Part shown: one piece after another, positions 1-64,000 of the stretch
Numbering within the stretch: position 1 is the stretch's first letter
Layout of the letters: each line of letters opens with the position of its first letter
Assembly (NCBI GenBank): GCA_951406725.2
Contig: OX597822.1
Location: 107,508,001 to 107,572,000 of the forward strand
DNA: 64,000 bases
From: Octopus vulgaris
Lineage: Eukaryota
Direction of reading: 5' to 3'
Program-made: the position numbers and the translations under genes
Notes under the pieces: model-generated
What the model saw: the letters and a program-made list of their open reading frames with translations, nothing else
Told to the model about the DNA's origin: nothing
Database searches by the model: none

Positions 1-1882
1 ATATATATATATATATATGTCCACGCATATATATTGATACGAACTCCCACACGTATATATTGATACATACACACGCACATATCCACACACACACAAACAC
101 ACACACTCACACACATACACACTCTCTCTCTCACACACTCATATTAATAATAACATAGCGAAGGTAAAATAGGAAGTAAGAAAAAATACTTTCGCGTAAT
201 TGAAATATTAAGGAATCTTTAAAAGTATTCCTCGGAAGAATACCGCTTTTTGGAAAATAGCAAATTTAATTTGAACAAGTTCTGAGTTAAAACTCTCAAA
301 TACGACTGGATAAAGAAATTCTAGGGATTTCGAAATATAATCAAAAGAAAATATCATGGAAAATGTATTTTCTTTTAAAATTTCGAATCTTGTGTGTTGA
401 AAAAGAAAAAAAAAATGAAAGCTACTTGGGAATAAAATTCTAAAATATGAATAGATAACCAAATTCAACGAATGTTTTAAAGATTTAAAAGTTAAATTTT
501 TGATGAAGTGCAAACTCAAATATTTATCATAATTAATAGGCGGGAATACAATGGAATATGTAAGTATGGTGAACAAGTGTTTTCAGGTCCTTCAAATGAT
601 TATTGATGAAACACAAATGTTGGTAGCGTACGGTCACTTACTTAACGGGATATTATCGAACTTTAAAAATAGTCACTATCAAGACTGTTTTATATTTTGG
701 GTAATTCCAGGAGAGGCTCTAAAGGAAATAAAATTTTCAAAGTATGATGTTTTTAAGTTCAAATTAGAGAGAGCGTTTAATGTCTAAGATTGTATTTAGT
801 TGCCGATTTGTAAACTTTCTGTTACTTTTTTTTCTGCAGAGTAATTATAATCAGCTAGTTGGTATAATGCCTACGGCTCGGGAATTTAAAAATTGGTTCA
901 CTTGACACACACACACACACACGCGCGCGCACACACATACACACAAACACACACACACACACACAAAACACACACTCTCACGCACACACATATATAGTTG
1001 AATAACATGTGGGTAAAAACTTTGTGATATGCTATACAAAGCTCTTCGATAGCTATTGGCTACCTAATGTCCCCATACAGTAGAAATTCTCTTGTCACAG
1101 GATATATATATATTTATATATATTTATTTATATGGGGAAGTCTGAATTAGGAGCCAATAGGAGTTGAATAGTGGGGATAGATTTAGCTATGATAATTCTT
1201 CGCTGTCACAACTGTTGGATTTATCATGTTTATACGGTTATTGAGATATTCGATGTGTTTTTGGCAATGTTAGATATAACTATTGACTTTAATTTATATA
1301 TATGGACTATATACGAATCCGTTATTAACATGTATTTTTAAGTATTTTGGTTGAGACTGTCTCCTATTAATACGTAGGATGACATGAAACATTAATATGA
1401 TCTTTAAAGCAATGTTACTGCTGTAAATTGATATTAGTTTTGTTTCAATGATCAAAAGCTTAAAAGTTTGACTTTTATTATTAATTATTGCAGATAGATT
1501 TAGGCTTTGGAATAGTCGAAAAGACAAGGAGATACAGGAAGTCAGGGCGGACGGAAAGTGAAAATAAAAAAGTGGGAAATAAAATGTAGAATGCTTGTAT
1601 ATGTGTATATATAGATTTGAATATATTACATATATACACCCACGTATTAAAGTATGCATATATGTATTATCTATACGTACATGCATACATCAGCACACCC
1701 AGAGCTCGCCTCTGTATATGCATATACATATGTATAAGATAGACATGTATGAATACAAATACACACACATATACACGCAGATGCACAAACTAATGTTTGT
1801 ATGTATATGTACATATATATATATGTGTGTGTGTGTATGTATCTATATAGATATATACGTGGGTGTGTGTGTATATATATAT

Positions 1883-1922
<40 letters not shown>

Positions 1923-4184
1923 GCACGCACTCGTGCATGTACAAATACACACGTATTTGTTCATAAAAGACATCCAAACAGTTTGTCTGACAAATTATAG
2001 TCACAGTATATGGGCCTCTGGAGATATGATAGACTGTCCATGCCCAAATGTTCCACACAACGAGATCGAATGCCGAGACATATTCCTAAAACACCTGAAA
2101 TATCCAGTCAAGTATACAACCCCAATTGGATCAAATTAGCAACGTAGTTTCCATTAGAAAATAAATCTTGGATCCTTCATAATCAATTCTTAATGCTATT
2201 TGGGACGGAATAATAGTGTTTCCTCTGGTTACAACTTCCCAATACTTAGATGCGTAAAATAACCAAGAGAAATCAATACCATTATTATAGCATTAACTGA
2301 TATATGCAAGTAATTTAATGATTATTACAGATGTTTCGTTGTGACACATGACAGTAACTTATAATTGAAAAATTCCAATATATCCTTTTAAATCTCTTCG
2401 CTTGTTATTTTATATGAGTGTAATCCCCATGTATAAAGCGAAATTTTTCATGGCATGCAATTCTGAAAGGTGTCGGAATTATTGCTGTTATGAAGGTGTC
2501 AGGTTGCGGTCAACTTCCGCATAATTTAATCTTACAGTATTGAGACCTACTGAAACGAACCATGTTTTCAGAACTCTCTTATGGCCGCGGAGATGAAATA
2601 AGGTGTGATAGCGAAGCGTGTCAATGAAGTAGTTAATCTTTACCGAACATTAAATCAAACACAAACACGTTTATCATTAGGAACTGTCCATTACCAAAGG
2701 AATAGAAAACTTACATGAATATCAACAGTAACAGGAACCCTACAACATGAAAATTGGCTGGCGATATTGATACTCTCATACAGTGTAAATAGGAAACATT
2801 GCTCTCCCACAAGAAAAAAGGAAGCCGTTTAGTTTTAAATAAAATTTGCCAAGATATTAGCACCTATATGATTAGGTTTATTGAAGCATAACTAATAGAA
2901 ATATTTGAGTATAATTTGCTCATTAAATAATTTCCCTAGCGTCACAACAATTATAATACAGTCAGTTAAAATATCTTCTGTAATGTTTAAATAAGTCACT
3001 GTCCAGAACGACGGAGCCTGAGAACTGTTCGATTTTAGTGCGCACTGGGGTGGACACTACATGTACTAGTTACGGATTGGAGGCGATTTATATGAGTAGT
3101 CTCTCCACCGAAATATGAGGTCGAATGTCAGTGTTAGTATGCAACTTGAGAACGGTGTTGTCACCTTTATATTTAATGTCAAGTGTGGTATACTCTTGTG
3201 GCATTTACACTAGGAAGTCATGTATTCGCGAATTTTTATGTTCTTTTTTTGTAGTAAAATTCCATTTAATGAAAAAAAAATAATTGATGTCTCTCTAAAT
3301 TAAAAATTTGCCAGTTTGTTGGCCAGATTTGAGTACACCTAATTAAACCGATCCTCTCATGTTACTTGTAATTTCGAAACAACGTGGTCGTTGACTTCCT
3401 AATATTCAAACCAAATCTTTCTCTAACCAGTTGGGAAGGTGATGTGAGATAATATAATCTTAGATAAATTAAGCCTAGTAAAAGAGATAGTCATGTGTGG
3501 AACACCTCTGCTAATAGGTCTGCTTAATCACGACTATTCTGTTACTAAAAAAACTGCTACAATGATTGTTCCGTTCATCTACTCTTACACCAGAATAATT
3601 TAATCATCCTACGAGATCAACCCACAAATCTATTATACCAGATATAGGATATAACCGCTTTGTTGAGGATATCGCTGTAGCTTGTAACCTATATAGTAAC
3701 TACTCTAAGAATATTGCTAGTTTCCATTTTAAATAATTCTATGAAAAATTTTCTTGTTGCTTTTTAGCAGAAAGTCAACTCTGATGAGACACGCATGTAG
3801 CCTTGCATTTTTCAACTACGAATACTATTTCGTTTTGCTTTCCAGTTATATCCTTCTATAACAATGGTTACAGTATTCTCTTTTTTAACGCAATGTTATC
3901 AAGCAATGCCGAGTAGAATTATATTGTTGTCACGGAGAGTTCTGGGTCTTAAAATAAGAATTATCTTCTTGGACCCAGAAGGTAATTTGGTGAACCTGAA
4001 TGTAAACTGTGCCTTCAGACTTGTTTTTTCTCCGACAGGGAAAGGACAACCAGATCTTTTCAGACGTCCAGATGTTTTCCTGGGAGAGCCTCGACATTCA
4101 GTGCTAATAACAATTCCATGTATACATTATGTAAATATATATAAATAACATTACCATCAGAAACATTATCATCCTAATTACATT

Positions 4185-4447
4185 GCTATCCTCCTCCTTC
4201 TCCTCCTCCTTATGTTTCTTCTCTTCTCCTCATCTTTCCGTTTCTCCTAGTCCACCTTCATCTCCTCCATCTTCACCGCCTTCTCATCCTCATTTTCTCC
4301 TCCTCCTTCTTCTTCTCCTCTTCTTCCTTTTCTCCTCCTCCCTCTCCTTCTTCTTCTTCTCTTTCTACCCAGCCTGTTTGTCGTCGTTGTCCTCCACCAC
4401 CCCTCCTCATCGTCCTCCTCATAATCATCATTAATTATCATTATTAT
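4185..4447. repeat. Compound (CCT/CTT)n pyrimidine-rich trinucleotide tract
   Basis: Direct reading; it explains the low-complexity ORFs 4183..4434 and 4247..4441. Confidence 0.9.
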
Positions 4448-5379
4448 CGATGTGGTCGCTCGACTTGGTATCTTTTACCATGTTATATCTCCTTTCGTAA
4501 AAGAAGAACACATTGGGTAATGTGACCCTAGATGCACCATACCTGAAATAGAATGTCCATAGTTGGAATATATCTTCGATCATTACTTCTTAATACTAAG
4601 AGCTGATCCAAGATTAAAAAGCAACAGCATCATGACCGTTATATTGCAAAAATGTCCTTGAGAAGGCAACAAACATAGACCTTCTCTGAGTCAGTATAGC
4701 TGTCTAAAACTAGCAACCAAATACCCCACTAAATGTACGTTCAATCACTTTAAAAAGGGAATAAAATACAGAATAAAGTAAGCCCTTTGATGCAATGTGT
4801 TTGAATAAAACTCACGGTCACCTCAAAATCTATTTCTCTAGGCCTGCTCGATTATGGCTGGTCTCATAAGAACAAGATCTCATTTCTGCCAAAGAGCAGG
4901 TGACTCGGTGTCTCGACTTGCAAGATATGGCATATAAAAATTCTCCTATATGACTTCGAACAAATTCGAGAACAATGACAACTGCAACACAAAGTTTTAA
5001 TAGAAAGCAATTAAAAAGTGGAGCAACATTTTCGACATTATGTACAATGCAATTCTGGTTTCCTGTCTTCTCAGCAGAAAGAATGAATCTCTGATATATT
5101 TTACTTCGCAAACTACAATTTATAACAGAATTCATAAAAGTCTAGTCTGTGCAGAATAAGGAAAGAAACAGTAAAAATTATATAAAGTTATAAAAATATA
5201 CTTTATTTTAAGAATAATTTCTGGAGATGAATTCAGTTTTTGTCGCAATCACAGCTAACATTTGTAGCTTTTTATTCTTTAATTCTTTTACTGGTTACAG
5301 TCGTTGGTCACAGACATGTGTTGTGTGTTTGAGTGTGTTTTGTGTGTATATATAAGAAATTATTATTTTTCATATGAAT

Positions 5380-5593
5380 ATAAGTAGTTATATATAAATG
5401 TATACAAGTATATGTTTATATGTATGTATATGTATATATGTATGTATATATGTATATACATGTATAAATATATATTCATATACATATTCATATATATATG
5501 TACATATGTTTTTGTACATACGCATATATACGTGTCAGTGATACTATGTGATTGTATATGTGTATATTATTAAACAGGTATATGTAGGTATAT

Positions 5594-5637
<44 letters not shown>

Positions 5638-5649
5638 ACACACACACAC

Positions 5650-5697
<48 letters not shown>

Positions 5698-6206
5698 ATG
5701 TGTTTATGTGTGTGTAAATATACAAATACATATATGTATGAATCTCTCTCGCCTTCTCTTCTCTCTCTCTCTATATATATATATATACATATATATAATT
5801 ATATACATACACACATATGATTTACGTTGTATTTTGAACTCAGCTATCATACATATGTTCTTGTGTATCGTTGTGCATATATATATGTGTCCATCTCTAT
5901 ATACACATATACTAAGAAACTCAAGTACACCTGTTAACCATATATACGTATGCAAGGGTATAGGCGTAACTATGATTGTACGAGTTAGTCGGAAATACTC
6001 TTCGACAGCATTAATCGTCGTGAATAGTGTAATCAATACATAGTGTATGTTATATAACTTTCACTATCGCTATTGGACTTTCTCCCTCCCATGCGCAGCT
6101 GTACAATTTGTCTATCTCTTCCACTTCCCATTGTCTATATATCCAAAATCTCTGTATACACATACACACGCATATATATGTATGTATACATGGCTATATA
6201 CATATT

Positions 6207-6250
<44 letters not shown>

Positions 6251-7160
6251 TATATACATATAGATATATATATGTATATATATATATATGTATGTATGTA
6301 TATATATATATATATATGCATTACATACATACGTACAGTACATACATATAATTATGTACGTATGTCTATTCATTTATACACGCACTTATACGTGTTTCTC
6401 TGTATGTTTGTATATATGTGTGTGTGTGTCTGTGTGTATGTATGTACAAGCTTATGATTATATACCTATGTCGATATATATATACACGTATATCTTTCTA
6501 TTTAAACGTACACACACATGCGCAGGCCTACTCACACACGTACACAAATATACAAGTGTGTCTGTGTATGTATGTGTGTGTGATCTTCTGTATGTGTGTG
6601 TATGTATTGTATGTATGTGAGTGTGTGCGTGTATGTGTGTTTGCTTTCAGGCACCTAAATAAATAAATAATATATCAACATTATGAATCCGATTGTTATT
6701 ATAAGGAAAAAGAAATTTATGAAACGAGAACATTTTTTTTTTATCGGTTCTCTATTCAAAATTATAACAAGTGAAAGTAAGAAAGTAACGAAATTTAAAT
6801 ATTTTGAATAGCCGTAAACTATGGAACAACGATAAAAACGTGAAGTTAACAGAGAAATTTCTCCAACTCTTTGTGAATAAATAGCGAAACCTAAGTATTT
6901 CGTCACAGGGAATTGGGTGAAAAAAAATTCTAAAAGAAATTACTAAGAAAAGAATAAATAATGGAAGATATATAAATCAACACTTTAGTGAAGAAGCGGA
7001 TTTGGAATGAGAAGGTGAGGCTATGCTGAATACGGAGTAACATTTACTTTGGTACTGTTCAAGAATGGGAATTTCGCGTGACTAAAACCTGATAAAGAGA
7101 CGTACACATACAAGAAAAATTAAAATAGCCTGTGTATATATTAATATATATCTATATCTA

Positions 7161-7195
<35 letters not shown>

Positions 7196-7286
7196 GTATA
7201 TAAGTGTGTGTGTATGTGCGTGTGTGCATGCGTGCTTGTGGGTATATATATATGCATAAATTTATGTATATCGATATATCTATATC

Positions 7287-7321
<35 letters not shown>

Positions 7322-7568
7322 GAGTGTATACATATATAGACGCGTTTGTATATATATATATATATTTTTATATATGTAGAGCTTTATATAATTAACTATC
7401 TATATACTTAGCTGAACATATACGCACATAAAAGCACGTACATATACACCCAGAGAGAGACACGCAAACATATACATAGACAAATTCAACGTGATATTAT
7501 GGGAGAAATATTTGAATAGAAACATGAATGTAATGCATATTCCTTCGAATCCTTTGTTCAGTTACATA

Positions 7569-7658
<90 letters not shown>

Positions 7659-7671
7659 ATATGTATGTATC

Positions 7672-7716
<45 letters not shown>

Positions 7717-7940
7717 GTATATTTATATATATATGTATATGTATATGTACATGTGTATATATATATATAAATATATGTATGAATATATGTTTTTGTATTC
7801 GTATAGATATGTAGATATGCTTATTTATATAAATTGTCATACAATATAGATAAGCTTGTTAAATGCATGCAAACATTTATTTTGTGTATATATATATATA
7901 TGTATATATTTATATATATATATAAATATAGATATATGTA
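5380..7940. repeat. Cluster of (TA)n/(CA)n/(TATG)n microsatellites (representative of dozens of similar tracts across the window)
   Basis: Direct reading; source of the [12 protein letters not shown] ORFs. Confidence 0.95.
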
Positions 7941-8769
7941 AAATCATGTTTCATTACCTTAGATACGCAATTCACAAAAATAAAATGTATACAAAAACCC
8001 CAACAAAAAAACGCAATAAAACATATACTTACGTTATTCTTACCCTGGGAAATATGTTATATATAGAGTGATCTGTTGTAAATTCAGAGATATTGATTTT
8101 AATGTTGTAGATTTATTAGATTGCTGTGGCTGAATCTGCCATGTCCCCGATCTTCGCTGCTCCTGCAATATTACCGAATTCTTTCTACCGAATGCTCTCA
8201 TTAAACCGTAGTCGGTTTTAATAGCAGGGAAACTATTCAGTAATGATGGAATTCCAGAGGAATCCCTCTGTTAATTACTGGTTGAAATGGCTAGTGTTTG
8301 GCCGGGCCATGATAAAATGAGGCTCACAAACGTGGTTTGAATTTGAAAGTGTAGAAGAACAGCTCGTTACCAGAAAGAAAAAAAAAGTCTGCATATGTGG
8401 TCGGCTGGGAGGCGTCAACATGCTCGCTGGCCTAATGCTACAGGTCGATGTGTTAAAGTCTACGTATCTCTTAGGAATAGCATGGGAGAAAGTCCTTTAC
8501 GTATTAATCAAATAATAAATTTGTGAGGACCACAGAAAAAGCGCCAAACGACTCATTTAATCCTCTACTAAAAAGAACCTCGAATGTACAGTTTAATTAA
8601 TTTCAGTTCTCTAACACTATTCGTAGCTTTTACAATGACAGGATTTCCTCATCGCCGGTAAAAGAGATGCTAATCATGAATTTCAGAAAGAAAATTAATA
8701 CCTTTCATCCCACTGTACTTTATTAAGCATCTACTTAGACCGCCGGCAGAGGAAGGAGAAACGTTAGAG

Positions 8770-9130
8770 CTAAACTGGTACTTATTTTATTGACACCGAA
8801 AAATGATCGGATTGTTGACTTTGGCAGCATTTGAACTCATAACATAAAGCTAGGAGACAAACCGCAAATAGATTTGTCACCCGAGTTAACGATTCTGCTG
8901 ATTCACTACTTTAATAATAACCCTTTCTATTATAATCAACAGGCCTGACATTTTGGAGGGAGACGACTACTCAATAACATCCACCCCATTGTTTGATGTA
9001 TTCATCGACCCCAAAAGGATGAAAAGTAATGTAGACCTCGCCAAATGAAAGAATTTAGAGCGTAAGCTCTGCTTACAGCTCATTGCGCATTTTGTTTAGT
9101 TGGCTAACATTTCTGTCAGTTAACCGCTTT
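8770..9130 (-). mobile_element. Two decayed copies of SINE family C
   Basis: Reverse-complement remnants of family C motifs (atttgaactcat, gttaacgattctgctg, tcgaccccaaaaggatgaaaag). Confidence 0.55.
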
Positions 9131-9543
9131 TGGTGGCAAGGCATTTCTTCAGACTCTGTGACCGTGGTTCAACTACCTATGAAAAAAATGCGAATTTCAT
9201 ACGTGGAATTTCATATTTAATTAGAAAACTTTCTTCTTTTCTGGAAAGCGAAATCGGAAAAATAGTGGCAATGCAGACAGTCCACACTGAAAAGATGAAA
9301 TTATATCAGAGAATCATGAATAAATCTCTCAAAATTAATTCACACAGTTATATGAAAGTCTTGTCTTTGTATGCATTCATGAGAGTATGGTCATGTTTCA
9401 GTATATTATTTCTCATGAATAAATCTGTATCCTATACTCTTACATACTTCATCAGTTACAAGCGGTTTACATATAAAATTTGACTCACTGAAAGTTTTGG
9501 TCCACTATAGTCTTATAATGACAAAGTAAAAATGAAAAGAGAG

Positions 9544-9772
9544 AAGGCGGCAAGCTGGCAGAAACGTTAGCAGGCCGGGCGAAATGCGTAGCCGTATTTC
9601 GTCTGTTACGTTGTGAGTTCAAATTCCGCTGAGGTCGACTTTGCCTTTCATCCTTTCGGGGTCGATAAATAAAGTACCAGTTACGCACTGGGGTTGATGT
9701 AATTGACTTAATCCGTTTGTCTGTCCTTGTTTGTCCCCTCTATGTTTAGCCCCTTGTGGGCAATAAAAAAAA
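9544..9772 (+). mobile_element. tRNA-derived SINE family C (AAGGCGGCGAGCTGGCAGAA head; GTCGACTTTGCCTTTCATCCTTTCGGGGTCGA central domain)
   Basis: B-box-like GAGTTCAAATTCC; near-identical to copies at 15598, 46658 and 52315; A-rich tail. Confidence 0.85.
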
Positions 9773-9828
9773 ATAGATATATAGATATATATATATATGC
9801 ATGTGTGTGTGTGTGTGTGTGAGTGTGC

Positions 9829-10205
9829 GTAGTTTTGTGGTAAGAATTTTGCTTTGCGACCACGTGATTTCGGATTCATTCTCACTGCATGACACTTTGG
9901 GTAGCTGTCGCCCAGTCGCCCACTCTTCTTCTATATTCTGGGTCCTACCAAAACTTTGTGAGTGGATGTAGTTCACCAAAACTGAAAGAAGACCGTTGAC
10001 TCTCTTTCTCTCTGTCTCTATCTATTTTTGTGTTTGTGCGTGTATCTTTGTGTTTGCATGTGTCCCTCACCACGGTTCACAAAATGGAATTTACGTTCCA
10101 GTTACCCAACTGTTTGTCAAATGATTTTCATACGTATTACGACTACCAGGTTTAAAAATAGAAGCGTTAGGGTCGATTTGTACGACTAAGAGTTTTCAAG
10201 GCCCC
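9829..10205 (+). mobile_element. Old, diverged copy of SINE family A
   Basis: Colinear remnants of family A (gtggtaag..., tgtgagtggat...aaactgaaagaag, gggtcgatttg). Confidence 0.6.
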
Positions 10206-10434
10206 AATCAAGTATGGTCACATAGCAGAAACAGGGACAACTGAAGACGGGGAATATTCCTTGTGTTGTATGTCTTGTACTCTGTTTTTTCGTTGTTCGA
10301 AAAAAAAAGTCCGTTTCCATGTTTTTGTTTTTATGTTTTCGCTTCTCATTGTAATCAACAATTTTTTTTGTGTCCTGTACCTATATATGCATGTATATAT
10401 ACATATAGATTTAGGTACGTACATATATGTATGT

Positions 10435-10739
10435 GTGGAGGCGCAATGGCCCAGTGGTTAGGGCAGCGGACTCGCGGTCGCAGGATCCCGGTTTCGATTC
10501 CCAGACCGGGCGGTGTGTGTGTTTATTGAGCGAAAACACTTAAAAGCTCCACGAGGCTCCGGCAGGGGGTGGTGATCCCTGCTGTACTCTTTCACCACTC
10601 TTTCTCCCACTCTTTCTTCTGTTGGCCTGCTCGCTTAGCCAGCGGGGTGGCATCATTCGAAGGCTAAAACAATGCGAACGCATTGTGACCAGCGATGTGT
10701 AACAACATCTGATGGTCTGGTCGGTCACGTGATCACGTG
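10435..10739 (+). mobile_element. tRNA-derived SINE family B, tail type 1 (OR-like octopus SINE)
   Basis: A box TGGCCCAGTGG, B box GGTTTCGATTCC; 12-bp TSD ATATATGTATGT at 10423-10434 and 10740-10751. Confidence 0.9.
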
Positions 10740-11158
10740 ATATATGTATGTATACATGCATATGTTTAGATATTTTTTGTTATATATATATAATAACAAT
10801 TTAACAAATAAAACATATGCATACATACATTCATATATGTACATACCTACATCTATATGTATATATACATGCATATATGAGTACAGGACACCACAAATAA
10901 ACATGCGTGTATATATACATATAGATGTAGGTATGTATGCATATGTTTTATTTATGAAATTGTTATTATATGATCGAACGCACGCGTCGTTGTCTTCTTC
11001 CAAGTAAGTTTTATATATATATATATACGCACCCACAGATATATGCTTGAGTGTACATGTAAGCGGTACATGTATGCGGTGTGTTCATATATTCAGTAAA
11101 GATTGTGTGTTTTGGGATTCACATTTATGTTGAGTAAATCCCTGTGAAATATTTTCCT

Positions 11159-11208
<50 letters not shown>

Positions 11209-11675
11209 ACACACACACACACACGCACACGCACACACTTGTTTACGTATGTATACATCGTAAACATTTATTTTTTTATCACGTACGATGAAAATAAATT
11301 CAAATGTTAATAAAGATAAATGGAATTCTAGCTAACTCTCTCAGAAGCACTATATAGCAACCCAATATTAAATTAATTCTGAACCCATACCAAGAGTTGT
11401 CCGGAAAATGAAAATAAGAAAGAACATCAACAAGAACAGCAACATCAAGAACAACAAGAAACATCTCAAAGATTATATATCAATGTATGCAAAAAAAACC
11501 GCCCAGAAATAAACAAGTGAAAATTGATTTTAAAAATCAAAACAATCTCCTTAAACATTTTCTAGGAAAAGAAAGAGATTAGACGTACTTAAATGTAAGA
11601 TGAAATCGCATATATCTTCTGGTGTCCGGCTTAATATTGGAATCGTATGAGCGAATTGTCGTGTTGGTACTGTTG

Positions 11676-12175
11676 CTATTATTATTATTATTATTATGAT
11701 GATGATGATGATGATGATAATGATGATGATGATGATGTTGTTGTCGTCATCGTCGTCGTCATCATCATCATCATCATTATCATCGTCGTCGTCACTACCA
11801 CCACCACCACCACCACCTCCACCACGACCACCAGCTCCACCACGACCACGACCACGACCACGACCACCTCCACCACCACCACCACCACCTCCACCACCAC
11901 CACCAACTCCACCACCCACCATCACCACCACCACCACCACCGCTATCATCTTCACCATCATCATCATCATCATCATCATCATCACCATCATCACCACTAT
12001 TCACATCATCACCGCCACCATCACCATCATCATCAAAATCATCATATCATCATCATCATCATTATCGTCGTTGGCGTCACCACCACCACTTTGATCATCA
12101 TCATCCTCATCCTCATCATCACCGCCACCACCATCATCGTCGTCGTCATCATCATCATCATCATCTTCATTATTT
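11676..12175. repeat. Compound trinucleotide microsatellite (TAT/GAT/CAT/CAC/CGT)
   Basis: Direct reading; gives poly-D/T/H/P/G pseudo-ORFs in all frames. Confidence 0.95.
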
Positions 12176-13689
12176 TTATTATCGATATATTTTGTTGTTT
12201 TACTCATTTATTATTGTTTATGCCTTTTATATGGACATGGATGCAGTTGTCGGTGCGTACATATTTAAATTGTATTTCTGAGAATGTAATTGTATTGCTT
12301 TTGTCTCATGATAGGCTTTAATTTTGTTTATATTTCTTGTCTTCTTTAAGTTGTGTATACGTGTTTCGGTTAATTCTGCAGATCAATATATACTATTAAT
12401 CAATGCATTAAGTATGCTTCTTACGTGTCGAAAGCTTTATTTTCATTTTCTTCTCACCGACACTCTTCACCAGCAAATGTTGCAGTGTGGTACTCTAGGC
12501 CAAATACAAACTTCCAATGTACAGCTAATCCCCAATTTACGATAGAGAAGAAGCCAGAAGTAAGATGACAAAAGAAATAGCAAGATTTCATTCGTATCCT
12601 TAACTGTCTTAATCCTCAGATAATTGAAGATTTCAGGTTTGTTTAATAAAGACTTACAATGGCGTCGACTCTCTAGCGATCGCAACTCGATTGTCATCTG
12701 ACAGTCAATAAATAGACTATAAAAACCAAAACGCAGTCACGGTGTATGTAGCTAAAGGTCGGCTTATAATCTCTTTCGTCAGTTAGAGAGAATATACTTG
12801 TGCTTACAGTAATATGTAAGCCACACTATTTCCCCTGCTCTCTTTTAATAACAACCATCCCTCAGCACACACAACGCATACGAAAACCATCGGATCACAC
12901 GCATTAGTAATGAAACATATAGTTACGAATGTACGAATGTGTCTAGAAATCCATATATACAGAGGAAAAACAAGCAGCTTTATTTCTACTAATAAGTAAA
13001 AATCACTTACACCCATTTACATATGAAAAGAGCACGAATTAATAGATATACGATAGTAATCTAGGAAAACTAATATTTTTCTTAATATTTTCTCAACTCT
13101 CAATCGGAGTTGTGTTGGAAATATTTTTTTTAGTGTCGTTTTTAGAAATATGGCGTCTACATCTGAATTAAATAACAGATTGATACAATGTATCTTGTGG
13201 GACGATAGTCACGTTTCAACGATCCTTCCTGCATTGGAAATAATACGATATTGATTCTGAGTTCAGGGTTCATTAAAGATCGGTTGTATTTCTCTACCTC
13301 TGTTATTATATGGAAATCGACAAAAAGAAATCCAAAAATATCGTTGATAATTAACGGATTCTCATTTCGGCTTAACTACTAAATACCATCAATGGTATTT
13401 GGCTTCTCTTTCATCAAACGAAACACGGCATGCAATTTAGTATTCATAAAATATTGCTAAATTCTCTAAGTGTATAGTTGTGGTAAAATATTCACGTTGT
13501 AGTTGAGGTATATGAACATACTTAACATGGCGGAGATCGTTGTAAGCAGCCATTATTAAGAAACGAACAATAAATTTTAGCAAAATGATTGACGGTATAG
13601 AATATGAAGCGGAAGTTAGCTTTATACAACCAAAGAGATATACAAATAAAGAAATATAATGTGGCAGAGTAAAAAGTAGTCATGGATTA

Positions 13690-14107
13690 TACTCTTTACT
13701 CTCTTTTACTCTTTTACTTGTTTCAGTCATTTGACTGCGGCCATGCTGGAGCACCGCCTTTAGTCGAGCAAATCGACTCCAGGACTTATTCTTTGTAAGC
13801 CTAGTACTTATACTATCAGTATCATTTGCCGAACTGCTAAGTTACGGGGGACATACACACACCAGCATCGGTTGTCAAGCGATGTTGGGGGGGACAAACA
13901 TAGACACACAAACACACACACACATATATCCATATACATATATACATCGGGCTTCTTTTCAGTTTCCGTCTGCCAAATCCACTTACAATGCTTTAGTCGG
14001 CCCGAGGCTATAGTAGAAGACACTTGCCCAAGATGCCACGCAGTGGGACTGAACCCGGAACCAAGTGATTGGTAAGCAAGCTTCTTACCACACAACCACT
14101 CCTACCC
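13690..14107 (-). mobile_element. tRNA-derived SINE family A (internal TA/CA microsatellite, (AAAAGAGT)n tail)
   Basis: High identity to the copies at 24657, 25792, 32007 and 43835; head has GGTTCAGTCCC B-box. Confidence 0.9.
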
Positions 14108-14838
14108 CGATTATGTTGATTTTTAATTGTTACTGTACTGCAATATCCGAGGCAAAATTACAGAGTAAATTTATCCAGTTACTTCTAATGATAAGAAAAG
14201 AGACTCAGATGTTGTAAAAAGTAACTGATCTTACAATGTATTTCTGTACAGTTTTGGTCTTTATGCAGTTGGTTATAGCTCCTTAGATGTAATATTAAAC
14301 GGATAGATAAGATTTACAGTGGAAACTTACCGAAACGTATGAAACAAAGTATCAATTAAAACATAAAACACACTATATAATAAAGCATGAATGGTCATCA
14401 ACAAATTAAAGCAGACGATACTTTACGTGTAACAAAGAAAAGATATGAAGAGCATTACATGAAGGAATCTAAGGCGATAATCTTTTAATCAAGTGTAAAA
14501 GAATTCGAAGTTTTATGAAGTAAGACACGAAATTAAGAAATAGTAAGAAAAATTGCAGTATTATCTGAAACAGTGTGATACTTGCGTTAAATAAACTGAT
14601 ATCAGATGGTTGTATCTTTGCTATTGGGAATAACATAGTTAGATAAATAGATTGATACCTATAAAGGGAAACCACACACACATACACACACACACGCACA
14701 CACACACACACACACACACGCAAACACACAATTATACAAACATGTATTAAAGAGCGAATGTTTGATCTCCCGCCTTCCATTCCCTCTTATCCCTCTCTCT
14801 CCCTATCACTCTTCATACACACACACACACATACGCAT

Positions 14839-14878
<40 letters not shown>

Positions 14879-14899
14879 GTATATATATATATGTGTATA

Positions 14900-14952
<53 letters not shown>

Positions 14953-15597
14953 GTATAGACAAATATAGGTACACACACACAAATATACATACACACGCAC
15001 GCATATATATTTACATGTATCAGAATGGAAGTGGATATATACGGTATTCAAATGGGTGCGAAAGATGAGACCTAATGATAAGAAATGTAACGGAATTTCT
15101 GGAATTTTCCTCGTCGTGTCTCATGACTTTATTAAGTCCCTTAATTCGTTAAGTCTCTTTGAACTTAATTATTTCTAATGTTTTCTTTGTACTTCAAACC
15201 TCACAGCATTCACACATGTTCGCAACCAAATCTACACATATCAATACACTCACATGCTTTCCAGAACTCACTCACGGACGAATTTTCAGTTTTCAATTTA
15301 ACAAAAGTTATTGAAATTAAATTACATTGGCTGAAAAATGTGTGGGCTTTTGAGAAAAATACTTACTGGTGAAGTATTGTAATATATCAGTATATAAGTA
15401 TATTCAATTAGAAACATCTGAGAGATATATAATAAACACAGAAAGATGACTATATTGCGACAGTACACTTACGAAAGTCGTCTGAAAAGCTCAGAGGATG
15501 ATCAAGATACTCTTATGAAATGTAACCACGTGAGGTTGATTTTCAACATAATCTCCGTTGCGGTCCACACACCTATTCCATTGGTTTTGCAGTGCTC

Positions 15598-15747
15598 AAA
15601 GGCGGCGAGCTGGCAGAAACGTTAGCACGCCGGGCGAAATACTTAGCGGTATTTCGTCTGTTGTTACATTCTGAGTTCAAATTCCGCCGTGGTCGACTTT
15701 CCCTTTCATCCTTTCGGGGTCGATTAAATAAGTACCAGTTACGCACT
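15598..15747 (+). mobile_element. SINE family C, 3'-truncated
   Basis: Same head and central domain as the 46658 copy. Confidence 0.85.
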
Positions 15748-15767
15748 TCATCGACTACTCCAGTATA

Positions 15768-15810
<43 letters not shown>

Positions 15811-15814
<4 letters not shown>

Positions 15815-15996
15815 TTAGCCACTACACATTTTTTTTCTCTTCTTTTTTCTCTCCTTGTTTTTTCTGTATCTCTTTCTGTAGAAGAGCGTAGGCTCGAAAA
15901 GTAAAATACTTTTCTATTCCTGAGCGTTATACTAATACACCACCTGTCTTTGTACACCACCTGTCTTCGTCTTTTGTTTTTTTCGTAAACTCTCCC
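15811..15996 (+). mobile_element. Short ORF-less element in a (TA)n tract carrying a degenerate minimal hammerhead-like motif (Penelope pLTR-like)
   Basis: Flanked on both sides by (TA)n; motif TCTTT-CTGTAGA-A-GAGC GTAG GCTC-GAAA-AGTA-AAAT at 15871-15908. Confidence 0.45.
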
Positions 15997-16008
15997 TATA
16001 TATACACG

Positions 16009-16085
<77 letters not shown>

Positions 16086-16292
16086 TTTTACTTGTTTCAG
16101 ACATTTGATTGCGGCCATGCTGGATCACCAGCAAAGTAGACACTTCTAAAATCTGTATAGGAGATGCAAATAATAATAAAGTAATGTTTGTTGCCATTTC
16201 GATGTATCGCGAGCAGGCGACCGAATCTCTACCATCTAGCGATTTGACAGGACCAGTGGAACAGCCTTGATTCAGGGTAGTTTTCTATATAT

Positions 16293-16331
<39 letters not shown>

Positions 16332-16365
16332 GAGCGAACGACTGCCATTTCAAGCGGGCAGTTGT

Positions 16366-16413
16366 CCAGTACTGAGGAAGGGCAAATACCCTGAAACCAG
16401 GTTGGTCTACTGG
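16366..16413 (+). ncRNA. Type I hammerhead ribozyme, intact core
   Basis: Stem I CCAGTA/TACTGG; core CTGAGGA; stem II AGGG-CAAATA-CCCT; GAAA; stem III ACCA-GGT-TGGT; GUC cleavage triplet (C17 = 16407). Confidence 0.88.
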
Positions 16414-16593
16414 TCCTATCAAATCTTTACCGGTTACGGGTTCACTCCTCTGCTCGCAATATGTTGGATAAAGGTTTGTAGTTAACCACCCAGAAGAGGT
16501 GTTCTGGAGTTAAGAAAGAGTAGCAAGGTTGTTCCGTACGGAGAAGCCATATTGAAGTGGTAGCAAACATTACTATATACATACATACATACA

Positions 16594-16627
<34 letters not shown>

Positions 16628-16701
16628 CATACATATATATAAACATACATACGTAAATATATACATACATACATATATATATACATATATATATATGCAT
16701 C

Positions 16702-17062
16702 GTGGAGGCGCAATGGCCCAGTGGTTAGGGCAGCGGACTCGCGGTCGTAGGATTGCGGTTTCGATTCCCAGACCGGGCGTTGTGAGTGTTTATTCAGCGA
16801 AAACACCTTAAAGCTCCACGAGGCTCCGGCAGGGATGGTGGTGATCCCTGCTGTACTCTTTCACCACAACTTTCTCTCACTCTTACTTCCTGTTTCTCTC
16901 ATTGTCACTCTCTGTGTCACGCTGAATATCCCCGAGAACTACGTTAAGGGTACACGTGTCTGTGGAGTGCTCTGCCACTTACACGTTAATTTCACGAGCA
17001 GGCTGTTCCGTTGATTCGGATCAACCGGAACCCTCATCGTCGTAACCGACGGAGTGCTTCCT
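16702..17062 (+). mobile_element. SINE family B, tail type 2
   Basis: Head and body as in the 10435 copy; 3' tail matches the 27696 copy. Confidence 0.9.
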
Positions 17063-17094
17063 TCCATCCATCCATCATATATATGCATATATGA

Positions 17095-17379
17095 TAGGAT
17101 TCTTTCAGTTTCCTACGATCAAATTCTTTCACAGGGCTATGGTCAGTCCGAGAATACAATACAGGACACCTTACCAAGGTGTCATGCAGTGGGATTGAAC
17201 GTTGAACCATGAGTGTATGTATGTATATATTTATGTATGTATGTATATATGTATGTATATACATGTATATGAATATTTATATATATATATGCATGCATAT
17301 ATATATGTATATATATATGTAAATATATATACATACACATGTATATACATATATGTATATATATATATATACACATATG

Positions 17380-17415
<36 letters not shown>

Positions 17416-17582
17416 CATATATACATATATATATACATATATATATATACATATATATATACATATATATATATATATACATATATACATATATATATAT
17501 ATATACATATATATATACATGTGTATATATATATATGTATATATATATATACACATATGTATGTATACAAACACACACATAT

Positions 17583-17640
<58 letters not shown>

Positions 17641-17850
17641 CTTGTGTGTGCATCTGTGTTCGTATTTGTCCACCACCACTACTTGACATCTGGTGTTAAT
17701 TCGTTCATATCTCTATAAATTAGCATTTCAGTTAAGGAGCTCGGTAGAATAAGTACCAGACTGGAAAAATATGTTTTGGGTCGATTTATTCTACTAAACA
17801 CTTCAAGGCGGCTCAGCAGCACCGCTGCTGTTTGACGGAGTCAAGTAAAA
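17095..17850. mobile_element. Diverged SINE family A pieces in opposite orientations around a long TA/CA tract
   Basis: 17095-17211 matches the head on the minus strand; 17640-17850 matches the tail on the plus strand. Confidence 0.55.
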
Positions 17851-20765
17851 GGTAAAAGAATTAAAAGAGATGTGATAATCAGGTGTTCTTTTCGAGGCGG
17901 GAGATTTATCTTTCATAACAATTATGTTCGGAAACTGGAGTTGACTACCGGCGTTATTGTGTCTATAATTTAAGAAATAGCTGAATTTTTTTAATGCTCG
18001 AAGCATGTTGATGTTACATTGCAATTCACGCGTCAGCCAGAAGTCCTCTCTGGTCACCTGAGGTGTTAGAAACAGGAAGCAAATCTTCTTTAAATAGTTG
18101 TTGTAAGTGACGATATGGAAAACTATGATTTATAAAGTGGTGTTAAATGCACGTTACTTGGAATAAAGACACTAGCCACAAATGGAGACATTTTTATCAT
18201 AGAGTTCTGCAATGAGATTTTGAAAGTGTAAAAATAACTTCTTCGGTATTTAGAGAAGCAATCTTTTTGAATGTAGAGACATATAAACTATGAAGTAGCT
18301 GCAGATTTGACAGTGTCGTCCGGAAGAACACGCTTTATCCACGTGATTCCGGTGTCGCGAACAATGGCGACACTGTAGGAAAGTGGTTTTCCTGCCACAG
18401 ACTTTTGTTACGAATGCTTCATGTGTGGAATTTTCTAGATAGAATACGTACATGCGGAAGTGCGAATATACATAAATACGCGTGTTTGTGTGCGTGTGTT
18501 TAAGGCGACGAGCTGGCAGAAAGTTTAGCACGCTGAGCAAAATACTTAGCGACATTTCGAACGTTCTTAGCTCAAGTTATGGCAAACTTGACTTTGTCAT
18601 TCTTTCGGCGTTGGTGTAATCAACATGTCCCCCACCCCACGAAATAACTGGCATTGTGCCAAAATTTGAAAACGATATGTGTGTGTCAGTGGTTGTTTTT
18701 TTATTTAGCTTTTCTTAATCTAAAGCTGTTCGGGAAATAGAAATCGTAAAAGACAATTTCCTGACCGAAATGATTACCAGCGGAAGGCAGTCATGAGTTA
18801 ATTGACGAAAACCTCAAAGTGAAGTGCCCCAGCATTACCGCAGTCCAGTGATATTAAAAGAACAAGGGGGTAAATTAAATGATGTCACAAATTTATGATT
18901 GGCCAATATAAACTTCTACGGAATACAGGCATGTATTTGATGAGATGGTTCCCGCAAACAACGATGACAGTCTTGCAGTCTTACTTCTCAAGAAAGGCAG
19001 CTCTTAGAATCAATACTCGGCCCTATTGAGGTAAAAGAAAACTGAAAACTCGCGTTCAAGTCTTAAGATGCTTCATGTATAACATTGCGCACGGGAAGTG
19101 AGGGCATAAAATAACTGAAATGGCGATATACGGGAAGAGAAATTATATTGTAGACCATGTGTATCAATGTGAGAACTAGAAATTCGATTTCGCATAAAAC
19201 CATTATTTATAAATATTGTAACGAAAATAATTATTTCTTTTCTTCTGAGACAACAGACGTGAGCAACATACGAAATCAGACATGCACACTTACTTACGTA
19301 AAGACACGTTCAAATGGTTGGCAACTAGCATTAATTACTTCTGATTTGGGAACAAGAATAACAATTTTGATGCTAGGTGCTTACTCCATACTTATTTTAT
19401 CGACTGCGAATGTATAGAAGATAAAATGGGACCGCGTCGGTATTTGAACTCAGGACGTGAAGAGAAATACACCAACGTATTTTCCCTTGGGAATTCGTAT
19501 TCTTAGACAGTTATATGAAAATATATATATGGAAGTTTTTAAAGTGTGAATATGTTCTAAAAAATATATATATATATAACTAAAATAAAAAAGTATGGCG
19601 CTTTACACAATAGAATACTAGAATAACATTCAAGAAAGAAAATGATCAAATGTGTCATTGGCAAATATCTATGAGGAAACACATGCTTATACATCCTCTG
19701 AATATTCTATAATGTTACACATTGCTTCCTTAAATTCCCTAACGCAAGTAGCGTCATCAATTTCTAGTAAAGAAAAAAAAAAACGAAAAATATTAAGTAA
19801 TACGTCTTAAATACATCACTATTGAATAATAAGGAAAGTAAAAGATGCAGACCTTCAGGTTGAACCATATCACAGATCTTTCAAATTGAATTATCTGTTG
19901 TTAAGAATACGGTTTTACAAATTTTGGAAATTTAGAATTGCAAAACACATCAGTAAGAAATATAAGATTACATCAGTATTGAGCATCTAAAAGTTTTATC
20001 TGAGTTAAGTAATTTACAGCCTAACTTAACAAAGTTCATCTATATTGCCATCAGCTATTTAGACGTGAAACACCTCGTAGCAGAAATTGTTATCGATGAT
20101 TCGTTTCTGTAACAATGATAATTACTTTAAAGTGTCCTTCATGAAGTTTCTCGTAGTGCGCGCGATAATTAAGTCTTCAAGAGGGATTCGTTTTGACTAA
20201 TGTGCAAAAAGTAAATTAATATGTAGGTCTAAACTGTGAGTAGGTAGGTGCGAGAACAATTTCACTTCTTGTGCTTGGCATTTAGTAAGAGATTCTCAAG
20301 TTCAGAATAGATGAAAATTAAATCACATTGGTAGAGGATAACTTTCAAATAATATTTGACATATATGGATGCAAATCGTTAATAAATGTGTCGGTTTGCC
20401 ACTCAAATTCTCCTGTTTATAAGCACTCTTGAGGTAACGTAATCTCAGAGTTAAGTTATAAGTATCTTGATAAAAAATTTGGCACTGTTGTGGGCCTTGA
20501 ATAAATCACGTCAGCAAAATCTAAACAAATCTATTTAAACTTTCCAAACTGTAATGGAATCGATGAGCGTTCTATTCAAATATTGTAAAAAATTTTAACG
20601 AAATAAAATTGTATATATTGTTGCCATTACTTATCTCCACGATGCACTTAGAAAATGTTTGAGCAGAGAACCGTGTCTTTCACTTACCTGCATATATACA
20701 CACGGATATATATACATACACACATACCCAATGAGACAAATATATATATATATATTTTTAAACAT

Positions 20766-20832
<67 letters not shown>

Positions 20833-23163
20833 TATATATATGCATGTATACATATAGACTTACTAATATATGTATAAAGTTAACAGCTCGTGTAGGATTC
20901 GTATCATGTAGGCGTTATTGCAATGTCTTCCCGTCTTCTGCATTAGATGTGCATGTACATGCATGTGTGCACATGTTTTTGTTTCAGCGTATGTATGTTG
21001 CGCACATATAGGTCTGTGTAAATATGTATGTTGCGCGCACACACACACGTATGCAAATGGTAATGGATGCGATTGGTGCGCAATAAAATTACCCTCTTCG
21101 TTGCGCTTCTTTATATTACACCCGTTAAATCCCCTCTGTTGCCTGATCATAATAATATCAGGTGATATTGCCTTGAAATGCCCTATTCGTCTGATTACTA
21201 GCTTCATTTCCTTATATTTACTCCATTTTCCAAGCGTTTTCCAAGATGTGGTTTTGGCAGTAGGGGCTCCTGCATCCATCAAATGACAGGTCTTTTCAAT
21301 ATGATTTCTCTAATCAGATACCCTGAACTCCCCGTTCAGTCTGAACACAGAAAATCCAAAGTATCTTAATTTCTGTATTCTGCACCACTTGTGGTTTGAA
21401 GCTTCCACATTTATTTGTACGGTATATTGACAAGTATATGTATATATATATGTGTACTAAACTGCTCTGTCCTTTCTTTGTAAGTAACCTGGCCCTATCT
21501 GTTGGCCGCATCCAAAAACTATATTGTCTCAGGATGTTCTCCGTTGCTTCATGTTTTAGAACATCACACGAGTAATTTTTCTGGTTTAGAGACAATGGCA
21601 CGCTAATCCCTGATGTGTATCGGTTTGATCTTAATATGGGTCCCTGGTTTGAGACAAGGGCATCATAGACTCTAATGGATAACATTCTGATCTGTTCTGC
21701 GTCCTGGTTCTATTCAGGTGTTTACCATGTAGTGGGGTTTGCTCTAATTTAATTTCTCCCTGTATACTGGATGCTGCTGTATTGGATCTTTGCTTTATTT
21801 CTTTTACTTTGCAGTTATGCACATATTTTCTGTTCCTGTTTCATCTAGTAGTTTTTCTGAAGATATATCATTAGCATTTTTTATTCTGTAACTGAGGGCA
21901 TGTTTCGGTACCATAATGCTTCAGAACCAGGTATAACATCCTGTCGTTTGCTTGTTGCATGTAGGCAACATATCAGATCATGATATTATTAACTTTTTAC
22001 GGTCGCTCTCCCACAGTGTAAAAGGTGTTTCACTAAACAAAAACGTGGAACCGAAAACATACCTTGATGAATTCTTTCAGTTAAAAGCTACTGTGCAGTT
22101 GTTGTCTAACAAATTTTATTCTCAAATATTTATCAACACGAACGTATGTTAGAACCCTTTTTCTAAGCTACTACGCTGCCACGAAGCAATGTCGCTGGCT
22201 AGAAACCCTAATCACATGCATAACAAATGATCGTCTTAATGACACAACACAACATAACATTCAATCCTGAAAGTTGGAACATTGAGTATCGGAGCAAAAA
22301 CTCTAACATGCTTCCTTTATCTTTCTATATTCTCTAACCATATCTAACAAAGTGCCACCTTCGATTCGAACCGAATTTCTGTGACTATTTGATATAATAC
22401 TTAAAATGCATTATCTCATGCCATATCATAATATACTCAGTATATATATATCTTACATTGCGTAGAAAACGAAGAATTTCCGGACGATATTTCTGTCAAA
22501 ATAAATACTATCATTAACCTTCACGATTTACCGCTTGCTTAAGTTAATACTTAGATACTAATTATTTTTGAGAATTAAATTTTAGAACAAACCGCAGTTC
22601 ATATAATCTCTTTCAGCTCCCATTAATTGCCTCTTTATTATAAAATAGAAATTTTGATGCAGCAATTTTCCTCCCCGAAGACAACAATAGTCAACCTCTA
22701 TATTGTTAACAGTATATAAATGGTTTAAATTGGTCGGCCACTTTGGCGTCGAAAATACAACTTCGCGAACTCGTAGGATTTATAATTAAACGAATCAAAC
22801 TTTTCTCTGTGGCGAAAATATTTAATATACTGATATACATACGCGCACGCGCACACCTACACTCACATACACGCACACATACGTATATACATACATACAA
22901 ACACACATACATACATATATATACATATACATATATATATACATATACATACACACATACACGCACATGTGTATATATACTCATACAAATACGTGCATGT
23001 GTGTGCGTGGTTGTATGTGTTCATTTATGTGTGCGTTCACACATACAGGCATGTGAATATTCATGATATATATGTATATATACAAATATATATATATATA
23101 CAAATATATATATATATACATATATATACATATATATACATATATATATACATATATATACAT

Positions 23164-23196
<33 letters not shown>

Positions 23197-23245
23197 CATA
23201 CATATATATATATATATGCATACATATACATACATACACACACAT

Positions 23246-23276
<31 letters not shown>

Positions 23277-24226
23277 CATATACATACGTACGTACGTAAT
23301 CGACCATGCTACAAACTATCTCTAGTTCACTAATGGAAAAACGCTCAATAATCATCATCATTGTTGTACCTGGCCCTCTTTCAACCCTATAATTCTATCC
23401 GGCTAATGGGTATTAAAAGAATAGCGGTAGATATTGATGGGCAATAATTTTGTTTAATTCACCTTTTATATTGAGTCATTTCTTTGTGAATAACTTTACT
23501 GCCTTCAATTACAGCACCGTTCTTCTTCTAGCAACTAATAAACCCAGACGAAATAATAGCAAGCTAGAGTATCTCGTTATTTCAATAGATTTGCCGGGCA
23601 TCTTTTGATATAAAAGAGTTATTTAGTGTTATCTAGTGCTTTTATTAAACACTCATGCAAACAAATCAAACGAAACATAGTCCAAACTCTTGAAAGGAAT
23701 TTATCTATAATACCATTCTTCCTATTGATTTGTCGCCATTTTTAAAGATTTTAAAGTCACTTTAGATGCAGAACAATATTTGTTATAAACATTATAATTA
23801 TTAGTCTCCTGTTTCGAGAATAAATATTTCAATAGATTCACCATTTCAAGAGAGGCGCTTCTCAGATGTGTTTAAATATATTTTGTTCGTGTTTTATTTT
23901 TCATTATTTTTCTGTATTAGATTTAGATTCAATTTTAAGATAATGGGTGCGACGTGTCTTTGCATATGCTCATGTTGGAGGTATGTGGAAAACATTACCC
24001 TCCGTCACATTATATATTTCTGTATATTTTACATTTTAGCTCTGCACCTTATCTTATAAGCATTCGAAACGGGTGTGTATACACACCATTTGGCAACAAA
24101 CGGGATATATTTTCCGTGACAAAACGAAGTATCTTGTTCACCGGTTCGAACACGCCTAGAGGATATTTAGACTTATAATAGCACTATCATTCTAAACATA
24201 TCCCGGCAACACACACACACGCGTAC

Positions 24227-24260
<34 letters not shown>

Positions 24261-24656
24261 CAGGATGGTTTCGCAGGCTCTACATTTTACTGACAGATTT
24301 TCTCCATATATATTTTTTATCAAGTTCGTTTCTATCGCTTGATCTTGGGCTGCAACTATCAGGCTCGCTGTTTCTTCTTTTAAATGCCATTCTTTTAACC
24401 AAGCCCAAGATTTTTTTCCACATACATCTTCAGCGGCTCTCCAAATTTGACCACGTATAAGTTTCTCTTAAATTAGGCCGACGTACTCTCTTTAAATTTA
24501 ATTCTTGTCTTTTTCTCCTATTAACCTGTTGATCCCCTCTACTAGGCTTTTTCTTTCATTCTGTAGAGATTCTTATACTGGTATTAAGCCTCTTTCATCC
24601 AGGTCTCTGCTCACGTACAGGTGGCTGACATTAGCTTTCGGATGGTGGGCTCCGTA

Positions 24657-25058
24657 TCTCTTTTACATGTTTCAGTCATTTGACTGCGGTCATGCTGGAG
24701 CACAACCTTTAGTCGAGCAAATCGACCCCGGGACTTATTCTTTGTAAGCCCAGTACTTATTCTATCGGTCTCTTTTGCCGAACCGCTAAGTGACGGGGAC
24801 GTAAACACACCAGCATCGGTTGTCAAGCAATGCTAGGGGGACAAACACAGACACACAAACACACACATACATATACATATATATACATATATATACGACA
24901 TGCTTCTTTCAGTTTCCGTCTACCAAATCCACTCACAAGGCATTGGTCGGCCCAGGGCTATAGCAGAAGACACTTGCCCAAGATGCCACGCAGTGGGACT
25001 GAACCCGGAACCATGTGGTTGGTTAGCAAGCTACTTACCACACAGCCACTCCTGCGCC
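24657..25058 (-). mobile_element. SINE family A
   Basis: Full length and highly similar to the other family A copies. Confidence 0.92.
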
Positions 25059-25791
25059 TTATATTGTCAATAACTTTCTATTTTTTCTGTCAAGTTTGTT
25101 TATATCGTTTTGGTTCAGTCGACACACCCAGTTCCATATCTGATTAATGATTAATGCTACTGCTCTTGAATTTTTTGCTTCAATAATATTTTTTTGAATT
25201 CAGCCTTAACTGCAATCATTTTTTCACTCTCCTTGTATACTCCCTATTAGTAATTTGTTTCATTTCTTCATTTTTTTAATTTCGTCTGCTTCCAGTATTC
25301 TCAAGTACTTATACCACTACCCTTTCTAAACCGCTCTCATTGTTTGTCCCTTCGGCATTTCAATTCCCTGGCTTATTTCAAAACTTGCTCCTTTCATTTT
25401 CAACTTAGCGCACTTTTCTATCCCAAATCCCATACCTACATCATTCCAGAAAATCTGAATAGTATGTACAAGATTTACAAGCTGTTTCTCATTTTTCGAA
25501 TACACCTTTATTTCAACCATGAAAAGATAATTTACCTGACCATTTTCTTTTCCCAAATCTTAAGCTATTTTAGCTTTTCGTAGTATCATAGTGAACACCG
25601 TCGTGGCCAATATGAATACTTATGGAGATAAGCTCTCAACTTGTAATATTCCACGTCTGATGTTCACTTTTTCGAATTTATATTTTCTTCCGATCAATTC
25701 GGTATTCTAAAGTCTCATACTTTCATTAAGCATTTTCTCCATGCATTTTGCTATTCCACACATGCTCATTGTTTTACTTAACCAACAGTGT

Positions 25792-26220
25792 GGTACAGGA
25801 GTGGCTGTGTGGTAAGTAGCTTGCTAACCAGCCACATGGTTCTGGGTTCAATCCCACTGCGTGGCATCTTGGGCAAGTGTCTTCTGCTATAGCCCCGGGC
25901 AGACCAATGCCTTGTGAGTCGATTTGGTAGACGGAAACTGAAAGAAGCCTGTCGTATATATGTATATATGTATATATATATGCATGTGTGTGTATGTGTT
26001 TGTGTGTCTGTGTTTGTCCCCCTAGCATTGCTTGACAACCGATGCTGGTGTGTGTTTACGTCCCCGTCACTTAGCGGTTCGGCAAAAGAGACCGATAGAA
26101 TAAGTACTGGGCTTACAAAGAATAAGTCCCGGGGTCGATTTGCTCGACTAAAGGCGGTGCTCCAGCATGCCCGCAGTCAAATGACTGAAACAAGTAAAAG
26201 AGTAAAAGAGAGAGAGAGTA
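25792..26220 (+). mobile_element. SINE family A
   Basis: Full length with AAAAGAGT/GA tail. Confidence 0.92.
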
Positions 26221-27695
26221 ACATGCCATATATTTTATTGTAATCTAGTCAGCCCCGTCAATCTATATCTACAATTTCGAATTAGTAATTATCATTTTAT
26301 CAACTAAAACGTGATCTGTTGTTACTCTATTTTGTTTCCTGAATCTTTTCCGTTCTTCTGGGAATAGATTGTTACTTTCCACATGGCTGTATGACTCTTT
26401 CCTCAAGACACCAGTCATAAGCTTCCACATCAGTGGTAAACAGATTACTGATCGAAGGTTTGATGTCAAGTTCCCTTCCAAGGGATCCTTAAGATATAGC
26501 GTTCGCCCACTCGTCATCCATGCAGGGACGTGACCATGCTGCAGACAACATTCAGTTGGGCAGCGATCATTTCAAGCAACTGTATGAAGTTCTTCAGCAA
26601 ATAGCCTTGTATTTTATCAGGGTCTTGTCCTTTCCAATTGGCTATTTTATTAACCTCTGCTTCACTGTACATATATTAATTCTGACGTCCTTTAATCATG
26701 GTACAGTTGCAAGTTATCTTTCCACCTGTGTTATCCACTTCGCGCTTTCTTTCTGTCACGCGTTCCTGTTCCACAGCCCGCCCTAAAATTCTTTACTTCC
26801 GTCCGCATCCGGAATCATTTCTTAAATATGAAACAGTATTGAGCTGGAAATAGGCATATGCAACGCTAATAGTGAATTGGCATATTATCAAAGACAGCAG
26901 AAAGAGGGTGGGATCACGTTAGTAAATCAGGGATTGAAAACAGGAAAGCATTCAATCACATGGCACTTATTACAATAAGGCAAATTCAAAAGTACAGACT
27001 TCTAACAGTACAAACAACAATAATATCATAGAGATTCATTGCTCCAACTATTATATGGCTGGGTCTGACTTCAATAACAATTTTCATAACGGCTGGAGAC
27101 ACAAGTATGTTACAGAAGAATTATAACTAATTCTTCTATATGGATGTTAATTTACAATTGGCAACACACAATTGAAACATTTTTGTACACATTACTCAAA
27201 GATTCAACTAGGATATCAGTTTCTGAGTTATACACACGCACACATATACACACGCACACACACGCATACACACACATACATACACACACACACGACACAC
27301 AGGCACACGCACATAGTGTTGTACCGCACCGTGAGGGTAAAATTAACAAAAAGGTACTTCATCTGGTGTGAGAGGTAAATATTATTTAATAAATATATTA
27401 TATGTTTTTATGTGCTTCTATTAGTTTCATGCGCTGAGAACATGCCAAACATTTTTTATAACACGTCTCGTATCCAAGTACAATAATCAAGCAATGTCCA
27501 CATGCCATAATGAGCTAAAAATAGGACGAGAGAAGAAGCGAGAAAAGGCGAGAAGGAAATATATATAAAAAAATTGGAATGTTGAAAAATGGTGAAACTA
27601 AAGTAATCGGAAAGAAGCTAAAAGAGAAAAGAGTTTTTTCCCCCTTTAGACCGTAAATTATATGGATGAAAAGATAATGACTTAGAGTTTATAGT

Positions 27696-28084
27696 GGACT
27701 GGAAGCACTCCGTCGGTTACGACGACGAGGGTTCCGGTTGATCCGAATCAACGGAACAGCCTGCTCGTGGAATTAACGTGTAAGTGGCTGAGCACTCCAC
27801 AGACACGTGTACCCTTAACGTAGTTCTCGGGGATATTCAGCATGACACAGAGATTGACAAGGCCGGTCCTTTGAAATACAGGTACAACAAAAACAGGAAG
27901 TAAGAGTGAGAGAAAGTTGTGGTGAAAGAGTACAGCAGGGATCACCACTATCCCCTGCCGGAGCCTCGTGGAGCTTTTAGGTGTTTTTCGCTCAATAAAC
28001 ACTCACAACGCCCGGTCTGGGAATCGAAACTGCGATCCTACGACCGCGAGTCCGGTGCCCTAACCACTGGGCCATTGCGCCTCC
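27696..28084 (-). mobile_element. SINE family B, tail type 2
   Basis: 13-bp TSD TAGAGTTTATAGT (27683-27695 and 28085-28097); tRNA-like head at the right end. Confidence 0.92.
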
Positions 28085-28189
28085 TAGAGTTTATAGTATA
28101 TATTTAATTCGGTGGATGAGGTAGTTACCAAATCTTCAACACAGACACACACACACACACACACAAATTACAGCATGCGGTAAACTAAT

Positions 28190-28525
28190 AAAGGTTTCAA
28201 AGTTTGCCACAAGGGTAGGAATTTTGGTGGAGTGTTTAACTGGCGCTTATTTTATCGACCCCGAAATGATGAAGACCACGGCGGAATTTGAACTCAGAAT
28301 GTAACGACGGGTAAAAAAGGATGAAAACTTCGCCAGAATTTGAACTCAGAATATCACGACGGGTAAAAAAGGATGAAGACCACGGCGGAATTTGAACTCA
28401 GAATGTAACGACGGGTTGAAAAAGGATGAAGACTTCGGCAGAATTTGAACTCAGAATATCACGACGGGTAAAATACCGCTAAACATTTCGTCCGGTGTGC
28501 TAAGGATTCTACTAGCTCGCTACCT
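28190..28525 (-). mobile_element. SINE family C copy with internal 4 x 52-bp tandem array
   Basis: Family C motifs on the minus strand; units start at 28268, 28320, 28372 and 28425. Confidence 0.8.
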
Positions 28526-29428
28526 TAAGAGGTAAACTTATAATAAAAATACGAAATCCAATTCCATACCTAGACAATGAAAATTAGAGTTACGATAGAA
28601 ATAGCCAATGACATATCTAGAATCTGATGGCGTTTGTAAGAAACAACATATAGTAATAAAGGTGATTAATATTGAAAATAAAATTGAAACTTTGAACTCA
28701 GAGAACACGACGTAAAACAAAAGACAGGTATGTCGTTGCAGCTATAAACAATTTCTTGAACATAAGTAAATTGAAATGTATGAATAAGTAAACTACTCTC
28801 TAGTGTTTTCGAAACCAATATTCTAAGGCCAATATAAATAGGTTAAACTTTTGCCCACACCGAGAAGGTGGAGTAAGAAATACAGAATTATTTCAAGCTA
28901 ACGGTAGAAGGTCTGGAAAATATAAGCAAAGGAAAACTGATTAGTGTATGAAATGGACATGACGTTAAAATAATTTCTTATATCAGATGAATAAAAATTC
29001 AATCAAAATACAAAGTTCAGGATAAAGATTGTTTTTTCTTTTCTTTCAGAGGGAGATCGAGAAACGATATTCTTTCTTTACCGCTAACTTAATTTGATTG
29101 TGACAAGGTTGATTGACATGGTAAAATTACCACTTATCAGAAAAATCAGTTTCAGTTACGGCACCAAGAAATATTAGTCGAAATATGGAGAAAATGTTAC
29201 TAAAGTAGAAACGAACGTAGTTCTACAATGACTGTTACTAATATGTATGTGTGTGTGTGTGTGTTTGTATGTGGTGATGTGTGAGGGCCTGTACATATAT
29301 ACATATATATGTAAACACACATACGCGCACGCGGCTTATGTGTACTTTTCATGAAACCTGATAAGTATTTGGTTTTGGATTTGGTTTGCAAGATTCTTTA
29401 TATGTGTTCGTGTGTTGAATCATATTCT

Positions 29429-29670
29429 GTTGTGTCTGGGGAGAGTCATTTTCTTTTTGTGCCTTATAATATAACACACTCACCGGTAAAATTTCCCCTT
29501 TTTTCTTATTTTTATTTTCATAAAATTTTCGTTGCATCTTGCAACCTTTTCAATAGTTTTGACTCTTTATTTTAGGAAAATAAAAATAATAAAAAAGAAG
29601 TGGAAATTTTACCGGTGAGTGTGTTATATTATAAGGCACAAAAAAAAAAATGACTCTCCGCAGACACAAC
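29429..29670. repeat. Long imperfect inverted repeat (~98-bp arms, ~42-bp spacer)
   Basis: 29429-29526 is the reverse complement of 29569-29670 with few differences. Confidence 0.9.
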
Positions 29671-30331
29671 TGATAAGTATTGTAATATCAAAATCGCAGA
29701 TAGAAATTTATATTTTTGCAATGTAGATTGAAGTGTACGAGACCACGAAAGAATCTGTATGTTGCTCTGTTTTATAGATGCGCGAGGTAACTCTGTCACT
29801 CTTGAACTCTTCATGTATTGGAAATAGGTCCTGTATTGCTACCAGTGATTCGATGTGTCCGCTCTCAAGGTGTCCGGGAAATTACAGATTAACTGAGAGA
29901 AATTAATTCAATTCATTCTTAAATTAATTCTGTGGTCAAGTTTTCACCATCTAGCAAACATCAAAAATAGGATCTCCCTATTTCAAAAGAAGGGCAAGCC
30001 TGTAGTCGCCTCACCGACCGTTGATAAGAATATGAATACAATGTGATGGTAGTCATTCAAGTATTGAAACTGAATATTTGAAAAGGGATCTAATCTATTA
30101 TAAAATATTCTTTGTTAAATTGTAAGTTTATAATCCACGCTTAGGTTATTCCTCAGATAAGACGCTGAGAGTGCGGAAAAAACATGGCCGCATGTTTAGA
30201 CTTCTATGTTGTTATTTCTGATGTAGGTTTGTTGTCGCAACGCTACATGACTTTGTTTATAATGATGACACTGTCTATGTTGATACTGTAGATATCATTA
30301 TTATAAATATAATTATATATGTTGTTGTTAA

Positions 30332-30374
<43 letters not shown>

Positions 30375-31214
30375 ATTGGTGGTGGTTTTTAAAGAAATGC
30401 CAGCAGTAATTATGTTTTAACAAGAAAAGATGATTCGTTGGAAACATAACAAGTTTTTCAAGCAATTAATGAAAATATCAAAATAATGCCTGGAGCTGTC
30501 ACATCAGAATTGATTTGAAATTACGTCTGGGTCAGCAGTGTAGAACAATATATATATTTAACTATTAAAACAAAAAAGATACACTTGTATAACAATATTT
30601 TACTCTATTATAATCAGAGAATAGGAAAACATAAAATATTTATTTTAATGTTAAATTTTCCACGGCAAACCTCACCGATAATATCACCATCAAGATGTAT
30701 TACATTAAAGTATTATAATTTTCTCAAAATAAGAATAAATTTACGGAGATCCAGGTAATTATACTTTAAGGGAAATAACTTAAACAAAACTATAAAGAAA
30801 AGCGACGGTCTCTGCGAAGCTTCAGAGGAAAGTGAGAGAGAGAGAGGGAAAAAGTAGAGGAAAGAAAAGGAAAAATGATAGTATAAAAATATAGAATCTT
30901 AATGCCAAAAATCATAATTCATCAATTTTAAATAGAAACAGAATATAGGATAAATCTAATAAAGTATGTAATCAACATTAGCATAAACAAGTAAATGTGT
31001 ATATTTGACGAATGACAATGGTTTGAGCAATAATCAGTGCCAAGTTTTTGTTTGTTAAATTCATGTTTGCTGAATATAGAGATTTAGAGATATCATTTAT
31101 AGAAACGTAATGAAGCTACGAGTTGAAAGGCCTGAGGTAATAGAGAAGGAATATCACAACCGATATTTTCAATTAATAACAAGAAGAATGGATTGCAGCG
31201 TTTCTATTAAACAA

Positions 31215-31652
31215 CTAGCAGTATCGCCCGGCGTTGCTCGGGTTTGTAAGGGAAATAACTATATAAGCATTTTTAGAGAGTTACTTCCCTTATAGATGCC
31301 AATTCGGGCTTTCTTAGCCATTTCTGTTTTGGTATCTTCAAGCCATGAAGTCGTTGTTCTAAAAGAACGCTGGTCTCCTTGACAACGCTTTACGACGTTG
31401 ATTTCCTTACACTCCCTTCCCCACAGCTTCACGAGGGAGGGAAGAAGGTGGAGAAGCAAACAGGTGCAGGTGTGACCATGGACGCCAACTCCGCCGTCAT
31501 CGACACACGAAAAATTATGCATTAAAATGGAATAAAAAATGATGTTAAATTATTTTTAAAATCGTATACTCATCGTAGACGCGCGCTAATACTCAGACGG
31601 GCTCGATATGAATTACTACTATAAGATACCCGAATTTGGTTAAACTGCACCG
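31215..31652 (-). mobile_element. Non-autonomous Helitron-like element (partial)
   Basis: CTAG terminus at 31215 next to the GC-rich hairpin CCCGGCGTTGCTCGGG, similar to the terminus at 50898-50936; the far boundary is approximate. Confidence 0.6.
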
Positions 31653-32006
31653 ACAGATATCGACATTTTATTATTGTGAATAAAGAAATCACTTAAAATC
31701 CTAAAGGGTAGCTGTCTACTACAATTTAAAATGATGGTGAGTGTTAAAAAATGTTAAAAGGATTTATAAGAACTGCGAAGGCCATAAAGGCTTAAATGCT
31801 AATAAACTTTAATATAATCCCATAGGATTACAACGGATCATGCAGAATTTTAAAGGCCATAACTAGAGACGCTGAACAAAACGTTATAAATATATCACCT
31901 GAAACTAGGGGCAAATTAAATATACATTGGAATTTAAATTATATAAATTCAAATTTCATTAAATTTCTATCTTCGGTGCATGTCTTTAGAACTGAATGCA
32001 TTAATA

Positions 32007-32168
32007 GGCGCAGGAGTGGCTGTGTAGCAAGTAGCTTGTTTACCAACCACATGGTTCTGGGGTCAGTCCCACTGCATGGCATCTTGGGCAAGTGTCTTCT
32101 GCTATAGCCCCGGGCCGACCAATGCCTTGTGAGTGGATTTGGTAGACGGAAACTGAAAGAAGCCTGTC

Positions 32169-32220
<52 letters not shown>

Positions 32221-32434
32221 TTGTGTGTCTGTGTTTGTTCCCCTAGCATTGCTTGACAACCGATGCTGGTGTGTTTGCGTGCCCGTCACTTAGCGGTTCG
32301 GCAAAAAGAGACCGATAGAATAAGTACTGGGCTTACAAGAATAATAAGTCCCGGGGTCGAGTTGCTCGACTAAAAGGCGGTGATCCAGCATGGCCGCAGT
32401 CAAATGACTGAAACAAGTAAAGGAGTAAAGGAGA
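32007..32434 (+). mobile_element. SINE family A
   Basis: Full length: GGCGCAGGAGTGGCTG head, internal (TA)n, tail. Confidence 0.92.
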
Positions 32435-33195
32435 GGGTGTTTCAGTATACACTACAAATCAATTATTAGTAATTATTAGAGTTATAGATAAATATCTAGC
32501 AGTTGCGGAAGACGTTATAGAATCTTTTCAAACCATAAGAAACTTCTAAAAGTAGAATGTGGACATAGGATCCTTACATCAGCAGCTCTATGAATAGCAT
32601 CAACCGTGCATTTTAAGATTTTCAACAATTCTAATCAGCAGAGATCGCGAGCGAAAATACTAGAAAATTCATATTTGTGTCCTTTCACTCTCAAACCTTC
32701 ATGGAGAGCGATATGGCTTATGATTTACTTCTCATTCTAAATGTATGAAAAGGATTATAGTTTCTAAAATTAAAAATTGAAAAAGTGGTAGACATATGTA
32801 AGTGAAAGTATGTAGATTTATTTTAACATTATGATTATAGGCAATGGCTTTAATCACACATTTATTTCCTCGTGGGCATGGAAATTTCTTCATAAAATCA
32901 GTTGTATAATCTAGATAACATCAGGCTTGGAATATTGTAGATTACAGAACTCATGCAATTATGCAATACAAGTGAGCAGCACAATTGTTATGCGTGTTAG
33001 GCATGTCATCACCACTTGAATTACCATCGTTCATAGGGCAGTTATAATAAACAACACTTAGTCCCGAAAATGACTATATTAGTTATCATTACTGCTATTA
33101 TTACTTCAGTTGTAGTTCTTGCCGTAAGAATTACTACAAATATTCACACCAGTATATCTAGTATTATTACTTTTGTTTTGTTTCTTATTATTATA

Positions 33196-34114
33196 CAGGG
33201 TGTCCATAAAGTCTCTTTACAATTTCAAAAAAATTATTACAAAGGCAGTTGAGATATTTTAACCAGATTTATTTTATTTTAATAATGTTTTATTAAAGTT
33301 TTTATTGATATTGAATTTTTGTGTTTCAGAAACTCTGTTGATGGAAGGAGACTGATTCACTGAACCCCTAAGAAATGAGGATGAAGCATTCCTCAAGCGA
33401 GTTTGTTTTAGTGACAATGTGACTTCCATGTTTCAGGGAAATTAAACAGACACAATGTGAGAATCTGGGCATCAGAACACCCCCTGTGACTATGGAGCTT
33501 CAACGGGATAGTCCAAAAGTGAATGTGTGGTGTGGAATCATGTGCAATCGAATAATTGGTCCATGTTTCTTCAACGAGGCCACAATTACTGCAAATGTTT
33601 ACCTCGACCTTCTGACCGAATATTGTGGCACCACAACTGATTGATTTACAACCAACAATCATTTTCCAGCAAAATGGTGCACCACCACATTCGGTACGGC
33701 ATGTTCATCAGTTCCTCAATCAAGCATTTCCAGACCGATGGATTGGAAGAGATGGGCCAATTCCATGGCCACCGTATTCTCCAGATATCACTCCCTTGGA
33801 CTTCTATTTATGGGGTTATGTAGAAGATATCGTGTATCAAACAAAGATACGGGACATTGCTGATTTGAAGCAAAGGATTCGTAATGCCATTGCCACAGTT
33901 GATGAGGCTAACCTACAGCGAACATGGCAAGAAATCGAGTACCGTCTTGATGTGCCTCTCGCAACTAATGGTGCCCATATTGAGGTCTATTAAATAACAG
34001 TTCAAAAAACTTTAATAAACATTTATTACAATAAAACAAATCTGGTTAAGATATCTTGTCAACTGCCTTTGTAATGAAATTTTAAAATTGTAAAGAAACT
34101 TTATGGACACCCTG
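33196..34114 (+). mobile_element. Internally deleted Tc1/mariner DNA transposon, DD41D (rosa/Visitor-type) transposase remnant
   Basis: TA TSD; ~115-bp TIRs starting CAGGGTGTCCATAAAGT; peptides KVNVWCGI..IIGP.FF and FQQ[N]GAPPH...WPPYSPDITPLDFYLWG, with 41 residues between the 2nd and 3rd catalytic positions; N-terminal HTH region missing. Confidence 0.92.
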
Positions 34115-34837
34115 TATATGTTACTTCACCTGATGGTTATTTTTTATTCTATTATTTCTACACATAATGGTTATTTTTTTATCGAGTAATGTACCCAGTA
34201 TCAATGTTAATGAAACTGCCCGTTTTATCCGTATAACTATTGCAATTATTATCATTATCATTAAACTCATTCTTACCGCCATTATTGCAGTTTAACTGTT
34301 CTTTAATTTACACCCTCGTAACTGCTATCCATCAACGGAATTAACAGATTAAGGCCCCACAAAACATTCTGAAACACTGGTAAATCTGATTAAAAATTTC
34401 ACCTGTCGATCTGTTAATTAACAAATGTTACAATACTGGTTGGTATATTTGGTAAGTCTAAAGGGTTCAGAGTTGTATAACGCATTATATAATCGTGCAT
34501 AATACATACCTGACTGTACGACGTTTACGTTACCATAAAGAATATTCATGACAGAGTTATTGCTCTAACAGGTAACACGTTCGTCTGTATTTATTACGCA
34601 CATACATATGTACATATTTATTCATTACCTATAAACCTACACACATAAACGAATGTATTTAAATCGGCAGAAAGTTTAAGCTACAAAGTGATTATATGGA
34701 CAAGAATTTCATTTATGTCAATTTTCAAAAGAGACATTCGACTATTGATCCGTGTTCTAACCTCCTATTATAAATAATAAAAAAGTACGTACGTTTTATT
34801 GCGCTCGTTTCATCTCGTTTAACACTCCCCAAAATCT

Positions 34838-34838
<1 letters not shown>

Positions 34839-34928
<90 letters not shown>
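34839..34928. repeat. (TATC)n / GATA tetranucleotide microsatellite
   Basis: Direct reading. Confidence 0.97.
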
Positions 34929-34929
<1 letters not shown>

Positions 34930-34945
34930 ATATATATATATACAT

Positions 34946-35133
34946 TTTTTACTCTTTATTTGTTTCGGTCATCTGACAGCGGCCATCCTGGAGCACAGCC
35001 TTTAGTCGAAGAAATCGACCCCAGAACATATTATATCGGTGTATTTTGTCGAACAGCTAGATACGCTACAGACACACAAACCTCGGCTGTCAAGCGATTG
35101 TGGGGTGGCAGACAGAGACACACAAACTTATAC

Positions 35134-35189
<56 letters not shown>

Positions 35190-35320
35190 CGGGTGTCTCA
35201 GTTTCCGTCAACCAATCCACTTACAAGACTTTGGTCGGCCCTAGGCTATAGCAGAAGACACTTTCCCAGAACCACATGGTTGGTAGGCAAGCTACTTACC
35301 ACACAAATCCCTCCTGCGCT
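34946..35320 (-). mobile_element. Diverged SINE family A
   Basis: Colinear with family A, with internal deletions. Confidence 0.8.
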
Positions 35321-36422
35321 TATAGCCACTCCTGATATATATATATATATATAGGAAAATGTACGGCAATAGATTGGAATTTAAGGGTCCACAGATATTT
35401 AGCTCCTTGCCAAAAACATCTGAGGGATCTCCATGGAGTAGGAGTATATGGTTTAAAGAATCTACTTGACCTCTTACCATCCAAGATCGCAGACGAACCA
35501 ATATGTAGGCACGAAACACACACACGTGCGCGCGCACAAAATTATCGAAAGTCTTGTTTCTTTTCTTTTCTCTCTCCTGTGGTATTTGAAGTTGTAGCTA
35601 CCGTGATAAAACTTTAATCCACTGATGAAATCTAACAATACCGTACTAATATGTAACTGCTCTCATGATGCTAAGAATCATGATAACGCCTAGTCTCTAA
35701 CGGCGCTGATAAGCAACATTGCTTTCCTGCTAGTATACACAAAAAATTATTATAGCAAATCCAAGTCCAAATATTTTAAGAATAACTTTATGTTATCAAT
35801 TCGAGTATATTATTTCCATAATCATGATTACAAGTGAACATTGCTAATCTTACGAATAGCAAAAGACATAAATTATTATCATAATTAAATTTAGGTGCCC
35901 GAAGTGTTTCGATTGCTAAACGTCTCTCCGACTTGAATTGGTACACCGTTGATTTCGTAAGCTTTAACTGTGACTGACAGGCAAAAAAGAAAAGAATAAT
36001 AAAAAGCAAAATTGCTATAATTACATTAGGGAAAAGTAATTTAATATTCATCTCAGTAAGTTTGTTTAATAATTCAATTGATGATATTGGGCTGGAGTGT
36101 TATTTGATTCATGCATTGATTTTAAATAGAATATTCCATCTTTCGCACAAAGGGATATACCTTTTATTACACTAACTGGATCAACAATGACCTAAAACTG
36201 ATAATTTTCTTTTCAGGATATTTTCCGATGAATCTCCATAAATTTCTTAACTAAAATGAACACATATCTACACCATATCCTCCTGAATAGAATAAATTTA
36301 TGTATTTTGTTCCTCAATTATTTTAAGTAGTGAAAACTCTGCATAATAATGAAACATACCGAAAAGAAGTTATTCTGTATTATTTCGGACGAAAGAAGAA
36401 GCGATTCTAGTCGGATTCATTG

Positions 36423-36489
<67 letters not shown>

Positions 36490-36524
36490 TTAAAATTATA
36501 ATAATAATAAAAATTAAAATGATG

Positions 36525-36581
<57 letters not shown>

Positions 36582-36584
<3 letters not shown>

Positions 36585-37136
36585 GCCCTCATGCAGTACC
36601 AGACAGTAGATCTCATGGCTTCTGATCTTAACTGATTGGAAGCCTTATCATGTACATAGTTTTGTCTGGTATAAAAGATGGGCTACAGCAAATATTCTGC
36701 TCAATACCACAGATTTGCTTGTCAGTTGTTTGACCATAGCCAGTTGAGCGTGTCCCTTAGCGTCTGACGATATGTGCATCTCTGATCACAAGCAGAAGTA
36801 GCGGGGGAACATCATAGCCATGTCTTGAGAGGGATTTTTTGGGTTTGAATAATTCACCTTTGGAAACATGGGTGTTTCGTTTAACATCCTTAAACAACCC
36901 TTATTCAGGGACCTCTTGAGCGGGATGGGTTACTCAACCTGAAGAAAATTCTAACTGGGCCTCACTTGCAAGGTCATGTGCTGTTTATCTTGATATGAGA
37001 TCACCATGTCGGGCACATATGGTTGTGATGCATGTGCCTGGTGTACCCTTATCAGACGGGTCGTCATGATGGGTATACTGGGCTTCGTATATTTTACCCC
37101 AGTGACACTTTGATGGCATGCACTGGTCTCTCACTC

Positions 37137-37137
<1 letters not shown>
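36582..37137 (+). mobile_element. Putative non-coding (AAT)n-targeted element between two (AAT)n tracts
   Basis: ~555 bp of higher-GC unique sequence exactly bounded by AAT repeats; no ORF; orientation inferred from the AAT tail. Confidence 0.45.
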
Positions 37138-37186
<49 letters not shown>

Positions 37187-37241
37187 TGATGATAATAGTA
37201 ATAATAATAGTTTCTATATAATCTCAAATTTTAAAACAAAC

Positions 37242-37444
37242 TCCCTACGCAAGATACTTTCTATGTAATCTCAAGTTTTAAAACAAACATTTTTTTTTAA
37301 CATTCACTAGTACAACACTAAATATAAAACCAAATATATGGCACACTAGGCATAACAACATCGCAAACGTCCAACCTGTTGTCTCTTGAAGTCTCTGGGT
37401 GAGACTTGGAGCCAACTTGTACAAATATAAAACAAAACTCAAAC

Positions 37445-37446
<2 letters not shown>
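37242..37446 (+). mobile_element. Extreme 3' fragment of a second R4/Dong-type LINE family
   Basis: Encodes SLRKILSM* (cf. ILRRTLSIQ* at 39329), then a 3' UTR ending in (AAT)n. Confidence 0.6.
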
Positions 37447-37480
<34 letters not shown>

Positions 37481-37506
37481 GTAATAACAACAACAACAAC
37501 AATAAC

Positions 37507-37573
<67 letters not shown>

Positions 37574-37575
<2 letters not shown>

Positions 37576-39422
37576 CAAAAACAACAACAACACCTCCAAA
37601 CAAAAGAGGGACTCATGAAAACCAAAGACATCCCCATTAGAAGAGGAATATTCCAGGGAGACACGCTCTCTCAACTCCTTTTCTACTTGGCACTGTCACC
37701 TCTATCTGATATGCTAAATAGAACTGGATGCGGATATAAATGTTACAGCAAAACGATCAGTCACCTTTTATATATGGATGACCTAAAACTATACGCTGCA
37801 AATGACAAACAGCTGGAAACACTATTAAAGACAGTTCATGGATTTACCAAAGAAATAGATATGAAATTTGGATTAGAAAAATGCGCCAAAGTAACCATGA
37901 AAAGAGGAAAACTAGTTAAGAGTAACAACATCACACTAGATAAAACCAATGAAATAAAAGAATTAGACCAAAGCCAAACTTACAAATACTTAGGAATCCA
38001 TGAACTACATAAGACACAACACACACAAATGAAAGAGAAAATAAGAAAAGAATATTATAGACGAGTTAGATCAATACTAAACACAGAGCTCAATGCTAAA
38101 AACAAGATAATAGGTATCAACACTTTAGCTGTCCCAGTTATAAGTTACAGCTACAATATCCTTAACTGGACACGAAATGAACTGACCAAAATAGATAGGA
38201 AAACAAGAAAAATAATGACAGGATCTAGGATGCATCACCCAAAATCTGACATAGAAAGACTATATATACAACATATAGAAGGTGGCAGAGGCCATATACA
38301 GCTGGAAAACTACTATAAAATAACCACCATAGGACTGCAAAAATATCTACTTCAGAAGGAAGGAAAACTGATCCAGATAGCGGCAAAACACGAGCAAAAC
38401 ACAAAACTGTTCTCAGTATTTAAGGAAGCTGACAAATACAAACAAGAAATCATACCACCTAATAAACATGAAGAAGAAGAAGAAGATGGAAAAACAACAA
38501 AAGCTATAAAACAAATGAAATCCAAACTAAAAATAGAACAGCAACGAACCATGTTGAAACGATGGCAAGAAAAGCCCCTTCATGGTAAATACTGCACTAA
38601 ACTAAACGCAAAAGAAATAGACAAAGAAAAATCCCAGCAATGGTTGAGAAGCTCAGGATTCAAAGCAGAAACAGAGGGATTTTTAATTGCAGCACAAGAC
38701 CAAAGCCTCCCCACCAGAAATTACCAAAAACATGTAATGAAAAGAAATATAACAAGTAACTGCAGAATATGTGGAGATGGACAAGAAACAATATATCATA
38801 TTATCTCTAGCTGCCCAGTCCTAGCTAAGAAGGAATATATTCACAGACATGACAAAGTTGGAACCTACATACATTGGAAGCTATGCCAACATTATGGAAT
38901 AACAACAGAAAAAAGATGGTATAGGCCCACACCAGAAAAGGTCACAGAAAACGAGAAAGCAACCATACTCTGGGATATGCCGATACACACAGATAGAGAA
39001 ATTAAGGCCAACAGACCAGATATAGTTGTCAGAGACCATGAAGAAAAAAATGCTTTCTAATTGATGTATCAATACCGGCTGATGACAACGTGTCTCTGAA
39101 TGAAATGGAGAAACTCTCAAAATACAAAGACCTGGAAATAGAGGTAACTAGAATGTGGAATCTAAAAACAGAAACAATTCCTATCATAGTAGGTGCATTA
39201 GGCATGATAAAAAAATATTCAGACAAATACATAACAAAAACACCAGGACTTACAAACACATATAACATACAGAAAATTGCACTACTAGGCACTGCACACA
39301 TCCTACGCAGAACACTTTCCATACAATAACCATCAGAGCATCACAACAAATCACAACACATACCCAAGGCACACAGAGCTGCGCTCGGTAGTGAAGTGAA
39401 AGCACGCTATATAAAAAATAAA

Positions 39423-39424
<2 letters not shown>
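37574..39424 (+). mobile_element. 5'-truncated R4/Dong-clade non-LTR retrotransposon (RT + CCHC finger + restriction-like endonuclease) inserted in (AAT)n
   Basis: RT motifs GIFQGD and YMDD; CRIC-x8-H-x4-C zinc knuckle; RHD and RPD..D..KY RLE motifs; one frameshift in the A-run near 39043-39050; stop at 39329; AAT tracts on both sides. Confidence 0.93.
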
Positions 39425-39488
<64 letters not shown>

Positions 39489-41249
39489 TTAATAATAATA
39501 CAATCAGAATGACATGAGAAGGAGCAAACAAATGTGTTGACCAAATTTCTGGAAGCTTCAAATTAAATTGCAAAAGACCATACTCATGAGCACTTACATG
39601 TTTTGTATAATCTAATTTATTCCAGGATTGAAAAAAAAAATTGAAGACTCACATCTGTTAACTCAAGTGTAAGGGACCTCAATGTTTTACTACTTGAGAT
39701 GCAAAAAATCTGTTGTCCCTTGACGTCTCTGCTTGAGATTTGGGGGCGGCTTCTATAAATAGCTAAACAAATCATAAAAATGATAATGACGACAACAACT
39801 ACGATGAAGATGATGATGATGGTAATTTCATATATTTGCTATAGGGATATCAGCAAGAGGGGCAGTTTACAATTTTAATATGGGTTTACAAAAATTGTGG
39901 GAAAGAAGGTGAAGAAAGAGAAACGAGATAGAAAATACTGCAACGCATTCATTTCGACGCTTAAACGTTTCAGCTACAAAGAATTAAAGTATTACCGCAA
40001 GAAAGAATGAATATATGCATACAATTGAAACAGGTATCAGAAAATGATAACACACCATTACTCCAAGATATATCAATTCACATGTGCAAAGAGATCGATG
40101 CGATTCGACCAGATATTGCTAATTATGATCACCTGCAAATATCTCATAATATTATGAAGTAATTGTTTTTTTCGGTGAGTAATTTCGTTCATAATATACA
40201 GAAAATGGTTATTATTTCTTTCAAAGTTTTAGTTAGAGTCTTGGGTAATAATAGTTTGAAAATGATCTATTTCTTTAAATAATATCGGTCGAATTTGCAT
40301 ATTTACATCTGCATATGTTCAGGAAAACAGCTTATGAATAAATTTTAACATATATTTATGCGTAGATTAAACAAAAGTTGGAACAACTGTTTAGACGTGA
40401 CTAGTGTTTTTTGGCAATTGCCATTGTAATGTAAATAACATTTATTTAACCGTCCCCAAATATCATATCTTGTTATTTGCTCATACCAGTGACATTAAGA
40501 TTCTGCTATATTCTGATGGAAGCGCTAGAGTTAGTATTCACAAATTCCCGTGTTTTCATTGAATTGCTGGAAAAGTACGTCAAGGATATGAACTTTTGGA
40601 CATCCTGCATCCCGTTTACCGTTCGTTCACCAGAATCTCAAACATATGCAGATACGTTTCTACCTTGAAGCTGGCTCGGGGACCCCAAAATTGTCATAAC
40701 ATATGTATCTTTGATAGTGGGCATTTGTGGGGAATTAGGTGTCCTGCAGGATCTATTTTGTTGCCCTCTTTGACCGTCACCTGAAACAGAAATCTTGAAA
40801 GTACCTAAAGGTGACTGAGTCTTTAAAAAGGCTCACGCGATAATATTGCAATGAAGGAAAGAAGAGTTTCGTGGGATTCACTAATAAAAGACTCATGACA
40901 TTGTTCTTTATGAAAATAGGAATCGGTCCGTTTTTGGCCTTCTACCTTTCTATATCTCAACTGATGCTGTCTGGCAGGTAGATTAGGAGATAAATATCTT
41001 GGTTTATCTTATGCTTCCTTGGGACTGAAAGCTGCGGCATCATCCCTGACAATTTCTTCTGGTGCAACCAGTGCACGTCTATAATAATTTTGTCATCTAT
41101 GTTGGTGGACTTGATGGTCACATCCAACAACCAGGTATTCGCATCTGTTTGCATATGTGATATGTTCAATTTCGCAAGCATTTTCACATATATATTGAAA
41201 GTAAAATAAATTCCTCATTGCTTAGGATTGCTATATATTCCTATAACTA

Positions 41250-41556
41250 GGCAATGGCCTAGTGATTAGGGCAGCGGACTCGGGGTCGTAGGATCGCGGT
41301 TTCGATTCCCAGACCGGGCGTTGTGAGTGTTTATTGAGCGAAAACACCTAACGCTCCACGAGGCTCCGGAAGGGGGTGGTGGCGATCCCTGTTGTACTCT
41401 TTCGCCACAACTTTCTCTCACTCTTTCTTCTGTTGGCCTGCTCCTTTAGCCAGCGGGGTGGCGTCATTTGAAGGCTAAAACAATGCGAAGCGCATTGTGA
41501 CCAGCGATGTGTAACAACATCTGATAGCCTGATCGGTCACGGTGATGGTCACGGTG
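41250..41556 (+). mobile_element. SINE family B, tail type 1
   Basis: 14-bp TSD ATATATTCCTATAA (41233-41246 and 41557-41570); tail matches the 10435 copy. Confidence 0.92.
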
Positions 41557-42654
41557 ATATATTCCTATAATTCTTCGTCACGATCTTTGGCGTGAACCAC
41601 ACATCCATCTTGCTATAAAATCTACCGCGTTAGGTCAAAGTACGGTATTCCAATACTAACTGCAGACATCATTCCATCTATGCAGAGGTCAATATCTTTC
41701 CATTTTAATTCCTTAAACTTATGCATCTTTATATCATAAGACATTGTTTTACTTCTTTGAAAAGGCTGCATGGATTTTCCCGTTTGATTCTTGTCCATTC
41801 TCTTCATATACATTTTCCCACCTGCATTATGTCGTCTCTTTGCATTTTCATATTTTGCCTCGTTTTTTACGGCTGTGTGTATTAGATTCGCGAAAATTCT
41901 ATTTCATCATATGATCTGGCGGTATATTTTATTGTTCCTACTAATTCTGTTTTCACTGACCACAGTAGTTTTAAATAGAAGCAGCAGCAATATCCTCGTT
42001 TTTGTCACTTTCTGCATTCCTAGAAGTGAAGATCGTAGTGGTGATGATGTTTTGTTTTTCTTCACCGTACTAAATTTCGTTTATGCCGAAATGAAAAAAA
42101 GATTGACAGTTTTGATGGCGGCTTCCTATTTATTTTTTGATTGTTGTTCGCATTGACCTCTGTTAGGTTGTTCTTTTTCTTCGGTATGTTGTTGATTCAG
42201 TAGTACTTATTACTGTTGTTGTTGCTTTTGTTCACGTTACTGCTGTTTTTGTTGTCACTCGTCGCAGTAGAGCTGATGGTGCGGCTACATTGGACAGTCA
42301 GAAGAAGTCGGAGGGGAAGCTTTGATTGGCAAGTTTCATTTTTCCTCTCAACAACGCCTCCTGATTTCCCCCTTCTGGTTGGCAGGTTCATTGGTTGCCT
42401 GACAAATATAACGCCATATTTAGAATTGATATTTTGTTCAATGCAATGATTCTTGGAAATGTCTACTCAGATTTTGTATCCCTAAGAGACAAAAAAAAAA
42501 GAATACACAAAAAAAACAAAGGAATCGATCAGTTCTTTGGAGGTTTTGGTAAAATCACAACAGCGGATAAAAAATTTAACCCTAATAGGCACAAGGGAAA
42601 ATGTCTTTTCCAAGAAAGAGTTATAACATAAACAACACCACCAACAACAACAGC

Positions 42655-42699
<45 letters not shown>

Positions 42700-43834
42700 T
42701 TCTTTTTTTCTGGCGTTCAGCCACAGAATGCAAATTTATTCATATACACACATTATGAAAGCATACGATTAGAATTTTGCAAAACTCATGTAGGTGGGAT
42801 TGAACAAATGGGTTACATAAAACTGAAACTGGGTGAGTCAAAATATAGAATTGAAAATTAAAATGTGTAAAAAATTAAGACGTAGGAAATGAATATCTAT
42901 CAAAACAATAAATATATTTGAGTTATTTTTTTAACACAGTGGGAAAAACGAAACCAGCAGCATTTGAATTCAACATCAAACGCAGAAATTGCTTGAAATA
43001 ATTGCTACCCATTTAACTGAAAAAGAAGCTTTGTCATGCGACCATTATGAACAGTCAGTCACTACCCTACGCCACCAACTGCTCAAAGATCATCCTCAAG
43101 AAAGCAGCTTGCTGAAGACTCATTGTCTTATCATCACAGAAGCAAAATCTAGTGTTATCGGCATGGACGGTAAATTCAGATATGATATGATCTGGAAGGT
43201 TATTATTGAAAAGGGTTAATGGTATTGGACTAATTACAGAACCTTAAGGCACCCCGGCATTGATAGCTAATTAATCTGATTGTCATCTATGAAGGGCCAC
43301 ATTTAAAAGAAACGACTTTATGGTGTTAAGAGAAGTTCAAAACAAGCCAGAATTTCCGAGTTTATGAATTAGTCCAATGTGTGATGCTTCGTCAAAAGCC
43401 TTCGGAACTCGAAGAACTATGACTCTTGCTTTACCAGAAGAGTTAAGTGAAAAATATAATCATTGAGATATAAAAGTAGGCCTAGATGCACGAAAATTAT
43501 ATTAAAAGATTTTATTTATTACAGGAAGAAGTCTTATAGGACGATAATTGTGTAGGGCAGATATTTCCTCACTATTCTTGAAAAGAAGAAAACAAACGAA
43601 GATTTCCAAGGAACAGAAAGCAAGAATCGGAGAGAAATTTGTTGAACAATGTCGAAATAAGAAGGATCTAGTTCAGGGTTGCATTGCTGAAAAACGACGA
43701 CCGGTATAGCATCAGGACCACTAAACTTAAATGGATCCAGTTCTTCAATCACTCCTGCAACCATTTTAGCTGTTATATGCAGTAAGATAATGCGGCTATT
43801 AGGAGGTTTTGTATGAAACGCAGACAAATATGAC

Positions 43835-44788
43835 TTACTCTTTTACTCTTTTACTTGTTTCAGTCATTTGACTGCGGCCATGCTGGAGCAACGCCTTTAG
43901 TCGAGCAAATCGACCCCGGGACTTATTCTTTGTAAGCCCAGTACTTATTCTATCGGTCTGTTTTGCCGAACCGCTAAGTGACGGGGACGTAAACACACCA
44001 GCATCGGTTGTCAAGCAATGCTAGGGGGACAAACACAGACACACAAACACACAAACACATACATATAAAGGGTAAAGACCCCCTTCGGTCATGAGTGACC
44101 ATGGGTTTGCACCTAGAGAGTTACCCTCTGAGGCACAAGTCTGGGCAAGGTTGTTTTATGGAAGACCAGTAGTCGCCCATGCATACCGGCCTCCCCTCTC
44201 CACGCCACCAGTGTTATCCAAGGGAAAGACAAAGGTCGATACAGCTTGGCACCTGTGACGTCGCAACTCATTTCTACAGCTGAGTGAACTGGAGCAACGT
44301 GAAATAAAGTGTCTTGCTCAAGAACACAACACGCAGCCCGGTCCGGGATTCGAGCTCACAACCTCACGATCGTAAGCTCGACGCTCTAACCACTGAGCCA
44401 TGCGCCTTCACTTATACATATATACATATACATATATACATATATACATTCCACAGTGGGGTGTAAAAATACTGTCATTTTTTAATCTTCCCACACTTTT
44501 ACCTGACAGACGTGATCAGATTAAAACTTTGATGTTTCTTTTCTTCAATTATGATATCATTTTCGTAGAACATTGTTCAATTATGAAAGGGGTGGCTGTG
44601 ACAGCTTCAGAGACCTTATCCCATATGTGACGGAGTATAATGTATCTGGTGAAGAGTTTTCACCCGAGTTTGCTTCAGATTAATTAGAAGATTGCATTGT
44701 TTATACCTTTTATTCTTTTGAATAAGTATCAGTGGAATTTTCGAAACATATGTAGAAAGTAAAAATACTTGTTTAACTCCAGTTTTTA

Positions 44789-44836
<48 letters not shown>

Positions 44837-45009
44837 TACACATATACGACAGGCCTCTTTCAGTTTCCGTCTACCAAATCCACTCACAAGGCATTGGTCG
44901 GCCCGGGACTATAGCAGAAGACACTTGCCCAAGATGCCACGCAGTGGGACTGAACCCGGAACCATGTGGTTGGTTAGCAAGCTACTTACCACACAGCCAC
45001 TCCTGCGCC
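43835..45009 (-). mobile_element. SINE family A, expanded by insertions in its internal microsatellite
   Basis: Tail 43835-44060 and head 44845-45009 match family A. Confidence 0.9.
44067..44413 (-). mobile_element. tRNA-derived SINE family M (central TGTGTTCTTGAGCAAGACACTT domain), nested in family A
   Basis: A box TGGCTCAGTGG, B-box-like GCTCGAATCCC; matches the 59164 copy. Confidence 0.88.
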
Positions 45010-46657
45010 TATGTGCAATCTAAAATAAAATTAGCAGAGCACCGGCGAACAAACAGCTCAACCTTGGCCCTCGAAATTGTAGGAAATTATGGCCTATGAA
45101 AGAAAGGAGAAATAGACGATTTGCCCTTGCTGAAAACATTACTGCTGATTCTCCAGAAGTCGTGAGAGTTAAGGTTTTGTGAGACAAGATGGTCATGGGT
45201 GCTTTGGGTGTACAGAGACTTTGGCAACATCAATGACTCTTTTGCTTTCGTTACGAGCAACGCAGAAATTCTGCATATTCCCGTTAGTTCTTTTCTCACT
45301 GATGGAGTCAAGGGAGCAGTGTTTGCTGAGAAAGGGGCTGCTGTACAGGCAGGAGAGAACGAAGAAAAAGAAGAGTCAAGTCTCAAATGGAACTTGTAAG
45401 ATGGAACAAAGAACTCAATCCCATCGTAAATCCACGATGCAAACTCGGGTGAAAGCTCTTCACCAGATACATTATACTCCGTCACATATGGGATAAGGTC
45501 TCTGAAGCTGTCACAGCCACCCCTGTCATAATTGAACAATGTTCTACGAAAATGATATCATAATTGAAGAAAAGAAACATCAAAGTTTTAATCTGATCAC
45601 GGCTGTCAGGTAAAAGTGTGGGAAGATTAAAAAATGACAGTATTTTTACACCCCACTGTGGAATGTTGACGATCGTACAATATAAGTTGTATGTCGTTTA
45701 CTTAAATTTAATAAGTGTGCATAATTTATATATATGTAAAATGTAAATGTCTCAATCTTTAGTAATGTACCTTATATAGAATAAAATTTCAATGAAAATT
45801 AGCTGCAAAAATATCAGATTCTCTTATATTCACAGAAAGGGATTTATAACATACGAGAGAAGAAGACGGAAGTAGAAGACAGTTAAATTACAATGAAGGC
45901 ATCACAGGTATAAATAAAATCATAAGTTAAATGAAAATTAACTTTGCAACGTCTGAGGTTCAAAAGCTTTAAATTGCATAGCAAAAGAAAAAATAAACCC
46001 AAAATTAAAGTATATAATTTCGTTATGTTCCAATACTTCGCTCCTAATCGAAGTCATCTTTGACGCCTCTCAGTTCGAAACATAAGTACCATTCAGAAAC
46101 TAGGGTGGATACGATCGATTATATCACTCACCCGAAATTTGTAACTGTGTACTTAAGTCAGAAATATTTAATGTAAGATCTACTGTACGAACAAAATATT
46201 GTAGAGGGATGGTGTTAGTTGATGATATCCATCCTACCGATCAATTGTAACAACCGCGGAAAGATGAAATACAAAGTTGATCTCGGCGGAATTTGAACTC
46301 AGAATATAAAGAGCCAGAAAAATGCAGCCACTCATTTTGGTCGGCGTTAAAAGGATTTTGCTAACTCAGGATCTTGAATAGTTTTGACTTCGAAATAAAT
46401 ACTGCTTTCAAAGTTTGGCAGAAAGTCAGCAGGTTTGGAAGAGAGGATAAATCGTTTACATTGACCGCCAATATTCAAGTGGTATTTTATCGGTCGGGAA
46501 AGGGTTATGGCAAAGTCCACATAGGCAGATTATGAACTCAGAACATCATGACGGACAAAATGTCGATGAGTATTTTGCGAGGCGTGCTAACATTCGTGTC
46601 TGTTCGCCATATTAATATAGAAATAAATGTTGTAAAGGAGGTATATCCCTAACCGTA

Positions 46658-46888
46658 AGGCGGCGAGCTGGCAGAATCGTTAGGATGCCGGACGAAATAC
46701 TTAGCGGTATTTCGTTTACCGCTACGTTCTGAGTTCAAATTCTGCCGAAGTCGACTTTGCCTTTCATCCTTATGGGGTCGATTAAATAAGTACCAGTGAC
46801 GCACTGGGGTCGATATAATCGACTTAATCCGTTTGTCTGTCCTTGTTTGTCCTCTCTGTGTTTAACCCCTTGTCGGTAGTAAAGAAAT
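46658..46888 (+). mobile_element. SINE family C, full length
   Basis: 19-bp TSD AGGTATATC(C/A)CTAACCGTA; decayed family C pieces also at 46080-46610 and 48330-48530. Confidence 0.92.
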
Positions 46889-48921
46889 AGGTATATCACT
46901 AACCGTATTATATCTCGATTACATGCGTCACTATGTTTTGTAACGATTATTTATTAAAAACCCGTGGAAGTTATGTTTGCGGCCCACTGTACTATTTCAG
47001 ATAAAATCAAATACCAGTAATGTAATGGATGGACTCAATCGATTATATGACCCCTTTCTAAAATAAATACGTGGCTTTCAGCCAAAGTGAGGAGCCAAAA
47101 TTAAAAACATTGTGATTTATTTCTCTAAATATCATCAGAATTTACACTTGTTAGTAACATCAAAACATCAAATATCTGGCACATTTCCCAAGTACATTTT
47201 ATGTTAGATAGAAAAAAATCATAGCTAAATAATATGGAATTATTCATACACACAAAGTAAATTATATATATATATCTTATATGTTTATATCTATATGACA
47301 AACACAAGTGCATGTATATATATAATATATGTGTGTGTGTATAAGTATGAAGTTTGAAAGTATCGATGTACTCGGACAATAAATAATTTAATACAGAAAC
47401 TAATGGATGCAGATAAAACAACTTCTAAAACTAATTCGTCCTAACAAATAAGTTTGCCAATAAATTGAAAATGAATTAGTTAAAAGGTAAAACTTAATTC
47501 ATTGATATTGATAATTAAAAGGTCTCAACATTTCACAGGCAGGGTTTTTATTCTAAAATTATTTATATACACATTTATTTGCTAAAAACGTTTTTAAACA
47601 CCTACATTCATACACATACACACGCCAAAATCGTACACATTTACATAATTATACAAGCTTTACGTATAGTCACACATACCCGCATTAAATTGATAGTTTT
47701 ACAATGGTATGAAATTCAATTACCCGAACGGAGGGACTCAATACCGCAAACTAAAATGCAATAATATTGATTCAAAAGATGAATTGTACCAGTGGCTATT
47801 CAGAGGATTTCATTTGAGATTCTCAGGAAATTGGTTTATTTTAAAAACTTTCTTCTATAGTTGTCTACTAAATCTTATTGTGTCTAACTGAAAACAACTA
47901 AGCTACAATGACTGATAATATATGCGTATATAACCATATATAATGCATAATATATAATACATAGTACATGGACATATACGTACATATATATGTGGGTGTA
48001 CAGTGCGTATATGCAAAGATACACACATACAGACACACAAATACATATGCACACACATATATGTATATATAATATTCATGGAATATAAAATTTTCTAGAC
48101 AACAAATTCTGAAGATAAATTGATTTGAGTTCCTAAGAAAACTGCATTGTAAAAAGGTTACAAAAACACCTGAGTAGGCCTCGGGGTGAACATTCGAATG
48201 CATAACTTTTGAAACTTGTTATTTATCAATAGCGAAATGCGTGAAGGGGTTTATGACGAATTGGTTTTATCACACTTTAGATAAGTGACATGATATTTAC
48301 TGCATAGAAATACCATCTATAAGAGTAATAATGGTTTCAAATTTTTAGCACAAGGCCAGGAATTTTAGGGGCAGGAGTGAGTCAATTACATCGACAAGAG
48401 TGCTCAAGTAGTATTCATGTTATCGAAACCTGAAGGACGAAAGGTAAAGTCAGCCACGGCAGAATCTGAACGGAATGTCGCTAAGCGTTTTATCCGGCGT
48501 GCTAATGGTTCCGCCAACTCGTCGTGTTACCTGTAGGAGTAATATTAAAATTTGATTTTTCGACTCAACAGAAGATACTACCTCAATATCTTTAGGTCAT
48601 TTTAGCACCAGAGACGCAATTGTAGCATTATTAATTCATGGGGAAATATTTAAGAAGAAAGTTGTATTCTGTTTAAATGTAATATCAACCTAGACTTTTC
48701 AGCTGTAAAAAACGTATCTCAAGAAGTGTATATGCACAACATAACTTTTTGTTCAGAAACTCGGCGGAAAAGCACGACTATAATCTCATGGCAAATATAT
48801 ATATATATATATATATATCAACAATTGATATATATATAGCAAGTTCAGTATGTGGCAAAGTAATTTATTTTACTAAGCCCTAATTATATAATGTAATATA
48901 TATATATATATATACCGCCTG

Positions 48922-49155
48922 ATTTACCTCCGCCTTTGTTTGTCTGTCCGTGGACGAGATATCAAGAACCTCTGGATGGATTCGGGTGAAACTTTTAGAG
49001 ATGATTGGCTTTGGTAACTAGCACGAACTCATTAGATGTGAGTATCGATCCGGTATCAGACTCTGAATTATTTTTCCGATTTTTTACGTAATTTAAGAGA
49101 GCGGTGGTGTTCATTTTTAGTATTTTCGTTTGTGCGAGCATTTGAGTATATTTCA
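48922..49155 (+). mobile_element. Helentron-associated (HINE/DINE-1-like) element, truncated
   Basis: Starts TTTACCTCCGCC followed by GTTTGTCTGTCC; homologous to 51010-51350. Confidence 0.65.
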
Positions 49156-50038
49156 TATATGTATATATATATATTCAAAGATGAAGGTAACATTAAGAGG
49201 CTGAAATCAGTGAAAACATTTATAAATAATATTCTATTTAACGAACAATTTTGTCTTAAAGGAGTATGTCTTTTAGGGACAGAAAGAAAGGACACACCAT
49301 TAATCTCGCAGCCTATTTAAAGGGATAAAAGATAGAGGAAAAAATTTTTGTACCGTGTCCAATGAAAGAATTTTGCAAACACTGTTCTGTACAATGAATG
49401 CATTTAGGCTTAAAAGACATGTTTAGGAGCAGAAATGGAGTGCACACACAGAAGTTAGAAGACACGAAGGACAAAAAATAAATTTAAAAATTCACTGGTT
49501 TAATTTTGAATTATATGACTTCTGAAAAAATGTGTATGTTACGTAACGCTAATTTGCTTTTAGAATGATAATCCTTTCCAAACAATAGGCTGGAAGGACA
49601 GGATTATGCTCCTTATACACTAATAAAATATTAATCGTTTTGACGTTTCACGCCAACCTGTCACATTAGCTAATTTCGAAATATCAGTATGAAAGCAAGT
49701 TTATCGTAAATAAACATTCTAAATATAGACTTGATAATCCAGCAGGTTTATATGTGGATTTTCTTTGAAAACCATCGATGTTGTTGAAGTTACTATAAAT
49801 TCCCTGAATATCAATAGATACTTAATTTGTTTTTCTTCCTCAATAGTAGTCTGTGTCAAAGCTCTCTTGTATCCATCTGTAGTTGAAAACTATTTTGTAG
49901 AAGATTGAAAATTACTGTCTCATCACCCTTTGTCTTTTTCTCGATATAAGTAAAGCAATACTAATCTTTCCAATCGCGTGCACATCCCAACTGAATTTTA
50001 TTGCTTTTCCATATAACATATATAATATAAATATGACC

Positions 50039-50184
50039 ACCGAGGTCGACGTTGCCTTTCATCCTTTTGGGGTCGATAAATAAAGTACCAGTTTCGCACT
50101 GGGGTCGATGTAATCGACATAATCCCCTTCTCTACTCTTGTTTATCCACTCTTTTTTTTAGCCCCTTGTGGGTAGTAAAGAAAT
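50039..50184 (+). mobile_element. SINE family C, 5'-truncated
   Basis: Central domain and tail present. Confidence 0.8.
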
Positions 50185-50187
50185 ATA

Positions 50188-50936
50188 TCTCTCTATATAT
50201 AAAACTGAGAATGTGTGTCTGTCTGTGTGTTTCCCTAAAACTTGAGAACTACACAACCAATTTCATTAAAATTTTACACATGTCTTACTTAGGGTCCAGA
50301 GAGTGTCATCGGCAAAAAGAAATTTTAACGTTTTGCCTAGGGCGAGCCCACAGCAATATCCCTACGATATTTAAGGATTTTATATATATTTAAGGATTTT
50401 CCAGTAAACACATTTACTGATGTAGAAAATCCGTTCGAAAGCACTAATAAATCTCTAGACGAGATATAAACAGTTACTGCTCTATAACATAAGGGGCATC
50501 AGCCATCAGTAAATGTGTTTACTGGAAAATCCTTAAATATATAGCCTGTACAGAGAGTTATTCGTCGGAGAGCGGTGCTTACCATGCGTTGATAATAGGC
50601 AAAAACCTTGAAACCTGGTCCGTATGTAGCATCCGCTTCTTCGGGGAATGATCTCCCTTTGCAGGCTAGAGGACACCGAGATGGTGTCAGCCCTCCTGGT
50701 GACGTTGATGATCGCCTGGGGCTAAATGCATCAGTAACACCCCCACCGCCCTGCCCTGTCCCTAGCCACATTCAGATGGCTGATGCCCCTTATGTTATAG
50801 AGCAGTTACTGTTTATATCTCGTCTAGAGATTTATTATTGTATATATATAGATGTACATGTAATATGTACACATATATATACACATATATACATGCACTA
50901 GCACTATGACCCGTCGTTGCCGGGTCATAATGCTAG
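50188..50936 (+). mobile_element. Non-autonomous Helitron containing an inserted ribozyme element
   Basis: 5' A|TCTCTCTATATATAAAA; 3' hairpin GACCCG-TCGTTGC-CGGGTC, then CTAG|T; no TSD. Confidence 0.8.
50583..50626 (+). ncRNA. Type I hammerhead ribozyme variant (U3-A8 core) at the apex of a long hairpin
   Basis: Stem I CATGCG/CGTATG; core TTGATAA; stem II T-AGG-CAAAAA-CCT-T; GAAA; stem III AC-CTG-GT; GUC (C17 = 50620); stem I extends in pieces out to 50544/50667. Confidence 0.72.
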
Positions 50937-51009
50937 TATAATATAAATATGAATATAACTGTCTTCTTTTTACCATTACTTTCTCTTCCACCTTTTCTCC
51001 TTTTTATCA

Positions 51010-51350
51010 ATTTTTAACCCCACCTTTGTTTGTTTGTCTATCCGTGGACAAGATATATCGAGAACTGCTGGATGGATTCGGATAAAAAAATTCAGGGATG
51101 TTTGGCCTTGTAACCGGCACGAACTGATTAGATGTGGGGATCGATCCGGTACCGGACAAAGATTCTGGATTATTTTCCCGATTTTTTACATAATTTATGA
51201 GAGCGGTCATGTTCATTTTTAGTATTTTCGTTTTTGAGAGCATTTGAGTTTTATTTCAGATATTCTCATTTTAAAATCATCTCCGACTTTTCGTTGAGAG
51301 GACGTTGGTGTTGCCTTGGCGGAGGCTTACTTTCTCTGAGTGATCTTGTA
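51010..51350 (+). mobile_element. Helentron-associated (HINE/DINE-1-like) element
   Basis: (GTTT/GTCT) tract near the 5' end; 3' GGCGGAGG complementary to CCTCCGCC of the 48922 copy. Confidence 0.65.
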
Positions 51351-52314
51351 GATATTAGTTTCTTTCTTATTCTACAGTTTTCCAACACTAAAATATTATC
51401 TTTGTATTCCTTATTTAATCGTCCATACAATCTTAGCAGAGCTGCAATTTGGAGAACTAAAATGAAAGCTATCAGAAATATAACTTTCTTTTCCTTATAA
51501 TACGAACGTTAAGTGGAATTTGTCAATAAAATCTAGTAAAATCTATGTTTTACCTTTTAAAATAATATTTTAGGATTCTATTCAGAGATCATTCACGTTC
51601 TCTAAAGTGTCAATATATTTCTTTCTCCCTCCCCTTTTCCACTTATCCATTTCTTCATCCCATTTACCTTTCTTCAATATATAAAATTTTTATCCCCCGC
51701 CTATTATCGTGTACACTCCTCTGTATTAAATACATCCATTCTGATATTTTACTCGCCTCTCTAACATAAACGATGTTATTCTCCTACGCAACAAGGCTTT
51801 TATCGCCTTCACTGCATTTTTCTAACTACATTTAGTCAATCATAGTCATTTTTCATTTATTTGACTACTCTCCTCTAATAAATGCTACCTTTCGCCAACT
51901 TCCAGTAGATAGGAATTTATTGTATCCCTCATTATACAGCTTTATAGCCATTCTGCTCTTTTTATATCATTCTTCTATTTTGTTATAATTTTATTTATCC
52001 ATCATTTTGTACACCTTCCTCGCTTACTCCGTTTCGTTATCACTTTCTCTCGTTATCACTAACTCTCACTTTTATGCACAAACCCTGTGCCATTAACCTA
52101 TCACGTTTATTCGCAGTATTCTTATCTAGATGACTTCTTCAAGCAGTAAAGGTTTAATGTTTAATTTTTAATTTATAATCGCAGTATACAATAGATCGTC
52201 CAAATATATATTACACAATGTTTAAATAATGCTTCTACCCGAGTCAAAAATCGGTAACACAAACCCTGGAGTATTATCGAGAGAGAAACGTTTGCTATTC
52301 TTATTATGATGCAT

Positions 52315-52547
52315 AAGGCGGCGAGCTGGCAGAAACGGTAGCACGCCGGGCGAAATCCTGAGCGGTATTTCGTCTGTCGTTATGTCGTGAGGTCAAATTC
52401 CGCCGAGGTCGACTTTGCCTTTCATCCTTTCGATAAATCAAGTACCAGTTACGCAATGGGGTCGATGTAATCGACTTAATAACCTATGTCTGTCCTTGTT
52501 TGTTCCATCTGTGTTTAGCCCCTTCTGGGTATAAAGAGATAGGTATT
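52315..52547 (+). mobile_element. SINE family C
   Basis: Head, central domain and tail present. Confidence 0.88.
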
Positions 52548-52664
52548 TCGTCTGCTGCTACTTCCCATTTTTGGTGGTTCTACGATTTGTTGGCTAGGAG
52601 GAGATGTGCCGGGAGGTTAAACACAGACACACACACAGACACACATACAGACACACAAGTTGAG

Positions 52665-52706
<42 letters not shown>

Positions 52707-52711
<5 letters not shown>

Positions 52712-52927
52712 GAAATGAAGAAAATGCTGACAAATAATTGAAGTAATTTAAGTAATTTAATTAGGTGAAAGTTCTTTTTACCGGTTGCGCATTTGTTATG
52801 CTTATCAAAATATGCTTATCATATTTTGATAAGCATAACAAATGCGCAACCGGTAAAAAGAACTTTCACCTAATTAAATTACTTAAATTACTTCAATTAT
52901 TTGTCAGCATTTTCTTCATTTCCTTTT
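52707..52927. repeat. Perfect palindrome: 108-bp arms, 5-nt loop, between (TA)n tracts
   Basis: 52707-52814 is the reverse complement of 52820-52927; loop CTTAT. Confidence 0.93.
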
Positions 52928-52952
52928 TTATATACTCGTGTTCGACATCTCC

Positions 52953-53000
<48 letters not shown>

Positions 53001-53003
<3 letters not shown>

Positions 53004-54138
53004 TTTGATACTTTGATACTTTGATACTTTGATAGGTTTCGGCCATTATTGGCCCAGGCCATGTCTAACTTAATAGCACCACCTGGTGAAGTCTTTCAAG
53101 TCAGAATTTGGGCACTATGGCCCACTCAAGTAGAGAGTTATTGTTTACAGAGACATATCCGGGTGTAGGGGGTTTATCCGGGATTTCTTGAAGGAATCTG
53201 TCCAAAGACTTCTTGAACCCTATAGAGTCAGTTTCTGTTTTAATGTGTTTTGGTGTAATGTTAAAGAGAGCGGGGCCAATTGAGGTGAAATAATTGTGCC
53301 GTATTGTTGTTATGAGATGAGAGTGCGATTTTTGTTTTGGGCGGATGGCACGGGGCCCAAGCCTTGGTTGTACCTTAAAGGTGATGCCAACATCATTTGG
53401 GCAATGCTGATGGAATATTTTCCACATCATGCAGATGATGTAGCGCTCACGACGACGTTGGAGAGAATAGAGTTTTAGCTTTTCTAGCCGACCCCAATAG
53501 TCGAGGCCTGTCATGCCATCTATCTTTTTTGTGATTGCCCTTTGAGGTGATTCAACTTTTATGATACCTTGTATTGTGTGGGGAGACCACAGTGGACAAC
53601 AGTATTCAAGGTGGGGTCGGGCAAAAGTGGAGAAGAGAAGGATAATGGTGTGGATATCTCTCGACTGGAAAGTTCTGAGAATCCAGGAACACATTCTGCG
53701 GGCCATGTCAACTTTGGTGTTTATATGAGTGGCCCAGCTTACGTTGTTGTCCACAATTACTCCCAAGTCTCTGATGTTGTTGGACGCCGCGAGAGTTTCA
53801 CCTGAAGGAAGGGAGTATGGGAGTTTCAGGGCATCCTCTTTTCCAAAGTGGATTAGCTCAAATTTATCCTCGTTCAGCAGCATATTGTTTTTTTCTGCCC
53901 ATTGGATAACAGCCAGTAGATCTGACTGAAGGCATGTCCGGTCACTCGCCTCATTTATGACCTTCTGTAGCTTGGAGTCATCTGCAAAGATTTTTATGTT
54001 GCTGTGCTTGATGATGTCATTAATGTCATTAATGTAAATGATGAAAAGAAGTGGGCCCAGCACAGTGCCTTGCGGAACGCCACTACTGACTTTGGCTGGG
54101 CTTGATTTTACCCCTTCAACTACAACATGTTGAGATCT
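53001..54138 (-). mobile_element. 5'-truncated CR1-group LINE (RT C-terminal half, 3' UTR, 8-bp tandem tail) inserted in (TA)n
   Basis: Uninterrupted ~345 aa: [37 protein letters not shown]; stop at 53101; tail (TCAAAGTA)4 at 53001-53032. Confidence 0.92.
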
Positions 54139-54164
54139 ATACATATACACATATATATACATAT

Positions 54165-54217
<53 letters not shown>

Positions 54218-54308
54218 TATATACATATATGTACATATACATATATATATATATATACATATAGATATATATATATATATAAATATATATACATATATGT
54301 ACATATAC

Positions 54309-54355
<47 letters not shown>

Positions 54356-54366
54356 AATATATATAC

Positions 54367-54405
<39 letters not shown>

Positions 54406-54444
54406 TATATACATATACATATATATACATATACATATATATAT

Positions 54445-54505
<61 letters not shown>

Positions 54506-55213
54506 CAAATATATGTATGTATTTACACGCATATACATACATATAAGCACACACACATATATGTAGCTTAAGTAAATGCGAGCATAATATTAACATGTCG
54601 ATTCAACAATCTTTATTCACCATTTCCGTTTCCTCAGTAAGACCCTGAAATCCATTGTGTCACGCTGCATGCTTATTTAACCCCGATAAACACATCTAAT
54701 TTCTGTTACTGATTTCGGTCATTTCTACACTGCTCTTCCACTCTCTATGGAGACTGAAATGACTGCATGTAACAGCATGAATATGTAATCATTATATTCC
54801 TAAACCTGTATATACATGTGTCATTGGTTCAATCTCTTCCATTATTATAGTTTAAAATGTGATAAAAGAGATCCGTTGTCGACAAATTGCACGTAAGACA
54901 AGAGACTTCACTGTAATATAACTGTATATTTTGCATAAATATTCGTTTCTATATGCATATTTAAATGTCCATATTACAGACATTTTGTTCTTGTATAAAA
55001 ACTTAATCGATTATATGTATCTGAATAATATTTCCATGCATTAATAGTTTAGTATACTCATTTGAATAGTTCAATACTATTACAGAAATGGTTATCAATA
55101 AGGGCATTTTATCTATTGTCTGATGAACGGCGAATCGGGAACGGGGAAATATAATAATCCAGGGATATACAGATATACATATATGTATATGTATATATAC
55201 ATACATGCACACA

Positions 55214-55261
<48 letters not shown>

Positions 55262-55265
55262 CATA

Positions 55266-55318
<53 letters not shown>

Positions 55319-55989
55319 ATGTGTATTGTCATATTCATATGCAAACTTTCATATGCATGAATATATACTTATATCAAGCGCTTATATCTACTTACAAATA
55401 TATATATAAATCCATTCATTCCTATATATGAGTAAATAAGTATAACTAAATAAATAAATGAATTTTCATATGTATATATATGTGTGTGAGTGTGTGTGTG
55501 TGTGTGTATATATATTTGTATGTTTGTATAAATATATATGGGTGTCTGTGTATTTAATTTTGTAAATAGATTGAACCATTAAATATTTGATATACGAATT
55601 CTCTGTTGGAAACAATTACTTTAGTCTTTTTCCACTGAGTTCAGTGTGAAAACTTTACACAGATTGTTTATTATTGTTATGGGAAACTTTCTTCCGACGT
55701 TAACATTATGTTCATGACATCTGTTGGTCTTCAGTATTTTTACCCTCAGTATTCATAAATAGCAATATTTATGTAATGCCGCTTATAGGATACACTGTCT
55801 GTAATGGAAAAAATTCAGTTTTCTCTTCATTTTGTAATATTCACTTTTCCTTTTATATATTTTGAACAGTATCCTCTTTTCTTGCAGGTCCGAATAGTGG
55901 CTGTCATGCCGATGGTGGAGTATTTTATTTTTATTTCTGGGACGTTCTAAGATTTAACCAAATTCAAGTGTCTCAGTCTACGACCAGAA

Positions 55990-56211
55990 TAACTTTTTCT
56001 ATCAATTGCGCACAAGGACTGAAATTTTTCTCGGGAAGGGTGTAGTCAACTACATTGTGCCCAGTGTCCACTGGTTCTTATTTCAGCTATCTGAAAAGAA
56101 TGAAACTTCAAAGTCGACCATCGCGGTATTTGAACTCAGATCGTAAAGACGGACAAAACACCGCTCAGCATTTTATCCAGCATGCTAACGATTCTGCCAG
56201 TTCGCCGCCTT
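55990..56211 (-). mobile_element. Diverged SINE family C
   Basis: Reverse-complement head ctgccagttcgccgcctt and tttgaactcag. Confidence 0.75.
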
Positions 56212-59163
56212 GGTCCGCAACTAAATAATATATGCATTCTGATATATGAAGGTGTTCCGTAAATTTTCTCGCTTTAAGGTTATTGCGAAAGGCCTGGGTG
56301 GGTGTTCAACTTTCCGTGTTCTTTTACTGAGCTTAGTAAAACTGAATGTCCACTGCATTAAGTGTGTGAATCTGACAATGGAATATGTTGTATACAATCA
56401 TAATCAACTGACCCTCTTGTATACTTTTGACCCAAAGCTAAGAACTGTTCAGTACTCCTTTGTATGCAGTAAAGATCCCATACGTAGCACCAATCATTCA
56501 GGTCATATTTTTGGTTCACCTCCGCGCTCTCATTGACTACCCAACTTTCAAATTTCGAATGCATCTGACAATTGTCCCTACTACAGAATTTCATACCTAT
56601 TATCCCTTATGAGGCCTGGAAGTTTTCAAAATCTAGACATTTGCAAAATAAAGTTAGTTTTTTAAGAGTTGTTGCTCTTTAAATAAATAAAATTGTTTGC
56701 ATAATACTTCGAGTAGTTTGACGTAAAATGTGATTCTTCCAGTTTTCTTTTTATAAACAGGAACCTGTAGCAACAGTCATCGATTTCTGATTAGTTGGTT
56801 TTTTAATCACCATACTCATAGTAATTAGCAAAGAATTGAGGTTCCAAAGAAACACATTCCGAATTTTCTTTTATTACTCTACCTAAGATGTCTAATGACA
56901 ATTGTGACAACCTAGAAAAACGCTCTGAAATCACACAGGAGATTCGAACTCAAGTCTAACATTTTTCTAATCAGCTACTAGTTCCTGTGGCAATTTTATC
57001 TATCTTACATTAAAAACTCAAAATTCTGCACCCTTAATAATATCCTTAGTTTCCTGGTTTAATCTAAACATCTTGATATCAAGTAGTCAAAAGTACAAAA
57101 TGTACTTATAAGAACTAATAAGATATATATATTAAAATGTCTTACTCGAATCTTGATCAGTCAGTTGTACCTAGCAAAGAACCGACGACAAAACAATGAA
57201 ATTCAATCACAAGGAAACAAAATTGCACCGTCCATTTAAATGAACGTGTATGCATAGTTTTATCTATTCCATCTCACTCCGCGGTACTCAGTGCTGAGTA
57301 ATATATTAGAATCATTAAAACCCGGGAAAAGTATAAATACATAGAGAATGCCAGATTGAATTATAGTAAAGAATAGAAAGATATCTCATCGTTCTCTCTA
57401 GAAAAAAGGCTGGAATTTATAGATTTTCTCACGCTTATGCATCTTAAAATAGGGTTGGTTCTACCTAGTTCGATGTTGAGAATGTCTATATGATGAACAC
57501 ATTTTGGAATATTAAAATCAAATATTTGGAGTAGACAGTTGTAGGCGTTGGATCTTCATTGAAATGCACCACAATGCACGAGTTATTTTTTTATATTTTT
57601 GTGTAACACATATCGAACTTGGTACCAAGACTTAGTTTGCTTGAAACAACGTCACACACACGGCATCTCATAGTCTCGATACGTACGGCCAGTCGTCCAT
57701 AAATTGGATTCCTTTCCCGCAAGATGGAAGAAAAATGCTGACAGGAAAGGACAGATATTCTCTATAAGAGGAGACCTTATAAAGGACTAAATCCAGAGTT
57801 CTACTGGTATGCAAAATACTACATAATGGTCTGTGGATTATATGGTACAATAGCTGGTAAATGGTGCAATTATGTGGACATCTGACAAAAATTTAGGACA
57901 ATGAAGTTAAGAGGACTTGGTATTTGTGCCTGCAATTTTGGAGATGTCTAGCGTCTTAACTTTAGTAAGGAACTCTTTAAAGTAATGATACTTTCTGAAA
58001 AGTTCTTATATAGTACTGAAATACGCTTTTGAGCCATCTATAGCATTTCAGTAAGATATAATTTCTGTTGGGCATAATAAATCTTGTTCTGTATAAGTAT
58101 ACTCTGTTTAAGTATACTCTTCAGCACGCTTGTGTTTAACAATGCTTTTTTATATTTGATGGTGTTTTCACTCAGTTATCAAATGTAATTAGATAGTGTT
58201 TTTGATTTCCTCCTATTACGACGTCCAAAGTAAGTAATATGGTTAACATATCACTGTTTGAACTTGTCCTATACGATTTCGACGAAAGGATTACAAAAAT
58301 TAGATCAGATGTACTTGACGGATTTACATGATGTTTCGTGTGTTATGTTCTTGATAATTGTAATTCAACAAGAATGATTTTAAACTATTTCTATTGAAAC
58401 CTGCACGATATTATGATGCGAAATATCTCTCAAAATATGGCCGGAAGTTTTTATCCTTACTTTATATTTTACGTTTAAGGTATACAAAATTGAAATCAGA
58501 TGATATAGCAGATCTGTAATTTTGGGGTATTAATAAGTTTTACTATTTGATAAAATTCTGTTGTAATGTCAATCTTCTATATCAAAGACATTTCCATCAG
58601 TAGAGGCGCTTAGTAATATTCCAGCTAATGTTCTAAAAGGCCAGTAGTTAAAAACATATGGTATAATCTATTAATTTTTTGTTATCATTTTACTGGAATT
58701 CTTATATACCCCTTTTCATATTATAGTAGAGAAAAGTTAGCAATGATATACGTCATTCTTTCAATAGAGTTGAAGTTTATGGTTTCATTAGTTTATATCT
58801 AAGCCGAGGAATTTACAATGATTAAGTTACTGTCTTTCTTCATTGATAAAACTCCTTATGAAGTTTTCTCTAAATCTCTCAAATTCATGGCCTGCACTGT
58901 GTAATGTAACCGCAAATTCATCTTCTTTGTATCCTAATCTGATGTAGATGAATCTATGTTCTAACATGTCTACTATTACAAAATTTCAGATATATGTGAT
59001 ATCATTATTTTTTCGACGATATCCTATATTTCTGAAACTTCGTAAAACACGTACTGATATCGAATATACCTACTGGTTGTGAACTTTATACAGAGGCTTG
59101 TTCCCTATCAAAAACTGAGTCTTCTTAGACTGTTCGGTAATTTATAAGCTTGTTAACTATAAC

Positions 59164-59480
59164 AAGTGAAGGCGCATGGCTCAGTGGTTAGAGCATCGAG
59201 CTTACGGACCGGGCTGCGTGTTGTGTTCTTGAGCAAGGCACTTTATTTCACGTTGCTCCAGTTCACTCAGCCGTAGAAATGAGTTGCGATGTCACTGGTG
59301 CCAAGCTGTATCGACCTTTGTCTTCCCCTTGGATAACACTGGTGGCGTGGAGAGGGGAGGCTGGTATGCATGGGCGACTACTGGCCTTCCATAAACAACC
59401 TTGCCCGGACTTGTGTCTAGGAGGGTAACTTTCTAGGTGCAATCCCATGGTCATTCATGACCGAAGGGAGTCTTTATCTT
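59164..59480 (+). mobile_element. SINE family M with a 27-nt deletion removing the B box
   Basis: Aligns to 44067-44413; probable TSD CTATAACA. Confidence 0.88.
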
Positions 59481-60894
59481 ATCTATAACATTATAGGTTT
59501 TTGAAAATTGTGGGTACAGTTATGTGGAGGATATGATAAAGAATGGTGAAAATTAGCAGTGTCAAATTGAGTAAATCTAGAGTGCTGTAATCTATATTTA
59601 AATACCAGTTAATCATTTTGTTTGTTGTTCAAAGATGGTAGTCTAGAGCCTCTTCTAAAAATGTTATTTTTTCCGAGTATACCTCACTCAGTAATACTGA
59701 CGTCGCTGGTTTTATTAGGGTTAAGTTCATCTTTATGACCCTTAACGATTTTATAGATGAAAAACAAACCGCTACATCGAAAATTCAACTGACCAACAAA
59801 CTGGCGGAAATAATTTAATTGTGAAGATAATTCTTTAGAAAATTTAATTAAAACTGCTTTATTGAGTTTGACAATGACGGTGCTATTAATATTAAATAAT
59901 ACCATAATTCTTTCATCACATAAAGTTTCTTTATCTCCTACCTTGACTATTTTTATTCTGTTTGTAGGAAGTATAGTAACGATGATTTATTATCTATACA
60001 TGAAAGCGATAAATGTTAACATTACTCGTTCTCAGACAAACAAGTATCTATTTGTGGTAGTAGACACAAATTTTGTATAGTACACACATCGTACACACAC
60101 ACACACTCTTTCTCACACACATATACACACACATTCATACGAGTACGCGCACACACAAACACATACACACACATTTATATATATATATATATATATATAT
60201 AGTGGTACAGTGAAGCCGAAGATACCGAAGGCAAAGTAGTCAACTCCTTGAAATTTCGTTTATAAACACTACTAAACTTGTTTTATATTAATATTTCTTA
60301 CAGTGCAACACCCGCTCAATAATACAGTCCCTCAAGGGTCTATGTCAATGACCCTTTATCTCTCTCTATGTCTCTCTCACTTATTCTCAATCTGTATGTA
60401 TGTATACATAAATACATGTACATGAAGAGAGAGGGAGAGAGAAGGAGAGGGAGAGGGAGAGAGTTAGAGAGATAGAGAGAAAGAGCGTGTGTGCTATGTT
60501 AATGTGTTTAGACGTTGTATTTTTGTAAAAGAAAAGTTTCCAATTGTGCGTGAAAAATAGAAAACAACGTTTCTATTCAGCGGTTCAGGGGTCTAATTAT
60601 ACCGCCCTGGGCATTCGCCGAAGCATCGTTCTTTTATTAATACATTTTCCTATTTTATATGGTCATACTCAATCACTATATTTCTCTGCCTTTGTGTGAA
60701 ATCATCCGTTCATTCTCTCCGTATATAAAAGTATACCTACATTCAGAAGCACACAGATATACTGCATAGTATAAGGTTATAAATAAATGGGATAAATGGA
60801 AAATACGTGACTCTTCCTGGGATATTTATAGTGGATGTGAATCGAACAATTACCTCCGGCTACTGGAATGAAACCAGGTCAAGAACACGATTTT

Positions 60895-60943
<49 letters not shown>

Positions 60944-61439
60944 ATATCTACATCTACTGATGCACGTAGACATACGTAAGCACACACGCACATACACACA
61001 CATACGCGAACAAACACCCTGCCAAATATATCTCTCTCCTCCCCACTCTCCCTCTCTCTCTATACATATATATGCATACATATATATGTGTGTGTATGTG
61101 TGTGTGTGTGTGCGTGTGTGTACGTATATGAATGTGCAGAGTCCTCAGGGAAAATATGTTATTTCTAACTGAATCACGCCAATATTTTTGTCCAGCGTTG
61201 AATTTTGTTTTTATTTATAAATAACAATGTTATCATTATTGTTATTACTCAGTATAACAATGGCAATATTTTAATAACTGGATAATATTAAGAAGGCGAT
61301 CTGCCAGAAACGTTAGCACGCTGCGGTTAATTTGTCTGCGAGAATTTGGTTAGTAATTTTTGTTATTATTTATTGTTATTGTTGCCATTTATTGTTAAAT
61401 TTAGATATTTTGTTAACGTTCTACGTTCTGTTTTAACAG

Positions 61440-62270
61440 ACGGAGTGGAATGTCGTTCCCCTCCTTACTGAGGGGAAGATAATTTTTGAAATAATTTTAA
61501 GAAACATATTTATTTCTGGGAAAATGAATTCGGAGGAGAAGCCTTCTAACCTTGACCAAGCTATTGAAAGAGCAACTGTGAAAGAAGACAAAATGAATGG
61601 AAATGTGAACGAAAGCCACATAAATGCAGTAAACGGAAAAAGGAACCAAGAAGGAAAAATAAATGCTGAAAAAAATAAAATGAATAACAGAAAAGTAAAC
61701 CCAACAGAAGACAACTAAAAGAAGATTAATTTTGCCACCGCAGCCAATGTGAGAAATGATAAATTGAATATAAAGCCAGATTAACAGCGGCAATACAGAG
61801 GTATGTTCGAAAGGGAAGGTTTTGATGTTAAAACCAACCCTCCCTAACGAACTCGCTGAAGAAACAAAGAGGAAAATAATAACATATAAGACAATGAAAA
61901 TAAAAGACAAGAAAATACACAAGGCATCCAAAGAACAAATCGAGAAGCGACTACAACCCATCTGGCAAGACCTCGAGGTCTTGACCAGAGCGAGAGATAC
62001 ACCACAGAAGTGGTGTACTTCAAAAATTAGGAAAATGCTATGAAACACTTCCTTCAACCGCTAAAAACAAATGAAGTTATTTTATTACCAACTTATATAG
62101 GTAGGAGAACATTCAAAATAGTTATTGAGGAAATCCCTCCAGAAACAAATGTCATCTGGATTATCTCAATCCTTCTAATGGGGCTTGAAGAGAAAATCAA
62201 GATGATTGAAGCTTCCAGAATACAACAACAGAACTTAGTGGGCCAAGGGCTAGATATCATAACGCAAGCA
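61440..62270 (+). pseudogene. Probable decayed retrotransposon ORF1-like region
   Basis: Successive same-strand broken ORFs (61524, 61822, 62040) with purine-rich coding-like composition; no diagnostic motif recognised. Confidence 0.35.
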
Positions 62271-62419
62271 GTGTGGCCTTCCTCTCAGTCCCATCTTCTC
62301 ACCCCATTGTGCTGGTGCTGTCCTAAAATCCGAAAAAAATGCTACATTTCCTGTATTCCTCTGTGTAAGAGTGTTCGACCACGGTGCTGTCATCGTGGTG
62401 GTTTTTGTTGTCATTACCA

Positions 62420-62640
62420 TTCAGAGCAAACCCAACGCCAAATTCTCTACGTTGACCCTTAGGTAAGTCTCCCCCAAAGTTAGTATATCCATAAGTAGGT
62501 TCCTAGCTTTATTTATATGACCTTCATCAGAGAGACGAGCTTCAGAGAGCGCAACTATATCAAGGGAATATTTCTCATATTTCTCATAATACATAAATAT
62601 TTTTGAATTAATTTTTACAATCCAGCCGTCCTTGCACACA
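62420..62640 (-). pseudogene. RTE-clade LINE AP-endonuclease N-terminal fragment
   Basis: YSLDIVALSEARLSDEGHI followed, after frameshifts, by GYT...QRREFGVGFAL. Confidence 0.7.
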
Positions 62641-62986
62641 ATATTTCGTCTTTTTCTAAACCTGAAGTGACTTTATATATAAGAGAACTGCGATTATGTA
62701 TATCAGAAAATATACATATATATAGAAGTCGAAACAATTTGTTGGCTTTTTATGGTTTTTAATAATTATTTATGTTATATAATATTATGTTACGTTATAT
62801 TATATTCATAGTATTTAACGTAATATTGTAATATAAATAAATTAATGGACTGTCAAGAGTATATAATTTATCTTTATATGTGTCGTATTTGATTGCGTAT
62901 AAGAAGCACCTTTTCTTTACCCCAAAATTGTTTTAAAAATCCTCGTGCGTTCGATGCACTCAGTGTAGTCTCAAACTCGCGACTAA

Positions 62987-63066
62987 TGGTGAACTATCAC
63001 CTCCGGTATGCTTCTATCGAATGTATTGGTGAATGATCGCCTACGGTATGCTTATATCGAATGTGG
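62987..63066. repeat. Imperfect 2 x 40-bp tandem duplication
   Basis: TGGTGAA...CGGTATGCTT(C/A)TATCGAATGT occurs twice. Confidence 0.8.
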
Positions 63067-63209
63067 ATGCAATAAATTGCTTATAATTACCGGTAATAAC
63101 ATAAAGTTATACAGGTAAGTGGAGGAATTGAAACATTTTTGTGGTAATATATTCTACTGAAGTATAACTTACGCTTATGCACTCGTGCGTCTTATAGGCC
63201 ACAAATCCG

Positions 63210-63270
<61 letters not shown>

Positions 63271-63462
63271 AAATTAGAGAATGGAGAAACATACTTAAAT
63301 CAGTAAAACATCAACTATCTGATGGTACTCAATCCATACTTTAATACACCATTACATATGAGTAAAGGCAATATATAAAATGAAATGAGATATACAGTAA
63401 TAGTAAAAAGATAAAGAGATATAAGTAAAAAATTTCAAATATAATATGCAAATAAATCAAAA

Positions 63463-63570
63463 CTGACAGCTGTTTCGGCAGTGAGGGCAGTCATACCTCA
63501 TTTAACCTATAAGCCATAAAGGCAGGTATAAATGAGGCATTAACAAGGATGCCCCACGGCCTCTTCAGAG
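63463..63570 (-). ncRNA. Type I hammerhead ribozyme with an 85-nt stem II and palindromic stem III
   Basis: Minus strand: CTGAAGA-[GGC...GCC, long hairpin]-GAA-ACAGCTGT-C; C17 = 63465; stem I short (2 bp, 2 mismatches, 2 bp). Confidence 0.78.
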
Positions 63571-63924
63571 AATTAAATTAAATTTGTTATAATAGTGAAA
63601 AATATTATATAATCATATACATATAAATATAAAAATATAAAAATGTAAAATATAAAAACTTATACATCATAATGCTACACTTATATAATATAATACACAT
63701 TTGTACAAAAAAGGAAGGTAAACAGAACAAAATAAAACAAAATATATAACAGTGTATATATTAATATTAATAAGTACCGATATTATGCATATTTGGCTAA
63801 TAGTTTTTTTTATAAAAAAAAAAAAAAAAAAAAAAAAAACTAACACATATGGAGATGAAAAATAATAATTAAAACCATGGTACAGTTCATAAAATTCTAA
63901 AGCTATAAAAGTTAATAAAAATTA

Positions 63925-63932
63925 CTATTAAT

Positions 63933-63996
<64 letters not shown>
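63925..63996. repeat. (AAT)n microsatellite
   Basis: Direct reading. Confidence 0.97.

Positions 63997-64000
<4 letters not shown>

What the first reader, a model, noticed from the sequence alone, without database searches (positions are those of the whole stretch)
63463..63570. Minus-strand hammerhead with an unusually long (85-nt) structured stem II and a dimer-type palindromic stem III
Seen: perfect CUGAAGA and GAAA cores, G10.1-C11.1, and nested helices GGC.GTGGGGCA/TGCCCTCAC.GCC, ATGCCTCATTTA/TAAATGAGGTAT, ACCT/AGGT and GCC/GGC. Stem III ACAGCTGT is an 8-nt palindrome followed by C17. It is a GC-richer island inside an AT-rich element that starts at a (TA)n tract (63270). Established: palindromic stem III marks dimer-acting Penelope-associated hammerheads. 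The long stem II insertion is atypical and could be a protein-binding or regulatory module (inference). Stem I is weak in this copy.
Basis: partly seen in the sequence, partly recalled or inferred. Interest (0 to 1): 0.75.

Follow-up and report, generated by a model that had tools for sequence, protein, structure and literature searches.

The report
Long-armed hammerhead in Hydra-type retrotransposon
This is a hammerhead (self-cutting RNA) motif in the end piece of a young jumping gene with about 1,400 copies; its side arm is over three times longer than published search rules allow and keeps its pairing between subfamilies, and it likely cuts only in pairs, though cutting is untested.

Summary
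Confirmed. The motif (C3 63568, C17 63465, minus strand) is a type I hammerhead with an 85-nt stem II (z -6.6) and an 8-nt palindromic stem III. It lies in a 5'-truncated solo pseudo-LTR of a young Penelope-like element with 1,391 pattern matches. A full partial-tandem copy has two hammerheads 5,579 nt apart around an intact 947-aa ORF that folds like telomerase RT and carries the Hydra-clade marks. Stem II is 81-83% identical between subfamilies (flanks 59-70%), with three compensatory changes, so it is probably under structural selection. Stem I is weak in the whole family (2-3 bp plus AU-rich pairs), not just this copy. The long arm is not unique: 10,677 matches with 40-101-nt stem II (43 in control) occur in many sequence-unrelated families, all beyond the 24-nt published descriptor and missed by Rfam where tested. 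That fits a structural scaffold better than a shared binding module. Cleavage is not shown: copy 5' ends show no spike at the cut, only a ~2.5-fold excess just downstream. The scan already noted long-armed hammerheads of Hydra elements elsewhere in this genome. Verdict: new variant of a known kind.

The parts
63562..63568 (-). Hammerhead core box 1, C3-A9 (CUGAAGA)
   Evidence: part of the family search pattern, so conserved by construction
63477..63561 (-). 85-nt stem II: basal helix closed by G10.1-C11.1, asymmetric internal loop, 12+4-bp middle helix, 4-nt bulge, 3-bp apical hairpin
   Evidence: z -6.6; 97.1% of cells paired, 4 pairs changed on both sides
63473..63476 (-). Core box 2, G12-A15.1 (GAAA)
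63466..63473 (-). Stem III: 8-nt palindrome; +2.4 kcal/mol as a hairpin, -11.1 as a two-molecule duplex
   Evidence: unchanged in 33 of 35 aligned copies
63464..63465 (-). C17 and predicted cleavage site (between 63465 and 63464); cleavage not shown
   Evidence: established hammerhead numbering
63569..63586 (-). Stem I 5' strand: 2 proximal bp (63570-63569) and predicted AU-rich distal pairs
   Evidence: (CG 33 of 35, UA 35 of 35)
63449..63464 (-). Stem I 3' strand: AG, then predicted AU-rich distal pairs whose register differs between subfamilies
63267..64000 (-). 5'-truncated solo pseudo-LTR of a Hydra-clade Penelope-like element (about 800 bp, continues to about window position 64063); no ORF in this copy
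   Evidence: 95.9% identity over 797 nt to the 3' end of the full element in L031; no tblastn hit in the window
63217..63268 (.). (TA)n microsatellite target at the element's 3' end, about 200 nt downstream of the predicted cut

Best explanation
This is the pseudo-LTR hammerhead motif of a young Hydra-clade Penelope-like retrotransposon, here in a truncated solo copy; it likely cuts only as a double hammerhead, and its 85-nt stem II likely serves as a selected folding scaffold rather than a sequence-specific switch. Shown: motif, element anatomy, intact RT/GIY-YIG ORF in a full copy, (TA)n targeting, two fixed 3' ends about 200 and 400 nt past the cut, and preserved pairing of the arm. Inferred: in a transcript of a partial-tandem element the two hammerheads (5.6 kb apart) pair through the palindromic stem III, probably with help from the element's protein as reported for a lizard PLE, and cut a minority of RNAs to unit length or a circle. 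The very stable arm would hold G10.1-C11.1 and the core in place in an AU-rich RNA whose stems I and III cannot stand alone. This solo copy is predicted to be inactive unless it meets a second copy in trans.
For: Full element L031: hammerheads at 6731 and 1152 on one strand around an open 947-aa ORF. AlphaFold model pTM 0.73; top four Foldseek hits are telomerase RTs, E 7e-9 to 3e-8. Hydra marks RWR, DKT, CxCx5C, CxxC/CxH shared with 19 homologues match PMC8557442 section 11. Arm: 97.1% of 1,224 cells paired, 0 of 500 shuffles as high; between subfamilies A and C, 9 changes at paired sites break 0 pairs in two C copies (simulated P 0.008) and 1 pair in a third (P 0.028); stem II identity 81-83% versus 59-70% in flanks in 5 C copies. 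G10.1-C11.1 pairing probability 0.98-0.99 versus 0.001-0.023 for 15.1-16.1 in the two monomers computed. Double hammerhead 12.7-13.8 kcal/mol better than two active monomers in 7 of 7 variants. Long arms of unrelated sequence in many families. Protein dependence of a PLE hammerhead: PMC11167929 passages.
Against: No cleavage data. 1,391 matches carry the ribozyme intact across the cut site, so most templates were uncut or re-ligated. No spike of 5' ends at the cut: 2 of 47 ends in +1..+31 (P 0.45). Even the modelled double hammerhead lies 1.6-9.4 kcal/mol above the free tandem fold. Stem I has only 2-3 proximal bp, below the 3-bp minimum of the published descriptor in subfamily A. Covariation rests on about three events inherited by subfamilies, not on 35 independent sequences, and AT-rich flanks may diverge faster for other reasons. 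The scaffold role is inferred only: a structure-specific protein contact would give the same covariation. Published PLE hammerheads cleave poorly even as dimers (PMC4209133).
Confidence: 0.55

Rival explanations
1. The arm is a binding or packaging site for the element's RT-endonuclease or a host protein that licenses cleavage or selects the RNA as template.
For: Structure conserved; the apical about 40 nt are nearly invariant across subfamilies while the basal helix varies (read by eye, not tested statistically); a sister Hydra-like family at 45% RT identity also has a long, 53-nt arm; the lizard PLE hammerhead needs protein (PMC11167929).
Against: No significant sequence likeness to the sister family's arm (8-35 of 200 shuffles score as high) or to 8 other families; published Hydra elements work with 3-7-bp stems (PMC8557442 File S2); no binding data.
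Confidence: 0.22
2. The arm is a neutral elaboration: loop II is free to grow because it no longer docks on stem I, and any foldable insert is tolerated; pairing is kept only to avoid misfolding of the core.
For: Lengths from 40 to 100 nt with unrelated, sometimes microsatellite-like inserts in other families; no recognisable loop I-loop II contact; PLE hammerheads reported to lack recognisable tertiary contacts in some groups.
Against: In this family the arm is more conserved than its flanks and changes are compensated far from the core; length 85-86 nt in nearly all aligned copies.
Confidence: 0.15
3. The motif no longer cleaves; it is kept as a structural signal for reverse transcription or as a passenger of the pseudo-LTR.
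For: Very weak stems I and III; intact ribozyme in over a thousand copies; in vitro insertion by the lizard PLE did not need cleavage; the 5'-end excess just downstream could be RT stalling at the fold.
Against: CU/AG pairs and the palindrome, which were not fixed by the search pattern, are kept while adjacent sequence diverges right after position 1.2; 5' ends are about 2.5-fold denser at +1..+31 than upstream.
Confidence: 0.08

Closest known systems
Hydra-clade Penelope-like elements and their hammerheads, including Hydra-1_Obim (Craig et al. 2021, PMC8557442; section 11, passages, supplement Files S1 and S2 read)
   Same: C-terminal GIY-YIG, DKT, RW(R/K), CxCx5C linker, CxxC and CxH motifs, (TA)n targeting, type I hammerhead near the 3' end with an ACAG...CTGT-like stem III.
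   Different: Published Hydra hammerheads have 3-7-bp stem II with 3-10-nt loops, stem I of 3 bp or more, and a 1-3-nt loop in stem III; elements are generally under 3 kb. This family has an 85-nt stem II, a 2-3-bp proximal stem I, a loopless palindrome, a 5.6-kb unit, a 947-aa ORF with two Asn-rich inserts and a tail of about 200 nt. Its motif is not in that supplement.
PLE hammerheads of Cervera and De la Pena 2014 (PMC4209133; first half of main text and supplement passages read), especially the D. virilis type with small palindromic helix III and 2-bp helix I
   Same: Position in the pseudo-LTR, palindromic helix III, short helix I, predicted dimer action.
   Different: Their descriptor caps stem II at 7 bp and loop 2 at 10 nt (24 nt in all); 'larger than usual' there means 6-8 bp.
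Spike-moss PLE-X1 hammerheads marked as deviating (PMC8557442 File S2)
   Same: A PLE hammerhead with an enlarged stem II domain (loop 2 of about 30-35 nt).
   Different: Plant, endonuclease-lacking elements; domain about 53 nt at most; no covariation or dimer-type stem III described in the table.
Animal non-LTR retrozymes (PMC7229834 passages; bioRxiv 10.64898/2026.07.22.740005 part 1 and passages)
   Same: Type I hammerhead with weak palindromic helix III acting in tandem.
   Different: Those are short non-coding tandem repeats; this motif belongs to an autonomous coding element.

Membership tests
Type I hammerhead ribozyme | Core CUGANGA ... GAAA ... UH with G10.1-C11.1 and A15.1-U16.1 | tested here: met
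Type I hammerhead ribozyme | Stable closed stem II | tested here: met
Type I hammerhead ribozyme | Stem I of at least 3 bp flanking the cut | tested here: inconclusive
   2 bp in subfamilies A and part of C, 3 bp in B; distal AU-rich pairs predicted in 7 of 7 variants but in shifting register; duplex -2.4 to -7.3 kcal/mol
Type I hammerhead ribozyme | Self-cleavage after C17 | not testable with these tools
   only contigs were available; genomic 5'-end test ambiguous
Type I hammerhead ribozyme | Loop I-loop II tertiary contact of fast natural hammerheads | not tested
   no terminal loop II near the core exists in this fold; no search for an alternative contact was run
Dimer-acting hammerheads | Palindromic, unstable stem III | tested here: met
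   hairpin +2.4, duplex -11.1 kcal/mol
Dimer-acting hammerheads | Second same-strand hammerhead available in one transcript | tested here: inconclusive
   met in partial-tandem copies such as L031 (5,579 nt apart; 4 such pairs among the 100 places listed, counted by eye); not met for the window copy
EN+ Penelope-like elements | Single ORF with telomerase-like RT and C-terminal GIY-YIG endonuclease | tested here: met
   RT by fold; endonuclease by motifs only (VYQ...YIG, R, H, E, N); Pfam, NCBIfam and PDB sequence searches gave no relevant hit
EN+ Penelope-like elements | Partial-tandem pseudo-LTRs, inverted 5'-truncated copies, optional 3' tail | tested here: met
   19 head-to-head pairs among the 100 places listed (counted by eye)
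Hydra clade | DKT, RWK-like, CxCx5C linker, CxxC and CxH around E and N, no CCHH | tested here: met
   (RWR instead of RWK in this family)
Hydra clade | Insertion into (TA)n | tested here: met
Hydra clade | Placement in the Hydra clade on an RT tree with reference elements | not tested
   no tree with the published reference proteins was built
Non-LTR retrozyme | Short non-coding tandem repeat unit | tested here: not met
   unit is 5.6 kb with an intact ORF

The most novel reading that the evidence does not exclude
Long-armed hammerheads are a hidden class of more than 10,000 ribozymes in this genome that published descriptors cannot see, and the arm is the docking site through which the Penelope-like protein switches on an otherwise silent ribozyme and picks its RNA template; retrozyme repeats would have copied the design to hitch-hike.
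Probability: 0.2. Interest if true: 0.68.

Novelty: new variant of a known kind. Interest (0 to 1): 0.42.

Why it matters
The role of hammerheads in Penelope-like elements is an open question (PMC8557442 calls it unclear). This family is young, has an intact ORF, three subfamilies with natural compensatory changes and fixed 3' ends, so it is a ready test system for dimer and protein dependence. It also shows a search bias: the published descriptor stops at a 24-nt stem II domain, yet for the pattern type searched long arms outnumber short ones about 12 to 1 in this genome, so hammerhead counts in such genomes are probably far too low.

Tried and rejected
Rfam: no hammerhead hit on window 58000-64000 and no hit at gathering score in 10 loci, including one with a short canonical motif, so Rfam silence is not specific to long arms. 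Pfam, NCBIfam and PDB sequence searches for the ORF: nothing relevant. Intron hypothesis: a donor-like GAG|GTATGA in stem II exists only in subfamily A, rejected as a family feature. Copies starting exactly at the cut: 6 of 7 hits looked so, but the controlled scan showed no spike. Homology of the arm to the sister family's arm: one alignment scored 2 of 300 shuffles but did not hold up against 25 variants. Neptune or Nematis assignment dropped in favour of Hydra on motifs. Scripts crashed; one search replaced them. Luense et al. 2017 and Arkhipova et al. 2017 are not held and could describe longer stem II variants.

Full report
1. Observation. The motif is as described. C3 is at 63568, G10.1 at 63561, C11.1 at 63477 (stem II 85 nt), the palindrome at 63473-63466, C17 at 63465. 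Stem II folds at -40.7 kcal/mol, z -6.6, with 0 of 200 shuffles as stable. GC is 48% against 23% and 16% in the flanks. Rfam reports no hammerhead here. It is the only match in the window to a relaxed long-arm pattern.

2. The element. A 241-nt search of the own genome (2.8 Gb) gave 1,389 candidates; 18 of the 40 scored full-length matches were 100% identical. A family pattern gave 1,391 matches and 0 for the reversed control. Walking upstream from six long copies gave a complete element in L031: hammerhead, 513 nt, a 947-aa open ORF, about 2 kb of 3' UTR, second hammerhead on the same strand 5,579 nt from the first, then (TA)n. Pfam, NCBIfam and PDB sequence searches gave no relevant hit, but 75 homologues were found, the model has pTM 0.73 and its best structural matches are telomerase RTs. 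The protein shows RWR, DKT, YRDD, a CxCx5C linker, a GIY-YIG-like module and CxxC/CxH motifs, the marks that PMC8557442 section 11 gives for the Hydra clade. No tree was built. In 69 alignment rows from 60 loci (some overlapping) every 3' end fell near +200 (42 rows) or +383 to +415 (27 rows, one of which runs on into the 5' UTR) from the predicted cut, mostly into (TA)n; inverted pairs often carry one end of each kind. This resembles the two RT start sites that define the PLE tail (PMC11167929 passages), with a longer tail. The window copy is an 800-bp 5'-truncated solo pseudo-LTR, window 63267 to about 64063, with (TA)n on both sides and no ORF. The host is octopus-like by inference from genome size, repeats and the scan's notes; I did not establish the species.

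3. Is the arm real? I aligned 35 of the 45 distinct copies held at that point (10 near-identical subfamily A rows left out). 97.1% of 1,224 cells pair, 4 pairs change on both sides, and slid controls pair 26-43%; RNAalifold finds the same arm. The sequences fall into about three subfamilies, so this is about three independent events. Between subfamilies A and C, 9 changes at paired sites break no pair in two C copies (simulated P 0.008) and one pair in a third (P 0.028); A versus B is uninformative (3 changes, P 0.16). Stem II is 81-83% identical where flanks are 59-70% in 5 C copies. The arm is therefore probably selected as a structure.

4. Stems I and III. Only U2.1-A1.1 (35 of 35) and C2.2-G1.2 (33 of 35) are kept; sequence diverges right after position 1.2. 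Distal AU-rich pairs are predicted in 7 of 7 variants but in different registers. Stem III costs +2.4 kcal/mol as a hairpin and gives -11.1 as a duplex; a modelled double hammerhead beats two active monomers by about 13 kcal/mol in 7 of 7 variants, yet stays 1.6-9.4 above the free fold. This fits dimer action with protein help; PMC4209133 reports low activity even for dimers and PMC11167929 reports protein dependence.

5. Is the long arm unusual? Against print, yes: the published descriptor allows stem II of 3-7 bp and loop 2 of 3-10 nt; the Hydra hammerheads in PMC8557442 File S2 fit that range, and only two spike-moss elements have loops of about 30-35 nt. Eight literature searches turned up no description of such long arms in animal PLEs; two relevant papers were not held and one supplementary file of PMC4209133 could not be searched. 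Within this genome, no: one pattern type gave 859 matches with stem II of 9-39 nt (control 61), 8,795 with 40-70 nt (control 23) and 1,882 with 71-101 nt (control 20). The pattern fixes C11.1, a 4-nt loop III and a GUC site, so other short hammerheads are not counted. Of 29 distinct sampled motifs of 40 nt or more, 23 fold with z at or below -2 against mononucleotide shuffles. They include a sister Hydra-like family (RT 45% identical, 53-nt arm) and 535-bp and 594-bp tandem repeats; for most other families no ORF was found nearby. Arms of other families share no significant sequence with this one. Length is shared, sequence is not, which favours a structural role over one conserved binding motif.

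6. Does it cut? Not shown. No RNA run is on record, and contigs cannot show ends. As a genomic proxy I mapped 5' ends of truncated copies. From the first 100 of 134 matches, 53 ends fell between -12 and +31: 2 at +1 (no spike, P 0.45), 6 in -12..-1 and 47 in +1..+31 (P 0.003; 0.017 after merging 8 two-arm junctions). Upstream (-69..-13) there were 41 matches, 38 after merging, in 57 nt; in +50..+95 about 14 true truncations among the first 100 of 179 matches, counted by eye. The density just past the cut is about 2.5-3 times either side. This fits cut templates trimmed on joining, but equally RT stalling at the fold or microhomology with (TA)n; anchors differ between the searches. Most copies carry the ribozyme intact, and L031 is longer than one unit, so templates are mostly uncut or re-ligated circles.

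7. Mechanism. Shown: anatomy, ORF, targeting, arm structure. Inferred: partial-tandem transcript, pairing of two palindromes, protein-assisted cleavage of a minority of RNAs, arm as scaffold (0.55). Rivals: protein-binding module (0.22), neutral growth (0.15), non-cleaving relic (0.08).

8. Papers seen. PMC4209133: parts 1-2 of 4 and supplement passages. PMC8557442: passages, section 11, supplement parts 1-2 and searches. PMC11167929, PMC7229834, PMC13725137, PMC3088659, PMC6765202: passages. bioRxiv 10.64898/2026.07.22.740005: part 1 of 5 and passages; supplements not seen. Luense et al. 2017: citation only. Hammerhead numbering is established knowledge, recalled.

9. Verdict. New variant of a known kind; interest 0.42.

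Noticed in passing
L092-L119 (e.g. G000:C1:180105947-180107390): A 353-bp tandem repeat with a short canonical type I hammerhead and palindromic stem III, probably a non-LTR retrozyme; Rfam missed it at gathering score in the one locus tested.
   Followed up: partly
L153 (535-bp units), L152 (594-bp units), L165:4648: Tandem repeats with 45-70-nt stem II hammerheads whose arm contains GTAAG or GTGAG, the 5' splice-site consensus, in three sequence-unrelated families; enrichment not tested.
   Followed up: no
L129, L242-L266: Very abundant sister Hydra-like family (RT 45% identical to P0001) with a 53-nt covarying stem II and a normal 4-bp stem I; its linker cysteines appear lost in the copies read.
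   Followed up: partly
L267-L296: A 727-aa Hydra-like family with about 60 nearly intact ORFs shows no CUGANGA within 700 nt after the ORF; a possible variant core lies about 50 nt after the stop. Unexplained.
   Followed up: no
L031:5950-6800: Two putative RNA runs show 23 and 25 places with T>C on the plus strand (A>G on the element's sense strand) against 6 in a third and 7 in a DNA-like run; could be A-to-I editing of sense RNA, but alleles and subfamilies look the same.
   Followed up: no
L031:6114-6627: Nine upstream ATGs lie between the predicted cut and the ORF start, and a pyrimidine-rich acceptor-like site ends 4 nt before the start codon; a 5' UTR intron as in other PLEs is possible but no joint was seen.
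   Followed up: partly
window 28264-28473: Four copies of a 52-bp unit (two of 105 bp) with a tRNA B-box-like word (recalled resemblance), possibly SINE-derived.
   Followed up: no
L041:1173-3371: A 733-codon open frame of another non-LTR RT next to an inverted pair of this element.
   Followed up: no
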